Positions 1 through 64,000 of a stretch of DNA of 64,000 bases are shown piece after piece. How positions within the stretch are numbered: the first letter of the stretch is position 1; each line of letters starts with the position of its first letter. Origin of the DNA: an uncultured Clostridia bacterium. GTDB lineage: Bacteria; Bacillota; Clostridia; TANB77; CAG-508. The position numbers and the translations under genes are program-made. A model generated the notes under the pieces. That model ran no database searches. It had not been told where the DNA came from and was given only the letters and a program-made list of their open reading frames with translations. The stretch covers positions 38,610 to 102,609 of the forward strand of contig CALXAP010000001.1 of NCBI GenBank assembly GCA_944386325.1, read 5' to 3'.

Positions 1-1613
1 TAAAGCTTTTTGTATAAATTCTTTAGTTATTATTTTCTTTTTAGCCATCTTAGCCCATGTAGATGATTCTGCAACTATTTGACTTATTTCATTAAATTTT
101 GTAGAAATTTTATCTTTATCATCTGCAAGTCTTGATGCAAATTCTACTATTTTTGCCATTGCTTCTTTATCTAAATCTAAGATTTCAGTATTTTTACAAT
201 AGTTTCCTATAAATTGAGATAGCTTTTGAATATTTTCTTCTGTTTTTGGAGCATCTTCTTCAAATTCTACTTTAACTTTGAATAATTTACTAAAGTCTTC
301 ATCTAGAGAAAGAAGAGTATAGTACATATTTGCATCTCCGATTAAAATTACTTTAACATTTAAAGGTATTGCTTCAGGTTTTAATGAAACTAAAACCATT
401 GAAGACCTCTGGTCAACAGAATTTTCTATATTTAAAAGTTTAACACTTAATGCTTTTTTTAGAGCTTCATAGCAACCTGGATTTGCAATTAAGTCTTTTG
501 CTTGAAATATTATATAACCTCCATTTGCTTTATGAAGTAGACCAGGTTTTAACATTGTATAATCAGTTTTTAAGGCTCCGAATTGATTTTCATATTCTAA
601 TTTTCCAAAAATGTTATTATATGAGTAATTTGTATCCATTATTACAGGAGCCCCTTCTAAATTACTGTTATCAATAAATAAGTTAACTTTATAATTGTTC
701 CATGGTGCTTTATTTTCTGTTTTTGACATATTAATATTTCTAGTATTTTTTTCACCTGCATCATCTTGAGTAAAGTATGAAATGTTTTTTAAAATATCTT
801 TTTTTATATTTTCTAAAAATTTATTTATTTTTTTATTTCTTTTAAAAATATTTTTAACAGTATTTATGTGAAGATTTATTGTTAGTAAAGCTATGTTAGA
901 TTGCCATTCATCAATTTTCTTGTCTGCTTCTTTTTCAATTGCTTTTATTTCATTTATAGCTTCATAAATTTGTTGTTGTACAATATTGGATTTATCCTCA
1001 AATTCTTTTCTAATAGATTCATCTAAATTATTGAATTCTTCTTCTTCAATAGTTTTTCCATTAAGAACAGGCATCATATATATACCATTTTGAGCTGTTT
1101 TAACTTGAAAACCATGTTTTATTGATTTTTCATTTAGTTTTTCCAATAATAAGTCTCTTTTTGATTCAAATTCTTGTCTTATTAATTGTTTTTCTTTTTC
1201 AAAATCTTCATTATCAAATGTTCTTTTTATATCTAATCGCACATCTTTAATAAAATCATCCATTGTTTTTTTAAACAATTTACCTTGTCCGGCAGGAAAG
1301 GAAATAGCAATAGGTTCATTAGGATCATCAAAATTGTAAATATAGCACCAGTCATTAGGAGTTTTTTTCTTTTTAGAAATAGTTTCTAAGTAATTTTTTG
1401 TGTACATAGTTTTTCCTACACCAGTTGGTCCTTCAACAAATATGTTATATCCTTTTACTTCAACTTGTACTCCAAATTGTAAAGCATTTATTCCTCTATC
1501 TTGTCCATATATAGTATTGTATTCTTTTATATCTGCTGTAGTATCAAAATGAAATATATTTGGGTTACAGATATCTTTTAAATCTTTGTAATTCAATTCT
1601 AGTGAATTTTTCA
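1..1613 (-). CDS. Lon-family ATP-dependent protease (LonC-like), N-terminal ~537 aa; C-terminus lies beyond window edge
   Basis: Manual translation of the reverse strand from ATG (rc) at 1613 gives MKNSLELNYKDLKD... with Walker A GPTGVGKT near residue 62 and a long helical insert typical of Lon-like AAA+ proteins. RBS AAGGAGGAAAA precedes the start. Not in the ORF track because no stop falls inside the window. Confidence 0.55.
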
Positions 1614-1636
1614 TTAGTTTTCCTCCTTAAATTTAT

Positions 1637-2092
1637 TTATATATTGTTAAAGTTTAGAGTCATAATAATTGCATTTTGATCTAAACCATAATAATTTTTT
1701 CGTAAGCCTACTTTTTCAAAACCATATTTTAAATATAGATTAATTGCTGGTATATTTTTATCATTTACTTCTAATGTTATAGATTGTATATTTTTAATAT
1801 TTCTTCCTATTTTTATAAGATGTTCCAATATTATACTTCCTATACCTAATTTTCTAAAATTTTTTCTTACAACGATATTTGTAATGTGAATATCATCAAC
1901 CGATTTCCATATACCACCAAAAGCAACTATATTATTTTCTAGTTTAGCTACAATATAGTAAGAATTTTCATTTTCTAGTTCTTCTTTAAAAACATTATAG
2001 TTCCAAAAATCGTCAAATTCATCTTGTAGTACAGATTTTATTGAGTCTAAATCATCAATAGACATCTTATCTATAATAATATTATTTTTCAT
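1637..2092 (-). CDS. rimI: GNAT N-acetyltransferase, RimI-like ribosomal-protein-alanine acetyltransferase
   Basis: About 151 aa with GNAT fold motifs (VRKNFRKLGIGS). Conserved tsaE-tsaB-rimI order. Start taken as MKNNIII overlapping the tsaB stop. Confidence 0.7.
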   Translation of the reverse strand: MKNNIIIDKMSIDDLDSIKSVLQDEFDDFWNYNVFKEELENENSYYIVAKLENNIVAFGGIWKSVDDIHITNIVVRKNFRKLGIGSIILEHLIKIGRNIKNIQSITLEVNDKNIPAINLYLKYGFEKVGLRKNYYGLDQNAIIMTLNFNNI

Positions 2093-2768
2093 TTTTTTCA
2101 AGCATCCTCTCAGCTTGAGATTTTCTAAGATATATAGGCAATAATTCATCTGCATTGCAATATTCTTTTTTTTCTATTTTTTTCCTAGATGCTACTAATA
2201 CTTTAGAAGATAGCAAATCATTTTGCTCATGAAAAATAGCTTTAGACGACAATTTTTCTATAATCTTTTCTTTATTTACTATAGCACCATTTCCAACAAA
2301 AGTTATTTTATTATCTAAATTAGATAAATAGTTTAAAGCCTCATCAATATGTTCTGCTTTTAAATCTTGTATTGGTAAATGATTTTTATCAAATGTACAA
2401 TAATATATGTTTTCATTTCTTGCATCTATCATACTACAAATTAATCCATCAGAAATATTTACATTATATGAAAGTGCTTGTAAAGAAGAGATAGGGGCAA
2501 TAGGTATATTATGTACTTCTGAAATAGCTTTTATTGTAGCTATTCCTATTCTAATTCCAGTAAAAGAACCTGGTCCAACATCACAAGCTAAATAATTAAT
2601 ATCTTTTAATGAATAATTTGTAGTTTTTAATAATTTATCTATTAGTGGCATTAAATTTTCAGAGTGTGTTTTAGCATCATGAATACTTAATTCTTTAAGA
2701 ATTGTATTTTCATTTCCAAGACTCACTGAACATATATTAGTTGATGTACTTATACTAAGAATTACCAT
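2082..2768 (-). CDS. tsaB: tRNA threonylcarbamoyladenosine biosynthesis protein TsaB (YeaZ)
   Basis: 228 aa in the YeaZ/Kae1 inactive-paralog family. It overlaps tsaE and rimI in the conserved operon order. Confidence 0.75.
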   Translation of the reverse strand: MVILSISTSTNICSVSLGNENTILKELSIHDAKTHSENLMPLIDKLLKTTNYSLKDINYLACDVGPGSFTGIRIGIATIKAISEVHNIPIAPISSLQALSYNVNISDGLICSMIDARNENIYYCTFDKNHLPIQDLKAEHIDEALNYLSNLDNKITFVGNGAIVNKEKIIEKLSSKAIFHEQNDLLSSKVLVASRKKIEKKEYCNADELLPIYLRKSQAERMLEKNEK

Positions 2769-3228
2769 TTAAAACTACCTCCATTATATTTTTGAATCTA
2801 TCACTATTTGCATAAATGTTTAAAATTCTCTTATCTAGGTTATTAGGATCTCTTTCAAAAGTTATTTTTAAATAATTTTTAGGTAGAATACTTTCTATTA
2901 ATTCACCCCATTCAATAATGCATATACCATTATCAAAATATTCGTCTCCACCTAATGCGTAAAACTCGTCTATATCAGCTAATCTATATACATCAAAATG
3001 ATAGATATTTGTATTATTAGGTGCATTATATTCATTTACAATAGTAAATGTTGGGCTTGAAATTTCTGTATCAAGTGAGAAAAATTTAAGTATTCCTTGA
3101 GTGAATTTTGTTTTTCCAGAACCTAAATCACCACTTAATATTATAATATCACCATTTTGTAAATAATTGGCTAATTTACAAGCAAAATTAATTGTATCAT
3201 TTTCATTTTGCGAAATATATTTAAACAT
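2755..3228 (-). CDS. tsaE: tRNA threonylcarbamoyladenosine biosynthesis ATPase TsaE (YjeE)
   Basis: 157 aa with P-loop GDLGSGKT. First gene of the tsaE-tsaB-rimI cluster. Confidence 0.75.
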   Translation of the reverse strand: MFKYISQNENDTINFACKLANYLQNGDIIILSGDLGSGKTKFTQGILKFFSLDTEISSPTFTIVNEYNAPNNTNIYHFDVYRLADIDEFYALGGDEYFDNGICIIEWGELIESILPKNYLKITFERDPNNLDKRILNIYANSDRFKNIMEVVLNGNS

Positions 3229-3609
3229 ATAAAAACCTCACAGTAATCATTTAATATTATTGATAAAATCTAAAGTTAATTTTATATTAGTACTAATTAT
3301 TTGTAAATATATTTTGATAAAAAATCAGGGAAATTTACATTATTCTTTTAAGAATAATACAAGAGTTTAATTTGAAATTACCAAAAATAAATATATTATT
3401 TTATCGGTCTCACATGCTCCGTAAGTATGAGCTTACGATGTACAACTACCTCGACTGTCCAAAATAATATATTTATTTTTTCAGTTATAATCCTTCAGGT
3501 ATATTTATACAATTTAAAAAAATATAGCTGTAGAAATGTAGGGTCGAACAGTGTTCTCCCGAACTTCGAAGAAATTGCTTAAAAAGAGTAAAATATAAAA
3601 CTTAATTAA

Positions 3610-3628
3610 TTATAAGTAATACTTATAA
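3610..3628. promoter_or_regulatory. perfect 19-bp palindrome TTATAAGTAATACTTATAA (candidate operator) upstream of promoter
   Basis: Perfect inverted repeat read directly from the sequence. An identical copy lies at 4178-4196 upstream of the paralogous gene. Confidence 0.45.
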
Positions 3629-3648
3629 TTGCAATAAGTATAAATGAT

Positions 3649-3677
3649 TTGATATTTACATAAAAATGAGGTATAAT
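3649..3677 (+). promoter_or_regulatory. sigma-A-type promoter TTGATA-17-TATAAT
   Basis: -35 TTGATA at 3649-3654, 17-nt spacer, -10 TATAAT at 3672-3677, about 50 nt upstream of the 3728 start. Confidence 0.5.
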
Positions 3678-3727
3678 ATATTTAGTGATTAACTTAAGAG
3701 TGTTACATTATAAAGGAGTGTTTATTT

Positions 3728-4117
3728 ATGAAAAAGAAAATGTTGTATGAATATCAGAAAAAAATAAACGAATTAATTCAAAAATTTGAGGAAATTGATA
3801 TAATACATGATTACCGGGATGGATACCGGTATTTAGGATATTCATATGATAAAAAAACTTCGTACAAGTTGGCTATTCGAACTGGAATTTATGAAGAAAA
3901 AGTATTCACGTGTATTTCCGATGGATTAGTAAGAAGATTGCTATATATATATGAGGTTGAGGATATACTAACCGTCATTCTCGTAACAGAAGATATTTTT
4001 AGAATTATGAAAGAGAATGATTCAGATGAATTATTTGTGCTTTTGTACGAGGTGTTGATAGAAACATTATACGAAGCGTTATATACAATTGATGAAGAAT
4101 TGGAATTAATGCAGTGA
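3728..4117 (+). CDS. hypothetical small protein (129 aa), paralog family with YRDGYR motif; two CGG Arg codons
   Basis: ORF with RBS AAAGGAG 9 nt upstream and a rho-independent terminator at 4125-4160. No recognisable domain. The motif DIIHDYRDGYRYL is shared with the C-terminus of the 11070 gene. Confidence 0.6.
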   Translation: MKKKMLYEYQKKINELIQKFEEIDIIHDYRDGYRYLGYSYDKKTSYKLAIRTGIYEEKVFTCISDGLVRRLLYIYEVEDILTVILVTEDIFRIMKENDSDELFVLLYEVLIETLYEALYTIDEELELMQ

Positions 4118-4177
4118 AAACACTCATCCCTCTGACCATAATAGGTTGGAGGGTTTTTTTATTTAAAAATTTATTAT

Positions 4178-4196
4178 TATAAGTAATACTTATAAT
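4178..4196. promoter_or_regulatory. second copy of palindrome TTATAAGTAATACTTATAA
   Basis: Identical 19-bp palindrome to the one at 3610-3628. Confidence 0.45.
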
Positions 4197-4215
4197 AATA
4201 ATAAGTATAAGCAAC

Positions 4216-4244
4216 TTGATGTTTACATAAAAATAAGATATAAT
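4216..4244 (+). promoter_or_regulatory. sigma-A-type promoter TTGATG-17-TATAAT (paralog of the 3649 promoter)
   Basis: Near-identical to the 3649-3677 promoter block. 17-nt spacer. Confidence 0.5.
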
Positions 4245-4288
4245 ATAGTTAGTGATTAATTTATAATAATAATTAAGGAGTGAAAGTT

Positions 4289-4720
4289 ATGATTCATTTA
4301 ACAAAAAATAATGCAGTTCCTTTTTTAAGAGAACGGTTAGAAAGGCTGATTTTGGTGACTCACCTCCAGGGAGATTCCTATGATAGGGATCTAACAATGA
4401 TAATGGGTAAAAGAAAAAGACCGCTTGAAGATAATGCGTTCTTTATGACGTTGGATGAGTATAAGGAACATATTATAATTAGAAGAAAGTGGAATTATGA
4501 AGGAGGGAAAATTGTAGCAAAAAACGTCTTTAATACATTTGAAGACGATGATAATGAACCATTCTCTGAAAAGGGGATATTACGTGCTATAAATGAAATA
4601 ATTCATTTTTTGAATTTGACTACTAAGTTAAAAGTAGTCAAAATTGAAGATATTTTGCTTGACTCAGTGTTTTATACGTTAAATAGAGTTGAGCAATCAT
4701 TAAAAGTAAGAAAAAGTTAA
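4289..4720 (+). CDS. hypothetical small protein (143 aa), distant paralog of the 3728 gene
   Basis: RBS AAGGAG 8 nt upstream of ATG 4289 (the track's GTG at 4280 sits inside the RBS). Terminator at 4730-4770. Shares an H-x3-D-[SG]-Y motif and the duplicated upstream region with the 3728 gene. Confidence 0.6.
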   Translation: MIHLTKNNAVPFLRERLERLILVTHLQGDSYDRDLTMIMGKRKRPLEDNAFFMTLDEYKEHIIIRRKWNYEGGKIVAKNVFNTFEDDDNEPFSEKGILRAINEIIHFLNLTTKLKVVKIEDILLDSVFYTLNRVEQSLKVRKS

Positions 4721-4819
4721 TCACTCACACCCCTAGCTAGAATTAGCTGGGGGATTTCTTTTTGCCTAAAAAATAGTATATAAAATAAACAATTGCAAAA
4801 AATAAAATTGGTGGTTAAT

Positions 4820-5077
4820 ATGAAAATTTCATGTATTAAATCAAATAAAGATAAAAAAAGTTTTAAATTTGCAGAATTGTTAGGAATAGATGTATATAGT
4901 ATTGAAAGATTAGACGATGTAGATAATGTTTTAGATGAACTTGTAAATAACAAATGTAAGACTATTTTCATTTCAAATGAATTAGCAGGCTTTTCACAAA
5001 AAATTATGAAGGAATACTATAATGATAAAGATGTAAATATTATTATATCTAAAAGTAAAAGAATATATGATGATTAA
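4820..5077 (+). CDS. small protein resembling V-type ATPase subunit F fold (ATP-synt_F-like), co-transcribed with yyaC
   Basis: About 85 aa starting MKISCIKS with RBS GGTGG. Hydrophobic/Gly pattern matches the ATP-synt_F family (recalled from memory). Immediately upstream of yyaC. Confidence 0.4.
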   Translation: MKISCIKSNKDKKSFKFAELLGIDVYSIERLDDVDNVLDELVNNKCKTIFISNELAGFSQKIMKEYYNDKDVNIIISKSKRIYDD

Positions 5078-5109
5078 TATGCATATACTTTAACAAATGG
5101 AGGAGGTAT

Positions 5110-5655
5110 ATGGCAGGAGAAAATAGTTTATATAATAATTTTGTAGAAGATTTTGCTAGAGTAATATGTCAGCAAACTGCAGGGAAAGAGTATTCTAATA
5201 TAATTTTTTTGTGTATAGGAACAGATAGAATAACAGGTGATACATTTGGACCTTTAGTTGGATATAAATTAGATATATTATTTAGAGATACTAATAGAAT
5301 TAATGTAATAGGAAATTTATCAGAACCTGTATGCTGTAATAATATAGATAGTGTTTTAAATAATATAAATGAACAATTTAGAAATCCTTTTATTGTAGCT
5401 ATAGATTCAGCTTTATCTATAGTGTCTGATAATATTGGGAGAATAACAGTATCTGATGGAGGGCTATGTATAGGTAGTGGTCTTGATAAAAATAATGTAC
5501 ATATTGGTGACATGAATATTAAAGGTATAGTAGGAAGAGATACAAGAAAACCTATACAGAATTTTAGAATATTACAAAATACTTCATTAAATTTGGTTAT
5601 GAGATTGGCAGATACTGTTTCAAAAGGAATATATCGTACAATAAATTTTAAATAA
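5110..5655 (+). CDS. yyaC: sporulation protein YyaC (GPR-like spore protease family)
   Basis: 181 aa with CIGTDRITGDTFGPLVG, the hallmark motif of the YyaC/DUF1256 family. RBS GGAGG. Confidence 0.7.
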   Translation: MAGENSLYNNFVEDFARVICQQTAGKEYSNIIFLCIGTDRITGDTFGPLVGYKLDILFRDTNRINVIGNLSEPVCCNNIDSVLNNINEQFRNPFIVAIDSALSIVSDNIGRITVSDGGLCIGSGLDKNNVHIGDMNIKGIVGRDTRKPIQNFRILQNTSLNLVMRLADTVSKGIYRTINFK

Positions 5656-5723
5656 TTGAATAAGATTATATTTTCTGGAAAAGCTTTATATATAATTAAT
5701 GTAACATTTTCCAGGAGGTATTT

Positions 5724-6053
5724 ATGGAAATTAGTAATCTAAGAAATATGGTAATATTAAAAAATTTACCATCTAATATAGTGGAAGAAGCTATTGTTGT
5801 ATTAAAAGAGAATCAGATAATAAAGAAAAAAGAGTATATAGACAATGGTAAGAAGAGTTCAGAAATTCAAAAAGATGATAGAGAGTATATAGTTAATGAG
5901 GCTAGATTAGTTATATCTGATTGTATAAATAATTTAGAAAAAAAGAATAAAAAGCCAGATAATCAAATTCAAAAAAAGTATAAAAGAATCCAATATATAA
6001 ATTATGCATTGATTGGTGTATGTTTTTTACAATTTATAATTTGGCTTATATAG
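5724..6053 (+). CDS. hypothetical protein with C-terminal transmembrane helix
   Basis: 109-aa ORF with RBS AGGAGG. Lys-rich with a hydrophobic C-terminal segment. Followed by a bidirectional terminator. Confidence 0.45.
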   Translation: MEISNLRNMVILKNLPSNIVEEAIVVLKENQIIKKKEYIDNGKKSSEIQKDDREYIVNEARLVISDCINNLEKKNKKPDNQIQKKYKRIQYINYALIGVCFLQFIIWLI

Positions 6054-6054
6054 A

Positions 6055-6110
6055 TATTAAAAAAATGTAAATAATAAATTTTATATTTTATTATTTACAT
6101 TTTTTTTTGA
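6055..6110. terminator. bidirectional rho-independent terminator
   Basis: Long AT-rich hairpin AAAAAAATGTAAATAATAAA / TTTATTATTTACATTTTTTT between convergent genes. Confidence 0.5.
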
Positions 6111-6133
6111 AAATTAAGATATTAAATTAAATA

Positions 6134-7558
6134 CTAAGCTGCTGTTGTCGTTGGTGTTGTGACATTTTTGGTATTTCTTGTTTTGTAAAATGCAAAGATT
6201 GCTACTAGAACTGCAACAACTGATATACAAGCTGATGCTATAAATGAAACATTTATACCATGTATTAAAGCAAATTGTGCTCCTTGATCTGCAACTGCAC
6301 TTGTTGCACTAGATTGTATAGTAACAAATATTGCAGTACCTATAGAACCTGCAACTTGCCTTAAAGTATTGTTTGAGGCTGTTGCATCTGGAATTGATTT
6401 GTTTGCTACAGAGTTTAATCCCCAAGTTGTAATTGGCATTAAAGCCATAGAAACTCCAAACATACGTATTGCATAAATTATGCAAATATATACAATTGAT
6501 GTATCTGGTCCTAGTTGCATTAATGCAAATGTTGATAATGCCATTATTGATAATCCTGTAATTACTAATTTTTGTGGTTCATATTTATCAAATAATCTTC
6601 CTGTTATAGGACTCATAACACCCATTATGATTGCACCTGGTAATAATAATAATCCAGATTCAATTGCAGAAAATCCTCTTCCTGTTTGCATATATATTGG
6701 TAATAACATTTCTGTTGCAATCATAGATGAAAATACAATCATAGATACTAAGCATGAATATACAAATACTTTGTTTTTAAATACTCTAAGATTTAATAAA
6801 GGTTTTTCTAATTTTAATTGTCTTATTACAAATAGAACTAGAATGATAGCACCAATTAATATACTACCTATTATTAACATATTAGCCCATCCTGTAGAAC
6901 CAGCTTCGCTGAATCCATACAATAATAATGTAAATCCTAAAGTTGATAATATTACAGAAGGAATATCTAATTTATGTTCTTCTTTTTCGCCAACATTTAT
7001 TAAGCTGAAATATGCAAATATGATATCTATTATTGCAATAGGTATTATTAAATAGAATAATGCATGCCAACTAAAAGCATCTGTTATAACTCCTGAAAGA
7101 GTAGGCCCAATAGCTGGAGCAAATGCAATTATTATACCAACAGTTCCCATTGCACTACCTCTATTTTCTTTAGGGAAAATGTCTATTAATGTGTTCATTG
7201 TAAGTGGCATTAATATACCTGCACCTGCAGCTTGGAACACTCTAGCTATAAGTAAAAATGTAAAATTAGGTGAAATAGCTGCAATTATTGTACCAACTGT
7301 AAATATTGACATAGATGCAATATACAATTGTCTAGTTGTAAATCTGTTAATTAGATATGCAGAAATAGGTATCATGATAGCATTTGTTAGCATAAAGATA
7401 GTAGTTAACCATTGAGCTACATTTGTCTCGATATTAAAATCTTCCATTATTTTAGGGACTGCTGCTGATAGTAAAGTTTGATTTAAAATTGCAACAAAAG
7501 TACCTACTAACATAACAGCAATAAGCATAATTTTTTTCTTATCTTTTACTCCTCCCAT
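6134..7558 (-). CDS. MFS transporter, DHA2 (14-TMS) drug:H+ antiporter family
   Basis: 474 aa with about 14 hydrophobic segments and EmrB/QacA-like motifs. RBS GGAGG on the reverse strand. Confidence 0.8.
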   Translation of the reverse strand: MGGVKDKKKIMLIAVMLVGTFVAILNQTLLSAAVPKIMEDFNIETNVAQWLTTIFMLTNAIMIPISAYLINRFTTRQLYIASMSIFTVGTIIAAISPNFTFLLIARVFQAAGAGILMPLTMNTLIDIFPKENRGSAMGTVGIIIAFAPAIGPTLSGVITDAFSWHALFYLIIPIAIIDIIFAYFSLINVGEKEEHKLDIPSVILSTLGFTLLLYGFSEAGSTGWANMLIIGSILIGAIILVLFVIRQLKLEKPLLNLRVFKNKVFVYSCLVSMIVFSSMIATEMLLPIYMQTGRGFSAIESGLLLLPGAIIMGVMSPITGRLFDKYEPQKLVITGLSIMALSTFALMQLGPDTSIVYICIIYAIRMFGVSMALMPITTWGLNSVANKSIPDATASNNTLRQVAGSIGTAIFVTIQSSATSAVADQGAQFALIHGINVSFIASACISVVAVLVAIFAFYKTRNTKNVTTPTTTAA

Positions 7559-7706
7559 TATAAAATCCTCCTCTCAAAAAAACATTTTTATTTATTAGCA
7601 ACCTAACTATTATACAATACCATTTTTTAATTGTCAATATAATTAGACACCTAAATAATAATTTTTTATTTTATATATTTAATTAATCAAAAATTTAATG
7701 TATTTT

Positions 7707-7822
7707 TTATTTGTAACTCCCAGCGTCGCACAGTCTGTAAAATAAAAGAGAAAGTAATAAAAAATTATCTAAACAGACTGTAAGCTTGCTGGTCCCCACG
7801 AATTGTTACTTCATAAAAAGTA
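7707..7822. repeat. structured intergenic repeat element, copy 1 (with 31-nt apical insertion)
   Basis: TTTATTTGTAACTCCCAGCGTCGCACAGTCTGT...ACAGACTGTAAGCTTGCTGGTCCCCACGAATTGTTACTTCATAAAAAGTA. Near-identical to 30737-30823 apart from an insertion in the loop. Nested inverted repeats ACAGTCTGT/ACAGACTGT and CCAGC/GCTGG. Confidence 0.6.
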
Positions 7823-7933
7823 CATTAAATTTTTTTAAATATATACAATTAGAAATTGAAATACATGTATCATAAAAAATTTTTTATAACATATATTAGC
7901 AATATAGATTACGAAGGAAGAGGTGTTATTATT

Positions 7934-8800
7934 ATGGTAGATAAAGCAGCAAATTATGAAGAAAGAATTAGAAGGGCAGAAGAAATATATAATAGAAGGC
8001 GAAACAATATAAGAACAAATGATTATGCAACTTTAAATATATCAGGGAAAAAGGATATTAAATTATTTAAGAGAATGTTTATACAAATTATAATTTGTTT
8101 AGCAATTTATTTTGGAGTTTATATTATACAAAATAATAATTATATATTTTCAGAGAGCTTTATAAGTAAAACAAAAGAGATATTATCATATGATATTAAT
8201 GTTAGTAATTTAACAGAGGGGGTATTACAGTACATAAATAATATAAAAGATGTGCAATCAATGATTCCAGAGCAGTACAGAGAAAAAGATGAAATAAAAA
8301 TTGATAGTACATTAAATAATCAAGCTTTACTGTTAATTGAAGAACCACTTTATACTAATGAAGCGAGTAGTCTAAGTCAAGTTGAGGAAGATGCAAAATT
8401 TATAAAAGAAAACTATTCTCTTATAAAACCTGTAGAAGGAGTTGTAAGTTCAGGTTTTGGTTCTAGAAATCCTACAACACCAACTGTTCCTAAATATCAT
8501 ACAGGTATAGATATTGCAAATGTTATTGGAACAAAAATAATTGCTGCTATGGAGGGAGAAGTGACTCAAGTATCATCAACAGGAGCATATGGAAATCATT
8601 TGAGAATAAAAAACGGAGAAATTGTTACTTTGTATGCACATTGTAGCAAGATATATGTTAAAGAGGGGGATAAAATAAGTCAGGGACAAGAAATAGCCGA
8701 AGTGGGGGATACAGGAAATGTAACAGGTCCACATTTACATTTCGAAATAAGGAGAAATAATGAATTTGTTGATCCAGCTTATGTAATTGATTTTGAATAA
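7934..8800 (+). CDS. M23 family (LytM-domain) peptidase, SpoIVFA-like position upstream of an M50 protease
   Basis: LytM motifs HTGIDIA and HLHFEI. N-terminal TM segment. RBS GGAAGAGGTG 8 nt upstream of ATG 7934. Confidence 0.7.
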   Translation: MVDKAANYEERIRRAEEIYNRRRNNIRTNDYATLNISGKKDIKLFKRMFIQIIICLAIYFGVYIIQNNNYIFSESFISKTKEILSYDINVSNLTEGVLQYINNIKDVQSMIPEQYREKDEIKIDSTLNNQALLLIEEPLYTNEASSLSQVEEDAKFIKENYSLIKPVEGVVSSGFGSRNPTTPTVPKYHTGIDIANVIGTKIIAAMEGEVTQVSSTGAYGNHLRIKNGEIVTLYAHCSKIYVKEGDKISQGQEIAEVGDTGNVTGPHLHFEIRRNNEFVDPAYVIDFE

Positions 8801-8806
8801 GATAGG

Positions 8807-9460
8807 ATGGAGACCAATATGCAAATAAAAGTGAATTTACAAATATTTATATTTATAATAATATTTTTATTAACAAATCAAATATTATTATATGCTATAT
8901 TAATGCTATTTGCATTTATACATGAAATTGGACATTTATTAGCAGGACTTATACTAAAGTTAAAGCCAAAGCTTATAAGAATAACACCATTTGGTTTGTC
9001 AATTACATTTGAAGGATATGGAGAAAAAGTACATAATAATATTAATAAAAAAAGATTACTTATTGCTTTAGCAGGTCCATTAATTAATATCATATTAGTT
9101 TGTGTGTTTATGCTTATACCAAATTGGAATTTTATAGTAAGCAGAGAAATTTTAGTATATTCTAATTTACTTATTGCTTTATTTAATCTATTACCAATTT
9201 ATCCATTAGATGGAGGAAGAATATTAGAAAATGTATTAAAATATAAAATGAGTAATATTAAATCAATTGAAATTACAAATAAAGTATCTAATTTATTAGC
9301 GATTTTACTTACTATTTTAGGCAGTTTATTTGTATTTTATATTAAGAATATAGCTGTATTTTTTGTTATTTTATATTTATGGTATTTGATTATTAAAGAA
9401 AATGAAAGGTTTAGATTATTAAAAAAAGCATATGATGTAGTGTTACAGTTTAGAATTTAA
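8807..9460 (+). CDS. M50 family site-2 protease (SpoIVFB-like intramembrane metalloprotease)
   Basis: 217 aa polytopic with HEIGH and a downstream LDGG motif, typical of the S2P/M50 family. Confidence 0.65.
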   Translation: METNMQIKVNLQIFIFIIIFLLTNQILLYAILMLFAFIHEIGHLLAGLILKLKPKLIRITPFGLSITFEGYGEKVHNNINKKRLLIALAGPLINIILVCVFMLIPNWNFIVSREILVYSNLLIALFNLLPIYPLDGGRILENVLKYKMSNIKSIEITNKVSNLLAILLTILGSLFVFYIKNIAVFFVILYLWYLIIKENERFRLLKKAYDVVLQFRI

Positions 9461-9501
9461 AATATGAATAGCTAAAATATATAAAAATCTAAAAGTAGTA
9501 G

Positions 9502-9520
9502 GGGCGAACAGTGTTCGCCC
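9502..9520. repeat. GC-rich hairpin GGGCGAACAGTGTTCGCCC (copy 2 of 3)
   Basis: Perfect 8-bp stem with 3-nt loop, 40 nt after the spoIVFB-like stop. Same sequence class at 3541-3560 (degenerate) and 45672-45690. Confidence 0.5.
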
Positions 9521-9675
9521 ACGCTACATAGGCGTTTCTTAAAAAATTGAATATATAAATATTAGCTATAAATAGTAAAGAATTGTAACAATGTAATAGA
9601 AAATAAATATAATATGTGTTGAAAATTAATAAAATTAATAGTAAACTAAAGAAAATAGTTGGAGGTTGATTACAT

Positions 9676-10077
9676 ATGAAGAAAGATAAAAAATTGCTAA
9701 TAGCACTTATAATAGCCGTGGTTATTATAATAGTGGGGATATTTGTATACAAAGGAGTAAATAAAGCTAGATTAGATAATTTTTATAATGATTTAAAAAT
9801 GTTAGGAGAAAAAGTTTCATATTATTATGATGAATATGGAGGTATTCCTGTAAAAGAAGAATATGTTGGTTCAGAAAATTTTAAAGTTCAAAAAAATGAG
9901 AAAGATAGTGATACTTATTATATTATTGATATTAATTCTTTGGAGGATTTGAATTTAAAAAAAGAAGTTACAGGAGAAGCGGAAGATGTATATATTATAA
10001 ATGATATTTCACATACTATTTATTATGCGAAGGGAATAAGTATAGAAGGAAAAATATATTATACATTACCTAGGTAA
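9676..10077 (+). CDS. hypothetical N-terminally membrane-anchored protein
   Basis: 133 aa with one N-terminal TM (LLIALIIAVVIIIVGIFVY), Tyr-rich ectodomain, RBS GGAGG. Confidence 0.5.
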   Translation: MKKDKKLLIALIIAVVIIIVGIFVYKGVNKARLDNFYNDLKMLGEKVSYYYDEYGGIPVKEEYVGSENFKVQKNEKDSDTYYIIDINSLEDLNLKKEVTGEAEDVYIINDISHTIYYAKGISIEGKIYYTLPR

Positions 10078-10171
10078 TATTATATGTATCCAATTTGCTT
10101 AAAAATTGTATTTTAGTTAGTTTATTACTAGCTAAAATTATTTATTAATTTTTATAAAATAGGAGTAAAAA

Positions 10172-10763
10172 ATGTGTAATAAAAGTAATTTTTATGAGAA
10201 ATCCAAGATGTTTAATAGACCATCTGTATTATTAAGAGGCTTTTTTAACATGAAATTAAATGAAAAATTAAAAGATAAAACTGCAATTGATTTTGGTTGT
10301 GGAGTTGGTAATGATACACAGTTTTTAATTGAAAATGGTTTTTATGTGACATGTGTTGATAAAAGCAATAAGGCAAAGGAACTACTTTATGAAAAATTAC
10401 AAAATTATGATAAGTATCAGTTTTTAAATGAAGATTTTATAAATGTAAATCTACCAAAAGTAAATTTGTTTTATACATGTTTAAGTTTACAATTTATTAA
10501 TAAAAAAGATATAGATGCTGTTATGAAAAAAATAAATGAAAGTATAAATGAAGGAGGCTTTTTCGTACGGAAATTTTTTAGGAGAAGATGATGATTGGAA
10601 AAACAATAAAGATATGAGCTTTTGGACAAAAGATAAAATAATGGAATTTTTTAAAGATTATAAAATTTTTTATTATGCGGAAAAGAAATATATAAAAGAT
10701 AGTTCTGAGCAGAAAGATAAAAATTGGCATGTATTTGAAGTATATGCTCAAAAGGGAAATTAA
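10172..10763 (+). pseudogene. class I SAM-dependent methyltransferase, interrupted by +1 frameshift near 10568
   Basis: Motif I DFGCGVGND. The reading frame switches between track ORFs 10172-10591 and 10548-10763. Removing the C at 10568 (gtaCggaaat) restores a continuous ...INEGGFFVGNFLGEDDDW... protein. Confidence 0.6.
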
Positions 10764-10837
10764 AATTAAAAATACTTGAGTGTATAAATAGAATCTGATA
10801 AAATTAATATAATAAGAGTGACATCAAGTTTTCTGCA

Positions 10838-10951
10838 ATAAATGTTTTTCGCTAACTGGTGTGCGAACCATAAAAAGACCAGTTCATAAATGTTTTTCGT
10901 TAACTGGTGTGCGAACTATAAAAAGACCAGTTTATAAATATTTAAAAGACC
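10838..10951. repeat. 48-bp tandem direct repeat (2.4 copies), each unit with internal hairpin AACTGGT...ACCAGTT
   Basis: Units 10838-10885 and 10886-10933 differ at 4 positions. Partial third unit follows, then hairpin GACCTTGC...GCAAGGTC at 10947-10972. Confidence 0.6.
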
Positions 10952-11069
10952 TTGCTTTTTTTAAGGCAAGGTCATTATTTTATTTATTAATATAAATTTT
11001 AATATAGTAATTGACTAAATAACAAAAACATGATATATTAACATAAAATCGTTATTAGGAGTGAGAAAA

Positions 11070-11300
11070 ATGATTAAGAAAGAATACTGGATGAGATTAG
11101 TCAAACGGTTAAAATGTGACAACAAGAGAAATCTTGCTGCATTAGCTTTATTGATGTATCGAAGAGATAGGAAAGGTAAACGATTCTTGGAGGTGCAAGA
11201 CAAATATGTTGTGCAGATGAGAAAGTATCGTAAAAATGAAGGTATTTTTCTTGATTTTCGGTGTTCATATAAAGATGGATACCGAAGGATTTTCTGGTGA
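11070..11300 (+). CDS. hypothetical basic small protein (76 aa) ending ...SYKDGYRRIFW; CGG codons
   Basis: RBS AGGAG 8 nt upstream of ATG 11070. C-terminal motif matches YRDGYRY of the 3728 gene. Two CGG Arg codons. Confidence 0.5.
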   Translation: MIKKEYWMRLVKRLKCDNKRNLAALALLMYRRDRKGKRFLEVQDKYVVQMRKYRKNEGIFLDFRCSYKDGYRRIFW

Positions 11301-11423
11301 ATAGATTAAATAATCTAAAAATATATTATGTAAAATTTATTTAGGTATTGACAAATATAAATTTACATAATATAATAATTAAGTGTTAATTTTTATAGCT
11401 TTTTCATGACAATGGAGGAATAC

Positions 11424-11666
11424 ATGATGATGGAAAGAGAAAATCAAACAAAAATTTTTGAAGAGATGAAAGCAAAAGCAAAAGCATTAAATAAATTAAT
11501 GCTAATTATTGAAATTTCCCAAATGGAAAGAGCATTTCTAGAAAAGGGAGAGGAAACGTATTTGTTTGATTTATGCAATTTTCCAGATTTACTGGAAGTA
11601 ACGAAAGTCGGTTTCTTACAGTATAATTATTATGACAGAAATTATACTTGTATAAAACTGGCGTAA
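11424..11666 (+). CDS. hypothetical small acidic protein
   Basis: ORF with GGAGG RBS. Start ambiguous among three consecutive ATGs. Followed by a perfect terminator hairpin. Confidence 0.4.
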   Translation: MMMERENQTKIFEEMKAKAKALNKLMLIIEISQMERAFLEKGEETYLFDLCNFPDLLEVTKVGFLQYNYYDRNYTCIKLA

Positions 11667-11667
11667 T

Positions 11668-11706
11668 AGCAAAAAATATCACTTGCATTGCAAGTGATAT
11701 TTTTTG
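11668..11706. terminator. bidirectional rho-independent terminator (ATATCACTTGCA-TT-GCAAGTGATAT)
   Basis: Perfect 12-bp stem flanked by an A-run and a T-run. Serves the convergent 11424 gene and nrdD. Confidence 0.65.
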
Positions 11707-11722
11707 TTATTATTAAATATAA

Positions 11723-14068
11723 TTAAAATTTATTAGGAATTCTATCTTTTAATTCTGAAATTTTAGGACTACACCATCTATTAGTATTTCCAACCAAATA
11801 TGAAGTAATTTTTCTTATTCTTTCAAAAGGTATATCGCCTTCGGTTCTACCACAACCAGGACAAATTTTATCTATATTACCAACATAACCACATACTGGA
11901 TCTCTGTCTATACCATGATTTATGGAACCATAACCAATATTAGCCTCTTTCATTATTCTTATTAATTTTTCAAAAGATTCTACATTATCTATATTATCTT
12001 CATCTAATTCAATATAACTAAAATGACCACCATTAGTAAGTTCATGATATGGTGCTTCTAGATTTATTTTATCAACAGCAGATATATTATAATATACAGG
12101 AACATGAAAAGAATTAGTGTAGTAATCTCTGTCTGTAATTCCAGGTAGTATACCAAAAATAGTTTTATCTATACTTGTAAATCTTCCAGATAAATTTTCA
12201 GCAGGGGTAGCAATTAGGGTAAAATTTAAATTATATTTTTTAGAAAATTCATCTGTTTTATTTCTCATAAAAGTTATTATTTTAATTCCTAATTCTTGTG
12301 CTTCATTACTCTCTCCATGATGTTTACCAATAAGAGCTTTTAGGCATTCTGCAAGTCCAATAAAGCCTATACTTAAAGTTCCTTGTTTTAAAACTTTCCT
12401 AATTTTATCATCTGATTTAATTTTTTCACTATCAATCCATACAGAATTACCTATTAAGAATGGAAAGTTATATGCGTGTTTGTTTGATTGTATTTCAAAT
12501 CTTTCAATTAGTTGATTTTTTACTAAGTCCATTTTTGAATTTAAATCATTGAAAAAACCATCTATATCAGGTGAAGTGTTAGTTATTATACCATGTTTAA
12601 TACCTAGTCTTGGGAGATTAATACTAGTAAAAGATAAATTTCCTCTACCACTAACTATTTCTTTATCATCTGATACAAAATTATCTATTACACGTGTACC
12701 ACAACCAACATAGGCTATTTCTGTATTTATATTATCTTTATCATAGTATTTTTTATTAAAATCTGAATCAATAAAGCAAAAGTTAGGAAATAATTTTTCA
12801 GAAGAAACTTGGCATGCTAGTTTAAACAAATCATAATTAGGGTCATTTTCATTATAATTTATTCCTTCTTTTACTTTAAAAATAGAAACAGGGTATATAG
12901 CAGGCTCCCCTTTACCCAAACCATTTTGTGTTGCAAGTAAAAAGTTTTTAGTTATTAAACGACCTTCAGGAGATGTGTCTGTTCCAAAATTAACAGTGGA
13001 AAATGGAACTTGTGCACCTGCTCTTGAATGCATTGTATTTAAATTATATATAAAGCTTTCCATAGCTTGATATGTTAATTTATTAGTTTTATCTAATGCA
13101 GATTTATATGCATATCTAAATAATCTTTCAACTTCTTCAGATTCTCTTGAAAACTTATAAAATATACTAATATCAAAATTTATAGAATTTAGTTTTGTTA
13201 TTTCACGTTCTATACTATTTATAGCAACAAATTTTTCAAAATTGCTAAATGATAGTAAGTCATATAAAACATTTCTAAATTGTTTCTTAAATGTTTTTAA
13301 TACTCCAGGAGCCATGTAAAAATCAAAATAAGGTATACTTTGACCTCCATGTTGGTCATTTTGATTTAATTGTATAATTATAGCAGCAATTGAACTATAT
13401 GAACTTATATCTTGAGGTTCTCTAAGAAAACCATAATTAGTATAAAAACCATTATTAAAAAGTTTATTTAAATCTATCTGACATGTTGTTGTCGTTCCCA
13501 TAGGCATGTAATCTAAATCATGTATATGAATATCTCCACTGTCATGTGCATCTGCATAATCTTTTTTCATAAGGTATGCTTTAGAGAATTCTCTAGAAAC
13601 TGTACTACCAAATTCATATAGTGTTCCCATAGAACAATTTATATTCATATTTGATTCTACCTTACGTTCAAAATCATCTGAAGTAGATTTTAATCCTAAA
13701 TTTTCAAGTGATTTTAAGAATTTATGTAGTTTTTTCTCATCTATAAATGATTCTCTTGATTGAGCCCTTGTTAATCTATATTTTGAAAAAGATTCATATA
13801 CATCTAGATAACCATTATTTATAAGTTCTTGCTCAATAATATCTTGTATTTCTTCAATTTTTATTCTATCTTGTTTTAGTTTAGAAATTCTATCTATTAC
13901 ACAGTTATATATGGCGTTGCTGTCTTTTGGTGAGTATTTTGGTGGGTTTGTAGTAGAATGTTCTAAATTTATACTGTCGAAACCTTTTTTTATTGCCATT
14001 GCAATTTTTGTACCATCAAATTCGACTTTTTTACCATTCCTTTTTATTACAGACATATTTATATTCAT
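11723..14068 (-). CDS. nrdD: anaerobic ribonucleoside-triphosphate reductase (class III RNR)
   Basis: About 781 aa with an N-terminal ATP-cone (VIKRNGKKVEFDGTKI). C-terminal Zn-ribbon CPGCG and glycyl-radical motif VCGYVG. Start taken at MNINM, since the upstream track ATG lies inside the GGAGG RBS. Confidence 0.85.
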   Translation of the reverse strand: MNINMSVIKRNGKKVEFDGTKIAMAIKKGFDSINLEHSTTNPPKYSPKDSNAIYNCVIDRISKLKQDRIKIEEIQDIIEQELINNGYLDVYESFSKYRLTRAQSRESFIDEKKLHKFLKSLENLGLKSTSDDFERKVESNMNINCSMGTLYEFGSTVSREFSKAYLMKKDYADAHDSGDIHIHDLDYMPMGTTTTCQIDLNKLFNNGFYTNYGFLREPQDISSYSSIAAIIIQLNQNDQHGGQSIPYFDFYMAPGVLKTFKKQFRNVLYDLLSFSNFEKFVAINSIEREITKLNSINFDISIFYKFSRESEEVERLFRYAYKSALDKTNKLTYQAMESFIYNLNTMHSRAGAQVPFSTVNFGTDTSPEGRLITKNFLLATQNGLGKGEPAIYPVSIFKVKEGINYNENDPNYDLFKLACQVSSEKLFPNFCFIDSDFNKKYYDKDNINTEIAYVGCGTRVIDNFVSDDKEIVSGRGNLSFTSINLPRLGIKHGIITNTSPDIDGFFNDLNSKMDLVKNQLIERFEIQSNKHAYNFPFLIGNSVWIDSEKIKSDDKIRKVLKQGTLSIGFIGLAECLKALIGKHHGESNEAQELGIKIITFMRNKTDEFSKKYNLNFTLIATPAENLSGRFTSIDKTIFGILPGITDRDYYTNSFHVPVYYNISAVDKINLEAPYHELTNGGHFSYIELDEDNIDNVESFEKLIRIMKEANIGYGSINHGIDRDPVCGYVGNIDKICPGCGRTEGDIPFERIRKITSYLVGNTNRWCSPKISELKDRIPNKF

Positions 14069-14240
14069 ATCAACCTCCATTTGAGCTGATCTTGCTCTAA
14101 TAAAAATTTATTAAATAATTTGTTTTCACACTATAACCTTTAATATATATTATTATATAAAAAATAATAAAGTCAAGAAAATACGCAAAAAGGTATACAT
14201 AAATAATAAAAATATGGTATAATATCAATGTTTAAGAGGG

Positions 14241-15788
14241 GTGATTAAAATTTTTTTGAAAAAAAACTGGAAATTTATTTTAGGATTGTTAGTAGCAGTA
14301 ATATCAATGCTTATTATTTGTATATATAAACTAAGCATTACTAAAGAAGATTTATCAAATATAGAATTAATTGGATTTGTTGTATCTGCTGTTGTTGTTA
14401 CATCAATAGTGATATGGTTATCTATACATATATATAAGAAAAAAGATTTGACACAGGAGAAAATATTTTTATATACAATACCAATTATTTGTATAATGTT
14501 TATGATATTTATGCCTATGTATAAAAGCCATGATGAACATGCACATTGGCATAGAATATATGAAATATCAACTGGAAATTTAACAACTAATGTTAATGAA
14601 AATGGTGATGTATATTCAATTTTACCTAAGAGTGTTGTTATTCCAGATTGGGAGTTTATGAATTATACAGAAGTATTAAATCAATTAGATGATAGAATAG
14701 ATAACAATGATACAACAAATGATGTATATATAATAACTTCTACGGTATATTCTCCAATACAATATGCTCATGAAGCTTTGGCAATTGCAATTGCTAGAAT
14801 ATTTATTAAGATTCCAATAGTATTAGCATATATTGGACGATTTGCAAATTTAATTGTTTGTTTAGTATTAATGTATTTTGCAATTAAGAAGATGCCATTT
14901 GGAAAGAATATATTGTTATGCATAGCATATATACCTATTCTTATTGAGGGGATATCTTCAATGTCTGGAGATGGACTTACTTTTGCTATTTCACTATTCT
15001 ATTTAGCTTATATATTAAATTTAACTTTTAATTCTAAAATTGAAAAAATACAATTAAAAGATAAAATAGCTTTATTAGTTACTTCTATAGTTGTTGCATC
15101 ATGTAAAATAGTATATTTACCTTTTATAGGACTTATGTTGTTACTACCAAAAGAGAAACTGGGAGGCAAAAAAGAGAAAATAAAGTTAATAGCAATTGTA
15201 TGGGGGGTAGCTGTTTTAACAAGTTTAATTTGGCTTGCATATTCAGGTAGATATTTAGGTGGACTTTCTGGATTGGCTGGTTCAGCTCCAAGTGTTCAAA
15301 TAATGAAATTTATATTTAATCCATTTGATTTTATACAAGCATTTTTATACAATTTAGAAATTAATGGTGGAAAATATTTAACTGAAATGTTTGGATCAGC
15401 AATTGGTTGGTTTGATTTTGTTAAACTAGTTTCTATTGCACCATATACTTTGTTTGTTATGTATATTGTAACATTATTATTTGATAATAGTGTAAAAAAT
15501 AAATTTAATTTATTCCAAAAGGTTATATTAACTTTAGTGATTTTAGCTGTAATTGCATTAATATTTGTAAGCTTATATATTCAATGGACTAAACCAGACA
15601 GTCAAGGAATTGATGGTATACAAGGAAGATACTTTATTCCATTATTACCAGCAGCAGGACTTTTAATTGGAAGTATAGTAAAAAATAAGAGTGAATATAA
15701 TGAAATAAATATGGCAAAGGGAATATCAATTATAGGATTAGTTATACATTTACAATTAATGCTAACTATTTATATATGTAATATATAA
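14241..15788 (+). CDS. polytopic membrane protein, possibly GT-C-like glycosyltransferase (DUF2142-like)
   Basis: About 515 aa with more than 10 hydrophobic helices. Family resemblance is from memory only. Start ambiguous: GTG 14241 sits inside the RBS and TTG 14256 is an alternative. Confidence 0.4.
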   Translation: MIKIFLKKNWKFILGLLVAVISMLIICIYKLSITKEDLSNIELIGFVVSAVVVTSIVIWLSIHIYKKKDLTQEKIFLYTIPIICIMFMIFMPMYKSHDEHAHWHRIYEISTGNLTTNVNENGDVYSILPKSVVIPDWEFMNYTEVLNQLDDRIDNNDTTNDVYIITSTVYSPIQYAHEALAIAIARIFIKIPIVLAYIGRFANLIVCLVLMYFAIKKMPFGKNILLCIAYIPILIEGISSMSGDGLTFAISLFYLAYILNLTFNSKIEKIQLKDKIALLVTSIVVASCKIVYLPFIGLMLLLPKEKLGGKKEKIKLIAIVWGVAVLTSLIWLAYSGRYLGGLSGLAGSAPSVQIMKFIFNPFDFIQAFLYNLEINGGKYLTEMFGSAIGWFDFVKLVSIAPYTLFVMYIVTLLFDNSVKNKFNLFQKVILTLVILAVIALIFVSLYIQWTKPDSQGIDGIQGRYFIPLLPAAGLLIGSIVKNKSEYNEINMAKGISIIGLVIHLQLMLTIYICNI

Positions 15789-15804
15789 GGAGAATAAAAT
15801 AGAT

Positions 15805-15850
15805 ATAATTTTTGAAAGCAGGATAAGAACTAGTACGTAAAAATACTAGT
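15805..15850. terminator. bidirectional terminator (AGCAGGATAAGAACTAGTA / TACTAGTTCTTATCCTGCT)
   Basis: Perfect 19-bp stem between convergent genes. Confidence 0.65.
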
Positions 15851-15852
15851 TC

Positions 15853-16116
15853 TTATCCTGCTTTATTGATTTTACTATATTTCATTTTTGTTGCCATTCC
15901 TCCTCTAATGTGTCTTTCGGCTTTATTTTCATTTAAAATATTTCGTACTTCAAGAGCTAAAGATTTATTTATTTTAAGCAGTCTTTTGCTTACATCCATA
16001 TGTACAGTTGATTTGGATATTCCAAATTTTTTAGCAGCTCCGCGAACTGTTTCTTTATTATCTATAATATAATGAGCCAGTTTCACTGCACGTTCTTCTA
16101 TTGATATTTTACGCAT
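15853..16116 (-). CDS. spoIIID: stage III sporulation transcriptional regulator SpoIIID
   Basis: 87 aa MRKISIEERAVKLAHYIIDNKETVRGAAKKFGISKSTVH...ERHIRGG. Strong match to the SpoIIID HTH family. RBS GGGGG 8 nt upstream. Confidence 0.8.
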   Translation of the reverse strand: MRKISIEERAVKLAHYIIDNKETVRGAAKKFGISKSTVHMDVSKRLLKINKSLALEVRNILNENKAERHIRGGMATKMKYSKINKAG

Positions 16117-16287
16117 ATTGAAAACCCCCATTTTGAATACTCTTGTTTAATTGTATTCTGTTTAAGGGATTAATATGTTAGATAATGAAAATAATATGAT
16201 TTATACTATAAAATATATGATTATTTAATTGACTTTTTAAATATGTTTACATATAATTAATTAAACAAATGAAGGAGATAATAAAAA

Positions 16288-17445
16288 ATGGCCAATTATG
16301 TATATAGAGCGGTATTAGAAAACTACAGTAAAGAAGAAGGAATAAAATGTAAAGAAAAAGATTCTGATAAATCTTTAAGTTATCATGTTAATTTTGGAAG
16401 TAAAAAGAATGTGAAAACAAAATATATATCTACTAGTAAAAAAATAGGAATTGCTGCATATAAATATGCAATAGGTAAAGTTAATGAAAACAGAATTAAA
16501 AGATCAAAAATAGTATTAATAGATTTAGATAAATTACCAAAAGAACAAAAATATTATGACTTAACAGATGAAACTGTATTAAAAGAACAAAAAATTAGTC
16601 GTATGTCGAAAAATTATTGTAAATCAGATGCAGAAGTTACAATAGAAGGAGATATAGGACCTGAATGTGTAAAAGAAATACCACCAATGTTAGTAGATAT
16701 TTTGTTTGCACTTGAAAGTTCTGGTAATGCAAATAAAATGTTCTATGATATGTTATTAGACAGAGTGGCTGAAGGCGATATGGAACTAGATAAAATAATT
16801 GAAAAATGTAAATTTAATAAATTAGAGCAAAATTTTATTAAATCATATTATACAGATATGAATAAATTAGAAGAAACGGCTAAACAAATATTGCCTGAGA
16901 TGTTGGATGAGAAAAAAGAATATAATAGAGAGTTTATAGCAAATTGTATAAGAACACAGATAATAAAAAATGTTGTAGCATCACAATTACATAGAGATTT
17001 AAAATATTATACAGGACCATTAGAAGGAAAATTACAATCTCATTATAGAACAGAGAAAGATAGATTAAAAAAAGATTGTCATTATTTTAATGATTATTTA
17101 TCAATAAAAGTAAATAATGAGGATATGATAAAACTTCCTGGTGGAGTAGAATATAGAATAAATAATAAAAATGAGGTTGATTTATTACAGGTACTAGAGG
17201 CACATTTAATTAAAGAAAACTATGAAAACCCTTCAATTGCAAGAGAAAGTGATAACGGATATAAATTATTTAATGGAATAAGAATAGAGTTAGATAAAAA
17301 AATAGAAAAAAATAATAAAGAAATAAGTTTAGATGAGATAAAGAGTACATTAAAAATAGGAAATGCAAAAGAAAGAAAAGAAGTAGATAATTATATTAGA
17401 AAACAAATGCAAAGACAGAGGCAAGAACACGAAAGAGGTGAATAA
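16288..17445 (+). CDS. hypothetical protein (385 aa), gene 1 of an unassigned four-gene island
   Basis: RBS GAAGGAG. N-terminal region has R7 ... ISTSK(48-50), a spacing loosely reminiscent of the R-S-E ADP-ribosyltransferase signature (speculative). Long charged helical C-terminal half. Confidence 0.55.
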   Translation: MANYVYRAVLENYSKEEGIKCKEKDSDKSLSYHVNFGSKKNVKTKYISTSKKIGIAAYKYAIGKVNENRIKRSKIVLIDLDKLPKEQKYYDLTDETVLKEQKISRMSKNYCKSDAEVTIEGDIGPECVKEIPPMLVDILFALESSGNANKMFYDMLLDRVAEGDMELDKIIEKCKFNKLEQNFIKSYYTDMNKLEETAKQILPEMLDEKKEYNREFIANCIRTQIIKNVVASQLHRDLKYYTGPLEGKLQSHYRTEKDRLKKDCHYFNDYLSIKVNNEDMIKLPGGVEYRINNKNEVDLLQVLEAHLIKENYENPSIARESDNGYKLFNGIRIELDKKIEKNNKEISLDEIKSTLKIGNAKERKEVDNYIRKQMQRQRQEHERGE

Positions 17446-17446
17446 A

Positions 17447-17893
17447 ATGAATAGATATACAAATGAAGATTATTGTAGAGCTTATTCAGAAGTTTTAGGA
17501 ATATTAAGATATATACCTAAAAAGGATTTAATAAAAATACCAAAAGATGAGATAAAGTTTCTTATAAAAAATATGGATAATAAACATAATTACAAATACA
17601 ATTTTAATAAACCATTTGAAGATCAAAAATTAATGAGATTAAGTAAAATAATTATATCAAATATTTATATAAAGTATTTAGCAAAAAATAAAGAAGAATT
17701 ATTAGAAAATGAAAGAAAAGAAATTCTGAAGTTAGAAGAAGAAAATAGAAAAATATATAACACAGATAATATATTTAGAAATAAGAATTTAGATATTGAA
17801 AAAGATGAAAATAATAGTTTGATTGTTATAGAAAAACAAGGATTTTTTAGGAAAATAATAGATAAAATTAGGAGATTGTTCAAGTTGACATAA
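17447..17893 (+). CDS. hypothetical protein (148 aa), translationally coupled to the 16288 gene
   Basis: ATG 17447 overlaps the upstream stop (GAGGTGAATAAAATG). Lys/Glu-rich helical protein. Confidence 0.5.
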   Translation: MNRYTNEDYCRAYSEVLGILRYIPKKDLIKIPKDEIKFLIKNMDNKHNYKYNFNKPFEDQKLMRLSKIIISNIYIKYLAKNKEELLENERKEILKLEEENRKIYNTDNIFRNKNLDIEKDENNSLIVIEKQGFFRKIIDKIRRLFKLT

Positions 17894-17913
17894 AAACCAA
17901 AATATGGTATAAT
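17885..17913 (+). promoter_or_regulatory. perfect consensus sigma-A promoter TTGACA-17-TATAAT
   Basis: TTGACA at 17885-17890 and TATAAT at 17908-17913, spacer exactly 17, about 55 nt upstream of gene 17970. Confidence 0.6.
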
Positions 17914-17969
17914 ATTTAAGTAAAAATTTTTATTAAAAAATTAATTGATTTTGAGGAGGAATCCGAAAG

Positions 17970-18263
17970 ATGAATATTAAAGAAATTATTTATGGTGACG
18001 AAGGTGTTTTAAATCGTTTTAGAAATGGAGATTATACCATTTCTAATGAGGAGAAAAGCACAATATTAGATTTTGCTAGAAAAGTAAATTCTGGTGTCAA
18101 AGAGGGAAATTTAAACCCTCAGGACTTTGCTCTTTACAGTGAGTTAATGTATTTTTTTATACATTATTCTGAAGAGGTTGATGGAGCAGAAGAACTTCTT
18201 GATGAGATTTATGGGGAAGTTCAAGATGGATTAGATTTTGATTACAATGAGGAGGATGAATAA
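17970..18263 (+). CDS. hypothetical small acidic protein (97 aa)
   Basis: RBS GAGGAGG. C-terminus DGLDFDYNEEDE is strongly acidic. The stop is followed 4 nt later by the next start. Confidence 0.55.
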   Translation: MNIKEIIYGDEGVLNRFRNGDYTISNEEKSTILDFARKVNSGVKEGNLNPQDFALYSELMYFFIHYSEEVDGAEELLDEIYGEVQDGLDFDYNEEDE

Positions 18264-18267
18264 TAAT

Positions 18268-18912
18268 ATGGCGACACGTCCATCATGGAGAATAGTAAAA
18301 ACGGATAACTTTATCAAAATTGTAAAAAATGACTTTGAATTTAAATTTAATCCAGGTTTTTCTGTTACTCAAAAACGGAAAAATGTAGTTGCTTTACACC
18401 AAGCAATTGGTGATAAAGCATTAGAGGTTTCAACTAAATCTGATCTGAAACTCGGAAGAATGTTAAGTGCATTCAATTTAAGAATCAACGGAATACCACT
18501 TGAGTGTGTATTCCAATCTGCTAAGGTTTATCAATATGGAGGACCTTATAAAGACCTCTTAAATGTGTCTCCAAAAGATGCTAAAAGAGATGAGCGTCAC
18601 AAGAGTTCAGGAAAATTAATCTACTTCGAATATGAAGGAAAAAGATTTCCTCTTGAACCAAAAACATTCTTTTATGACTTTATTTATATAAAGGCTGTAA
18701 AAGAGTGTATTCCTTTGGAGGAGGTAAAAGATATAGTTCAGTATTCGCATTTTTCGGATATTGAATTCAATCCTAAAAAATCAATTAACTGCCAAGCTAA
18801 AAGCGTTGCTATAATTAAAGCAATGCTGATGGTATTTGGCGAAGTTCCTCATATCAATGATATTGAGGAATTTAAAAAATTTTACAAAGTAATTCAGGCA
18901 GAAAATGCTTGA
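18268..18912 (+). CDS. hypothetical protein (214 aa)
   Basis: ATG 18268 with RBS GAGGAGG. No recognisable motif. Followed by terminator 18918-18951. Confidence 0.55.
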   Translation: MATRPSWRIVKTDNFIKIVKNDFEFKFNPGFSVTQKRKNVVALHQAIGDKALEVSTKSDLKLGRMLSAFNLRINGIPLECVFQSAKVYQYGGPYKDLLNVSPKDAKRDERHKSSGKLIYFEYEGKRFPLEPKTFFYDFIYIKAVKECIPLEEVKDIVQYSHFSDIEFNPKKSINCQAKSVAIIKAMLMVFGEVPHINDIEEFKKFYKVIQAENA

Positions 18913-29270: not shown

Positions 29271-29501
29271 ATGCCAAGAAATACACGAGCATATGTAATG
29301 TTAAAAAGTGGAGAAAAGATTTTAGTTAAAGAGAGTTTTGAAGAACTTTATAATATTTTTGAAACTCGAAAACAAAACTTGATTGTTCATAGTAAAAAGG
29401 ATGATAAAGTATTAGTGTTTGAAAGAAGACAAGTGGAACTTTTTAAATATGAGGTATTTATTACCTCATATTTTTTAAAGATATATTACCATATATTGTA
29501 A
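29271..29501 (+). CDS. hypothetical small protein (76 aa)
   Basis: RBS AAGGAGTGAG upstream of ATG 29271. No recognisable domain. Confidence 0.4.
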   Translation: MPRNTRAYVMLKSGEKILVKESFEELYNIFETRKQNLIVHSKKDDKVLVFERRQVELFKYEVFITSYFLKIYYHIL

Positions 29502-29578
29502 AATATAAAAATATATGCTAATATATTAAATGTAATTAAAAATGGTAAAGTTAGTAAATTAAAACGGAGGTAAGGAAT

Positions 29579-30676
29579 TTGATTATTGATATGGGCTATT
29601 TAAGTAAAGTGTTTAAAAGAATAATTTTATTATTACTTAGTATACTCTTACTTTTTTTAGTTGTTAAATTGTCTATATTCTATATGCCATTTTTAATAGC
29701 TTTTATAATAGCAAGTTTAATAGAACCTATAATAAGGTTTGTAAAAAAATATACAAAACTACAAAGAAAAACATCAGCAATAATAGTATTAATAACAGTG
29801 TCTACTATCATAATAGGAATAATTGCGTGGGGGATAACTGTTTTAATATCAGAATCGTCGGAATTGTTGCAATCATTAAACATATATACAGATAAAATAT
29901 ATAATTTATTTCAATCTTTTATAGGAAATATAAATTTTGAAAGATTTAATATACCACCAGAAGTTACACAATTATTACAAAACTCAACAAGCGATGTGCT
30001 TTCTGTTGTATCAAATGGTTTAAAAGGAATTTTAAATTCGATAATACAAGTAATAACATCATTACCAACAATAGGAATATATGTAGTTGTAACATTACTT
30101 GCAACATATTTTATATGTGCAGATAGATTATATATATTAGATCAAATAGAACACCATTTTCCTAAAAAATGGGTAAAAAAATTAACACTTCATTTAAAAA
30201 GACTGTTATCGAGCTTAGGAAATTATTTAAAAGCAGAGGCAATACTTGCAATTATAGCATTTTTTCAGATATTAATAGGTTTATATATACTTCAGAAAAT
30301 GGGAATGAATGTACAATATCCTTTACTTGTAGCAATAGGAATTGGTTTTGTTGATGCACTCCCAATATTAGGTTCAGGTACAATTTTGGTACCATGGGCA
30401 TTTATATCAGCTATTAATGGTGATATAAGATTAGCAATAGGATTATTAATAATTTTTGCCATATTATCTGTTGTCAGACAATTCTTAGAACCTAAAATAG
30501 TTAGCAAAAAAATAGGAATACATCCTATCTTTACATTAATTGCAATGTATACAGGATTTAAAGTAATAGGAATATTGGGTTTATTAATTGGACCAATTGC
30601 AATGATTATAATAAAAAATTTATATGGAACTTTAATTGATAAAGGTGTTGTAAAAAGTATTTTCGAAAGAAAGTAA
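29579..30676 (+). CDS. AI-2E family transporter (YtvI/PerM-like sporulation integral membrane protein)
   Basis: 365 aa with 7-8 TM helices and the AI-2E/UPF0118 motif pattern. TTG start with GGAGG RBS. Confidence 0.65.
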   Translation: MIIDMGYLSKVFKRIILLLLSILLLFLVVKLSIFYMPFLIAFIIASLIEPIIRFVKKYTKLQRKTSAIIVLITVSTIIIGIIAWGITVLISESSELLQSLNIYTDKIYNLFQSFIGNINFERFNIPPEVTQLLQNSTSDVLSVVSNGLKGILNSIIQVITSLPTIGIYVVVTLLATYFICADRLYILDQIEHHFPKKWVKKLTLHLKRLLSSLGNYLKAEAILAIIAFFQILIGLYILQKMGMNVQYPLLVAIGIGFVDALPILGSGTILVPWAFISAINGDIRLAIGLLIIFAILSVVRQFLEPKIVSKKIGIHPIFTLIAMYTGFKVIGILGLLIGPIAMIIIKNLYGTLIDKGVVKSIFERK

Positions 30677-30736
30677 TATCTAGAAAATTAATGTTACAGC
30701 TTAATAAAAGTAATATAAAAAAATTAAATATAACTT

Positions 30737-30823
30737 TTTATTTGTAACTCCCAGCATCGCACAGTCTGTAAAACAGACTGTAAGCTTGCTGGTCCCCACG
30801 AATTGTTACTTCATAAAAAGTAT
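30737..30823. repeat. structured intergenic repeat element, copy 2 (compact form)
   Basis: 87 nt, near-identical to 7707-7822 minus the 31-nt loop insertion. Followed by a T-run, so it is positioned as a terminator for the ytvI-like gene. Confidence 0.6.
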
Positions 30824-30868
30824 ATTTAATTTTTTTAATTATAGGAAATCTCTTTTTTTACCACAACA

Positions 30869-31429
30869 TTAATTTCTAGATATTAATACAGAAGTAGGAA
30901 CATATGTATCATCAGGAGGATATACAAATTCTGTTTTTGGTTTATCAATATTTTTTATAGATTCAATCTCTATTACAGGTATTTCGCCATGATAATTTCC
31001 TTTTGTTATTTTACCTGTTATTTCAACCCATGTTTTATCTTGAAAGTTTTTTGCTTGAGAATATTTACATAAAAAACCTACAACAAGAGTTTGATTATTT
31101 GAATCTATAATCATATCTCTTGCAAGCACAAATTCTTCACTTGAAAAATCCTGTACACGATAAATATAACCACTAAATTTAATTGATTGACCTATATATG
31201 TATCAATATTTTCATGAACAGCTTTTAATACATTAGTATAATTTTCAGGAGAGATATTTGCAATATGTTCGTTTGGCAAGCAAGTGTCTACATCACTTTT
31301 AGAACTTAAAGCAGAACTAAATATTTTAAATGCAGATATAGAAAAGAATATTATAAGTATAATAACAATAATAAAAAAGATAATTTTGAAAATTTTTGAT
31401 TTATTTAAATTAAAATTATATACAAACAT
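30869..31429 (-). CDS. hypothetical N-terminally anchored extracytoplasmic protein
   Basis: 186 aa with one N-terminal TM. No recognisable motif. Confidence 0.45.
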   Translation of the reverse strand: MFVYNFNLNKSKIFKIIFFIIVIILIIFFSISAFKIFSSALSSKSDVDTCLPNEHIANISPENYTNVLKAVHENIDTYIGQSIKFSGYIYRVQDFSSEEFVLARDMIIDSNNQTLVVGFLCKYSQAKNFQDKTWVEITGKITKGNYHGEIPVIEIESIKNIDKPKTEFVYPPDDTYVPTSVLISRN

Positions 31430-31595
31430 TAAAATCCTCCAATCAAAAAAGTATCGTTTATAAATAATATGAGGAAATTTATATAATATGTATATTTAAT
31501 ATAAATATTAAGTTTTATGTGTAGAACAAATCAGAAAGTATGGTTTTCATATTGCATGAAAAAGCTGTACTAACATATGTTAGTACAGCTAGGAG

Positions 31596-31883
31596 TTAAT
31601 TTATTTTTTTTATTTTTTTTATTCTTTTATCAATGAGTGCAATTGCACTTATGAGAATGAATAACATCATTAATAAAAGAATAACGAAAGCAACAGCCAT
31701 AAACATATGTATACTATTTACGACTGTAAAGGTCTCTAAAATATTTGGGAGACCTAATAGCTCAAACAAGATCTTATTTGTTAATAAAAACAAACATGAA
31801 AGTAAGATCAAGCAAATAATTGTATATGCATACATATACAATTTGTATTTCCGGATAGTACGTTGTTTCTGATTGTTTCTCAT
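31596..31883 (-). CDS. hypothetical small membrane protein (2 TM)
   Basis: Start MRNNQKQ with RBS AGGAGG 8 nt upstream. Two hydrophobic helices. Confidence 0.45.
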   Translation of the reverse strand: MRNNQKQRTIRKYKLYMYAYTIICLILLSCLFLLTNKILFELLGLPNILETFTVVNSIHMFMAVAFVILLLMMLFILISAIALIDKRIKKIKKIN

Positions 31884-31903
31884 TTTTTTTGCCTCCTTTA
31901 AAT

Positions 31904-32176
31904 TTAAAAACACTTAAAATAGAGTTTGTAAATTTCTCTAATAACTCCAATTAAAATAATTGAAGCAATTAAAGAAAATACAAATAAACAATTTGAAACT
32001 ATAGTATTTACCTCTAAAATATTAATACTATATGGCTGAAAACTATATCCTAAAATATTTGCTATATAGCAAAATATAATAGGCAAAAAAATAAATACTA
32101 ATAATAAAAAATAAAAGAACAACCAGAAATCAATAAACTGCTGAGGTACTAATTTCCGAATAATTTTGCTATACAT
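31904..32176 (-). CDS. hypothetical small membrane protein (3 TM)
   Basis: Start MYSKII with RBS AGGAG 9 nt upstream. The track's TTG start lies in the RBS. Confidence 0.45.
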   Translation of the reverse strand: MYSKIIRKLVPQQFIDFWLFFYFLLLVFIFLPIIFCYIANILGYSFQPYSINILEVNTIVSNCLFVFSLIASIILIGVIREIYKLYFKCF

Positions 32177-32267
32177 GATGAACAACTCCTTTAAAAAATA
32201 TTATGTAAATATTATACTATTTTTTTATAATAAAATCAAGAATTACATAAAAAGAAGTTGACATTTG

Positions 32268-32534
32268 TCAACTTCTTTCTTCGATTTTTTGCTTGATAGA
32301 TATTAATTTATGGTGATAAATTAATATCAAACCAAAAATAGGAATGCTTAAGCAAAATTCTATAGGAAGTATAGAACTGCTTAAAAATTGATGAAAATAA
32401 TTGATTCCACCATCAATGAAAAGAGCACCGTTACAAACAATGGTCATTATTGCGGTAAAACCGCTCATGACTAAAAGTGGAATCGTTACCAAAATTCTAT
32501 TATTTATTCTTTCGACTGTTTTCGAGGATTTCAT
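32268..32534 (-). CDS. hypothetical small membrane protein (2 TM)
   Basis: RBS AAAGGAG. 88 aa. Confidence 0.45.
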   Translation of the reverse strand: MKSSKTVERINNRILVTIPLLVMSGFTAIMTIVCNGALFIDGGINYFHQFLSSSILPIEFCLSIPIFGLILIYHHKLISIKQKIEERS

Positions 32535-32636
32535 TTGAAATCGCTCCTTTCATAAAAATATATAATTAACATAATTATAACACTATTATAGAAAAATATC
32601 AAATTTTGATTTTTCTGCAAAATTGAGTAAAAAATA

Positions 32637-32668
32637 TTGACAAATACTCATCATAATATATAATTAGT
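32637..32668 (+). promoter_or_regulatory. sigma-A-type promoter TTGACA-N17-ATAAT upstream of glgP-pyk
   Basis: TTGACAaatactcatcataatatATAATT read directly from the sequence. Confidence 0.4.
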
Positions 32669-32716
32669 ATGTTAAACGTGAAGATAAAAAGGTTAATATA
32701 CAGAGGAGGAAAATTT

Positions 32717-35284
32717 ATGTATGTATTTAACAGAATAACTGTTAATCCACAATTACCAAAAAGGATAAATAGGTTAGATGAAATATCAAATAATTTATGG
32801 TGGTCTTGGAATACAGACTTTTTGGAATTATTTAAACAAATAGACAAAAATTTATGGTATGAAGTTGGTAGAAATCCTGTAAAATTTTTAAAATTGGTTA
32901 GTCAAGAAAGATTAGAAGAATTAGCAGAAGATGCAGATTTTTTAAAGAAATATGATAAAAGTGTTTCAGATTTCGATAATTATATGCATAGTACTAATAC
33001 ATGGTATGATAATAAATATCCAAATACAAGAGATAAAAATCTAATAGCATATTTTTCTGCTGAATATGGATTAGATGAGATAATACCAATATATTCAGGA
33101 GGTCTTGGAATACTTTCAGGTGATCATTTAAAATCTGCAAGTGACCTAGGTATTCCTCTTGTTGGTGTTGGATTGCTATATAAAAATGGATATTTTGATC
33201 AAAAGATTAATGAATATGGAATACAAAAATCTGATTATCAAAACTTAGATATAACTAATTTACCAATTACACCTGTTCATAATGAGAAAGGTGAAGATTT
33301 ATTAGTTTCAGTTAAGTTTTATGGTGAGGAAGTATTTGTTAAAGTATGGCAAATAAATGTTGGAAGAGTTAAATTATATTTAATGGATTCTGATATACCT
33401 AAAAATAGAAAAGAATATAGAGAAACAACTTTAAAATTATATGGTGGAGATAAAGAAACAAGAATAAGACAAGAAATTATTTTAGGAATAGGTGGAGCAA
33501 GACTATTAAGTAAATTAAATTTAAAGCCAACTATATATCACATGAACGAGGGACATTCATCATTTTTGACTTTGGAATTAATGAGAAAAACAATGGAAGA
33601 TAGACAAGTATCTTTTAATATAGCAAGAGATATTGTTTCAGCAAAAACTGTATTTACAACACATACTCCAGTTCCTGCGGGAAATGATATTTTTGATATA
33701 CAATTAATAGATAAATATTTTGGAGAATTTTGGGGTAAATTAGGTATTCCAAGGGATAGATTTTTAAGATTAGGAATGAAATGTAGAGAAGGATTAGAAC
33801 CTGGATTTAATATGGGAATACTTGCATTAAAAATTTCTGGAAAGAAAAATGGTGTTAGTAAGTTACATTGTGAGGTATCTAAAGAATTATTTGGTGAGAT
33901 ATGGTCAAATATAGCTACGAAAGAGGCACCTATTACATATGTTACAAATGGAGTTCATACTTGTTCATGGTTAGCACCAAATATAAAGAGATTATATAAT
34001 AAATATTTAGTTCCTTATTGGCAAGATAATATACAATTAGAATCTACTTGGAAAAATATAAAAAGTATTCCAGATGAAGAGTTATGGGAGGCACATAACG
34101 AGAGAAAAGTAAAGCTAATGGAATTAGTTAAGCAAAATGAAATAAGCAGATTAAAAAATACAGGAATAAGCTATGAAACATTAAAAGAAATAGTTTCAAA
34201 TTTTAATCCAGATGCATTAACTATTGGATTTGCAAGAAGATTTGCCACATATAAAAGAGCAAATTTGATATTTAAAAACATAGAAAGAATAACAGAAATA
34301 TGTAATGATAAGGACAAACCAGTTCAATTTGTATTTGCAGGTAAGGCGCATCCTGCAGATAAAGAAGGACAAGATCTAATTAAATATATACATGAGATTT
34401 CAATGGTTCCTCAATTCAAAGGAAAAATATTTATACTAGAAAACTATAATATAGAAATGGCAAGATATTTGGTAAGTGGTGTAGATGTATGGCTTAATAA
34501 TCCAAGACGACCAATGGAGGCATCTGGTACTAGTGGACAAAAAGCATCAATAAATGGTGTAGTTAATTTCAGTATTTTAGATGGTTGGTGGGCAGAAGGA
34601 TATAATGGAAAAAATGGATGGGCTATAGGCTCAAATAAAGAATATTCTTCATATGAAGAACAAGATATAGCTGATAGTAATAGTATATATGATATATTAG
34701 AAAATGAAATAATTCCAGCATATTATAATAGAGATGATAAAGGTTTACCAAGAGAATGGATAAGATATATGAAAAGCTCTATAGAATCTAATGCAGGAAG
34801 ATTTAGTACAGCAAGAATGCTTGTTGATTATATGGAAAAATTATATATGCCTTTATATGACTTATCAACTAAATATTTTTCAAATTTAGATACAATTTCA
34901 GATTTTAATCAATGGAAAAGAGATTTAAAATTAAATTGGAACGATATTGAAATTACACAGTTTGATAATGTAAATAATAAAAAATTAGATGCTGGAAACA
35001 CAATTGAAGTAAATTGCCAAGTTAAATTGCCTAATATATCAGTAGAAAGTATAGAAGTTGAAGCATATTTTGGAAAAATTATGGATAATGGTACTTTAGA
35101 TGAAGTAAAAATTATACCGATGAAACTTATAAAATCAGATGAAAATGAAAAAAGATATACATATAAAGCAAAGATAGAGTTGACAACAGGTGGTGAATAC
35201 GGGTATACTTTTAGAGTAGTTCCTAAACATTATATGTTATTAGACCAACAAAATTTGAATTTAGTAAAATGGATAACTAAATAA
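32717..35284 (+). CDS. glgP: alpha-glucan (glycogen/maltodextrin) phosphorylase, GT35 family with N-terminal DUF3417-type extension
   Basis: About 855 aa with GT35 motifs (EASGTSGQK pyridoxal-phosphate region, NMGILALK). RBS AGGAGG. Confidence 0.85.
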   Translation: MYVFNRITVNPQLPKRINRLDEISNNLWWSWNTDFLELFKQIDKNLWYEVGRNPVKFLKLVSQERLEELAEDADFLKKYDKSVSDFDNYMHSTNTWYDNKYPNTRDKNLIAYFSAEYGLDEIIPIYSGGLGILSGDHLKSASDLGIPLVGVGLLYKNGYFDQKINEYGIQKSDYQNLDITNLPITPVHNEKGEDLLVSVKFYGEEVFVKVWQINVGRVKLYLMDSDIPKNRKEYRETTLKLYGGDKETRIRQEIILGIGGARLLSKLNLKPTIYHMNEGHSSFLTLELMRKTMEDRQVSFNIARDIVSAKTVFTTHTPVPAGNDIFDIQLIDKYFGEFWGKLGIPRDRFLRLGMKCREGLEPGFNMGILALKISGKKNGVSKLHCEVSKELFGEIWSNIATKEAPITYVTNGVHTCSWLAPNIKRLYNKYLVPYWQDNIQLESTWKNIKSIPDEELWEAHNERKVKLMELVKQNEISRLKNTGISYETLKEIVSNFNPDALTIGFARRFATYKRANLIFKNIERITEICNDKDKPVQFVFAGKAHPADKEGQDLIKYIHEISMVPQFKGKIFILENYNIEMARYLVSGVDVWLNNPRRPMEASGTSGQKASINGVVNFSILDGWWAEGYNGKNGWAIGSNKEYSSYEEQDIADSNSIYDILENEIIPAYYNRDDKGLPREWIRYMKSSIESNAGRFSTARMLVDYMEKLYMPLYDLSTKYFSNLDTISDFNQWKRDLKLNWNDIEITQFDNVNNKKLDAGNTIEVNCQVKLPNISVESIEVEAYFGKIMDNGTLDEVKIIPMKLIKSDENEKRYTYKAKIELTTGGEYGYTFRVVPKHYMLLDQQNLNLVKWITK

Positions 35285-35309
35285 TATTTAAAAGGAGAGA
35301 TTGATTAGT

Positions 35310-36740
35310 ATGAGAAAAACAAAAATTATATGTACAATAGGTCCAGCAAGTGACAATGAGGAAACTTTAAGAAAATTAATGCTTGCAGGTATGAATGTTG
35401 CAAGAATTAACTTTTCACATGGAAATTATGAAGAACAAGAGCCAAAAATCGAACTAATTAAAAAACTAAGAAAAGAATTAAATTTACCAATAGCTCTTTT
35501 ATTAGATACAAAAGGTCCAGAAGTAAGAATTGGCAAATTTAAAGAAGGTAAAGTTTTCTTAGAAGAAGGCGATGTATTTGCATTAACACCAGAAGAAATA
35601 TTAGGAACTAAAGAAGAATTTACAGTAAGTTATAAAAATTTAGCTAATGAAGTAAAAATCGGTGATAAAATTTTAATTGATGATGGTCTAGTAGGAACAG
35701 AAGTTATTGAAATAAAAGATAATAAAGTATATTGCAAAGTATTAAATGGTGGTCCAATTAGCAATAGAAAAAGTGCTAATATACCAGGTGTAAGTTTAAA
35801 TTTACCTGTTATGACTGAAAAAGATAAAGATGATTTAATAAAAGGTGCACAAGCAGGATTTGATTTTATAGCAGCATCTTTTGTTAGAAAAGCTCAAGAT
35901 GTATTAGATATTCGTAAATTATTATCAGAACATGGTGGAGAAAAAATAAGAATAATCTCTAAAATAGAAAATAGAGAAGGTGTAGATAATTTCGATGAAA
36001 TATTAAAAGTTTCAGATGGTATAATGGTTGCTAGAGGAGACTTAAGTGTAGAAATACCAATGGAAGAAGTTCCAATTATTCAAAAAGAATTTATAAAGAA
36101 AACATATAGAGAAGGAAAAATAGTAGTAACAGCTACACAAATGTTAGATTCTATGATTGGAAATCCAAGACCAACAAGAGCAGAAGTTAGTGATGTTTCA
36201 AATGCTATATTTGATTTATCTAGTGGAATTATGCTTTCAGGAGAAAGTGCAAATGGAAAATATCCAGTGGAATGTGTTGAAATGATGAATAAAATTGCTG
36301 TTACAACAGAAGAGTCAATAAATTATTGGCACAGATTTAAACAAAGAGATTATGATTTAGAAAATAGAGAATTTAGATTTAATATATATAATGGTGTATG
36401 TGTAAGTGCAATGAATTTAAAAGCAAAAGCAATTGTTACATATACAGAATCTGGTTCAACACCAAGAATAGTATCTTCATATACTCCAAAATGCCCAATA
36501 TTTGCAATTACAGATAATGAAAGAGTATGGAGACAATTAAATTTACAATGGAATGTATACCCAATATTAGTAGAATCAAATAAAAATGTTGATACAATGA
36601 TACATAGAGGAATAGATATATTAAAAGAAGAAGGAAAACTTGTAAAAGATGATTTAATTATAATTGCTGGTGGAGCAGAAATAATACCTGAAATAGATAG
36701 CGATATAAATAAAATCATTGGTGGAATTGTAAAAATATAA
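35310..36740 (+). CDS. pyk: pyruvate kinase
   Basis: 476 aa. N-terminus MRKTKIICTIGPAS, followed by the conserved K+/Mg2+ site motifs. No PEP-utilizer extension. Confidence 0.85.
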   Translation: MRKTKIICTIGPASDNEETLRKLMLAGMNVARINFSHGNYEEQEPKIELIKKLRKELNLPIALLLDTKGPEVRIGKFKEGKVFLEEGDVFALTPEEILGTKEEFTVSYKNLANEVKIGDKILIDDGLVGTEVIEIKDNKVYCKVLNGGPISNRKSANIPGVSLNLPVMTEKDKDDLIKGAQAGFDFIAASFVRKAQDVLDIRKLLSEHGGEKIRIISKIENREGVDNFDEILKVSDGIMVARGDLSVEIPMEEVPIIQKEFIKKTYREGKIVVTATQMLDSMIGNPRPTRAEVSDVSNAIFDLSSGIMLSGESANGKYPVECVEMMNKIAVTTEESINYWHRFKQRDYDLENREFRFNIYNGVCVSAMNLKAKAIVTYTESGSTPRIVSSYTPKCPIFAITDNERVWRQLNLQWNVYPILVESNKNVDTMIHRGIDILKEEGKLVKDDLIIIAGGAEIIPEIDSDINKIIGGIVKI

Positions 36741-36967
36741 TTTGATAGAAAAGCTAGTTAGTATGAAAATATTAATTAGCTTTTTACATTATATAGTTGT
36801 TTTAATATAAAAATCGCTATATTATAAAACTTGCATTACTGATAAATAGTCTTGAGATTTGCTTATATATTTTTTTTATAGTATAATTATTGTAGTGTTT
36901 TTTAAACAACTCCTTTTTACAGTATATATTCATGCATATTATTAAAAAAATTTTTGGAGGGATTTTA

Positions 36968-37642
36968 ATGATAGACTCATCTAGTAATACTACTAAAAAA
37001 AATGAAAAGTTTCGGCTTATAGAAGTAAGTAATTGGACTTTAGAAGAACCTTTTTTAAAACGAAAGGTTGAAAATGAAAAACAGGAAGAATTTTTGAATT
37101 TTATTAAACAAATAATAAAAGATGGAAAAAATAAAGATTTTATTTGTCCAGTTATGGATCCTTCATTGGATGAAAAAAATAATATAGTTTATGTGCCTAA
37201 AAAAGAGCCTGCTACTAGTAAGTCGGCAAAGTGGTGGAATGAAAAATTCGAGAAATTTTCTGAACAGTATGAAAGTAGAATGGGAACAATTTATGAGTAT
37301 GCTCTACTACAAGCAAAAAGGCTTGAAAAAAAAGAAGCAACTCTAAAAGAATTAGTTGATGATTCAAAAAAATTGGGAAATTATTGGGATAGTTTCAAAA
37401 GTCGTCATAGACTAGAAATGACAGCAAGCAATCCTGTAGGAGATTTCTATGATTTAGCTAATTTAAGTAAAATTGTTCAAGATCCAGATAAGATTTTTTC
37501 AACTGATAGATTTGTATTAATGGGTGGATCTTTCTATTGTTTTGGTAGAGAAAATCCTATTATGAAAGCAAGTGAAATTACAAGCCCATCAATTGGTTAT
37601 TTGATGGGAATTGGTTGGATGACTTTACGTAAAACTAAATAA
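36968..37642 (+). CDS. hypothetical protein (224 aa)
   Basis: RBS GGAGGG. C-terminal FVLMGGSFYCFG segment vaguely FGE-sulfatase-like (weak). One CGG codon. Confidence 0.45.
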   Translation: MIDSSSNTTKKNEKFRLIEVSNWTLEEPFLKRKVENEKQEEFLNFIKQIIKDGKNKDFICPVMDPSLDEKNNIVYVPKKEPATSKSAKWWNEKFEKFSEQYESRMGTIYEYALLQAKRLEKKEATLKELVDDSKKLGNYWDSFKSRHRLEMTASNPVGDFYDLANLSKIVQDPDKIFSTDRFVLMGGSFYCFGRENPIMKASEITSPSIGYLMGIGWMTLRKTK

Positions 37643-37799
37643 GATTATATAGGGGGGTTTTTCCTCCCTGTTTTCGTTGTGCGATTTTCAGTCGCAAATG
37701 AATGGCTAATCAAAATCTATAAATCATAATTAAATAAAACAAAATATCTTTGCATATATTGCATTATGCTGATATAATAATGGTGTTTGAGAGGTAAAT

Positions 37800-38633
37800 A
37801 TGAATATAAAAGAATGTTTAGAATGGGGTTATGATAAATTAAAAAATTTTGATAACTATAGAAATATCTGTATATATATATTAGCAGAGATTTTAAATAA
37901 AGATAATGTATATATAAAAGTTCATTATTTAGATGAAGTAGAGGAAGAAAATTTCAAGAGATTTATACAAAGTATACAAAGTTTTTTAAATGGAAAACCA
38001 ATACAATATATTAATAACAAAGCATATTTTATGGGATTAGAATTTTATGTAGATGAAAATGTTTTAATTCCAAGATGTGATACTGAAATACTTGTAGAAG
38101 AAGTTATAAACATAATTAAAAAAAATAACATAGTAAAAGTATTAGATTTATGTACTGGAAGTGGCGCAATAGCAATTTCTCTGAAAAAATATATGAAGGA
38201 TATTGTAGTGACTGCTAGTGATATTAGTAATAATGCACTTAGTGTGGCAAAAAAAAATGCCAAGAAAATTGGAGTAGATATAAAATTTATAGAGTCAGAT
38301 TTGTTTAATAATATTAATGAAAAATTTGATTTAATAGTTTCTAATCCTCCATATATAAAAAAAGATGTTATTCCAGAATTAGATATACAAGTAAGAAATG
38401 AACCAATAATAGCTTTAGATGGAGGAGAAGATGGGTTAAAGTTTTATAAAACAATTATAAAGGATTCAAAAAAATTTTTAAATAAAAATGGATTTTTATG
38501 TTTTGAAATTGGTTTTGATCAAAAAAAAGATGTAACGGATATATTAATGCAAAATGGATATATAAATGTTTATAGCAAAAAAGATTATGGAAATAATGAT
38601 AGAATAATTGTTTGTAATTATAATGGAGGATAA
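37800..38633 (+). CDS. prmC: release factor glutamine N5-methyltransferase PrmC (HemK)
   Basis: SAM motif LDLCTGSGAIA and catalytic NPPY (VSNPPYI). Confidence 0.8.
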   Translation: MNIKECLEWGYDKLKNFDNYRNICIYILAEILNKDNVYIKVHYLDEVEEENFKRFIQSIQSFLNGKPIQYINNKAYFMGLEFYVDENVLIPRCDTEILVEEVINIIKKNNIVKVLDLCTGSGAIAISLKKYMKDIVVTASDISNNALSVAKKNAKKIGVDIKFIESDLFNNINEKFDLIVSNPPYIKKDVIPELDIQVRNEPIIALDGGEDGLKFYKTIIKDSKKFLNKNGFLCFEIGFDQKKDVTDILMQNGYINVYSKKDYGNNDRIIVCNYNGG

Positions 38634-38636
38634 TAT

Positions 38637-39491
38637 ATGTCTTTTTCAGAAGATGTAAAAAAAGAATTGAGTCAAATGAATAATTATGTAAAAAAAGAAG
38701 AACTTAAGGCTGAACTTTATGGATATATTTTAACTAATAATGTAAGTGATGAAAATACGAATTTAAAATTTACAACTAAAAATGAAGATAATATATATAG
38801 ATACAATAAGATTCTAAACAATTTAAATATAAAATATAAAACAGATATACGTGGGAAAATGTATATTACAATAATTACAGATGTTATAAATTTGAATATT
38901 GAAAAAAGCAAAGATATAAATATTTTAGGAGCGATTATAAGAGGATGTTTTATGGGAGGAGGCTCAATAAATAATCCTGATAAAGAAAATCATTTAGAGA
39001 TATTATTGAAAAATGAAAATAGTATTAATGAAATATCAGAAATATTGAGTATTTTTAATATAAATATAAAACTTATTATTAGAAATGGTAAATATGCTGT
39101 ATATATTAAAGATGGAGATATGATATCTAGATTTTTAGCATTAATAGGAGCTAAAAAATCAGTTTTGGATTTCGAAGAAATAAGAGTTATGAAAGAAATG
39201 AAAAATTCTGTTAATAGATTAGTTAATTGTGAAACAGCAAATTTAAATAAAGTTATAAATGTCTCTGTATTACAGATTAATGATATAAAGTACATAATAA
39301 GTAAAAATAAATTTAATTTATTACCTAAGAATTTGCAAGAAATTGCTTTAATAAGATTAAAAAATGAACATAGTACATTAACTGAAATAGGAAAAATGCT
39401 TGAAAATCCTATAGGAAAATCTGGTGTAAATTATAGATTTAAAAAAATATCAGAGTTTGCTGAAAAATTAAGAGAGGAAGAAGAAAAATGA
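38637..39491 (+). CDS. whiA: DNA-binding sporulation/cell-division regulator WhiA
   Basis: N-terminus MSFSEDVKKELSQ matches the WhiA family. Degenerate LAGLIDADG-like N-domain and C-terminal HTH. Confidence 0.8.
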   Translation: MSFSEDVKKELSQMNNYVKKEELKAELYGYILTNNVSDENTNLKFTTKNEDNIYRYNKILNNLNIKYKTDIRGKMYITIITDVINLNIEKSKDINILGAIIRGCFMGGGSINNPDKENHLEILLKNENSINEISEILSIFNINIKLIIRNGKYAVYIKDGDMISRFLALIGAKKSVLDFEEIRVMKEMKNSVNRLVNCETANLNKVINVSVLQINDIKYIISKNKFNLLPKNLQEIALIRLKNEHSTLTEIGKMLENPIGKSGVNYRFKKISEFAEKLREEEEK

Positions 39492-40654
39492 GAGATATAG
39501 GAATATATGTTCATATACCATTTTGTAAGAAAAAATGTTCTTATTGTGATTTTGTATCTTATGAAAATAAAACAGAAAAAATAGAAGAATATATAAAATA
39601 TATAAAAAAAGAAATATACCAAACAGCAGAGGGTGCAAGAAAAGATATAGAATGTAAACTCATAAAGCCTTTTAGAATAAATACTATATACATAGGAGGA
39701 GGTACTCCATCATATATTGATAGTAAACATATTGTAGCTATTGTAGACCTGATAAAGAAAGAATTTGAAATAGATAAAGATATAGAAATAACAATTGAAT
39801 TAAATCCAGGAACAGTTGACAAGCAAAAATTATTAGATTATAAAAATATTGGAATTAACAGATTGAGTATAGGTGTTCAAAGTAATAATGATAATTTATT
39901 AATTAGTATAGGAAGAATACATAATTATAATGAATTTCTGGACACATATACTTTAGCTAGAAAGATTGGATTTGAAAATATTAATTTGGATTTTATAATA
40001 GGTTTACCAAATCAAAAAATGGAAGATATAGATAATTTAATAATAGAAATAAAAAAATTATCTCCAGAACATATATCTATATATTCATTAATGTTAGAAG
40101 AAAATACAAAAATGTTTGAGAAATATAAAAATAATAGTTTGGAACTGCCAGATGAAAACATGGAAAGACAAATGTATTGGAAATTAAAAAATAGTTTAGA
40201 AAAAAATGGATATATACATTATGAAATATCAAATTTTGCAAAAAAAGGATGTGAATCAAGACATAATTTAGCTTGCTGGAATCAAGAAGAGTATATGGGA
40301 TTTGGAGTAGCAGCACATTCATATACAGATGGTGCTAGATATTCAAATATAGATAATATTGATGAATATATAAATAATTTTAAAAATAATAAAGATATTG
40401 AAAATATAATATTTCACGAAAAACAAAATATTGAGATGAAAATGAAGGAATATATGTTTTTGGGATTTAGAAAGATTCAAGGCATAAATATAGATGAATT
40501 TTACAATAAATTCAAAAAAGATGTTTTTGATGTTTTTTCTGATGAATTAAGTAGACTAATAGATATGAATTTAATACAGATAAATGATAATAATATAAAG
40601 TTAACTAATAAAGGTATAGATTTAGCTAATTTAGTGTTTGAAGAATTTTGTTAA
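39488..40654 (+). CDS. hemW: radical SAM heme chaperone HemW (coproporphyrinogen III oxidase-like)
   Basis: CxxxCxxC (CKKKCSYCDF) at residues 13-20 and the HemN-like C-terminal domain. Start overlaps the whiA stop. Confidence 0.8.
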   Translation: MRDIGIYVHIPFCKKKCSYCDFVSYENKTEKIEEYIKYIKKEIYQTAEGARKDIECKLIKPFRINTIYIGGGTPSYIDSKHIVAIVDLIKKEFEIDKDIEITIELNPGTVDKQKLLDYKNIGINRLSIGVQSNNDNLLISIGRIHNYNEFLDTYTLARKIGFENINLDFIIGLPNQKMEDIDNLIIEIKKLSPEHISIYSLMLEENTKMFEKYKNNSLELPDENMERQMYWKLKNSLEKNGYIHYEISNFAKKGCESRHNLACWNQEEYMGFGVAAHSYTDGARYSNIDNIDEYINNFKNNKDIENIIFHEKQNIEMKMKEYMFLGFRKIQGINIDEFYNKFKKDVFDVFSDELSRLIDMNLIQINDNNIKLTNKGIDLANLVFEEFC

Positions 40655-40675
40655 GGGGGCAGGAAAGGAAAATAA

Positions 40676-41542
40676 ATGTCTAATAAATACTGGGTTTGGC
40701 TTTCAAGTATTGATAATTTAAGTTTAGATACAATTTATAAATTATTAAAAATATTTAAAGAGCCTGAAAGAATATGGTATTTAGATAAAAAAGATTTGGA
40801 GAAGATAAATTTAAATAAAGAAGATATAGATAGAATATTAAATATATATTATAAACAAAATCTTGATAATATAATGTATTATATTAAAAAGAATAATATA
40901 ATTACAGTATCAATAAATGATGAAAACTATCCGAATAGTTTAAAAAATATATATGATCCACCGATATTATTATATTTAAAGGGTAATATTGACTTAATAT
41001 ATAAAAAATCAATATCAATTATTGGTTGTAGGCTGTGTTCTTCATATGGAAAGGTGGTTACAAAAAAATTTGCATATAATTTGGCTAAAAAAAATATTAC
41101 TATTATTAGTGGATTAGCAAGAGGAATTGATACATATGCACACATTGGTGCTCTAGAGGCAAATGGAAATACTATTGCTGTATTGGGCTCTGGTATTGAT
41201 GTAATTTATCCAAAGGAAAATGAAAATTTATATAATAGCATTATAAAAAATAATGGCTTAATAATTTCTGAATATATTATTGGTACAAAGCCAATTCCAA
41301 TTAATTTCCCAAAAAGAAATAGAATTATAAGTGCTTTGTCAAGTGGTGTGCTAGTAACAGAGGCGAAAATAAGAAGCGGAAGTTTTATTACTGTGGATTT
41401 TGCATTGGAACAAGGAAAAGAAATTTTTGCAGTACCAGGTAATATAAATAGTGTTAATTCAGAAGGAACTAATTCTTTAATAAAACAAGGAGCAAAATTG
41501 GTTACGAGTGTAGATGATATACTAGATGAATTAATTTTGTAA
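40676..41542 (+). CDS. dprA: DNA-processing protein DprA (Smf)
   Basis: Rossmann-like DprA core GLARGIDTYAHIGAL...AVLGSGID. Confidence 0.8.
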   Translation: MSNKYWVWLSSIDNLSLDTIYKLLKIFKEPERIWYLDKKDLEKINLNKEDIDRILNIYYKQNLDNIMYYIKKNNIITVSINDENYPNSLKNIYDPPILLYLKGNIDLIYKKSISIIGCRLCSSYGKVVTKKFAYNLAKKNITIISGLARGIDTYAHIGALEANGNTIAVLGSGIDVIYPKENENLYNSIIKNNGLIISEYIIGTKPIPINFPKRNRIISALSSGVLVTEAKIRSGSFITVDFALEQGKEIFAVPGNINSVNSEGTNSLIKQGAKLVTSVDDILDELIL

Positions 41543-41609
41543 AAAAACTTTAAAAACTAGATGATTTGTATTATAATAAGTTCGTATCAAAATTTACAAG
41601 GAGGATACA

Positions 41610-44159
41610 ATGGATAATAATAAAAAAAGTAAAGATAGTAAAAAAGAAGAAGTAGACAAAACAAAAGTATATAAAACTAAAAAGAATAAAGAAAAATTTA
41701 GTAAAAAACATCCAAAACTTATGCTTATAATAAAAATATTAATAGTAATTTTTGTATTCTGTATTTTGATAGGTGCAGGTATTGTTGCAGGCATATTTTA
41801 TGGATTGTTTGGAGATGACTTCAAGATAACAAAAGAGGATCTTATTATATCAAATATGAATACTGTAATATTAGATAAAGACGGAAATAATATAGGAACT
41901 ATGGCAGGAGAGGAGATAAGGCAAAAGGTTACATTGTCTGATATGCCAAAATATTTGCCAGATGCATATGTAGCAATTGAAGATGAAAGATTTGAAAAAC
42001 ATCATGGTGTTGATATAAAAAGAACTTTAGCTGCTGCAGTTACATATGTATTTAATAGAGGTCAATCATCATTTGGTGGAAGTACAATAACACAGCAATT
42101 AGTAAAAAATATAACAAATGAAAAAGAAGATAGTGGTATAGAAGGTATTATAAGAAAAATAAAAGAAATGTCAAAAGCATATCAAATAGAAAAATTAATT
42201 TCTAAAGATCAAATATTAGAGTTATATTTAAATATTCTATTTGTAGGTGGACCAGGAAATCACGGTGTACAAATGGGTGCAAAATACTATTTTGATAAAA
42301 ACGTAGGAGATTTAACATTAGAAGAGTGTGCATTTTTAGCAGGAATAAACCATTCACCTAATAAATATAATCCATTTACAAATATGACAGATGAAAAAAG
42401 TGAATTAATAAAAAATAGAACAAAAACTGTTTTAAATAAAATGCTAGAATTAGGAAAGATAAACCAAGAAGAACATGATGGAGCTGTTGCTAAGGTTAAC
42501 GAGGGATTGAATTTCCAAAAAGGTAAAACAGTAGAAAATACATATTCATATTTAACAGAAGCTGCAATAAATCAAGTTGTAAAAGACTTAGCAGAAAAAA
42601 ACGGTTGGGATGAAAATTTTGCAAAAATGAAACTTCAAAGTGGCGGATATACAATTCATACAACACAGGATAGCGGAATACAAAGTATAATGGAAGAAGA
42701 GTTTGCAAAAGACACATATGTAAAAAAATCTAAAAAAACAAAATTAAAAGATGAAGATGGAAATGACACAGATACATATGCTACAACACAAGCAGCAATG
42801 GTTATAATTGATTATAGAAGTGGTCATGTAGTTGGATTAGTTGGAGGATTAGGAGAAAAAACATCTACTGGTAATTTAAATAGAGCAACTCAAATGGTAA
42901 GACAGCCAGGTTCTGCAACAAAACCAATATCTACTATAGCACCAGCAATTAATGAAAAAATAATTACAGCAGGAACAGTATATTATGATGGAAAAACATC
43001 TTTTAGTGCAACATATAGTCCTAAAAATGATAATAATGTATATAGAGGACTTTTAACAGTAAGAGATGCTATTGCTTATTCACAAAACATGGTACCATTA
43101 AAAATAATGGTTGAATTAACACCAGGAAAATCAATTGATTATATGAGAAAAATGGGTGTATCTACATTATATAAACACGGTGAAGATGATAAAAAAGATG
43201 ATGAATCACTTCCTCTTGCAATAGGAGGTATATCAGATGGTATAAGTCCATTAGAAATGGCAGCAGCTTATGGAACAATTGCAAATGATGGTTTATATGT
43301 ATCTCCAATATTCTACACAAGTGTTACAGATGAAAATGGTAATGTAGTGTTAGAACCAACGCAAAAGCAAGAAGAGGCAATAACAAAACAAGCAGCTTAT
43401 ATAACAAAAAGTATATTAACACAACCAGTTTTAACAGGAACAGCAACATATTGTGCAATATCTGGAATGGATGTATCAGCAAAAACAGGAACAACAAATA
43501 ATAGTTATGATAGATGGCTTTGTGGATTTACACCATATTATGCAGCAGCTACATGGTTTGGATATGATCAACTAGAAGAAATTCTATGGTCTGGTAGAAA
43601 TCCAGCAGGACAAATATGGTCAAATATAATGAAAGAAATACATAGTGGGTTAGAAAAGAAAAGATATGAAAGACCTGATGATATAGTAACTGCAACTATA
43701 TGTAAAGAATCTGGAAAATTAGCAGGTGAGAATTGTTCAAAAACTACTTCAGAAGTATTTATAAAGGGAACACAGCCAACACAAAAATGTGATGCACATT
43801 TAAAAATAAAAATTTGTAAAGAAAGTGGAAAAATAGCAACAGAATTCTGTACAGATACAGAGGAAAAAGATTTTAAAGCTAAACCAGAAAAAGAATTAGA
43901 TGTAAGCTGGAATACTACATATGGCGATGAAATGAATGCTCCAACAGAGATGTGCCCAATACATACTGCACAAGTACCAGAAGAACCTGTAACACCAGAA
44001 GAGCCAGATGAACCAGAAGAACCTACTGTAGATAATACAATAGACAATACAACTAATACAACAAATAGTGTAAATACTACAAATACAACAAATAGTACTA
44101 ATAGCACAAATAGTACAAATACATCTAATACAACTAACAGTATTAGTAATGAAACTTAA
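41610..44159 (+). CDS. class A penicillin-binding protein (second PBP1A paralog) with Thr/Asn-rich low-complexity C-terminal tail
   Basis: GT motif EDERFEKHHGVD. TP motifs SATKP, SQN, KTGT. About 50% identical to the 19313 PBP. C-terminal TNTTNSTNSTN repeats. Confidence 0.85.
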   Translation: MDNNKKSKDSKKEEVDKTKVYKTKKNKEKFSKKHPKLMLIIKILIVIFVFCILIGAGIVAGIFYGLFGDDFKITKEDLIISNMNTVILDKDGNNIGTMAGEEIRQKVTLSDMPKYLPDAYVAIEDERFEKHHGVDIKRTLAAAVTYVFNRGQSSFGGSTITQQLVKNITNEKEDSGIEGIIRKIKEMSKAYQIEKLISKDQILELYLNILFVGGPGNHGVQMGAKYYFDKNVGDLTLEECAFLAGINHSPNKYNPFTNMTDEKSELIKNRTKTVLNKMLELGKINQEEHDGAVAKVNEGLNFQKGKTVENTYSYLTEAAINQVVKDLAEKNGWDENFAKMKLQSGGYTIHTTQDSGIQSIMEEEFAKDTYVKKSKKTKLKDEDGNDTDTYATTQAAMVIIDYRSGHVVGLVGGLGEKTSTGNLNRATQMVRQPGSATKPISTIAPAINEKIITAGTVYYDGKTSFSATYSPKNDNNVYRGLLTVRDAIAYSQNMVPLKIMVELTPGKSIDYMRKMGVSTLYKHGEDDKKDDESLPLAIGGISDGISPLEMAAAYGTIANDGLYVSPIFYTSVTDENGNVVLEPTQKQEEAITKQAAYITKSILTQPVLTGTATYCAISGMDVSAKTGTTNNSYDRWLCGFTPYYAAATWFGYDQLEEILWSGRNPAGQIWSNIMKEIHSGLEKKRYERPDDIVTATICKESGKLAGENCSKTTSEVFIKGTQPTQKCDAHLKIKICKESGKIATEFCTDTEEKDFKAKPEKELDVSWNTTYGDEMNAPTEMCPIHTAQVPEEPVTPEEPDEPEEPTVDNTIDNTTNTTNSVNTTNTTNSTNSTNSTNTSNTTNSISNET

Positions 44160-44280
44160 AATATATAATTATTAAAATTTTTATAAAGTGTTGAGATTGA
44201 AAACCCCTATTATTTTCATGACACATAGGGGTTTTAATTAAATTTTATTGTAGCGAAATTGCTCGGAAAGGAATGGGAGT

Positions 44281-45657
44281 ATGGATATATTTTTTTATAA
44301 CACATTAACAAAGAAAAAAGAAAAATTTGAACCGATTGAAGATAATATGGTGAAAATATATACATGTGGGCCAACAGTATACAAAGATGCAACTATAGGT
44401 AATATGAGAACATTTATTTTTATGGATAATTTAAGAAGAGTTTTAAAATATAATGGCTATAATTTAAAACATGTAATGAATCTAACAGATGTTGGACATT
44501 TAGTATCAGATGGTGATGAGGGTGAAGACAAAATGGTTAAATCTGCAAAAGAAGAGGGAAAAACACCCGAAGAAATAGCAAAATATTATACAAAATTATT
44601 TTTCAAAGATTTGGAATTATTAAATATAGATATGCCTGAAATAATATGTAAAGCTACAGATTATATAAATGATATGTTAGAATTTGTGAAAAAATTAATG
44701 GCTAATGGATATGCATATGAAACATCAACAGCGATATATTTTGATGTTTCTAAATTAGATGAATATGGAATATTGTCTGGAATAGATGTTAGAAAACAAA
44801 AAGCGGGTGCAAGAGTTGATGTAGATGAAGAAAAGAAAAATCCATATGATTTTGCTTTATGGATAAAAGCTCCAGAAAATCATATTATGAAATGGGATAG
44901 TCCATGGGGACCTAGTTATCCAGGATGGCATATAGAATGTTCTACAATGAGTCAGAAACATTTAGGCGAGCAGTTTGATATACATACAGGAGGAGTAGAT
45001 TTAATTCCTACACATCATGAGAATGAGATTGCTCAAAGTAAAGGTTGTACAGGAAAGATACCAGCAAGATTTTGGATGCATGGAGAATTTTTACTTATTA
45101 ATGGCGGAAAAATGTCTAAGAGCCTTGGAAATGTATATCTATTAAAAGATATTATTGAAAAAGGTTATGAGCCATTAGTATATAAGTATTTTTGCTATAC
45201 ATCACACTATAGAAATAAATTGAATTTTACATGGGATGCTATAGAAGCTTCAAATAAATCTTTAATGAAATTAAGAGAAAGTTATAGAAGACATTTAGAA
45301 GGAAATGAAGATGTTGAAGATGATGTTATATTAGATTATAAAAATAGATTTTTAAAAGCTATAAATGATGATTTAAATATGCCTTTGGCAATGGGAATTG
45401 TATGGGAAGTAGCTAAGAATGAGAAAAAATCTAAGAAATTTGCAGAATTATTATTAGAGTTTGATAGAGTATTAGGTTTAAAGATAGATAAAAAAGATGA
45501 CATACCAGAAGAAGTATTAAAATTAGTAGAAGAAAGAAATGTTGCAAGAAAAGAAAAAAACTGGCAAAAATCAGATGAATTGAGAGATAAAATACAAGAG
45601 TATGGTTATAGAATTGAAGATAGTAAAGAAGGAACTAAAATAGAGAAAATTAAATAA
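44281..45657 (+). CDS. cysteine--tRNA ligase family protein (divergent CysS paralog; HIGH motif reads TIGN)
   Basis: CGPTVYKDATIGNMR in place of CGPTVY..HIGH/N. Intact Zn site PGWHIECS, HHENEIAQ and KMSKS. Insertion GHLVSDGDEGEDKM after the first motif. Confidence 0.7.
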   Translation: MDIFFYNTLTKKKEKFEPIEDNMVKIYTCGPTVYKDATIGNMRTFIFMDNLRRVLKYNGYNLKHVMNLTDVGHLVSDGDEGEDKMVKSAKEEGKTPEEIAKYYTKLFFKDLELLNIDMPEIICKATDYINDMLEFVKKLMANGYAYETSTAIYFDVSKLDEYGILSGIDVRKQKAGARVDVDEEKKNPYDFALWIKAPENHIMKWDSPWGPSYPGWHIECSTMSQKHLGEQFDIHTGGVDLIPTHHENEIAQSKGCTGKIPARFWMHGEFLLINGGKMSKSLGNVYLLKDIIEKGYEPLVYKYFCYTSHYRNKLNFTWDAIEASNKSLMKLRESYRRHLEGNEDVEDDVILDYKNRFLKAINDDLNMPLAMGIVWEVAKNEKKSKKFAELLLEFDRVLGLKIDKKDDIPEEVLKLVEERNVARKEKNWQKSDELRDKIQEYGYRIEDSKEGTKIEKIK

Positions 45658-45671
45658 TGGAGCTGTGATGA

Positions 45672-45690
45672 GGGCGAACAGCGTTCGCCC
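45672..45690. repeat. GC-rich hairpin GGGCGAACAGCGTTCGCCC (copy 3 of 3)
   Basis: Perfect 8-bp stem, 14 nt after the CysS-like stop. Confidence 0.5.
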
Positions 45691-45779
45691 GTTTAAATGT
45701 TTATTGTCTTATAGTATTGTAATATATATTCTTTTAGTGTAAAATATGGAAATAGGTATATAATATATTGGAGGATAGT

Positions 45780-46841
45780 ATGAGAATATTAGATGAAAAT
45801 AGTAAAGATAAATATAAGGAATTCCTTGTAAACCATGAAAGATGTAATTTTCAGCAATCACCAGAATGGGCAAAAGTAAAAAGTAATTGGATAAATGAAG
45901 TGGTACTTGCAGAAGATGAAAATAAAAATATTATAGGTTCTATAAGTGTATTAATTAGAAAAATACCTATTTTCGGTAACATGATGTATTCTTCAAGAGG
46001 ACCTGTATGTGATATACACAATGAAAAAGTTTTAGAACAATTAACAGAAGGTGTAAAACAATTATCCAAAAAATATAATGCATTTGTTTTTATAATAGAA
46101 CCAGATATAAAAAGTAATGATAAAGAATTTAGAGATATAATTTTAAAATTAGGGTATAAAATAAAAGATGATGCCAAAAATTTTAGAGAGGAAATACAAC
46201 CAAGATATGTATTTAGATTAGATTTAAAAGGCAAAACAGAAGATGATATATTTAAAGCATTTCATCAAAAAACTAGATATAATGTTAGATTAGCAATAAA
46301 AAAAGGTGTAATTGTTAAAGAAGGAACAAGAGATGATTTAAAAGATTTTCACAAAATAATGGTTACAACAGGGCAAAGGGATGGATTTATTATAAGACCA
46401 TTGAGTTATTTCGAAAAAATGTATGATGAATTAGTTCCAAATGGGCATATGAAATTAATGATGGCATATTATGAGGACAAGCCAATTGCTGGAATAATAC
46501 CAATAATTTATGGTAATAAGGTTTGGTATTTATATGGTGCTAGTAGTAATGAGCATAGAAATTTAATGCCTAATTATTTGTTACAATGGAATATGATAAA
46601 ATATGCAATAGATAATGGATTTGATATGTATGATTTTAGAGGAGTATCAGGAGTTGTTGAAAAAGATCATCCTCAATATGGATTATATAGATTCAAAAAA
46701 GGGTTTGGAGCAGAGTTTACGGAGTTCATAGGTGAAGTATATATACCTTTTAAAGCTTTAAGGTATAAATTATATAAATTTTCAGAAAAAACTTTTAGAA
46801 AATTAAGAGCAATTAAACGAAAAGTTATAAATAGGAGTTAA
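45780..46841 (+). CDS. FemAB-family peptidoglycan interpeptide-bridge aminoacyltransferase (FemX-like)
   Basis: About 353 aa. GNAT-tandem FemAB family pattern with a coiled-coil insert. RBS GGAGG 5 nt upstream. Confidence 0.7.
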   Translation: MRILDENSKDKYKEFLVNHERCNFQQSPEWAKVKSNWINEVVLAEDENKNIIGSISVLIRKIPIFGNMMYSSRGPVCDIHNEKVLEQLTEGVKQLSKKYNAFVFIIEPDIKSNDKEFRDIILKLGYKIKDDAKNFREEIQPRYVFRLDLKGKTEDDIFKAFHQKTRYNVRLAIKKGVIVKEGTRDDLKDFHKIMVTTGQRDGFIIRPLSYFEKMYDELVPNGHMKLMMAYYEDKPIAGIIPIIYGNKVWYLYGASSNEHRNLMPNYLLQWNMIKYAIDNGFDMYDFRGVSGVVEKDHPQYGLYRFKKGFGAEFTEFIGEVYIPFKALRYKLYKFSEKTFRKLRAIKRKVINRS

Positions 46842-46844
46842 TAT

Positions 46845-47969
46845 ATGAAAGCTTTAATAATAAATAAGAAAGATTTGAAACATAATATAGACATAATAAA
46901 AGATTTATCAAAAGAAGGTAAAGAATACAATGAAGATATAGAATTTCAAATTATAGGTATAGTTAAAGGAAATGGCTATGGTTTAGGATTAGTTGAATTT
47001 TCAAAATTCCTTATTGATAATGGTATAAAGATTCTAGGTGTTTCAACTGTAGAAGAAGCTGTAAAATTAAGAGAAGCTGGTATAAAAGAAACTATAATTA
47101 TGCTTTCTTCTACTTGTATAGATAAAGAAATTGAATTATTAATAGAAAACAATATTATACTAACAATTGGATCAGAGTTATCTGCAATTAAGATAGATGA
47201 AATTTCAAAGAGATTAGATGTAACATCAAAAGTAAATTTAAAAATAGATACAGGTTTTGGCAGATATGGATTTGTATATAATGATTTAGAAAATGCTGTT
47301 ACAACATTAAAAAAATTGACAAATGTAGAAATTGTAACAACCTTTTCACATTTTTCAATGTCTTTTGCTAAAAAAGATAAATGGACAAAAATACAATTTA
47401 ATAGATTTGTAAATGCAGTATCATATTTGCAAGAAAATAAAATAAAAACAGGTTTTTTACATATTTGTAATTCATCTGCCTTTTTAAGATTTAATAATAT
47501 GTATTTAAATGCAGCAAGGGTTGGTTCAGCATTTCTAGGAAGAATTATTGTACAAAATGAATTAGGTTTAAAGAAAATAGGGATAATGAAAACAAATATT
47601 TCAGAAATAAAAATCTTGCCTAAAGGTTTTAATATTGGATATTCAAATACTTTTAAAACAAAAAGAAGAACAAAAGTTGCAATAATACCAGTTGGGTATT
47701 CTGATGGATTTAATGTTAGAAATTGTCATGATAGCTATAGAATAAGAGATAAGATTAGATATTTATATAATGATGTTAAAGATTTTTTTAAAAATAAACA
47801 ATTAAAAGTAATTATAAATGATAAAAAATATACTGTTATGGGAAAAATAGGTATGTATCATATTGCTATAGATATAACAAATAATGATGAGATTAATATT
47901 AATGATGAAGTATATTTAGATATAAATCCTTTATATGTTGATAGTAGTGTTAGAAGGGAGTATATTTAA
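46845..47969 (+). CDS. alanine racemase family (fold-type III PLP) protein, atypical motifs
   Basis: VKGNGYGLG (PLP-Lys region) and ARVGSAFLG near the C-terminus. 374 aa. 4 nt after the Fem gene. Confidence 0.65.
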   Translation: MKALIINKKDLKHNIDIIKDLSKEGKEYNEDIEFQIIGIVKGNGYGLGLVEFSKFLIDNGIKILGVSTVEEAVKLREAGIKETIIMLSSTCIDKEIELLIENNIILTIGSELSAIKIDEISKRLDVTSKVNLKIDTGFGRYGFVYNDLENAVTTLKKLTNVEIVTTFSHFSMSFAKKDKWTKIQFNRFVNAVSYLQENKIKTGFLHICNSSAFLRFNNMYLNAARVGSAFLGRIIVQNELGLKKIGIMKTNISEIKILPKGFNIGYSNTFKTKRRTKVAIIPVGYSDGFNVRNCHDSYRIRDKIRYLYNDVKDFFKNKQLKVIINDKKYTVMGKIGMYHIAIDITNNDEININDEVYLDINPLYVDSSVRREYI

Positions 47970-48997
47970 TGGATAAAATTAAATTAGGCTTTTTTAGAAA
48001 ATTAAAATTAGCAGTTTTTAATTTAGAAAAATATAGTCAATTTGCATTAGAAAAGACATCAGAATCTTTAAAATATTTGTTGAAGTTGACTTTACTATTT
48101 TCTTTAATAATTAGTTTAGCAATTACTTATAAAACAGCTGAATTTATAAATGATTCAAAACAGAGAATAGAAAATGAATTACCAGATTTTCAAATATCAA
48201 ATAATACATTAACAACTGCAAGTACTGAACCAACAGTATTAGAAAATAGTGAATTAATTGACTATTCTATAATTATAGACTCAAATGAAAATATAGAGGA
48301 TAGTAAGATTGAAGAATATAAGAAAAAAATAGAATTATATAATTTTGGAGTTGTATTTCTAAAAAATGAAATAATTGTTAAAAATTCGATGACAATGAAT
48401 AATAATTTAGAAACATATTCATATGATGATGCATTAAAATTATTAAATGATGAAGATAATAGCATTAATAAACAAGATTTGTTAAATAGAATAAATACTA
48501 TAGAACCATCTGTTTTATATATATCATTATTCTTAACATTTGTAATATATATGTTTACATCATATTTTATAGCAATACTTTTTGAAACATTATTATTATT
48601 TATCATGGGATATTTTACTTGTAGATTAGTTAATTTAAAATTGAAGAATAATCAAGTATATAATATTGCTATATATTCATTGACTTTACCTATATTATTA
48701 AATGTAATATATATACCTGTTAGAATGATTACAAATTTCAATATAGAATATTTTCAAATAATGTATACAACAATATCTGTAATATATCTTGTAACATCAA
48801 TATTGATGATGAAAACAGAGATGACTAAACAACAAGAAGAAGTACAAAAGATTCAAGAAATACAAAAACAAATACATGAGGAAACAGAAGTAGAAACAAA
48901 AGAGGAAGAAAAAGAAGAAAAACAAAAGGATAATGAAGATAAAAAAGAAAATAAAAAATTAGGTGATAAAGGGGAATCCCCTGAGCCAACAAATTAA
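47969..48997 (+). CDS. hypothetical polytopic membrane protein with Glu/Lys-rich C-terminal tail
   Basis: 5-6 hydrophobic helices. C-terminal EEVQKIQEIQKQIHEETEVETKEEEKEEKQKDNEDKKENKK. Start overlaps the racemase stop. Confidence 0.5.
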   Translation: MDKIKLGFFRKLKLAVFNLEKYSQFALEKTSESLKYLLKLTLLFSLIISLAITYKTAEFINDSKQRIENELPDFQISNNTLTTASTEPTVLENSELIDYSIIIDSNENIEDSKIEEYKKKIELYNFGVVFLKNEIIVKNSMTMNNNLETYSYDDALKLLNDEDNSINKQDLLNRINTIEPSVLYISLFLTFVIYMFTSYFIAILFETLLLFIMGYFTCRLVNLKLKNNQVYNIAIYSLTLPILLNVIYIPVRMITNFNIEYFQIMYTTISVIYLVTSILMMKTEMTKQQEEVQKIQEIQKQIHEETEVETKEEEKEEKQKDNEDKKENKKLGDKGESPEPTN

Positions 48998-49021
48998 AAA
49001 ATATAAGCAGGAAGGGATAAT

Positions 49022-50806
49022 ATGGAGAATAAGAAAAATCAAAATAATCAAAAAAAGTATTTTATTATAGGAATTATTGTATTGATTGTGTTAGTTGCAA
49101 TATCTGTTGTACTAGGGGTATTTTTAAGTAAAAATGAAAAGAAAGATGATATACCATATACAGAATTAATTAATCAAATTGATGCTGGTAATGTAGAAAA
49201 GATAGAGATGACAACAGGAAGTCAAACAATTAAAGTAAAATATAAAGGAGAAGAAGAGGAAAGAACTGCAGTTGTACCTAATGTACAAGTATTTATGGAA
49301 TTAGTGCAACAGAAAGCATTAGAAGATGAAAATATAATTAACTTAGAGCAAAAGCCAGTAAATCCTGTAAAGCAAATTTTCTCTGCTATTTTTGCTTACT
49401 TACCTACAATTCTAATAATTATTTTATTTGTTTTATTGTTAAAAATGCAAGGCTTAGGTGAAAAAGGAAAAGTATATACAGGTGAAGAAAACAGGACAAA
49501 TGTTACATTTGACGATGTAGCTGGTTTAGACGAAGAAAAAAATGAAATGATAGAAATTGTAGATTTCTTAAAAGAACCAAAGAAATTTCAAGAAATGGGT
49601 GCAAAGGTGCCAAGAGGTATACTGCTTTGTGGTAAACCAGGAACAGGTAAAACATTAATAGCAAAAGCGATTGCAGGAGAAGCAAAGGTTCCATTTATTT
49701 CAATGAGTGGATCAGAATTTATTGAAATGTTTGCTGGATTAGGAGCATCAAGAGTTAGAAAATTATTTGAAAAAGCAAAGAAGATTTCACCATGTATTGT
49801 TTTTATAGATGAAATTGATGCAATAGGTTCTAGAAGAACAAGCTCAAGTGGTGCAGAATCTGAAAATAACCAGACTTTGAATCAATTGCTAGTAGAAATG
49901 GATGGATTTGAATCAGATAAAACTGTTATTGTACTTGCAGCTACAAATAGACCAGAAATGCTAGATAAAGCATTATTAAGACCAGGTAGATTTGATAGAC
50001 AGATAGTTATTGCAGCACCTGATTTAAAGGGAAGAGAAGAGATATTAAAAATACATGGCAAAAATAAAAAGTTTGCAAGTGATATAAATTTTGCAGATAT
50101 CGCATCAGATACTGCTGGATTTACAGGAGCAGAGCTAGAGAATGTTTTAAATGAATCTGCAATTATAGCAACAAGAAAAAAACATAGTGAAATAACAAAA
50201 CAAGATTTAGAAGATGCTGTTAAAAAAGTTACAGTGGGTATAGAAAAACATAGTAGAGTAGTATCTGATAAAGATAAGAAATTAACAGCATATCATGAAG
50301 CTGGACATGCAGTTGTAAGTAAGTTTTTACCTACACAAATGGGAGTAAAAGAAGTGTCAATAATCCCAAGAGGTGTAGCAGGTGGATATACAATGTATAA
50401 GACAAATGAAGATAAATACTATATATCAAAAACAGAAATGGAAGAAAAGATGATCGCATTAATGGGAGGTAGAGCTGCAGAGAAAGTGGCGTTAAATGAT
50501 ATTTCTACAGGTGCAAGTAATGATATAGAAGTAGCAACACAAATTGCAAAAGATATGGTTACTGTATATGGAATGAGTGATAAATTAGGACCAATTTCTT
50601 TAAAATCTGATGAAGATAAATATTCATTTGGATTAGATATAGAAGATGTAGTAGGACAAGAAGTTAGAAAATTAATAGAAATAGCTTATCAAAATGCACA
50701 ATTGATTTTACAAAATAATATGGATATATTAGATAAAGTAGCAGAAAGATTGTTAGAAAAAGAAGTTATATCTGCAGAGGAATTTGATAGTTTTTTTGAA
50801 TCATAA
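49022..50806 (+). CDS. ftsH: ATP-dependent zinc metalloprotease FtsH
   Basis: Walker A GKPGTGKT, second region of homology, HEAGHA zinc site. 594 aa. Confidence 0.9.
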   Translation: MENKKNQNNQKKYFIIGIIVLIVLVAISVVLGVFLSKNEKKDDIPYTELINQIDAGNVEKIEMTTGSQTIKVKYKGEEEERTAVVPNVQVFMELVQQKALEDENIINLEQKPVNPVKQIFSAIFAYLPTILIIILFVLLLKMQGLGEKGKVYTGEENRTNVTFDDVAGLDEEKNEMIEIVDFLKEPKKFQEMGAKVPRGILLCGKPGTGKTLIAKAIAGEAKVPFISMSGSEFIEMFAGLGASRVRKLFEKAKKISPCIVFIDEIDAIGSRRTSSSGAESENNQTLNQLLVEMDGFESDKTVIVLAATNRPEMLDKALLRPGRFDRQIVIAAPDLKGREEILKIHGKNKKFASDINFADIASDTAGFTGAELENVLNESAIIATRKKHSEITKQDLEDAVKKVTVGIEKHSRVVSDKDKKLTAYHEAGHAVVSKFLPTQMGVKEVSIIPRGVAGGYTMYKTNEDKYYISKTEMEEKMIALMGGRAAEKVALNDISTGASNDIEVATQIAKDMVTVYGMSDKLGPISLKSDEDKYSFGLDIEDVVGQEVRKLIEIAYQNAQLILQNNMDILDKVAERLLEKEVISAEEFDSFFES

Positions 50807-50838
50807 GAAAATGCTATTTTCTATTTTCTATATAAAAT

Positions 50839-50857
50839 GGAAGAACACTGTTCTTCC
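50839..50857 (+). terminator. ftsH terminator GGAAGAACACTGTTCTTCC
   Basis: Perfect 8-bp stem followed by ATTTTAT. Confidence 0.55.
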
Positions 50858-50873
50858 ATTTTATATAGAAAAA

Positions 50874-50898
50874 CCCCCAGCTTATTAAAGCTAGGGGG
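50874..50898. terminator. terminator hairpin CCCCCAGCT-tattaa-AGCTAGGGGG (repeat family with 51523-51551)
   Basis: A-run before and T-run after. Near-identical copy 650 nt downstream. Confidence 0.55.
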
Positions 50899-50906
50899 TG
50901 GAGTTT

Positions 50907-51371
50907 TTATATATACAAATAATCTGAAATGGTTTCAAATGAGCCAAGATCAACAGATTGTATATAATTTTCGTTTGAAACAATAAAATATAATAACTCG
51001 AAAATATTGGAGCTGATTATTTTTTTTAAGATTTCATTGCTTTCGATATTGTTTATTGTCAAAGATAATTTGTCGCCTCCTTTCATAGTCGACGCATAAA
51101 GAACAAAAGTAGATTCTTCAAAATTAATGTAATACTGATAAAATTTTTTTTGTTCTTGTTTCAATAAAGTAGTGTTAGCCATGATTTCATTGTAATTTTC
51201 ATTAAAAATATCATCATATTTTTTTGCAAGTTTGATGTTATTTTCAGTTCGTTTATATTCTTCAATAAAAGCATCTTCATCGATGCACTTGTTTTTTTTC
51301 AAAAACAAATCTGAATATTTTTCGAAATCATAAGTGCTCCAATTTTCCCAAGGTTTTACGTAAGCTGTCAT
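50907..51371 (-). CDS. hypothetical small cytoplasmic protein (154 aa), array member 5
   Basis: Own RBS AAGGAG and own terminator. No known domain. Confidence 0.5.
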   Translation of the reverse strand: MTAYVKPWENWSTYDFEKYSDLFLKKNKCIDEDAFIEEYKRTENNIKLAKKYDDIFNENYNEIMANTTLLKQEQKKFYQYYINFEESTFVLYASTMKGGDKLSLTINNIESNEILKKIISSNIFELLYFIVSNENYIQSVDLGSFETISDYLYI

Positions 51372-51522
51372 AAGAATAAACTCCTTTCAAAATAAAACAT
51401 AATGTTTACCTAAATATATTATACCAATATTATGTTAATTAAACAACAATAAATTACTTATACTTATTATAAGTAAAACTTATACATATACATATTATAA
51501 AAAACATATTTTTGATAATAAA

Positions 51523-51551
51523 AAATCCCCCAGCTAATTAAAGCTAGAGGA
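51523..51551. terminator. terminator hairpin, degenerate copy of 50874-50898
   Basis: AAAAATCCCCCAGCTAATTAAAGCTAGAGGAG. Confidence 0.5.
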
Positions 51552-51567
51552 GTGTAATAATAAAAGG

Positions 51568-52029
51568 TTAAACATTATAATCTTCAAGATCATCAAGATT
51601 TAGACTTTCTAAATAATTTCTTGATTCTTCTTCATATTCTTTAAAAAAGAAATCAATGAGATCTAATAAATCATATTTTGTATGTAGAGATATAAAATTA
51701 TATACTCTCTTACCTTTGTTAACAGCCCTATAAAGGGTCTGGTGTAAAATATACCATAACATATCGATGTAATCCTCGATATCATTACCAAAAAGTAGAT
51801 GACTTTTGATAACTTTTTCGTTATCAATCTCTATACCTATTTCTTTTTCTTCTGATTCGTAATTATCAACCATAAAGAAACCGGTTAAAACGTGATAACG
51901 ACCTTTTTGAAGATTAATTAAATCTTCAGTTTTAGCTGAGACAGTCAAATAATCAAATTCATGACTGTTCTCTAAATTAATAGTTGGATAACTGTTTAAT
52001 AATGCATATAAATCTTTTCTTTGTAACAT
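51568..52029 (-). CDS. hypothetical small acidic cytoplasmic protein (153 aa), array member 4
   Basis: RBS AAAGGAG. No known domain. Confidence 0.5.
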   Translation of the reverse strand: MLQRKDLYALLNSYPTINLENSHEFDYLTVSAKTEDLINLQKGRYHVLTGFFMVDNYESEEKEIGIEIDNEKVIKSHLLFGNDIEDYIDMLWYILHQTLYRAVNKGKRVYNFISLHTKYDLLDLIDFFFKEYEEESRNYLESLNLDDLEDYNV

Positions 52030-52240
52030 AGCAATTCTCCTTTTTACAATCTACTAACAACTCTACATAACTATATTATAATACAATTATGTAAAATATA
52101 CAATTATTATTTACTTATATTAATTATTAGATTTACTTATTTTTATAATTATGCATTCTAATCTGCAAAATATAAATTGAAAAGTGTATTTTTTTAGTAT
52201 AACAATAAAATCCTCCAACTTGTTATAGTTGGAGGAAAAA

Positions 52241-52639
52241 TTAAGAATTTATCAAATCGATTAAAAAATTAAATGTTCTTGCATTTAAATAATCAATTTC
52301 TTTAGTGTATTTTTCTAGATAGAAAAATATATTACTAAACATAAATTGATCTTTTTTTATAGCAAATACATTTTCTTTTTCGTTATTTTTATTTATAAAA
52401 ATAAGAAAATAATCTTTACAATCAATATGTGATAGAATTCTTCTATCTTCATTTTCAATAAATTCAATGTCTTGTTCTATAAAATCAATCAGATAATTTA
52501 ATTTCCGTTCAATAGGAACTTCATTTTTACTGAAAAAATAAAGAGCTTGCATTTGCATACCATCATCAAAAAAAATTTTCATTTTTTTAATGTTTTTGCT
52601 GATATAAATTTTCAAATTTTGGTTTAAATCAAATTTCAT
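52241..52639 (-). CDS. hypothetical small protein (132 aa), array member 3
   Basis: RBS AAGGAG. Terminator CCTCCAACT / AGTTGGAGG at 52203-52232. Confidence 0.5.
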   Translation of the reverse strand: MKFDLNQNLKIYISKNIKKMKIFFDDGMQMQALYFFSKNEVPIERKLNYLIDFIEQDIEFIENEDRRILSHIDCKDYFLIFINKNNEKENVFAIKKDQFMFSNIFFYLEKYTKEIDYLNARTFNFLIDLINS

Positions 52640-52942
52640 AAATAAGCACTCCTTATAAATAAAAAATTATTTAATACATATATATTATATAAAAATTATG
52701 TAAACGCGTCAATAGATTTATAATAGTAACTTATTATAATAGATATTAATATAACTTATATTAATGTAAGTTTCAGAAGAAAATAAAATTTAGATTTATT
52801 GTATATAAAATTTCTTTAGTTCTTTTATTGCTTACGATTACTAATACGAAATATATTAATAAAAAAATTTTTTCATATAAAATAATAAAAATCCCTAACT
52901 TATATAAAAGTTAGGGAAAAGTGTGTATGGAATATTACTTAA

Positions 52943-53311
52943 TTAAGTAATATTTTGAGAGTAAATTTGTTCAGAAGCTTTTTTAAAAGTTTCTGATACA
53001 TCAAATAAAATTTTAAATATTACGTTTTCCATAATTCCTTCACTTCTAGACAGAATTTTAAGGAATTTTCTAGAAGAATTTTCTAAACTTTCAATAATAT
53101 TATTGCTAGATAATAATTCTTTCTCGAAGAGTTTTGAAAAAGGAATTAATTTGATGTCAAAATAGTCAACAATTTGACCATTTTTTTCACATAAATAATT
53201 TCCCGCAAAGAATTCACCATCAATAGTTTCAAAACTATTATATGGAGATATTATTTTTCGCTGTAAAATATTATTTAAAATTTCTTTTTCCAATTTAAAT
53301 GTCTTATCCAT
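52943..53311 (-). CDS. hypothetical small protein (122 aa), array member 2
   Basis: RBS AAGGAG. Terminator CCCTAACTT / AAGTTAGGG at 52893-52918. Its stop codon lies inside the 24-bp palindrome AATATTACTTAATTAAGTAATATT. Confidence 0.5.
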   Translation of the reverse strand: MDKTFKLEKEILNNILQRKIISPYNSFETIDGEFFAGNYLCEKNGQIVDYFDIKLIPFSKLFEKELLSSNNIIESLENSSRKFLKILSRSEGIMENVIFKILFDVSETFKKASEQIYSQNIT

Positions 53312-53554
53312 GTTGCATTCTCCTTTGTATTTTTATAATATGATAAAATTTGTATATGTTTATTATAATGTGTTATTGTAAAAATGTCTAATTTATTTTG
53401 CTTATGTTAATTATAAGTATTGCTTGTATATAGAAATAATAAATCTAGTTAATATAAGTTTCAAAAAAGTCGATTTTCCCTATACAATAAAAAAGAATCC
53501 TCAATGTTAAACAAAACATTGAGGATTCAGTATAAATTTTTGGTTTATTTCAAG

Positions 53555-53953
53555 TTAATTACTTGAAATATTAGCAAAGAAAAAATTTTTTAATATATAG
53601 CTGATTTTTTCCTTTGCCTGAATTGTGATAGCTGGTGATGTTATCAAAAGCTCTTCCATCTCCAACAGAAATCTTTTCTTAAATTTATACAAACTTTCAT
53701 TTTTTTTTCTTTTTTTAGAATATTCATAAAGAAAAGATTTTTTTATGAAAGTACTTATATTGTACTTTCTTGTTTTTGTATTGTTCATTGAATTTGTCAA
53801 AAATAAATTTTGACTGTATTCATTATAGGCTATATATCGGTAAAAATACCGATTCTTTTCAGAATTATAACCATTACTATCTACAACTACTCTATTATTG
53901 AGTAATCGTATAATTTTATTAGGATTTAATTCATTGTTGTCGAAATGTTTCAT
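53555..53953 (-). CDS. hypothetical small basic protein (132 aa), array member 1
   Basis: RBS AAGGATG-like. Terminator AATCCTCAATGTT / ACATTGAGGATT at 53498-53531. Confidence 0.5.
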   Translation of the reverse strand: MKHFDNNELNPNKIIRLLNNRVVVDSNGYNSEKNRYFYRYIAYNEYSQNLFLTNSMNNTKTRKYNISTFIKKSFLYEYSKKRKKNESLYKFKKRFLLEMEELLITSPAITIQAKEKISYILKNFFFANISSN

Positions 53954-54130
53954 TTAGTGACATCCTTTCTATAATTATTTAACATATATATTATATTACT
54001 TTTATGTAAACAAGTCAATAAAAACATAAACATAGTATCCGATGTTTTTACATGACTATATTATAAAATATATTGAATTTGTACATAGATTAATATATAA
54101 TCTAAAAAAACGAATGAAGAGGTGTTTATA

Positions 54131-54946
54131 TTGAAAAAGAATGTAATAATTTTTTCTACAATTGGAATAATACTATTAATATTAATTGGAATATGTTGCT
54201 TTATTTTTTTTGATGAAAATCATAAGGTAGCAGTTTTATGCTATCATAATTTAGCAACTGCAGAGGAAATAGCAAATTTTCCAGATGAGAAGGATTGGGT
54301 AATTGATGTTAATAATTTTGAAGAACAACTAAAATATCTAAAAGATCATAATTATAAAACTTTAACTATTGATGAGTTTTATAAATGGAAAAAAGGAGAA
54401 ATAGATATTCCATATAAAAGTGTTTTAATTACTTTTGATGATGGTTTTTTATCTAATTATCATTATGCATTTCCATTACTTAAAAAATATAATATGAATG
54501 CAACTGTTTTTTTAGTTGGAGAATTTATTGATTCTGCAGAGCAAGAAGAGTGGGATGGGAATATTAAAACATATATGACAAAAAATTTATTAGAAAAATC
54601 AAAAATAGAGTATCCTAATATAGATTTTTGTTCACATTCATATGGACTACATTATGAAAATTCTATAAAAGAAAATTCTATTATAAGTATGAAAGATGAC
54701 ACTGTTATATTTGATAATAATATGACAGAAACAAAAGTATTTTCATATCCTTTTGGAGAGTATAATCATAATATAATTGAAGCATTAAAACAAAAAGGAT
54801 ATATAATGGCATTTAGGTATGGTCCAACAAAGGATGATTATAGAAAAGCATCAAGAGATGATGATGATTTTAAAATACCAAGATTAAATATTTCACACGG
54901 AATGGAAATTTGGAAATTTGGTTTGAGATTATTATTACCAAATTAA
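54131..54946 (+). CDS. polysaccharide deacetylase (CE4 NodB-homology domain), N-terminally anchored
   Basis: TFDDG motif (ITFDDGFLSNYHYAFP) and the His-rich second motif. TTG start with GAGGTG RBS. Confidence 0.75.
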   Translation: MKKNVIIFSTIGIILLILIGICCFIFFDENHKVAVLCYHNLATAEEIANFPDEKDWVIDVNNFEEQLKYLKDHNYKTLTIDEFYKWKKGEIDIPYKSVLITFDDGFLSNYHYAFPLLKKYNMNATVFLVGEFIDSAEQEEWDGNIKTYMTKNLLEKSKIEYPNIDFCSHSYGLHYENSIKENSIISMKDDTVIFDNNMTETKVFSYPFGEYNHNIIEALKQKGYIMAFRYGPTKDDYRKASRDDDDFKIPRLNISHGMEIWKFGLRLLLPN

Positions 54947-55051
54947 AAAGTTTAGATTTGTCTAATAAAATTATTTATTAAGAAGATAGTAGGTTTATAG
55001 GTAAAACCTTTATTAAAAACCTAAATATATTATATAGGGAATGTTAGTAAT

Positions 55052-55939
55052 ATGAATATTGAAAAAGTATATTTTAATGCAACAGATGGTTTAGAATTAG
55101 TAGGCTTATTACATAAAGGAGAAAATAAAACAAAGAAAATAATAATTTCCATACATGGTATGACAAGTAATTGTTTAAAAAAAAGAGAAGATGTAATTGC
55201 TAAAAAAGTAACTGATAATGGAATTGATTATTTTGGATTTAATAATAGAGGACATGATGTACATGCTTATTCTGGTAGAATGGAAGGAGACGAATACAAA
55301 AAATTAAATATTGGTACAGCATATGAAGATGTATTAGATTCTATATATGATATAAAAGGTGCAATATTAGAAATGATTTCAAGAGGATATGATGAAATTT
55401 ATTTACAAGGTCATAGCTTAGGTTGCACAAAAATAGTTTATTCATATAATAAATTAAAAAAGGATAATGATGATATATTAAAACATATTAAGGGAATAAT
55501 ATTATTATCTTTGGTGGATATTCCAAAAGCACAAAAGGTATTTTTAGGTGACAATTATGACAATATAATGAATATTGCATTGGAAAATGAAAAAAATAAT
55601 ATGAATAATCTTATGCCAAAAGAATCTTTTATACATCCAATAAGCACAAAAACATATTTGAGATATTTTAGAGATTATGAAGATATAGATTTTGCTAAGT
55701 ATTATGATAAAAATTATGATTATAAAGAATTAAATAATATTAATATTCCATTATTTATGAGATGGGGTAATGTAAATGAAATGATCGAGCAAGATGCAGG
55801 AGATTTAGCTAAAATGCTAAATGAAAAAATAAGAAATAATAAAAAGAATATAAATTATATAGATGGTGCAGACCATGGATATACTGATAAATATGATGTT
55901 TTATCAGATGAAATTTTAGAATTTATAAAAAATAATTAA
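55052..55939 (+). CDS. alpha/beta-fold hydrolase
   Basis: Nucleophile elbow GHSLG. C-terminal GADHGY consistent with the catalytic His region. Confidence 0.6.
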   Translation: MNIEKVYFNATDGLELVGLLHKGENKTKKIIISIHGMTSNCLKKREDVIAKKVTDNGIDYFGFNNRGHDVHAYSGRMEGDEYKKLNIGTAYEDVLDSIYDIKGAILEMISRGYDEIYLQGHSLGCTKIVYSYNKLKKDNDDILKHIKGIILLSLVDIPKAQKVFLGDNYDNIMNIALENEKNNMNNLMPKESFIHPISTKTYLRYFRDYEDIDFAKYYDKNYDYKELNNINIPLFMRWGNVNEMIEQDAGDLAKMLNEKIRNNKKNINYIDGADHGYTDKYDVLSDEILEFIKNN

Positions 55940-56016
55940 TGAAAATGTACTTGCATTAATAAATAATTAGTGATATATTTATAACCAAATTGATAAAAAT
56001 AGGAGGAATACTTTAA

Positions 56017-58786
56017 ATGGGGTTGTTTGGAAATTACAGTAAAAGAGAAGTAAATAGAACTAAACCAATAGTGAAGAAAATTAATAGTTTAGAACCAGAA
56101 ATGGAAAAATTAACAGATAAACAATTATCTGAAAAGACAATTGAATTTAAGGAAAGATTAAATAAAGGTGAAACTTTAGATGATATATTGCCAGAAGTTT
56201 TTGCTGTTTGTAGAGAGGCTTCAAAAAGAGTTTTAGGAATGAGACATTTTGATGTTCAATTAATTGGTGGTATTGTATTACATCAAGGTAGAATTGCTGA
56301 AATGAAAACTGGTGAAGGAAAAACTTTAGTTGCGACATTACCAGTATATCTAAATGCTTTATTAGGTAGAGGAGTACATGTTGTAACAGTAAATGATTAT
56401 TTGGCTAAAAGAGATAGTGAATGGATGGGAAAATTATATAAATTTTTAGGTCTATCTGTTGGACTAGCTATTAGTGGAATGAATCCAAAAGATAAGAAAG
56501 CTGCATATGCTGCTGATATTACATATGGTACAAATAATGAGTTTGGATTTGATTATTTAAGAGATAATATGGTTATATATAAAGAAGATATGGTTCAAAG
56601 ACCATTATATTATGCAATTGTGGACGAGATAGATAGTATATTAATTGATGAAGCTCGTACACCATTGATTATATCAGGTACTTCAAATGAATCTTCAGAT
56701 TTATATACTAGAGCAAATGACTTTGTAAGAAGATTAACTGCAAAAGTATTAGTAGAAGAGGATGTTAAAGATGAAAAGCAAGCAGAAGATAATGAGAATT
56801 ATGATTATATAGTAGATTTAAAAGCTAAATCAGCTTCTTTAACAGGAAAAGGAACACAAAAAGCAGAAGAATTTTTTAAGCTTAAAAACTTAAATGATTT
56901 AGAGAATTCTAATATTGTTCATCATATAAATCAGGCTTTACGTGCACATGGAGTCATGAAAAAAGATATAGATTATATAGTAAAAGATGGAGAAGTTTTA
57001 ATAGTTGATGAATTTACAGGAAGAATTATGTATGGTAGAAGATATAATAATGGTCTTCATCAGGCTATAGAGGCTAAAGAGCATGTTAAAATTGCTAATG
57101 AATCAAAAACATTGGCTAATATTACATTCCAAAATTATTTTAGAATGTATGAAAAATTATCTGGTATGACTGGTACTGCAATGACAGAAGAAGATGAATT
57201 TAATGAAATCTATAAATTGGATGTTGTTGAAATACCTACAAATAAACCAGTAATAAGAAAAGATCATAATGATGTTATATATAAAAATGAAAAGGCGAAA
57301 TTTAAAGCTGTAGCACAAGAGGTTAAAGAAAGCCATGCAAAAGGACAACCAGTATTAATTGGTACAGTTTCTATTGAAAAATCTGAAAAATTAAGTAATG
57401 AATTAAGAAAACAAAATATACCTCACCAAGTATTAAATGCTAAACAACATGAAAGAGAAGCTCAAATAATAGCACAAGCAGGTAAATTTGGTGCTGTTAC
57501 TATTGCTACTAATATGGCTGGTCGTGGTACTGATATTATGCTTGGTGGTAATAGTGAATATTTAGCAGTACAGGAAATGAGAAAAAAAGGTATGTCTGAA
57601 GAGTTAATAACTGCTTCAACTGCCTATAATGAAACAGATGACCAAGAAATATTAAATGCTAGAAAAATGTTCAAAGAATTAGAAAAGAAATATGAAAATG
57701 AAATAAAAGCAGAAAAAGAAAAAGTTATTGCAGCTGGTGGATTAAAGATTATTGGTACTGAAAGACATGAGTCAAGAAGAATTGATAATCAGCTTCGTGG
57801 ACGTAGTGGTCGTCAAGGAGATCCTGGTGAATCTAGATTTTATATTGCTCTTGATGATGATTTAATGAAAATTTTCGGCGGTGACATGGTAACTAAAGTA
57901 TATAATCGTTTAGGTGCAGATGAAGATATGCCACTACAGATGAGAATTTTATCAAATGCTGTTGAATCTGCTCAAAAGAAAGTTGAAGGAAGAAACTTTT
58001 CTATTAGAAAAAATGTACTTCAATATGATGATGTTATGAATGCACAAAGAACTATTATATATGATGAAAGAAAGAAAGTTCTAGATGGAGAAGATTTAAA
58101 GAATAATATATTCAATATGATGGATTCTGTTATAGATATGATTGTAGACACCCATATAAGTGGAGAGGATTCACATCATATTAACAGAGAAGCAATTTCT
58201 ACAGATATTAGAACAAATTTAAATATCGCAAATGTAGAAGCATTGAAAAAAGATAAATTAGATCCAGAAGAAATAAAAAATGAGCTAAAAGAAAAATGTC
58301 ATAAAATTTATAATGAAAAAGAAGAACAAATAGGTACTCCAGAGTTAAGAGAATTAGAAAGAATTGTTATGCTTAAAATAGTAGACAACAAATGGATGGA
58401 TCATATTGATAATATGGATGAATTAAAAAATGGTATTGGTCTTCGTGCATATGGTCAAAAAAATCCAGTTGTTCAATACAGGATGGAAGGATTTGAAATG
58501 TTTGACCAAATGGTAAATGATATAAAAATAGATGTCGTTAAAATACTAATGCATATTCAAAAGAAAGGAAATGCAAAAAGAACACAAACAGTTACAATTA
58601 CAGGTGAAGGATTTGAAGAAGCAGGTAATGCATTAGAAGTTAAAGATGGTGCAAATGGAAAACAAAAAGAAATAAAAGTAGTTCATACACCAATAACAAA
58701 TGCAGAACCAAAAATTGGAAGAAATGAACCTTGCCCTTGTGGCAGCCGGTAAGAAGTACAAGAATTGCTGTGGAAAGAATGCATAG
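56017..58786 (+). CDS. secA: preprotein translocase ATPase SecA; C-terminal Zn-finger tail broken by an extra C at ~58747
   Basis: DEAD-motor motifs throughout. The track ORF ends ...EPCPCGSR* at 58752, and the +1 frame continues [14 protein letters not shown] to 58786. Deleting one C in agcCggtaag restores the canonical [14 protein letters not shown]. Confidence 0.85.
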
Positions 58787-58876
58787 CACATACTGTTAGA
58801 GCATTTTATAAAAAGTAAAAAGACGGTAACAAAGCTATATTGTCAATGAAACTTAAATAAAAATTTATAAAAGCTT

Positions 58877-58925
58877 AAAATTAAAGAAGTGTAACCTAAA
58901 AAAATAGGCGACACTTCTTTTTATA
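58877..58925 (+). terminator. secA terminator
   Basis: AAGAAGTGT ... ACACTTCTT stem with 18-nt loop, followed by TTTT. Confidence 0.45.
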
Positions 58926-58998
58926 TTAGAATTTACAGATTGCCATAACCTAGAATGATATTGATTAAAAAAATAAGAAAATCATGTATATATTTTAC

Positions 58999-59025
58999 AA
59001 TTCGCCAGACACTGTCTAGCGAATT
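58999..59025. promoter_or_regulatory. 27-bp near-perfect palindrome AATTCGCCAGACACTGTCTAGCGAATT (candidate operator upstream of rhuM-like gene)
   Basis: 13-bp arms with one mismatch, read directly from the sequence. About 125 nt upstream of the 59153 start. Confidence 0.45.
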
Positions 59026-59152
59026 AAGAAGATACAATTTATTCTGATGTTACAAATAAGATTATAAATTTTGAATAATTTGTAAAAATGATTGAATAAT
59101 TAATATTTATATGATACAATACAAATGTTCGTGATATTAAAAGGAGGTTTTT

Positions 59153-64000: not shown

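Follow-up and report, generated by a model that had tools for sequence, protein, structure and literature searches.

Two copies of an intergenic hairpin found in the DNA of an uncultured Clostridia bacterium probably belong to an undescribed family of non-coding, non-autonomous mobile palindromes of the MITE, ERIC or REPIN kind, the core of which would be a handle for a trans-acting enzyme acting on the folded single strand, with any effects on mRNA being secondary. The DNA that was analysed, referred to below as the window, is a stretch of 64,000 nucleotides (positions 38,610 to 102,609 of contig CALXAP010000001.1). The original prediction, made from the letters of the window, offered a small RNA gene, a MITE-like element or a protein-binding site as alternatives. 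Of these, the MITE-like element fits best. The repeat is multi-copy, intergenic, and present in some but absent from other related strains at three sites.

Copy 1 is a long form. Its full nested palindrome covers ~198 nt (7660−7857 of the window, + strand) and folds into a single hairpin at −52.7 kcal/mol (z = −8.5), within which the continuous hairpin, composed of an outer AT stem and the conserved core, is found at 7690−7836 (+ strand; covariance-model match at 7677−7848, 152.3 bits). The conserved 5′ inner arm, GTAACTCCCAGCGTCGCACAGTCTGT (7713−7738, + strand), is followed by an AT-rich apical segment (7741−7771, boundaries ±3 nt, + strand), which marks the long form and is homologous to other long-form apices (e.g., those of loci L041 and L048), and by the conserved 3′ inner arm (7773−7809, + strand), which includes the unpaired sequence TCCCCACGAATT (7793−7804). 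Copy 2 is a short form with a full nested palindrome of ~190 nt (30685−30875, + strand; −52.8 kcal/mol, z = −8.8) and a continuous hairpin at 30716−30836 (+ strand; covariance-model match at 30707−30848, 150.1 bits). Here, the conserved 12-nt bulge TCCCCACGAATT resides in the 3′ arm at 30793−30804 (+ strand) and is unpaired in the minimum-free-energy structure. The region 30715−30845 of copy 2 has a fold energy of −44.1 kcal/mol (z = −10.3), and that of its opposite strand is −46.7 kcal/mol.

The two copies had been described as near-identical outside an insertion, which is confirmed by an alignment of the + strands. Outside the apical segment there is one difference, at the single R position (G7726/A30757). 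Within the window there are exactly two occurrences of the 26-nt 5′ arm and two of the 37-nt 3′ arm, while 100 shuffles yielded no match, i.e., no chance match is expected. Each copy contains the nested inverted repeats ACAGTCTGT/ACAGACTGT, CCAGC/GCTGG and GTAAC/GTTAC, and the G+C content is, as stated, higher than that of the surroundings: 0.34 (copy 1) and 0.39 (copy 2) over the intervals assigned at the outset and ~0.49−0.50 in the core, compared to 0.258 for the window and 0.17−0.21 for the flanking intergenic DNA. The extra 31 nt of copy 1, which are AT-rich (~7741−7771), are placed by the alignment in the apical loop, where they had been predicted. The predicted size of ~90 nt was an underestimate that accounts for the core only; weaker outer pairing stretches the nested palindrome to ~190−200 nt in each copy (~7660−7857 and ~30685−30875). 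The outer stems of copies 1 and 2 are unlike in sequence, each being perfectly self-complementary. The statement that the element is present twice holds within the window, where a covariance-model search retrieved just these two copies, but not for the genome as a whole, where the family comprises about 30 copies.

Copy 1 is located, as originally described, in the gap between divergent genes encoding an MFS protein and an M23 peptidase, and copy 2 in the gap between convergent YtvI (PF01594) and DUF1980 (DUF1980_C) genes. Because the promoter of the MFS gene, a perfect sigma-70-type TTGACA-17-TATAAT (7609−7637, − strand), is found between this gene and copy 1, the latter lies outside the MFS transcript and is left without an upstream transcript. 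A consensus scan of the window gave no terminator-like site at either copy. An intrinsic terminator is rejected on these grounds and on account of the AT-rich stem base; the initial view of a dispersed repeat instead of a simple terminator is supported. A number of other identities were rejected as well. The R″/R′ boxes of an integron attC site do not fit and the copies are dispersed rather than arrayed; a retron msr-msd is at odds with the high copy number and the lack of a reverse transcriptase; none of the cre, 0A box, LexA box and parS operators fits (by comparison with consensus sequences only); and the likeness that CCCAG...TGTAAGCT..CTGG bears to the ERIC core is an 8-mer-level match of chance size.

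Other repeated sequences are also found in the window. Two tandem 48-nt units, 94% identical (ATAAATGTTTTTCGCTAACTGGTGTGCGAACCATAAAAAGACCAGTTC), are located at 10838−10933. An 88-nt block is duplicated at 3607−3696 and 4174−4263 (567 nt apart, 86% identity) and includes a palindromic TTATAAGTAATACTTATAA and a promoter-like TTTACATAAAAATGAGGTATAAT, with a weaker third match at 51464. In addition, the regions ~20100−21850 and ~42075−43850, ~22 kb apart, are paralogous coding regions that are 70−89% identical across several blocks.

The extent of the family was determined by scanning an exact 18-mer of the 3′ arm (GCTGGTCCCCACGAATTG) against one genome per species. The scan matched 54 loci, 48 of which are found in 14 species-representative metagenome-assembled genomes (MAGs) of uncultured Clostridia (one labelled Bacilli), the other six being matches by chance within genes of high G+C content from unrelated phyla. 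The MAG of the window's species, BRZ_MK__bin25, harbors 30 exact matches and two variant copies, and 13 further species representatives among the MAGs of uncultured Clostridia carry the family. Outside the window, a covariance model derived from 44 copies retrieved variants in which the bulge reads GGTTCCCAC or GGTCCCCCCGAAT(T/A)G. The search for further copies that the original prediction had proposed was thus positive. The copies are all intergenic, and the elements span 120−200 nt without an open reading frame. Comparison with Rfam revealed no known family: at the gathering threshold there were no matches in the window or in 13 related loci, and at E < 10 the two copies gave noise only (e.g., snoR03, rli51 and U1A_PIE; best score 20.5 bits against a threshold of 48 bits). 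Searches with blastn gave no match in plasmids and phages and a 24-nt chance match (E = 4) in 5,426 E. coli genomes; a scan of viral contigs for both arms gave no match, and JGI metagenomes scanned with the 5′ arm yielded one real copy (L073) and two chance matches inside unrelated genes. A literature search on MITEs or hairpin repeats in Clostridium found no relevant report, and a 2024 review of MITEs does not mention Clostridia (the string “Clostridi” occurs zero times; PMC10969869).

A second dispersed long-hairpin repeat, referred to as family B, was observed in the same genomes. It has a ~20-bp perfect AT stem and an unrelated, G+C-richer core, CGTAMGCTCATACTTACRGAGC, and is found at 3383−3481 of the window (− strand relative to L060), at L060:1071−1197 and at L065/L066:11099−11215. 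At L060 the family-B copy abuts a copy of the family described here (family A).

The full element is a nested foldback of ~176 nt in the short form and ~200 nt in the long form. The short-form consensus is AGAAAAAyCTAATGTATTTTTTATTTGTAACTCCCAGCATCGCACAGTCTGTAAAACAGACTGTAAGCTTGCTGGTCCCCACGAATTGTTACTkCATAAAAAGTACATTAGrTTTTTCT. The core, TTTGTAACTCCCAGC...GCTGGTCCCCACGAATTGTTAC, is G+C-richer and conserved in sequence, carries the 12-nt bulge on its 3′ arm and includes three GTAAC-containing repeats among its conserved motifs, while the outer stem is AT-rich, variable in sequence and always paired. Because the copies were found by means of an 18-mer that contains the bulge, TCCCCACGAATT is invariant in the 44-copy alignment by construction; covariance-model matches that lack the exact 18-mer carry one or two substitutions in the bulge or in the GGT/G next to it. 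An outer inverted motif, GTAACTATTC...GAATAGTTAC, is found at a fixed distance in 12−13 of 51 copies (about a quarter), with GTAACTATTC at −55 to −58 and GAATAGTTAC at +48 to +54; in most copies, including both in the window, it is absent or degenerate. A control in the wrong orientation gave 5−7 matches that were mostly scattered, some clustering at −60 to −63, where the outer motif is partly self-complementary. The spacing of the outer motif sets the full length of the short form at ~176 nt, in agreement with the ~175−185 nt by which filled alleles exceed empty ones. In mouse and rabbit MAGs the element is also seen embedded in a larger palindrome (L027, L028, L047, L008 and L023 of MGBC143692; L040 of Lapin-023), the outer modules of which, (T)TGCCAGAGGGGAGGGAC-TTTTT-TGGCAA, fold with G-U pairs only on the G-rich strand; at L028 the scan scored the outer hairpins as terminators, facing inward from both sides.

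The apex is highly variable in length. Across the family, the span from CCCAGC to GCTGG is 20, 32, 38, 60−65, ~100, 178 or 195 nt, where 32 nt is the majority short form, 38 nt is found in a mouse-gut MAG, 60−65 nt is the long form (the sole or main form in several species), and 20, ~100, 178 and 195 nt are single copies. The long-form apices group in subfamilies (L041/L048 and L038/L051), with copy 1 resembling L048, and the fact that these subfamilies are recognisable indicates that long forms have multiplied too. The 31-nt insertion is therefore the marker of a widespread long-form subfamily with a hypervariable apex, and, since the long form is common in several species, copy 2 may as likely be a deletion derivative. 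The argument that an apical insertion that leaves all stems intact reveals a selected RNA structure consequently fails: the apex is hypervariable, and a DNA palindrome predicts the same pattern.

The pairing itself is maintained. In the 44-copy alignment, the fraction of paired cells is 96.5%, and both sides have changed in 22 of 46 pairs (174 cells), a signal that was reached by none of 500 shuffles and that no slid register comes close to, i.e., the check for compensatory changes was positive. Most of the covariation is carried by the outer helix, as exemplified by columns 20/243 (CG 24, UA 16, GC 2, AU 2). The two strands are equally stable, with mean fold energies of −53.5 and −54.4 kcal/mol, and the 32 G-U pairs compare to 22 A-C mismatches, numbers that become equal when two inherited states are set aside. 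The single frequent T-G pair (columns 29/235, 15 copies), which alternates with C-G and T-A, looks like one inherited state. Since neither strand folds better than the other and G-U pairs are not more common than A-C mismatches, no strand-specific RNA is indicated.

These data bear directly on the proposal that the copies are independently transcribed small RNA genes, with C-rich single-stranded motifs (CUCCCAGC and GUCCCCAC) that would base-pair with Shine-Dalgarno regions. Two UCCC-type motifs are indeed found in or beside unpaired regions of the + strand, and at L040 and L047, which belong to other species, a promoter-like site matching 11 of 12 positions is located directly upstream and points into the element. 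However, the upstream flanks are unconserved, promoter-like sites before the window copies or the other copies of this species are not above the level of shuffles, and the model would require ~30 near-identical genes per genome at non-conserved positions, without a match in Rfam and with a structure that is symmetric between the strands. We therefore consider this explanation very improbable, and the small RNA gene option of the original prediction is argued against by the strand-symmetric fold, the absence of a G-U excess, the lack of a conserved promoter and the unconserved positions.

Different parts of the element are conserved in different ways. Among the long-form copies of this species, the identity is 95.6% in the inner arms, 74.5% in the outer stems and 72.8% in the apices, where shuffled apices give 66%. 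The sequences of the loop and outer stem are near saturation; the core is held in sequence, the outer stem in pairing only. Neutral parts that are saturated next to a core that is 96% conserved imply that the copies are old and that each core is under constraint, which could reflect a function at the level of the host and not only competence for mobility. A neutral repeat that had recently undergone a burst would not leave this pattern; the core is read by something, and the fold is of importance.

The reader of the core could in principle be a host protein, e.g., a nucleoid-associated protein, gyrase or a recombinase that binds a site or a cruciform at the DNA level, making the repeat an element of genome architecture as proposed for REP/BIME. 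Sequence conservation of the core motifs with their three GTAAC-containing repeats, the strictly intergenic location and the persistence of the core beside saturated positions are all compatible with such a role. On the other hand, no candidate protein was identified, presence and absence between close strains mean that individual sites are dispensable, and an outer stem in which the pairing is conserved but the sequence is not suggests that a folded single strand is recognised rather than a duplex. From these considerations, a binding or cruciform site appears quite improbable.

Complementarity of the arms may also be maintained by template switching. The copies at L017 and L047 have had their 5′ inner arm rewritten into a perfect complement of the 3′ arm, and such rewriting is a signature of template-switch correction of quasi-palindromes, which is a DNA-level process. 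Replacement of the 5′ inner arm by the 3′-arm complement, or a partial duplication of the apical stem, is seen at L017:2651−2792, L047:41−188 and L043:6753−6905, and suggests frequent template switching within the palindrome.

The positions of the copies are mostly lineage-specific, and related strains differ in the presence of the element at three sites. At the site of copy 2, the same two genes are separated by 11 nt in an 89%-identical relative (L062/L063), where the gap is associated with a small hairpin, TATCTAGAA-gcttaat-TTCTAGATA, the arms of which are still found on either side of the insertion in the window. The gap is 2 nt in a 72%-identical relative (L064), and in a 68%-identical relative this YtvI/DUF1980 gap is taken up by a family-B long hairpin. 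Copy 1 is absent from strains L067/L068, in which the intergenic region is ~184 nt shorter (192 nt compared to 376 nt) and which retain the orthologous copy between Lon and rplS at 99% identity; in L069/L070 the copy 1 site is filled. The third site, 25506−25531 of the window (+ strand), is an empty allele that is filled in the MAG CALXBW01 (locus L010, ~1400−1580), where the copy resides behind the gene that ends at 25515 in the window, between the stop codon and an ordinary terminator hairpin (AAAAAATCTCG-ATTAA-CGAGATTTTTT, with the loop TTTAA in the MAG allele). The window thus represents a strain different from that of the species-representative MAG.

Comparison of five syntenic blocks between species showed in each case the element next to the block in one partner only. 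In rabbit-gut MAGs, L044:1462−1746 and L057:1180−1420 have flanks that are 97% identical, while in one of them the core is inverted relative to the flanks and one arm is deleted. The L044 apex carries a different MITE of ~100 nt, which has the ends TTTTTTTCATAAC...GTTATGAAAAAAA and a 10-bp target-site duplication, TATAATTATA. A further rearrangement is seen at L025 (~2010−2060), where one of three orthologous loci (the others being L050 and L055) has an extra 47-nt insert upstream of the element that duplicates a nearby terminator-like hairpin, ACTGTTGCTTTTGCAACA. For the family itself, no clean target-site duplication was found in 46 copy flanks or in the three comparisons of filled and empty sites, the junctions being blurred by AT-rich divergence. 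When the flanks are read by eye, TA often abuts GTAAC/GTTAC, but TA is self-complementary and the DNA is ~80% A+T.

A gene that would mobilise the element was searched for in several ways. No transposase or RAYT-like gene was found next to copies or between paired copies, and the genes located between closely spaced copies are housekeeping genes (FtsW, MurG, M23 peptidase, HtpX and similar). A tblastn search for an IS200-type TnpA in 681 kb of locus DNA, a weak test with an approximate IS608 TnpA as query, gave chance matches only (ClpB and an SpoVT/AbrB-like gene). Neither widely spaced pairs of outer motifs enclosing a transposase or gene cassette nor, in ~680 kb of locus DNA, a parent autonomous IS with matching ends was found.

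The orientation of the copies is biased. In all genomes, 23 copies are placed between tandem genes in sense and 10 in antisense, with 7 between convergent and 6 between divergent genes; the corresponding numbers for the window's species are 15, 3, 6 and 3. The + strand coincides with the G-rich strand in 27 of 32 scored entries (one of which duplicates copy 2 of the window). Such a bias fits either selection on transcripts or strand-specific, replication-coupled insertion, since gene direction and strand skew are confounded in these genomes. The latter type of insertion has been described for single-stranded DNA transposons (cited in PMC3116915).

Selection on transcripts is the basis of a model in which the repeat is a cis-acting RNA of 3′ untranslated regions, i.e., a long hairpin, with an A-run on one side and a T-run on the other, that functions as a bidirectional terminator, mRNA stabiliser or RNase III/Y site, and that has been spread by duplication and kept by the host. 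The excess of sense over antisense copies between tandem genes in this species would be explained, as would the observation that most copies start 0−70 nt past the upstream stop codon and that copy 2 and six others lie between convergent genes. The very stable hairpin, the strong covariation and the conserved core are also in line with this model, and MITEs with effects of this kind are known (e.g., Correia/RNase III, ERIC/RNase E and SPRITE; PMC10969869). Yet the orientation bias is subject to the confounding with replication and coding-strand skew, and the strands fold equally well, with no excess of G-U pairs over A-C mismatches. No copy was scored as terminator-like in the consensus scan; the stem by the T-run is AT-rich and the T-run itself is paired. 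Furthermore, six copies lie between divergent genes and copy 1 is upstream of the MFS promoter, rplS has an ordinary terminator of its own ahead of the Lon/rplS copy, and close relatives manage without the element at the same gene pairs. On balance, a primary role as a 3′ untranslated RNA is unlikely.

From the above discussion, the mobile palindrome remains the preferred explanation. The element would be copied by an enzyme supplied in trans that recognises the conserved, asymmetric core in the folded single strand. The strand asymmetry, in combination with an outer stem that is conserved in structure and not in sequence, points to single-stranded DNA, as with HUH/RAYT-type or other hairpin-reading enzymes. 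Template-switch correction of quasi-palindromes would help the arms to stay complementary. An element that resides behind a gene would be transcribed along with it into a long hairpin, which may lead to stabilisation, processing or weak termination of the mRNA, presumably as a side effect and not as the reason for which the family exists.

The closest known systems each share part of this description. As with ERIC (127 bp, classed as a MITE), the element is an intergenic imperfect palindrome of ~120−130 nt; ERIC is co-transcribed with neighbouring genes and folds as RNA, as would be expected of the present element. Size variants of ERIC reportedly originate from internal insertions and deletions at fixed places, and we know of no enzyme that mobilises ERIC. 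A further likeness is the presence of tens to hundreds of copies, the number of which varies by strain and species (PMC10969869). The two differ in host phylum and in sequence (the E. coli blastn search gave the 24-nt chance match only), and the present family has a longer nested foldback, a conserved one-sided 12-nt bulge and a hypervariable apex.

REPIN-RAYT systems are known mainly from Proteobacteria, and no RAYT gene was found near the copies of the present family. A REPIN is composed of two inverted REP units of ~25 nt, i.e., its ends are conserved and the variable spacer is in the middle of the hairpin, whereas the conserved blocks of the present family are ~35−50 nt and central, the outer stem and apex being variable. 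Singlet half-elements are found in the present family as rare truncations (L019, L031 and L057). Both are non-autonomous repeats that form hairpins, in which the arms are highly conserved, the middle less so, and compensatory changes common, and both persist over long times by vertical inheritance. REPINs lack classical terminal inverted repeats and a target-site duplication; in the present family no clean target-site duplication was found and the outer inverted motif is recognisable in about a quarter of the copies. Recognition as folded single-stranded DNA has been proposed for REPINs (PMC3116915).

The family is also small, non-coding and multi-copy with presence/absence polymorphism, as expected for a MITE. 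Classical MITEs, i.e., Correia/NEMIS of Neisseria, RUP of S. pneumoniae and bcr1 of the B. cereus group, are AT-rich, give long RNA hairpins when transcribed and form size classes by internal deletion. Correia elements, for example, occur in forms of 100−155 bp. The intergenic location, the presence/absence polymorphism and the nested insertion of elements into one another are likewise shared (PMC10969869). In contrast to the present family, in which the outermost motif is found in about a quarter of the copies and neither a clean target-site duplication nor a parent IS was found, classical MITEs have defined terminal inverted repeats that match those of a parent IS, and their target-site duplication is clear (TA in the case of Correia). 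Finally, a dispersed terminator-like repeat of a Firmicute with flanking A- and T-runs (PMC10969869, PMC3049150) is similar in appearance, as compared by description only; the present element is much longer, has an AT-rich stem by the T-run and is not scored as a terminator.

A more far-reaching, and rather doubtful, interpretation is that the core (GTAAC, CUCCCAGC and GCUGG together with the one-sided 12-nt bulge UCCCCACGAAUU) is the recognition module of an undescribed hairpin-reading system of Firmicutes. The repeat could then be a REPIN-like single-stranded DNA element that is served by a domesticated single-copy HUH or other enzyme or, alternatively, a structured RNA that has an activity of its own and spreads as a repeat. 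If such a system exists, family B, with the same architecture and an unrelated core in the same genomes, would be a sister system.

Repeats of this type were previously undescribed in this clade of uncultured gut Clostridia, which is known only from metagenomes and to which a characterised repeat family and a sister family are now added. The family accounts for assembly breaks and long intergenic hairpins in these MAGs, and its filled and empty sites provide ready markers for typing of strains. More generally, it offers a clean natural example of structure-preserving evolution from which no RNA gene follows, which calls for caution in the discovery of non-coding RNAs on the basis of covariation. 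Should the core turn out to serve as a handle for a hairpin-reading enzyme, the Firmicutes would have to be included in REPIN-type biology.

Follow-up and report, generated by a model that had tools for sequence, protein, structure and literature searches.

Polymorphic-toxin immunity genes are neighbours of a toxin gene, and usually lie just downstream of it; the toxin combines a C-terminal toxic domain with one for trafficking (LXG, Rhs, WXG100-associated, and others). The LXG/T7SS loci of Bacillota likewise form arrays of orphan immunity genes. In the blp, pln, and cbn peptide-pheromone regulons, which control bacteriocin and immunity genes, several short units have a common paired repeat just upstream of the -35 element. 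Phage morons are promoter-ORF-terminator units found between unrelated genes. The anti-adaptor proteins of enterobacteria are unrelated to one another and separately transcribed. For Vibrio cholerae, immunity arrays assembled through successive recombination have been reported (PMC5361080).

Here, we describe an array of five minus-strand ORFs (154, 153, 132, 122, and 132 aa) beside ftsH in an uncultured gut Clostridia bacterium. The first-pass annotation of this DNA likened the array to a polymorphic-toxin immunity cassette. Its description of the array stands, and the strain polymorphism that it proposed to look for was found; the specific identification as immunity genes found no direct support.

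Results

Throughout, the window is the whole 64-kb stretch of DNA analysed. All five ORFs were found on the minus strand, where the first-pass annotation had placed them. The phrase "downstream of ftsH" was wrong in implying co-directional genes: the array is convergent with ftsH, and its strand is opposite to that of nearly all neighbouring genes. Conserved flanks are provided by ftsH on one side and pda on the other. The genes are listed below.

50907-51371, minus strand: g1, 154 aa, acidic (pI 4.7), predicted cytoplasmic ORFan of family F1
51568-52029, minus strand: g2, 153 aa, very acidic (30 D+E, pI 4.6), ORFan of family F2
52241-52639, minus strand: g3, 132-aa ORFan of family F3
52943-53311, minus strand: g4, 122-aa ORFan of family F4, present in all haplotypes seen
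53555-53953, minus strand: g5, 132 aa, basic (pI 9.9), ORFan of family F5

Wherever the pda-side end of a haplotype was recovered, g5 heads the array.

As had been proposed, each ORF has its own ribosome binding site (an AGGAG-type Shine-Dalgarno sequence) and its own terminator, a G+C-rich hairpin followed by a T-run; the five terminators are all on the minus strand. In the region, 9 intrinsic terminators were found, compared with 0.2 expected from shuffled sequences. Upstream of each ORF is a sigma-70-like promoter, with 17 nt between the -35 and -10 elements, that matches the consensus at 11 of 12 positions for g5, g4, and g3. By these promoter and terminator signals, each of the five genes is predicted to be separately transcribed. 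The terminators are as follows (g7 belongs to a second locus described below).

50874-50897, minus strand: g1 intrinsic terminator, CCCCTAGCTTTAATAAGCTGGGGG and T-run
51526-51551, minus strand: g2 intrinsic terminator, almost a copy of those of g1 and g7
52211-52236, minus strand: g3 intrinsic terminator
52892-52917, minus strand: g4 intrinsic terminator, with a strain-polymorphism breakpoint just beyond it (window position 52882)
53495-53528, minus strand: g5 intrinsic terminator, 14-bp stem

Called near-identical earlier, the terminators of g1 and g2 share 88% identity across 33 nt (50865-50897 and 51518-51550). A third copy, that of g3, is weaker, with 67% identity to the g1 copy.

Further inverted repeats mark the array. 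The reported 24-bp perfect palindrome was located at 52931-52954, over the g4 stop codon, and occurs only once in the window. In other haplotypes it becomes GTTTTGCTTAACTAAGCAAAAC, with the hairpin kept by three compensatory pair changes. Two other elements are not assigned to a strand.

53546-53570, no strand assigned: g5 stop-codon palindrome, 10-bp stem, TATTTCAAGT AATTA ACTTGAAATA, read from the sequence
50824-50872, no strand assigned: hairpin between ftsH and g1, 49 nt with 24-nt perfect arms, marking the array boundary

The 49-nt hairpin is likely a bidirectional terminator; its GAACAGTGTTC core also occurs at 3546, 9506, and 45676.

The encoded proteins have few identifiable features, as the first-pass annotation had stated. 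None has a signal peptide or transmembrane helix (the highest 19-residue Kyte-Doolittle mean is 1.33) and credible matches were absent from Pfam, NCBIfam, PADLOC, and PHROGs. No two are alike by BLASTP and profile-profile probabilities are all 2.4% or lower. Sequence searches of the PDB gave no match below E 0.1, and mean pLDDT values of AlphaFold2 models (38.5 for g2 and 40.6 for g1) were too low for a fold search. Among 5.8 billion proteins, g1 has relatives in only 3 other protein clusters (63-78% identity). Similarly, g2 has only 5 other clusters (75-88% identity), the g3 cluster contains 14 members at 90% identity or above, and g5 relatives are only 56-99% identical. An exhaustive phmmer search with g4, over 1.84 billion representative proteins, gave 2 matches, both close relatives. 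No relatives were found in IMG/VR, and phage and plasmid records gave no match at the DNA level. On these searches, the five proteins are ORFans confined to this lineage. Separately, we considered g4 as a CARF-HEPN protein. This was the sole PADLOC match (E 0.0014) and fell in an unannotated part of the model; g4 contains no histidine, so an Rx4-6H motif is impossible. The assignment was rejected.

In alignments, a module of about 65 bp, just upstream of the -35 element, is common to four of the five array genes, while g5 has a core promoter only. The module consists of two ATAAG-N5-CTTAT-type sites, 22 bp apart. For g1, g2, g4, and the two genes of the second locus (g6 and g7), the paired sites abut the -35 element and are centred near -43 and -65. 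The g3 operator is looser and displaced, with a 25-bp period.

51418-51483, minus strand: g1 operator pair and promoter; ATAAGTTTTACTTAT, 7 nt, ATAAGTAATTTATTG, abutting -35 element TTGTTT
52075-52140, minus strand: g2 operator pair and promoter; ATAAGTAAATCTAAT, 7 nt, ATAAGTAAATAATAA, TTGTAT, 17 nt, TATAAT
52684-52759, minus strand: g3 promoter; TTGACG, 17 nt, TATAAT, with a looser ATAAGTTAT repeat (module HMM E 1.3e-6)
53362-53426, minus strand: g4 operator pair and promoter; CAAGCAATACTTAT, 7 nt, ATAAGCAAAATAAAT, TAGACA, 17 nt, TATAAT
53990-54018, minus strand: g5 core promoter; TTGACTTGTTTACATAAAAGTAATATAAT, without an ATAAG operator

In the g1 promoter, the 17-nt spacer holds TTAACATAA and the -10 element is TATAAT. 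The g5 core promoter occupies an intergenic region that it shares, in divergent orientation, with pda. A hidden Markov model (HMM) of the module, run over the 64 kb, identified exactly seven cassette promoters (E 3.5e-10 to 1.3e-6); the next best match had E 0.13. Half-sites of sequence TTACTTAT, earlier said to recur in the upstream regions, are indeed present in 4 copies upstream of g1 and g2. These are part of the larger shared module, and the half-site is not enriched across the window (16 found, 13.0 expected).

Regulatory DNA is conserved between strains. The g2 operator and promoter are almost invariant over 4 haplotypes, and the g5 core promoter is identical in 4 haplotypes although the g5 proteins are 56-100% identical. 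Between the window and a divergent allele, L113, the g1 operator and promoter are 98% identical, though the g1 coding sequence has a dS of 0.51. In the same comparison, terminators are 94-95% identical (94% for g1, whose coding sequence is 82% identical), coding sequences 82-90%, and the terminator-to-operator spacer 57%. Better conservation of the cis elements than of coding sequences and spacers points to functional constraint. High promoter identity among divergent alleles could instead reflect recombination breakpoints.

The second cassette locus is near tsaE.

3612-4753, plus strand: second cassette locus, with two cassettes (g6 and g7)
3728-4117, plus strand: g6, 129 aa; operator-promoter module 3612-3677, terminator 4128-4153
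4289-4720, plus strand: g7, 143 aa; operator-promoter module 4179-4244, terminator 4730-4753

In strain BRZ_MK__bin25, one 159-aa cassette takes the place of both, and the flanks on either side of it are 92% and 99% identical. An HMM built from the tsaE-locus promoters only had the g1 (E 1.2e-3) and g4 (E 0.11) promoters as its best non-self matches. Likewise, the best non-self matches of the g7 terminator were those of g2 and g1, with 17 of 17 bases in common with g2. Note that the promoters and terminators of the two loci resemble each other with only moderate significance (E 1e-3 to 0.2), and that part of this resemblance could be convergence on the same factor and RNA polymerase. Taking the seven window cassettes together (five plus two), the coding sequences are mutually unrelated, while all seven promoter modules are related, and so are most of the terminators.

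We also scanned 185,579 species genomes with the motif pattern. About 30 sites were found in metagenome-assembled genomes (MAGs) of gut Clostridia, with several per genome. In these matches, positions left free by the pattern were conserved too, giving the tandem palindrome TATAAGnnnnnCTTATA; the 52 matches from other taxa had no such conservation. In related gut Clostridia, the gene downstream is gdhA in 5 MAGs and purA in 2. Other genes preceded by the motif encode an S8-type (subtilisin-like) secreted protease and an oligopeptide-binding lipoprotein, and many of the products have signal peptides. Because it stands ahead of gdhA, purA, protease, and peptide-binding lipoprotein genes, the tandem palindrome has the appearance of an operator for a nutritional regulator acting across the clade. 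The position of the operator suggests activation. Among the motif loci, no regulator gene was consistently adjacent, and no description of the motif was found in searchable literature. In one unrelated MAG only (L028), a LytTR-type regulator, identified by eye, adjoins the motif.

Comparison across strains, proposed in the first-pass annotation as a check for presence/absence polymorphism, gave a positive result. At least 6 haplotypes occur between pda and ftsH, and the flanks are near-identical in four of them. They include F5-F4-F3-F2-F1, F5'-F4-F149-Fcys-F3-F2, F5-F4-Fcys, a form with truncated Fcys, and others. Strain-level polymorphism of this kind is not specific to immunity genes. The alleles are mosaic. 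In L109, flanks have dS values of 0.005-0.015, yet dS is 0.47 for g2 and 0.89 for g5. Conversely, L004 has flanks with dS 0.40-0.58, yet g5 dS is 0.04. Distant relatives did not carry the same genes in a conserved housekeeping order, and the ORFs did not prove to be fragments of one degraded larger gene. Ratios of dN/dS were 0.29 for g1 (against the L113 allele), 0.26-0.28 for g2, 0.19-0.32 for g4, and 0.21 for g5. Judged by these values (0.19-0.32), g1, g2, g4, and g5 are under purifying selection, as real genes should be. For g3, dN/dS was 0.57-0.89, a figure resting on few substitutions.

Discussion

On balance, we favour a recombination-shuffled, co-regulated array of self-contained ORFan expression cassettes. 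Each cassette would comprise an operator-bearing sigma-70-type promoter, a strong ribosome binding site, a gene for one 120-155-aa cytoplasmic lineage-specific ORFan, and an intrinsic terminator. A putative dimeric transcription factor would bind the paired sites upstream of the -35 element. Since the tandem palindrome also precedes gdhA, purA, protease, and lipoprotein genes, this factor would switch the cassettes jointly with a nitrogen or nutrient-status regulon. The repeated promoter and terminator modules, with the ftsH and pda flanks, may act as homologous segments through which recombination removes, restores, and swaps cassettes among strains. The products would be dispensable accessory proteins that bind other macromolecules, and their distribution in the population points to a possible part in competition or conflict between strains.

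A bolder version, which we put forward tentatively and think rather unlikely, is that the cassettes represent a new kind of integrase-free, integron-like chromosomal system in low-G+C gut Clostridia. Unrelated ORFans would sit within homologous "expression frames", with an operator-promoter front and a related terminator behind, in several chromosomal slots. The frames would serve both as recombination handles and as a common switch, under a novel clade-wide nutritional regulator that recognizes tandem TATAAG-N5-CTTATA. If the favoured reading above is right, the locus would already offer a way to study the upkeep and exchange of ORFan genes in uncultured gut Clostridia. The analysis also exposes a candidate operator of a putative global regulator, tandem TATAAGnnnnnCTTATA, in many uncultured Clostridia.

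Alternatively, the genes could be orphan immunity genes, each neutralizing a toxin domain from competitors or from elsewhere in the same genome, with strains differing because toxin repertoires differ. Genes for small cytoplasmic proteins, mostly acidic and unrelated to one another, arrayed in one orientation, are in keeping with this, as are their lineage restriction and the presence/absence variation and deep allelic divergence beside near-identical flanks; the recombination-built immunity arrays of Vibrio cholerae offer a precedent (PMC5361080). Even so, we think it improbable. With hmmscan against Pfam-A (Imm1-74, SUKH, and SMI1/KNR4), g1 to g5 matched no immunity family at E≤1, and nor did g6 or g7 match one. 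The first-pass annotation saw no adjacent toxin gene, and the absence extends to toxin, LXG, WXG100, Rhs, and T7SS genes throughout the 64-kb window, where Pfam assignments are to housekeeping genes, NADAR, and RhuM, with a few ORFs unassigned. Furthermore, g5 is strongly basic, and the genes do not trail a toxin gene in an operon but are each served by a separate promoter and terminator. The operator is common to metabolic genes in related species and, to our knowledge, a link to gdhA, purA, protease, and peptide-uptake genes is no trait of immunity arrays. Array architecture and strain polymorphism are by themselves insufficient to identify immunity genes.

Conserved core genes that bracket a changing gene content, together with mosaic alleles, might also mark a hotspot for anti-phage defence or counter-defence, where a slot among core genes gathers small, fast-turnover defence genes under phage pressure. 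Elsewhere in the window are a DarT1-associated NADAR gene and a variable RhuM island. In addition, a 791-nt contig (L130) encodes a protein, P0062, with the N-terminal half of a ThsB-like TIR domain fused in frame to the C-terminal half of g5; the TIR half matches Pfam (E 1.8e-12) and PADLOC ThsB models (3e-6). P0062 is known from this one short contig, matches the TIR profiles over half their length only, and may be an assembly chimera. Such a hotspot seems unlikely, given that PADLOC gave no credible match among cassette proteins (none at all for g6, g7, F149, and Fcys), that nucleotide-binding, nuclease, and TIR motifs are absent from these proteins themselves, and that viral, phage, and plasmid relatives are lacking in the searches above. 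As a separate matter, g5 itself was rejected as a Thoeris ThsB-like TIR protein: it has no TIR match, and P0062 matches only positions 2-89 of 162 in the ThsB profile, a part not shared with g5.

Less probable still, the products could be small regulators or adaptors that nutrient stress induces and that act on housekeeping machinery, for instance as modulators of the neighbouring AAA+ proteases, in the manner of enterobacterial anti-adaptors. Their small size, cytoplasmic location, lack of enzymatic motifs, and separate promoters with a nutritional-type operator would suit this role. Genes for AAA+ proteases are near both loci (ftsH is adjacent, and a LonC-type gene is three genes from the tsaE locus), but this may be coincidence. 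Dispensability, strain variation, and restriction to one species cluster are not expected of housekeeping modulators.

That the ORFs are non-functional chance frames or decaying remnants, in an AT-rich recombination-prone spacer, is very unlikely: it would account for the lack of homologues outside the lineage, the truncated cassettes of some haplotypes (L120), the g3 dN/dS, and the low-confidence AlphaFold models, but at 19-25% G+C the A+T-rich stop codons would make 120-155-codon open frames surprising, four of the five genes have low dN/dS over substantial divergence, full-length alleles are kept at 56-88% identity, and canonical ribosome binding sites, promoters, and terminators are conserved better than spacers.

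How does the array of ORFan cassettes compare with known systems? The orphan immunity arrays of T6SS auxiliary clusters in Vibrio cholerae (PMC5361080) are alike in having tandem, same-orientation genes for small unrelated cytoplasmic proteins, and strain-variable content that is gained and lost as conserved flanks undergo homologous recombination. Here, each gene instead has its own promoter and terminator, with a metabolic-type operator; the proteins match no known immunity family, and no toxin or secretion genes are nearby. The blp, pln, and cbn regulons are similar in repeat spacing, about two helical turns, and in strain-variable gene content. In contrast, the repeats here are palindromes and are placed before metabolic genes in other species. 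No histidine kinase, LytTR regulator, ABC-C39 exporter, or double-glycine leader peptide was among the annotated window ORFs. Phage morons also are autonomous units with one small uncharacterized ORF, whereas the units here have no prophage context or viral relatives, and are arrayed with one common regulatory module. Defence islands and integration hotspots share the fixed chromosomal slot (pda to ftsH) with content that differs among close strains; the cassettes differ in having no known defence family, and no integrase or mobile-element signature.

Finally, chromosomal integron arrays resemble this locus in having short genes, unrelated and for the most part ORFans, that share one orientation, strain-variable content, and repeated boundary elements, including structure-conserved palindromes near the stop codon. 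The integron hallmark is an IntI tyrosine recombinase beside an attI site and a Pc promoter; neither a Phage_integrase-family ORF nor an attI site was found in the window. An attC site is an imperfect palindrome with R''/L''-L'/R' boxes and a GTTRRRY core, at the 3' end of each cassette. The 3' elements here do not look like attC sites: these are ordinary G+C-rich terminator hairpins with T-runs and lack R/L boxes. Similarly, the GTTRRRY core is absent from the stop-codon palindromes, themselves present at g4 and g5 only. Integron cassettes are promoterless; here, each cassette has a full promoter and terminator, and the rearrangements are of the kind that plain homologous recombination, or deletion, between repeats would give.

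Self-contained cassettes between ftsH and pda

The small orphan genes g1 to g5, belonging to families F1 to F5, lie between ftsH and pda. All five minus-strand ORFs reported in the first-pass annotation are present. The locus is arranged as follows.

49022-50806: ftsH, convergent with the array
50907-51371, minus strand: g1, 154 aa
51568-52029, minus strand: g2, 153 aa
52241-52639, minus strand: g3, 132 aa
52943-53311, minus strand: g4, 122 aa
53555-53953, minus strand: g5, 132 aa
54122-54946: pda, polysaccharide deacetylase gene, divergent from the array

These genes break a long run of plus-strand genes, and GC skew goes negative over them. As had been claimed, each ORF has its own AGGAG-type ribosome-binding site and its own terminator, a G+C-rich hairpin with a T-run. 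Each is also preceded by a promoter with 17 nt between the -35 and -10 elements; three of these promoters match 11 of 12 consensus positions. Nine terminator-like sites occur in the array region, against 0.2 expected from shuffled sequences, and five of the nine follow g1-g5. The g1 and g2 terminators, described earlier as near-copies, are 88% identical over 33 nt. A third, weaker copy terminates g3.

Palindromes also cover two stop codons. The 24-bp example noted previously, over the g4 stop codon (52931-52954), is exact and has no second copy in the window. In other haplotypes it is swapped for GTTTTGCTTAACTAAGCAAAAC, and three compensatory pair changes keep the hairpin. The g5 stop codon is under a second palindrome (53546-53570; 10-bp stem). 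Both are distinct from the terminators that follow them.

Unrelated genes share an operator-promoter module

Alignment of the five upstream regions reveals a common core: TTGAyn, a spacer with TTTACATAA, then TATAATATA. Within 64 kb, an exact match to TTTACATAA-N6-TATAAT occurs three times, always in the g1-g5 locus. Farther upstream of g1, g2 and g4 is ATAAG-N5-CTTAT, followed after 7 nt by ATAAGYA. This makes two sites, 22 bp apart, with centres near -43 and -65; the second site abuts the -35 box. For g5 we found the core promoter only, and for g3 a looser repeat with a 25-bp period. The first-pass annotation had remarked on recurrent TTACTTAT half-sites. These do belong to the paired operator element but, alone, are not enriched window-wide (16 against 13.0 expected). 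The spaced pair ATAAG-N17-ATAAG has only four exact window matches: upstream of g1, upstream of g2, and at 3612 and 4179. The last two fall in a second cassette locus.

3612-4753, plus strand: second cassette locus, between tsaE and a YyaC-like gene
3728-4117, plus strand: g6, 129 aa, small ORFan with the same module and its own terminator
4289-4720, plus strand: g7, 143 aa, small ORFan with the same module and its own terminator

A hidden Markov model (HMM) of the module, run over the window, detects exactly seven cassette promoters (E 3.5e-10 to 1.3e-6; next best 0.13). When built from the tsaE-locus promoters alone, the top non-self matches are the promoters of g1 (E 1.2e-3) and g4 (E 0.11). 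Similarly, the g7 terminator, CCCCTAGCTAGAATTAGCTGGGGG, is near-identical to those of g1 and g2, which come first when it is used as a query. The coding sequences of g1-g5, said earlier to be mutually dissimilar, are indeed unrelated by BLASTP and by profile-profile comparison; hhalign probabilities for hidden paralogy between cassette families are at most 2.4%. Therefore, with related promoters and terminators around unrelated ORFs, the cassettes have common non-coding ends and not common coding sequences. A C-terminal helix common to the families, suspected by eye, was unsupported by hhalign. Scanning JGI metagenomes with the promoter pattern returned 70 loci, none genuine according to the module HMM.

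A different repeat, with hairpin core GAACAGTGTTC, occurs at window positions 3546, 9506, 45676 and 50843 (seven strand-wise matches, where 0.39 are expected). Three copies come directly after gene ends, and the one at 3546 is intergenic, upstream of g6. Two of them delimit the two cassette loci on their outer sides. The element looks like a repeated terminator-like element; a LexA site was ruled out, the GAACAGTGTTC spacer being 3 nt and not 4 nt. No known RNA families or tRNAs were found within the window.

Control elements are conserved better than the genes they flank

We compared the window, feature by feature, with L113 (L-numbers denote loci on public contigs or in metagenome-assembled genomes, MAGs).

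Identity between the window and L113
g1 operator and promoter: 98%
Terminators: 94-95%
5' UTRs: 83-93%
Coding sequences: 82-90%
Terminator-to-operator spacer: 57%

Across four haplotypes, in which g5 proteins share 56-100% identity, the g5 core promoter is invariant. Hence, cis elements are conserved better than cassette genes. Nei-Gojobori estimates of dN/dS, against divergent alleles, were 0.29 for g1, 0.26-0.28 for g2, 0.19-0.32 for g4 and 0.21 for g5. The g3 value, 0.57-0.89, has few changes behind it. Flanking housekeeping genes gave 0.05-0.15, figures drawn only from the diverged lineage (L004/L113), which has enough substitutions. From the dN/dS estimates we conclude that the ORFs are protein-coding and under moderate purifying selection.

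The claim that the proteins have no transmembrane or signal segments is upheld; the top 19-residue Kyte-Doolittle mean is 1.33, and no hydrophobic segment was found in g1-g5. Apart from g5, which is basic (pI 9.9), they are acidic (pI 4.6-5.5). Nor did known motifs emerge, with no credible match for g1-g5 in Pfam, NCBIfam, PADLOC or PHROGs. PDB sequence searches returned no match under E 0.1, and AlphaFold2, with shallow alignments, gave pLDDT values of 38.5 (g2) and 40.6 (g1), too low for any fold match to carry meaning. Assigning g4 as a HEPN protein was ruled out, since it has no histidine, as was assigning g5 as a TIR protein, since Pfam gives no match for g5 itself.

Identical proteins are encoded on 14-61 public contigs (ENA, Logan, NCBI assemblies). 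Searches of 5.8 billion proteins found close relatives only: for g1 in three other clusters (63-78% identity), for g2 in five (75-88%) and for g5 in eight (56-99%). For g4, exhaustive phmmer of 1.84 billion representative proteins gave two matches, both close. The cassette genes are real yet confined to their own lineage. Phage and plasmid records held no similar DNA, and IMG/VR no relatives.

Cassette content and alleles vary between strains

Presence/absence polymorphism between strains, which the first-pass annotation had proposed as a check, is evident, with several cassette sets between pda and ftsH. F149 and Fcys are families absent from the window.

Haplotypes, in order from pda to ftsH
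H1 (window, L002 and others): F5-F4-F3-F2-F1
H2 (L109-L111; same families in L115): F5'-F4-F149-Fcys-F3-F2'
H3 (L113, L114; partial contigs): ...F2-F1'
H4 (L001, L007, L004, L129): F5-F4-Fcys
H5 (L006, L126): F5-F4-Fcys, a g1-terminator remnant and short tandem repeats
H6 (L120, L122, L124, L128): F5''-F4 and an Fcys cassette truncated by deletion between short repeats

Flanking DNA or proteins are 98-100% identical to the window in H1, H2, H4 (L001/L007/L129) and H5; L004 and H3 represent a more diverged lineage (flank dS 0.4-0.6). The order of cassettes is kept. Most simply, the sets would have arisen by differential loss and gain of cassettes, starting from a maximal set, F5-F4-F149-Fcys-F3-F2-F1. 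Breakpoints fall in the inter-cassette modules, for example at window position 52882, directly past the g4 terminator. The alleles form mosaics. In L109, flanking genes have dS of 0.005-0.015, against 0.47 for g2 and 0.89 for g5. In L004 the flanks have dS of 0.40-0.58, against 0.04 for g5. Therefore, cassette alleles have been exchanged between lineages.

The tsaE locus varies likewise. In 'uncultured Clostridia bacterium BRZ_MK__bin25' (L065, L116), the closest GTDB representative among the pattern-scan returns, one 159-aa cassette replaces g6 and g7. This cassette shares 29% identity with the first half of g7 (E 3e-12); the flanks on its two sides share 92% and 99% with the window.

Several further features of these loci were recorded. 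Fcys (L001 8194-8370; L004 6587-6757; L109 7117-7311; L115 1492-1662) encodes a cysteine-rich protein of 56-64 aa, with the motif PCxxC...EDCxFCxxFxEAC and alleles 40-64% identical; no family matches it. The L120 copy of the gene is cut short by a deletion between short repeats. Short tandem repeats at some haplotype junctions (L006 6085-6175; L114 1-80) consist of three copies of ATCTTCCACCAAAnnGGGTATGnCC and two of AAATTCTTCAAACTGTCAAACTCCCGA. L003, 100% identical to the window across the array region (49000-56000), has secA in two ORFs of 143 aa and 757 aa on one contig (948-3683); a frameshift or faulty assembly may be the cause.

The secA-prfB slot is another variable island. In the window it holds a RhuM-family gene (59153-60163, plus strand) and, in L001 (1-1978), a tyrosine recombinase, a DUF1016/YhcG gene and a 172-aa ORF. 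Elsewhere, a NADAR antitoxin-like, DarT1-associated gene (18238-18912, plus strand; Pfam E 1.3e-67) is preceded by genes for a 385-aa DUF7587 protein and a 151-aa unassigned ORF. This region of very low G+C (16288-18912) may be a DarT-type toxin-antitoxin or defence module. Genes for an M23-domain protein and then an M50 protease (7856-9460) resemble the spoIVFA-spoIVFB pair and, together with a YyaC/DUF1256 gene (5110-5655), suggest that the organism forms spores.

The tandem operator motif across a clade of other gut Clostridia

We scanned one genome from each of 185,579 species with the pattern TATAAGYNNNNCTTATNNNNNNNATAAGYA, and 98 stretches were returned. Approximately one third are from MAGs of uncultured gut Clostridia (loci L014-L107; rabbit, ruminant, deer, chicken and human samples), often three to five per genome. 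In these 30 sites, positions left free by the pattern are conserved too. Their consensus reads TATAAGnnnnnCTTATA, N5, TATAAGTAnnnCTTATA: two 17-bp palindromes in tandem, with a 22-bp period. As an internal control, the pattern-free positions are unconserved in 52 matches from other taxa. The gut Clostridia sites are 20-35 nt upstream of good TTGACA/TATAAT promoters. Genes downstream, identified by reading translations, include those for glutamate dehydrogenase (gdhA; five MAGs), adenylosuccinate synthetase (purA; two MAGs), a subtilisin-like (S8) secreted protease and a family-5 peptide-binding lipoprotein, as well as many large genes whose products carry signal peptides or lipoprotein signals. 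Judged by these genes, the set resembles a nitrogen or nutrient-status regulon, and tandem TATAAGnnnnnCTTATA is a candidate operator of a global regulator. Divergent neighbours of the motif do not point to one consistent regulator: one is LytTR-type, one Fur-type and one LysR-type. The TnrA/GlnR box, TGTNA-N7-TNACA, is of similar length and mismatched in half-sites and spacing. CodY and sporulation sigma-factor promoters were ruled out on sequence. A literature search found no description of the tandem motif.

Discussion

Each unit of the array is an expression cassette complete in itself; the regulatory ends are related from one cassette to the next, the coding sequences are unrelated and specific to the lineage, and cassette content and alleles vary by strain. 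A candidate dimeric factor would bind the tandem sites, linking cassette expression with a nutritional regulon; activation is suggested by where the sites lie, adjoining the -35 element. We infer that repeated modules and conserved flanks would provide homology for cassette deletion, restoration and exchange. The interest lies mainly in shared promoter and terminator frames around unrelated genes, and in a candidate clade-wide operator.

In the first-pass annotation, the array was read as a set of polymorphic-toxin immunity cassettes. The underlying observation stands, and is extended here, but the immunity reading is unproven and fails the tests run. Briefly, no immunity family matches g1-g5, the 64-kb window holds neither toxin nor secretion genes, and separate promoters with a metabolic-type operator are atypical of immunity arrays. 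We consider this explanation unlikely. An anti-phage defence hotspot is more doubtful still. One hint comes from P0062, a protein encoded by L130 (100-564), in which the last 75 residues of g5 follow, in frame, on the N-terminal half of a ThsB-like TIR domain. However, P0062 spans only half of TIR profiles, and the cassette proteins themselves match no defence model. Note that L130 is a single 791-nt contig, where the gene upstream overlaps the P0062 start; P0062 may have arisen by genuine recombination or through chimeric assembly. Mobile-element origin and a pheromone-controlled bacteriocin locus were rejected, with no sign of phage or plasmid descent and, in the window, no kinase, LytTR regulator, exporter or leader peptide.

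Integrons were also set aside as a model; unlike integron cassettes, those of the array bear their own promoters, and the window has no integrase or attC site. In their dispensability, deep allelic divergence and turnover, the cassettes resemble genes of strain-level competition or conflict. Most likely, they belong with strain-variable cassette arrays, represented here by presumably co-regulated ORFan expression cassettes.
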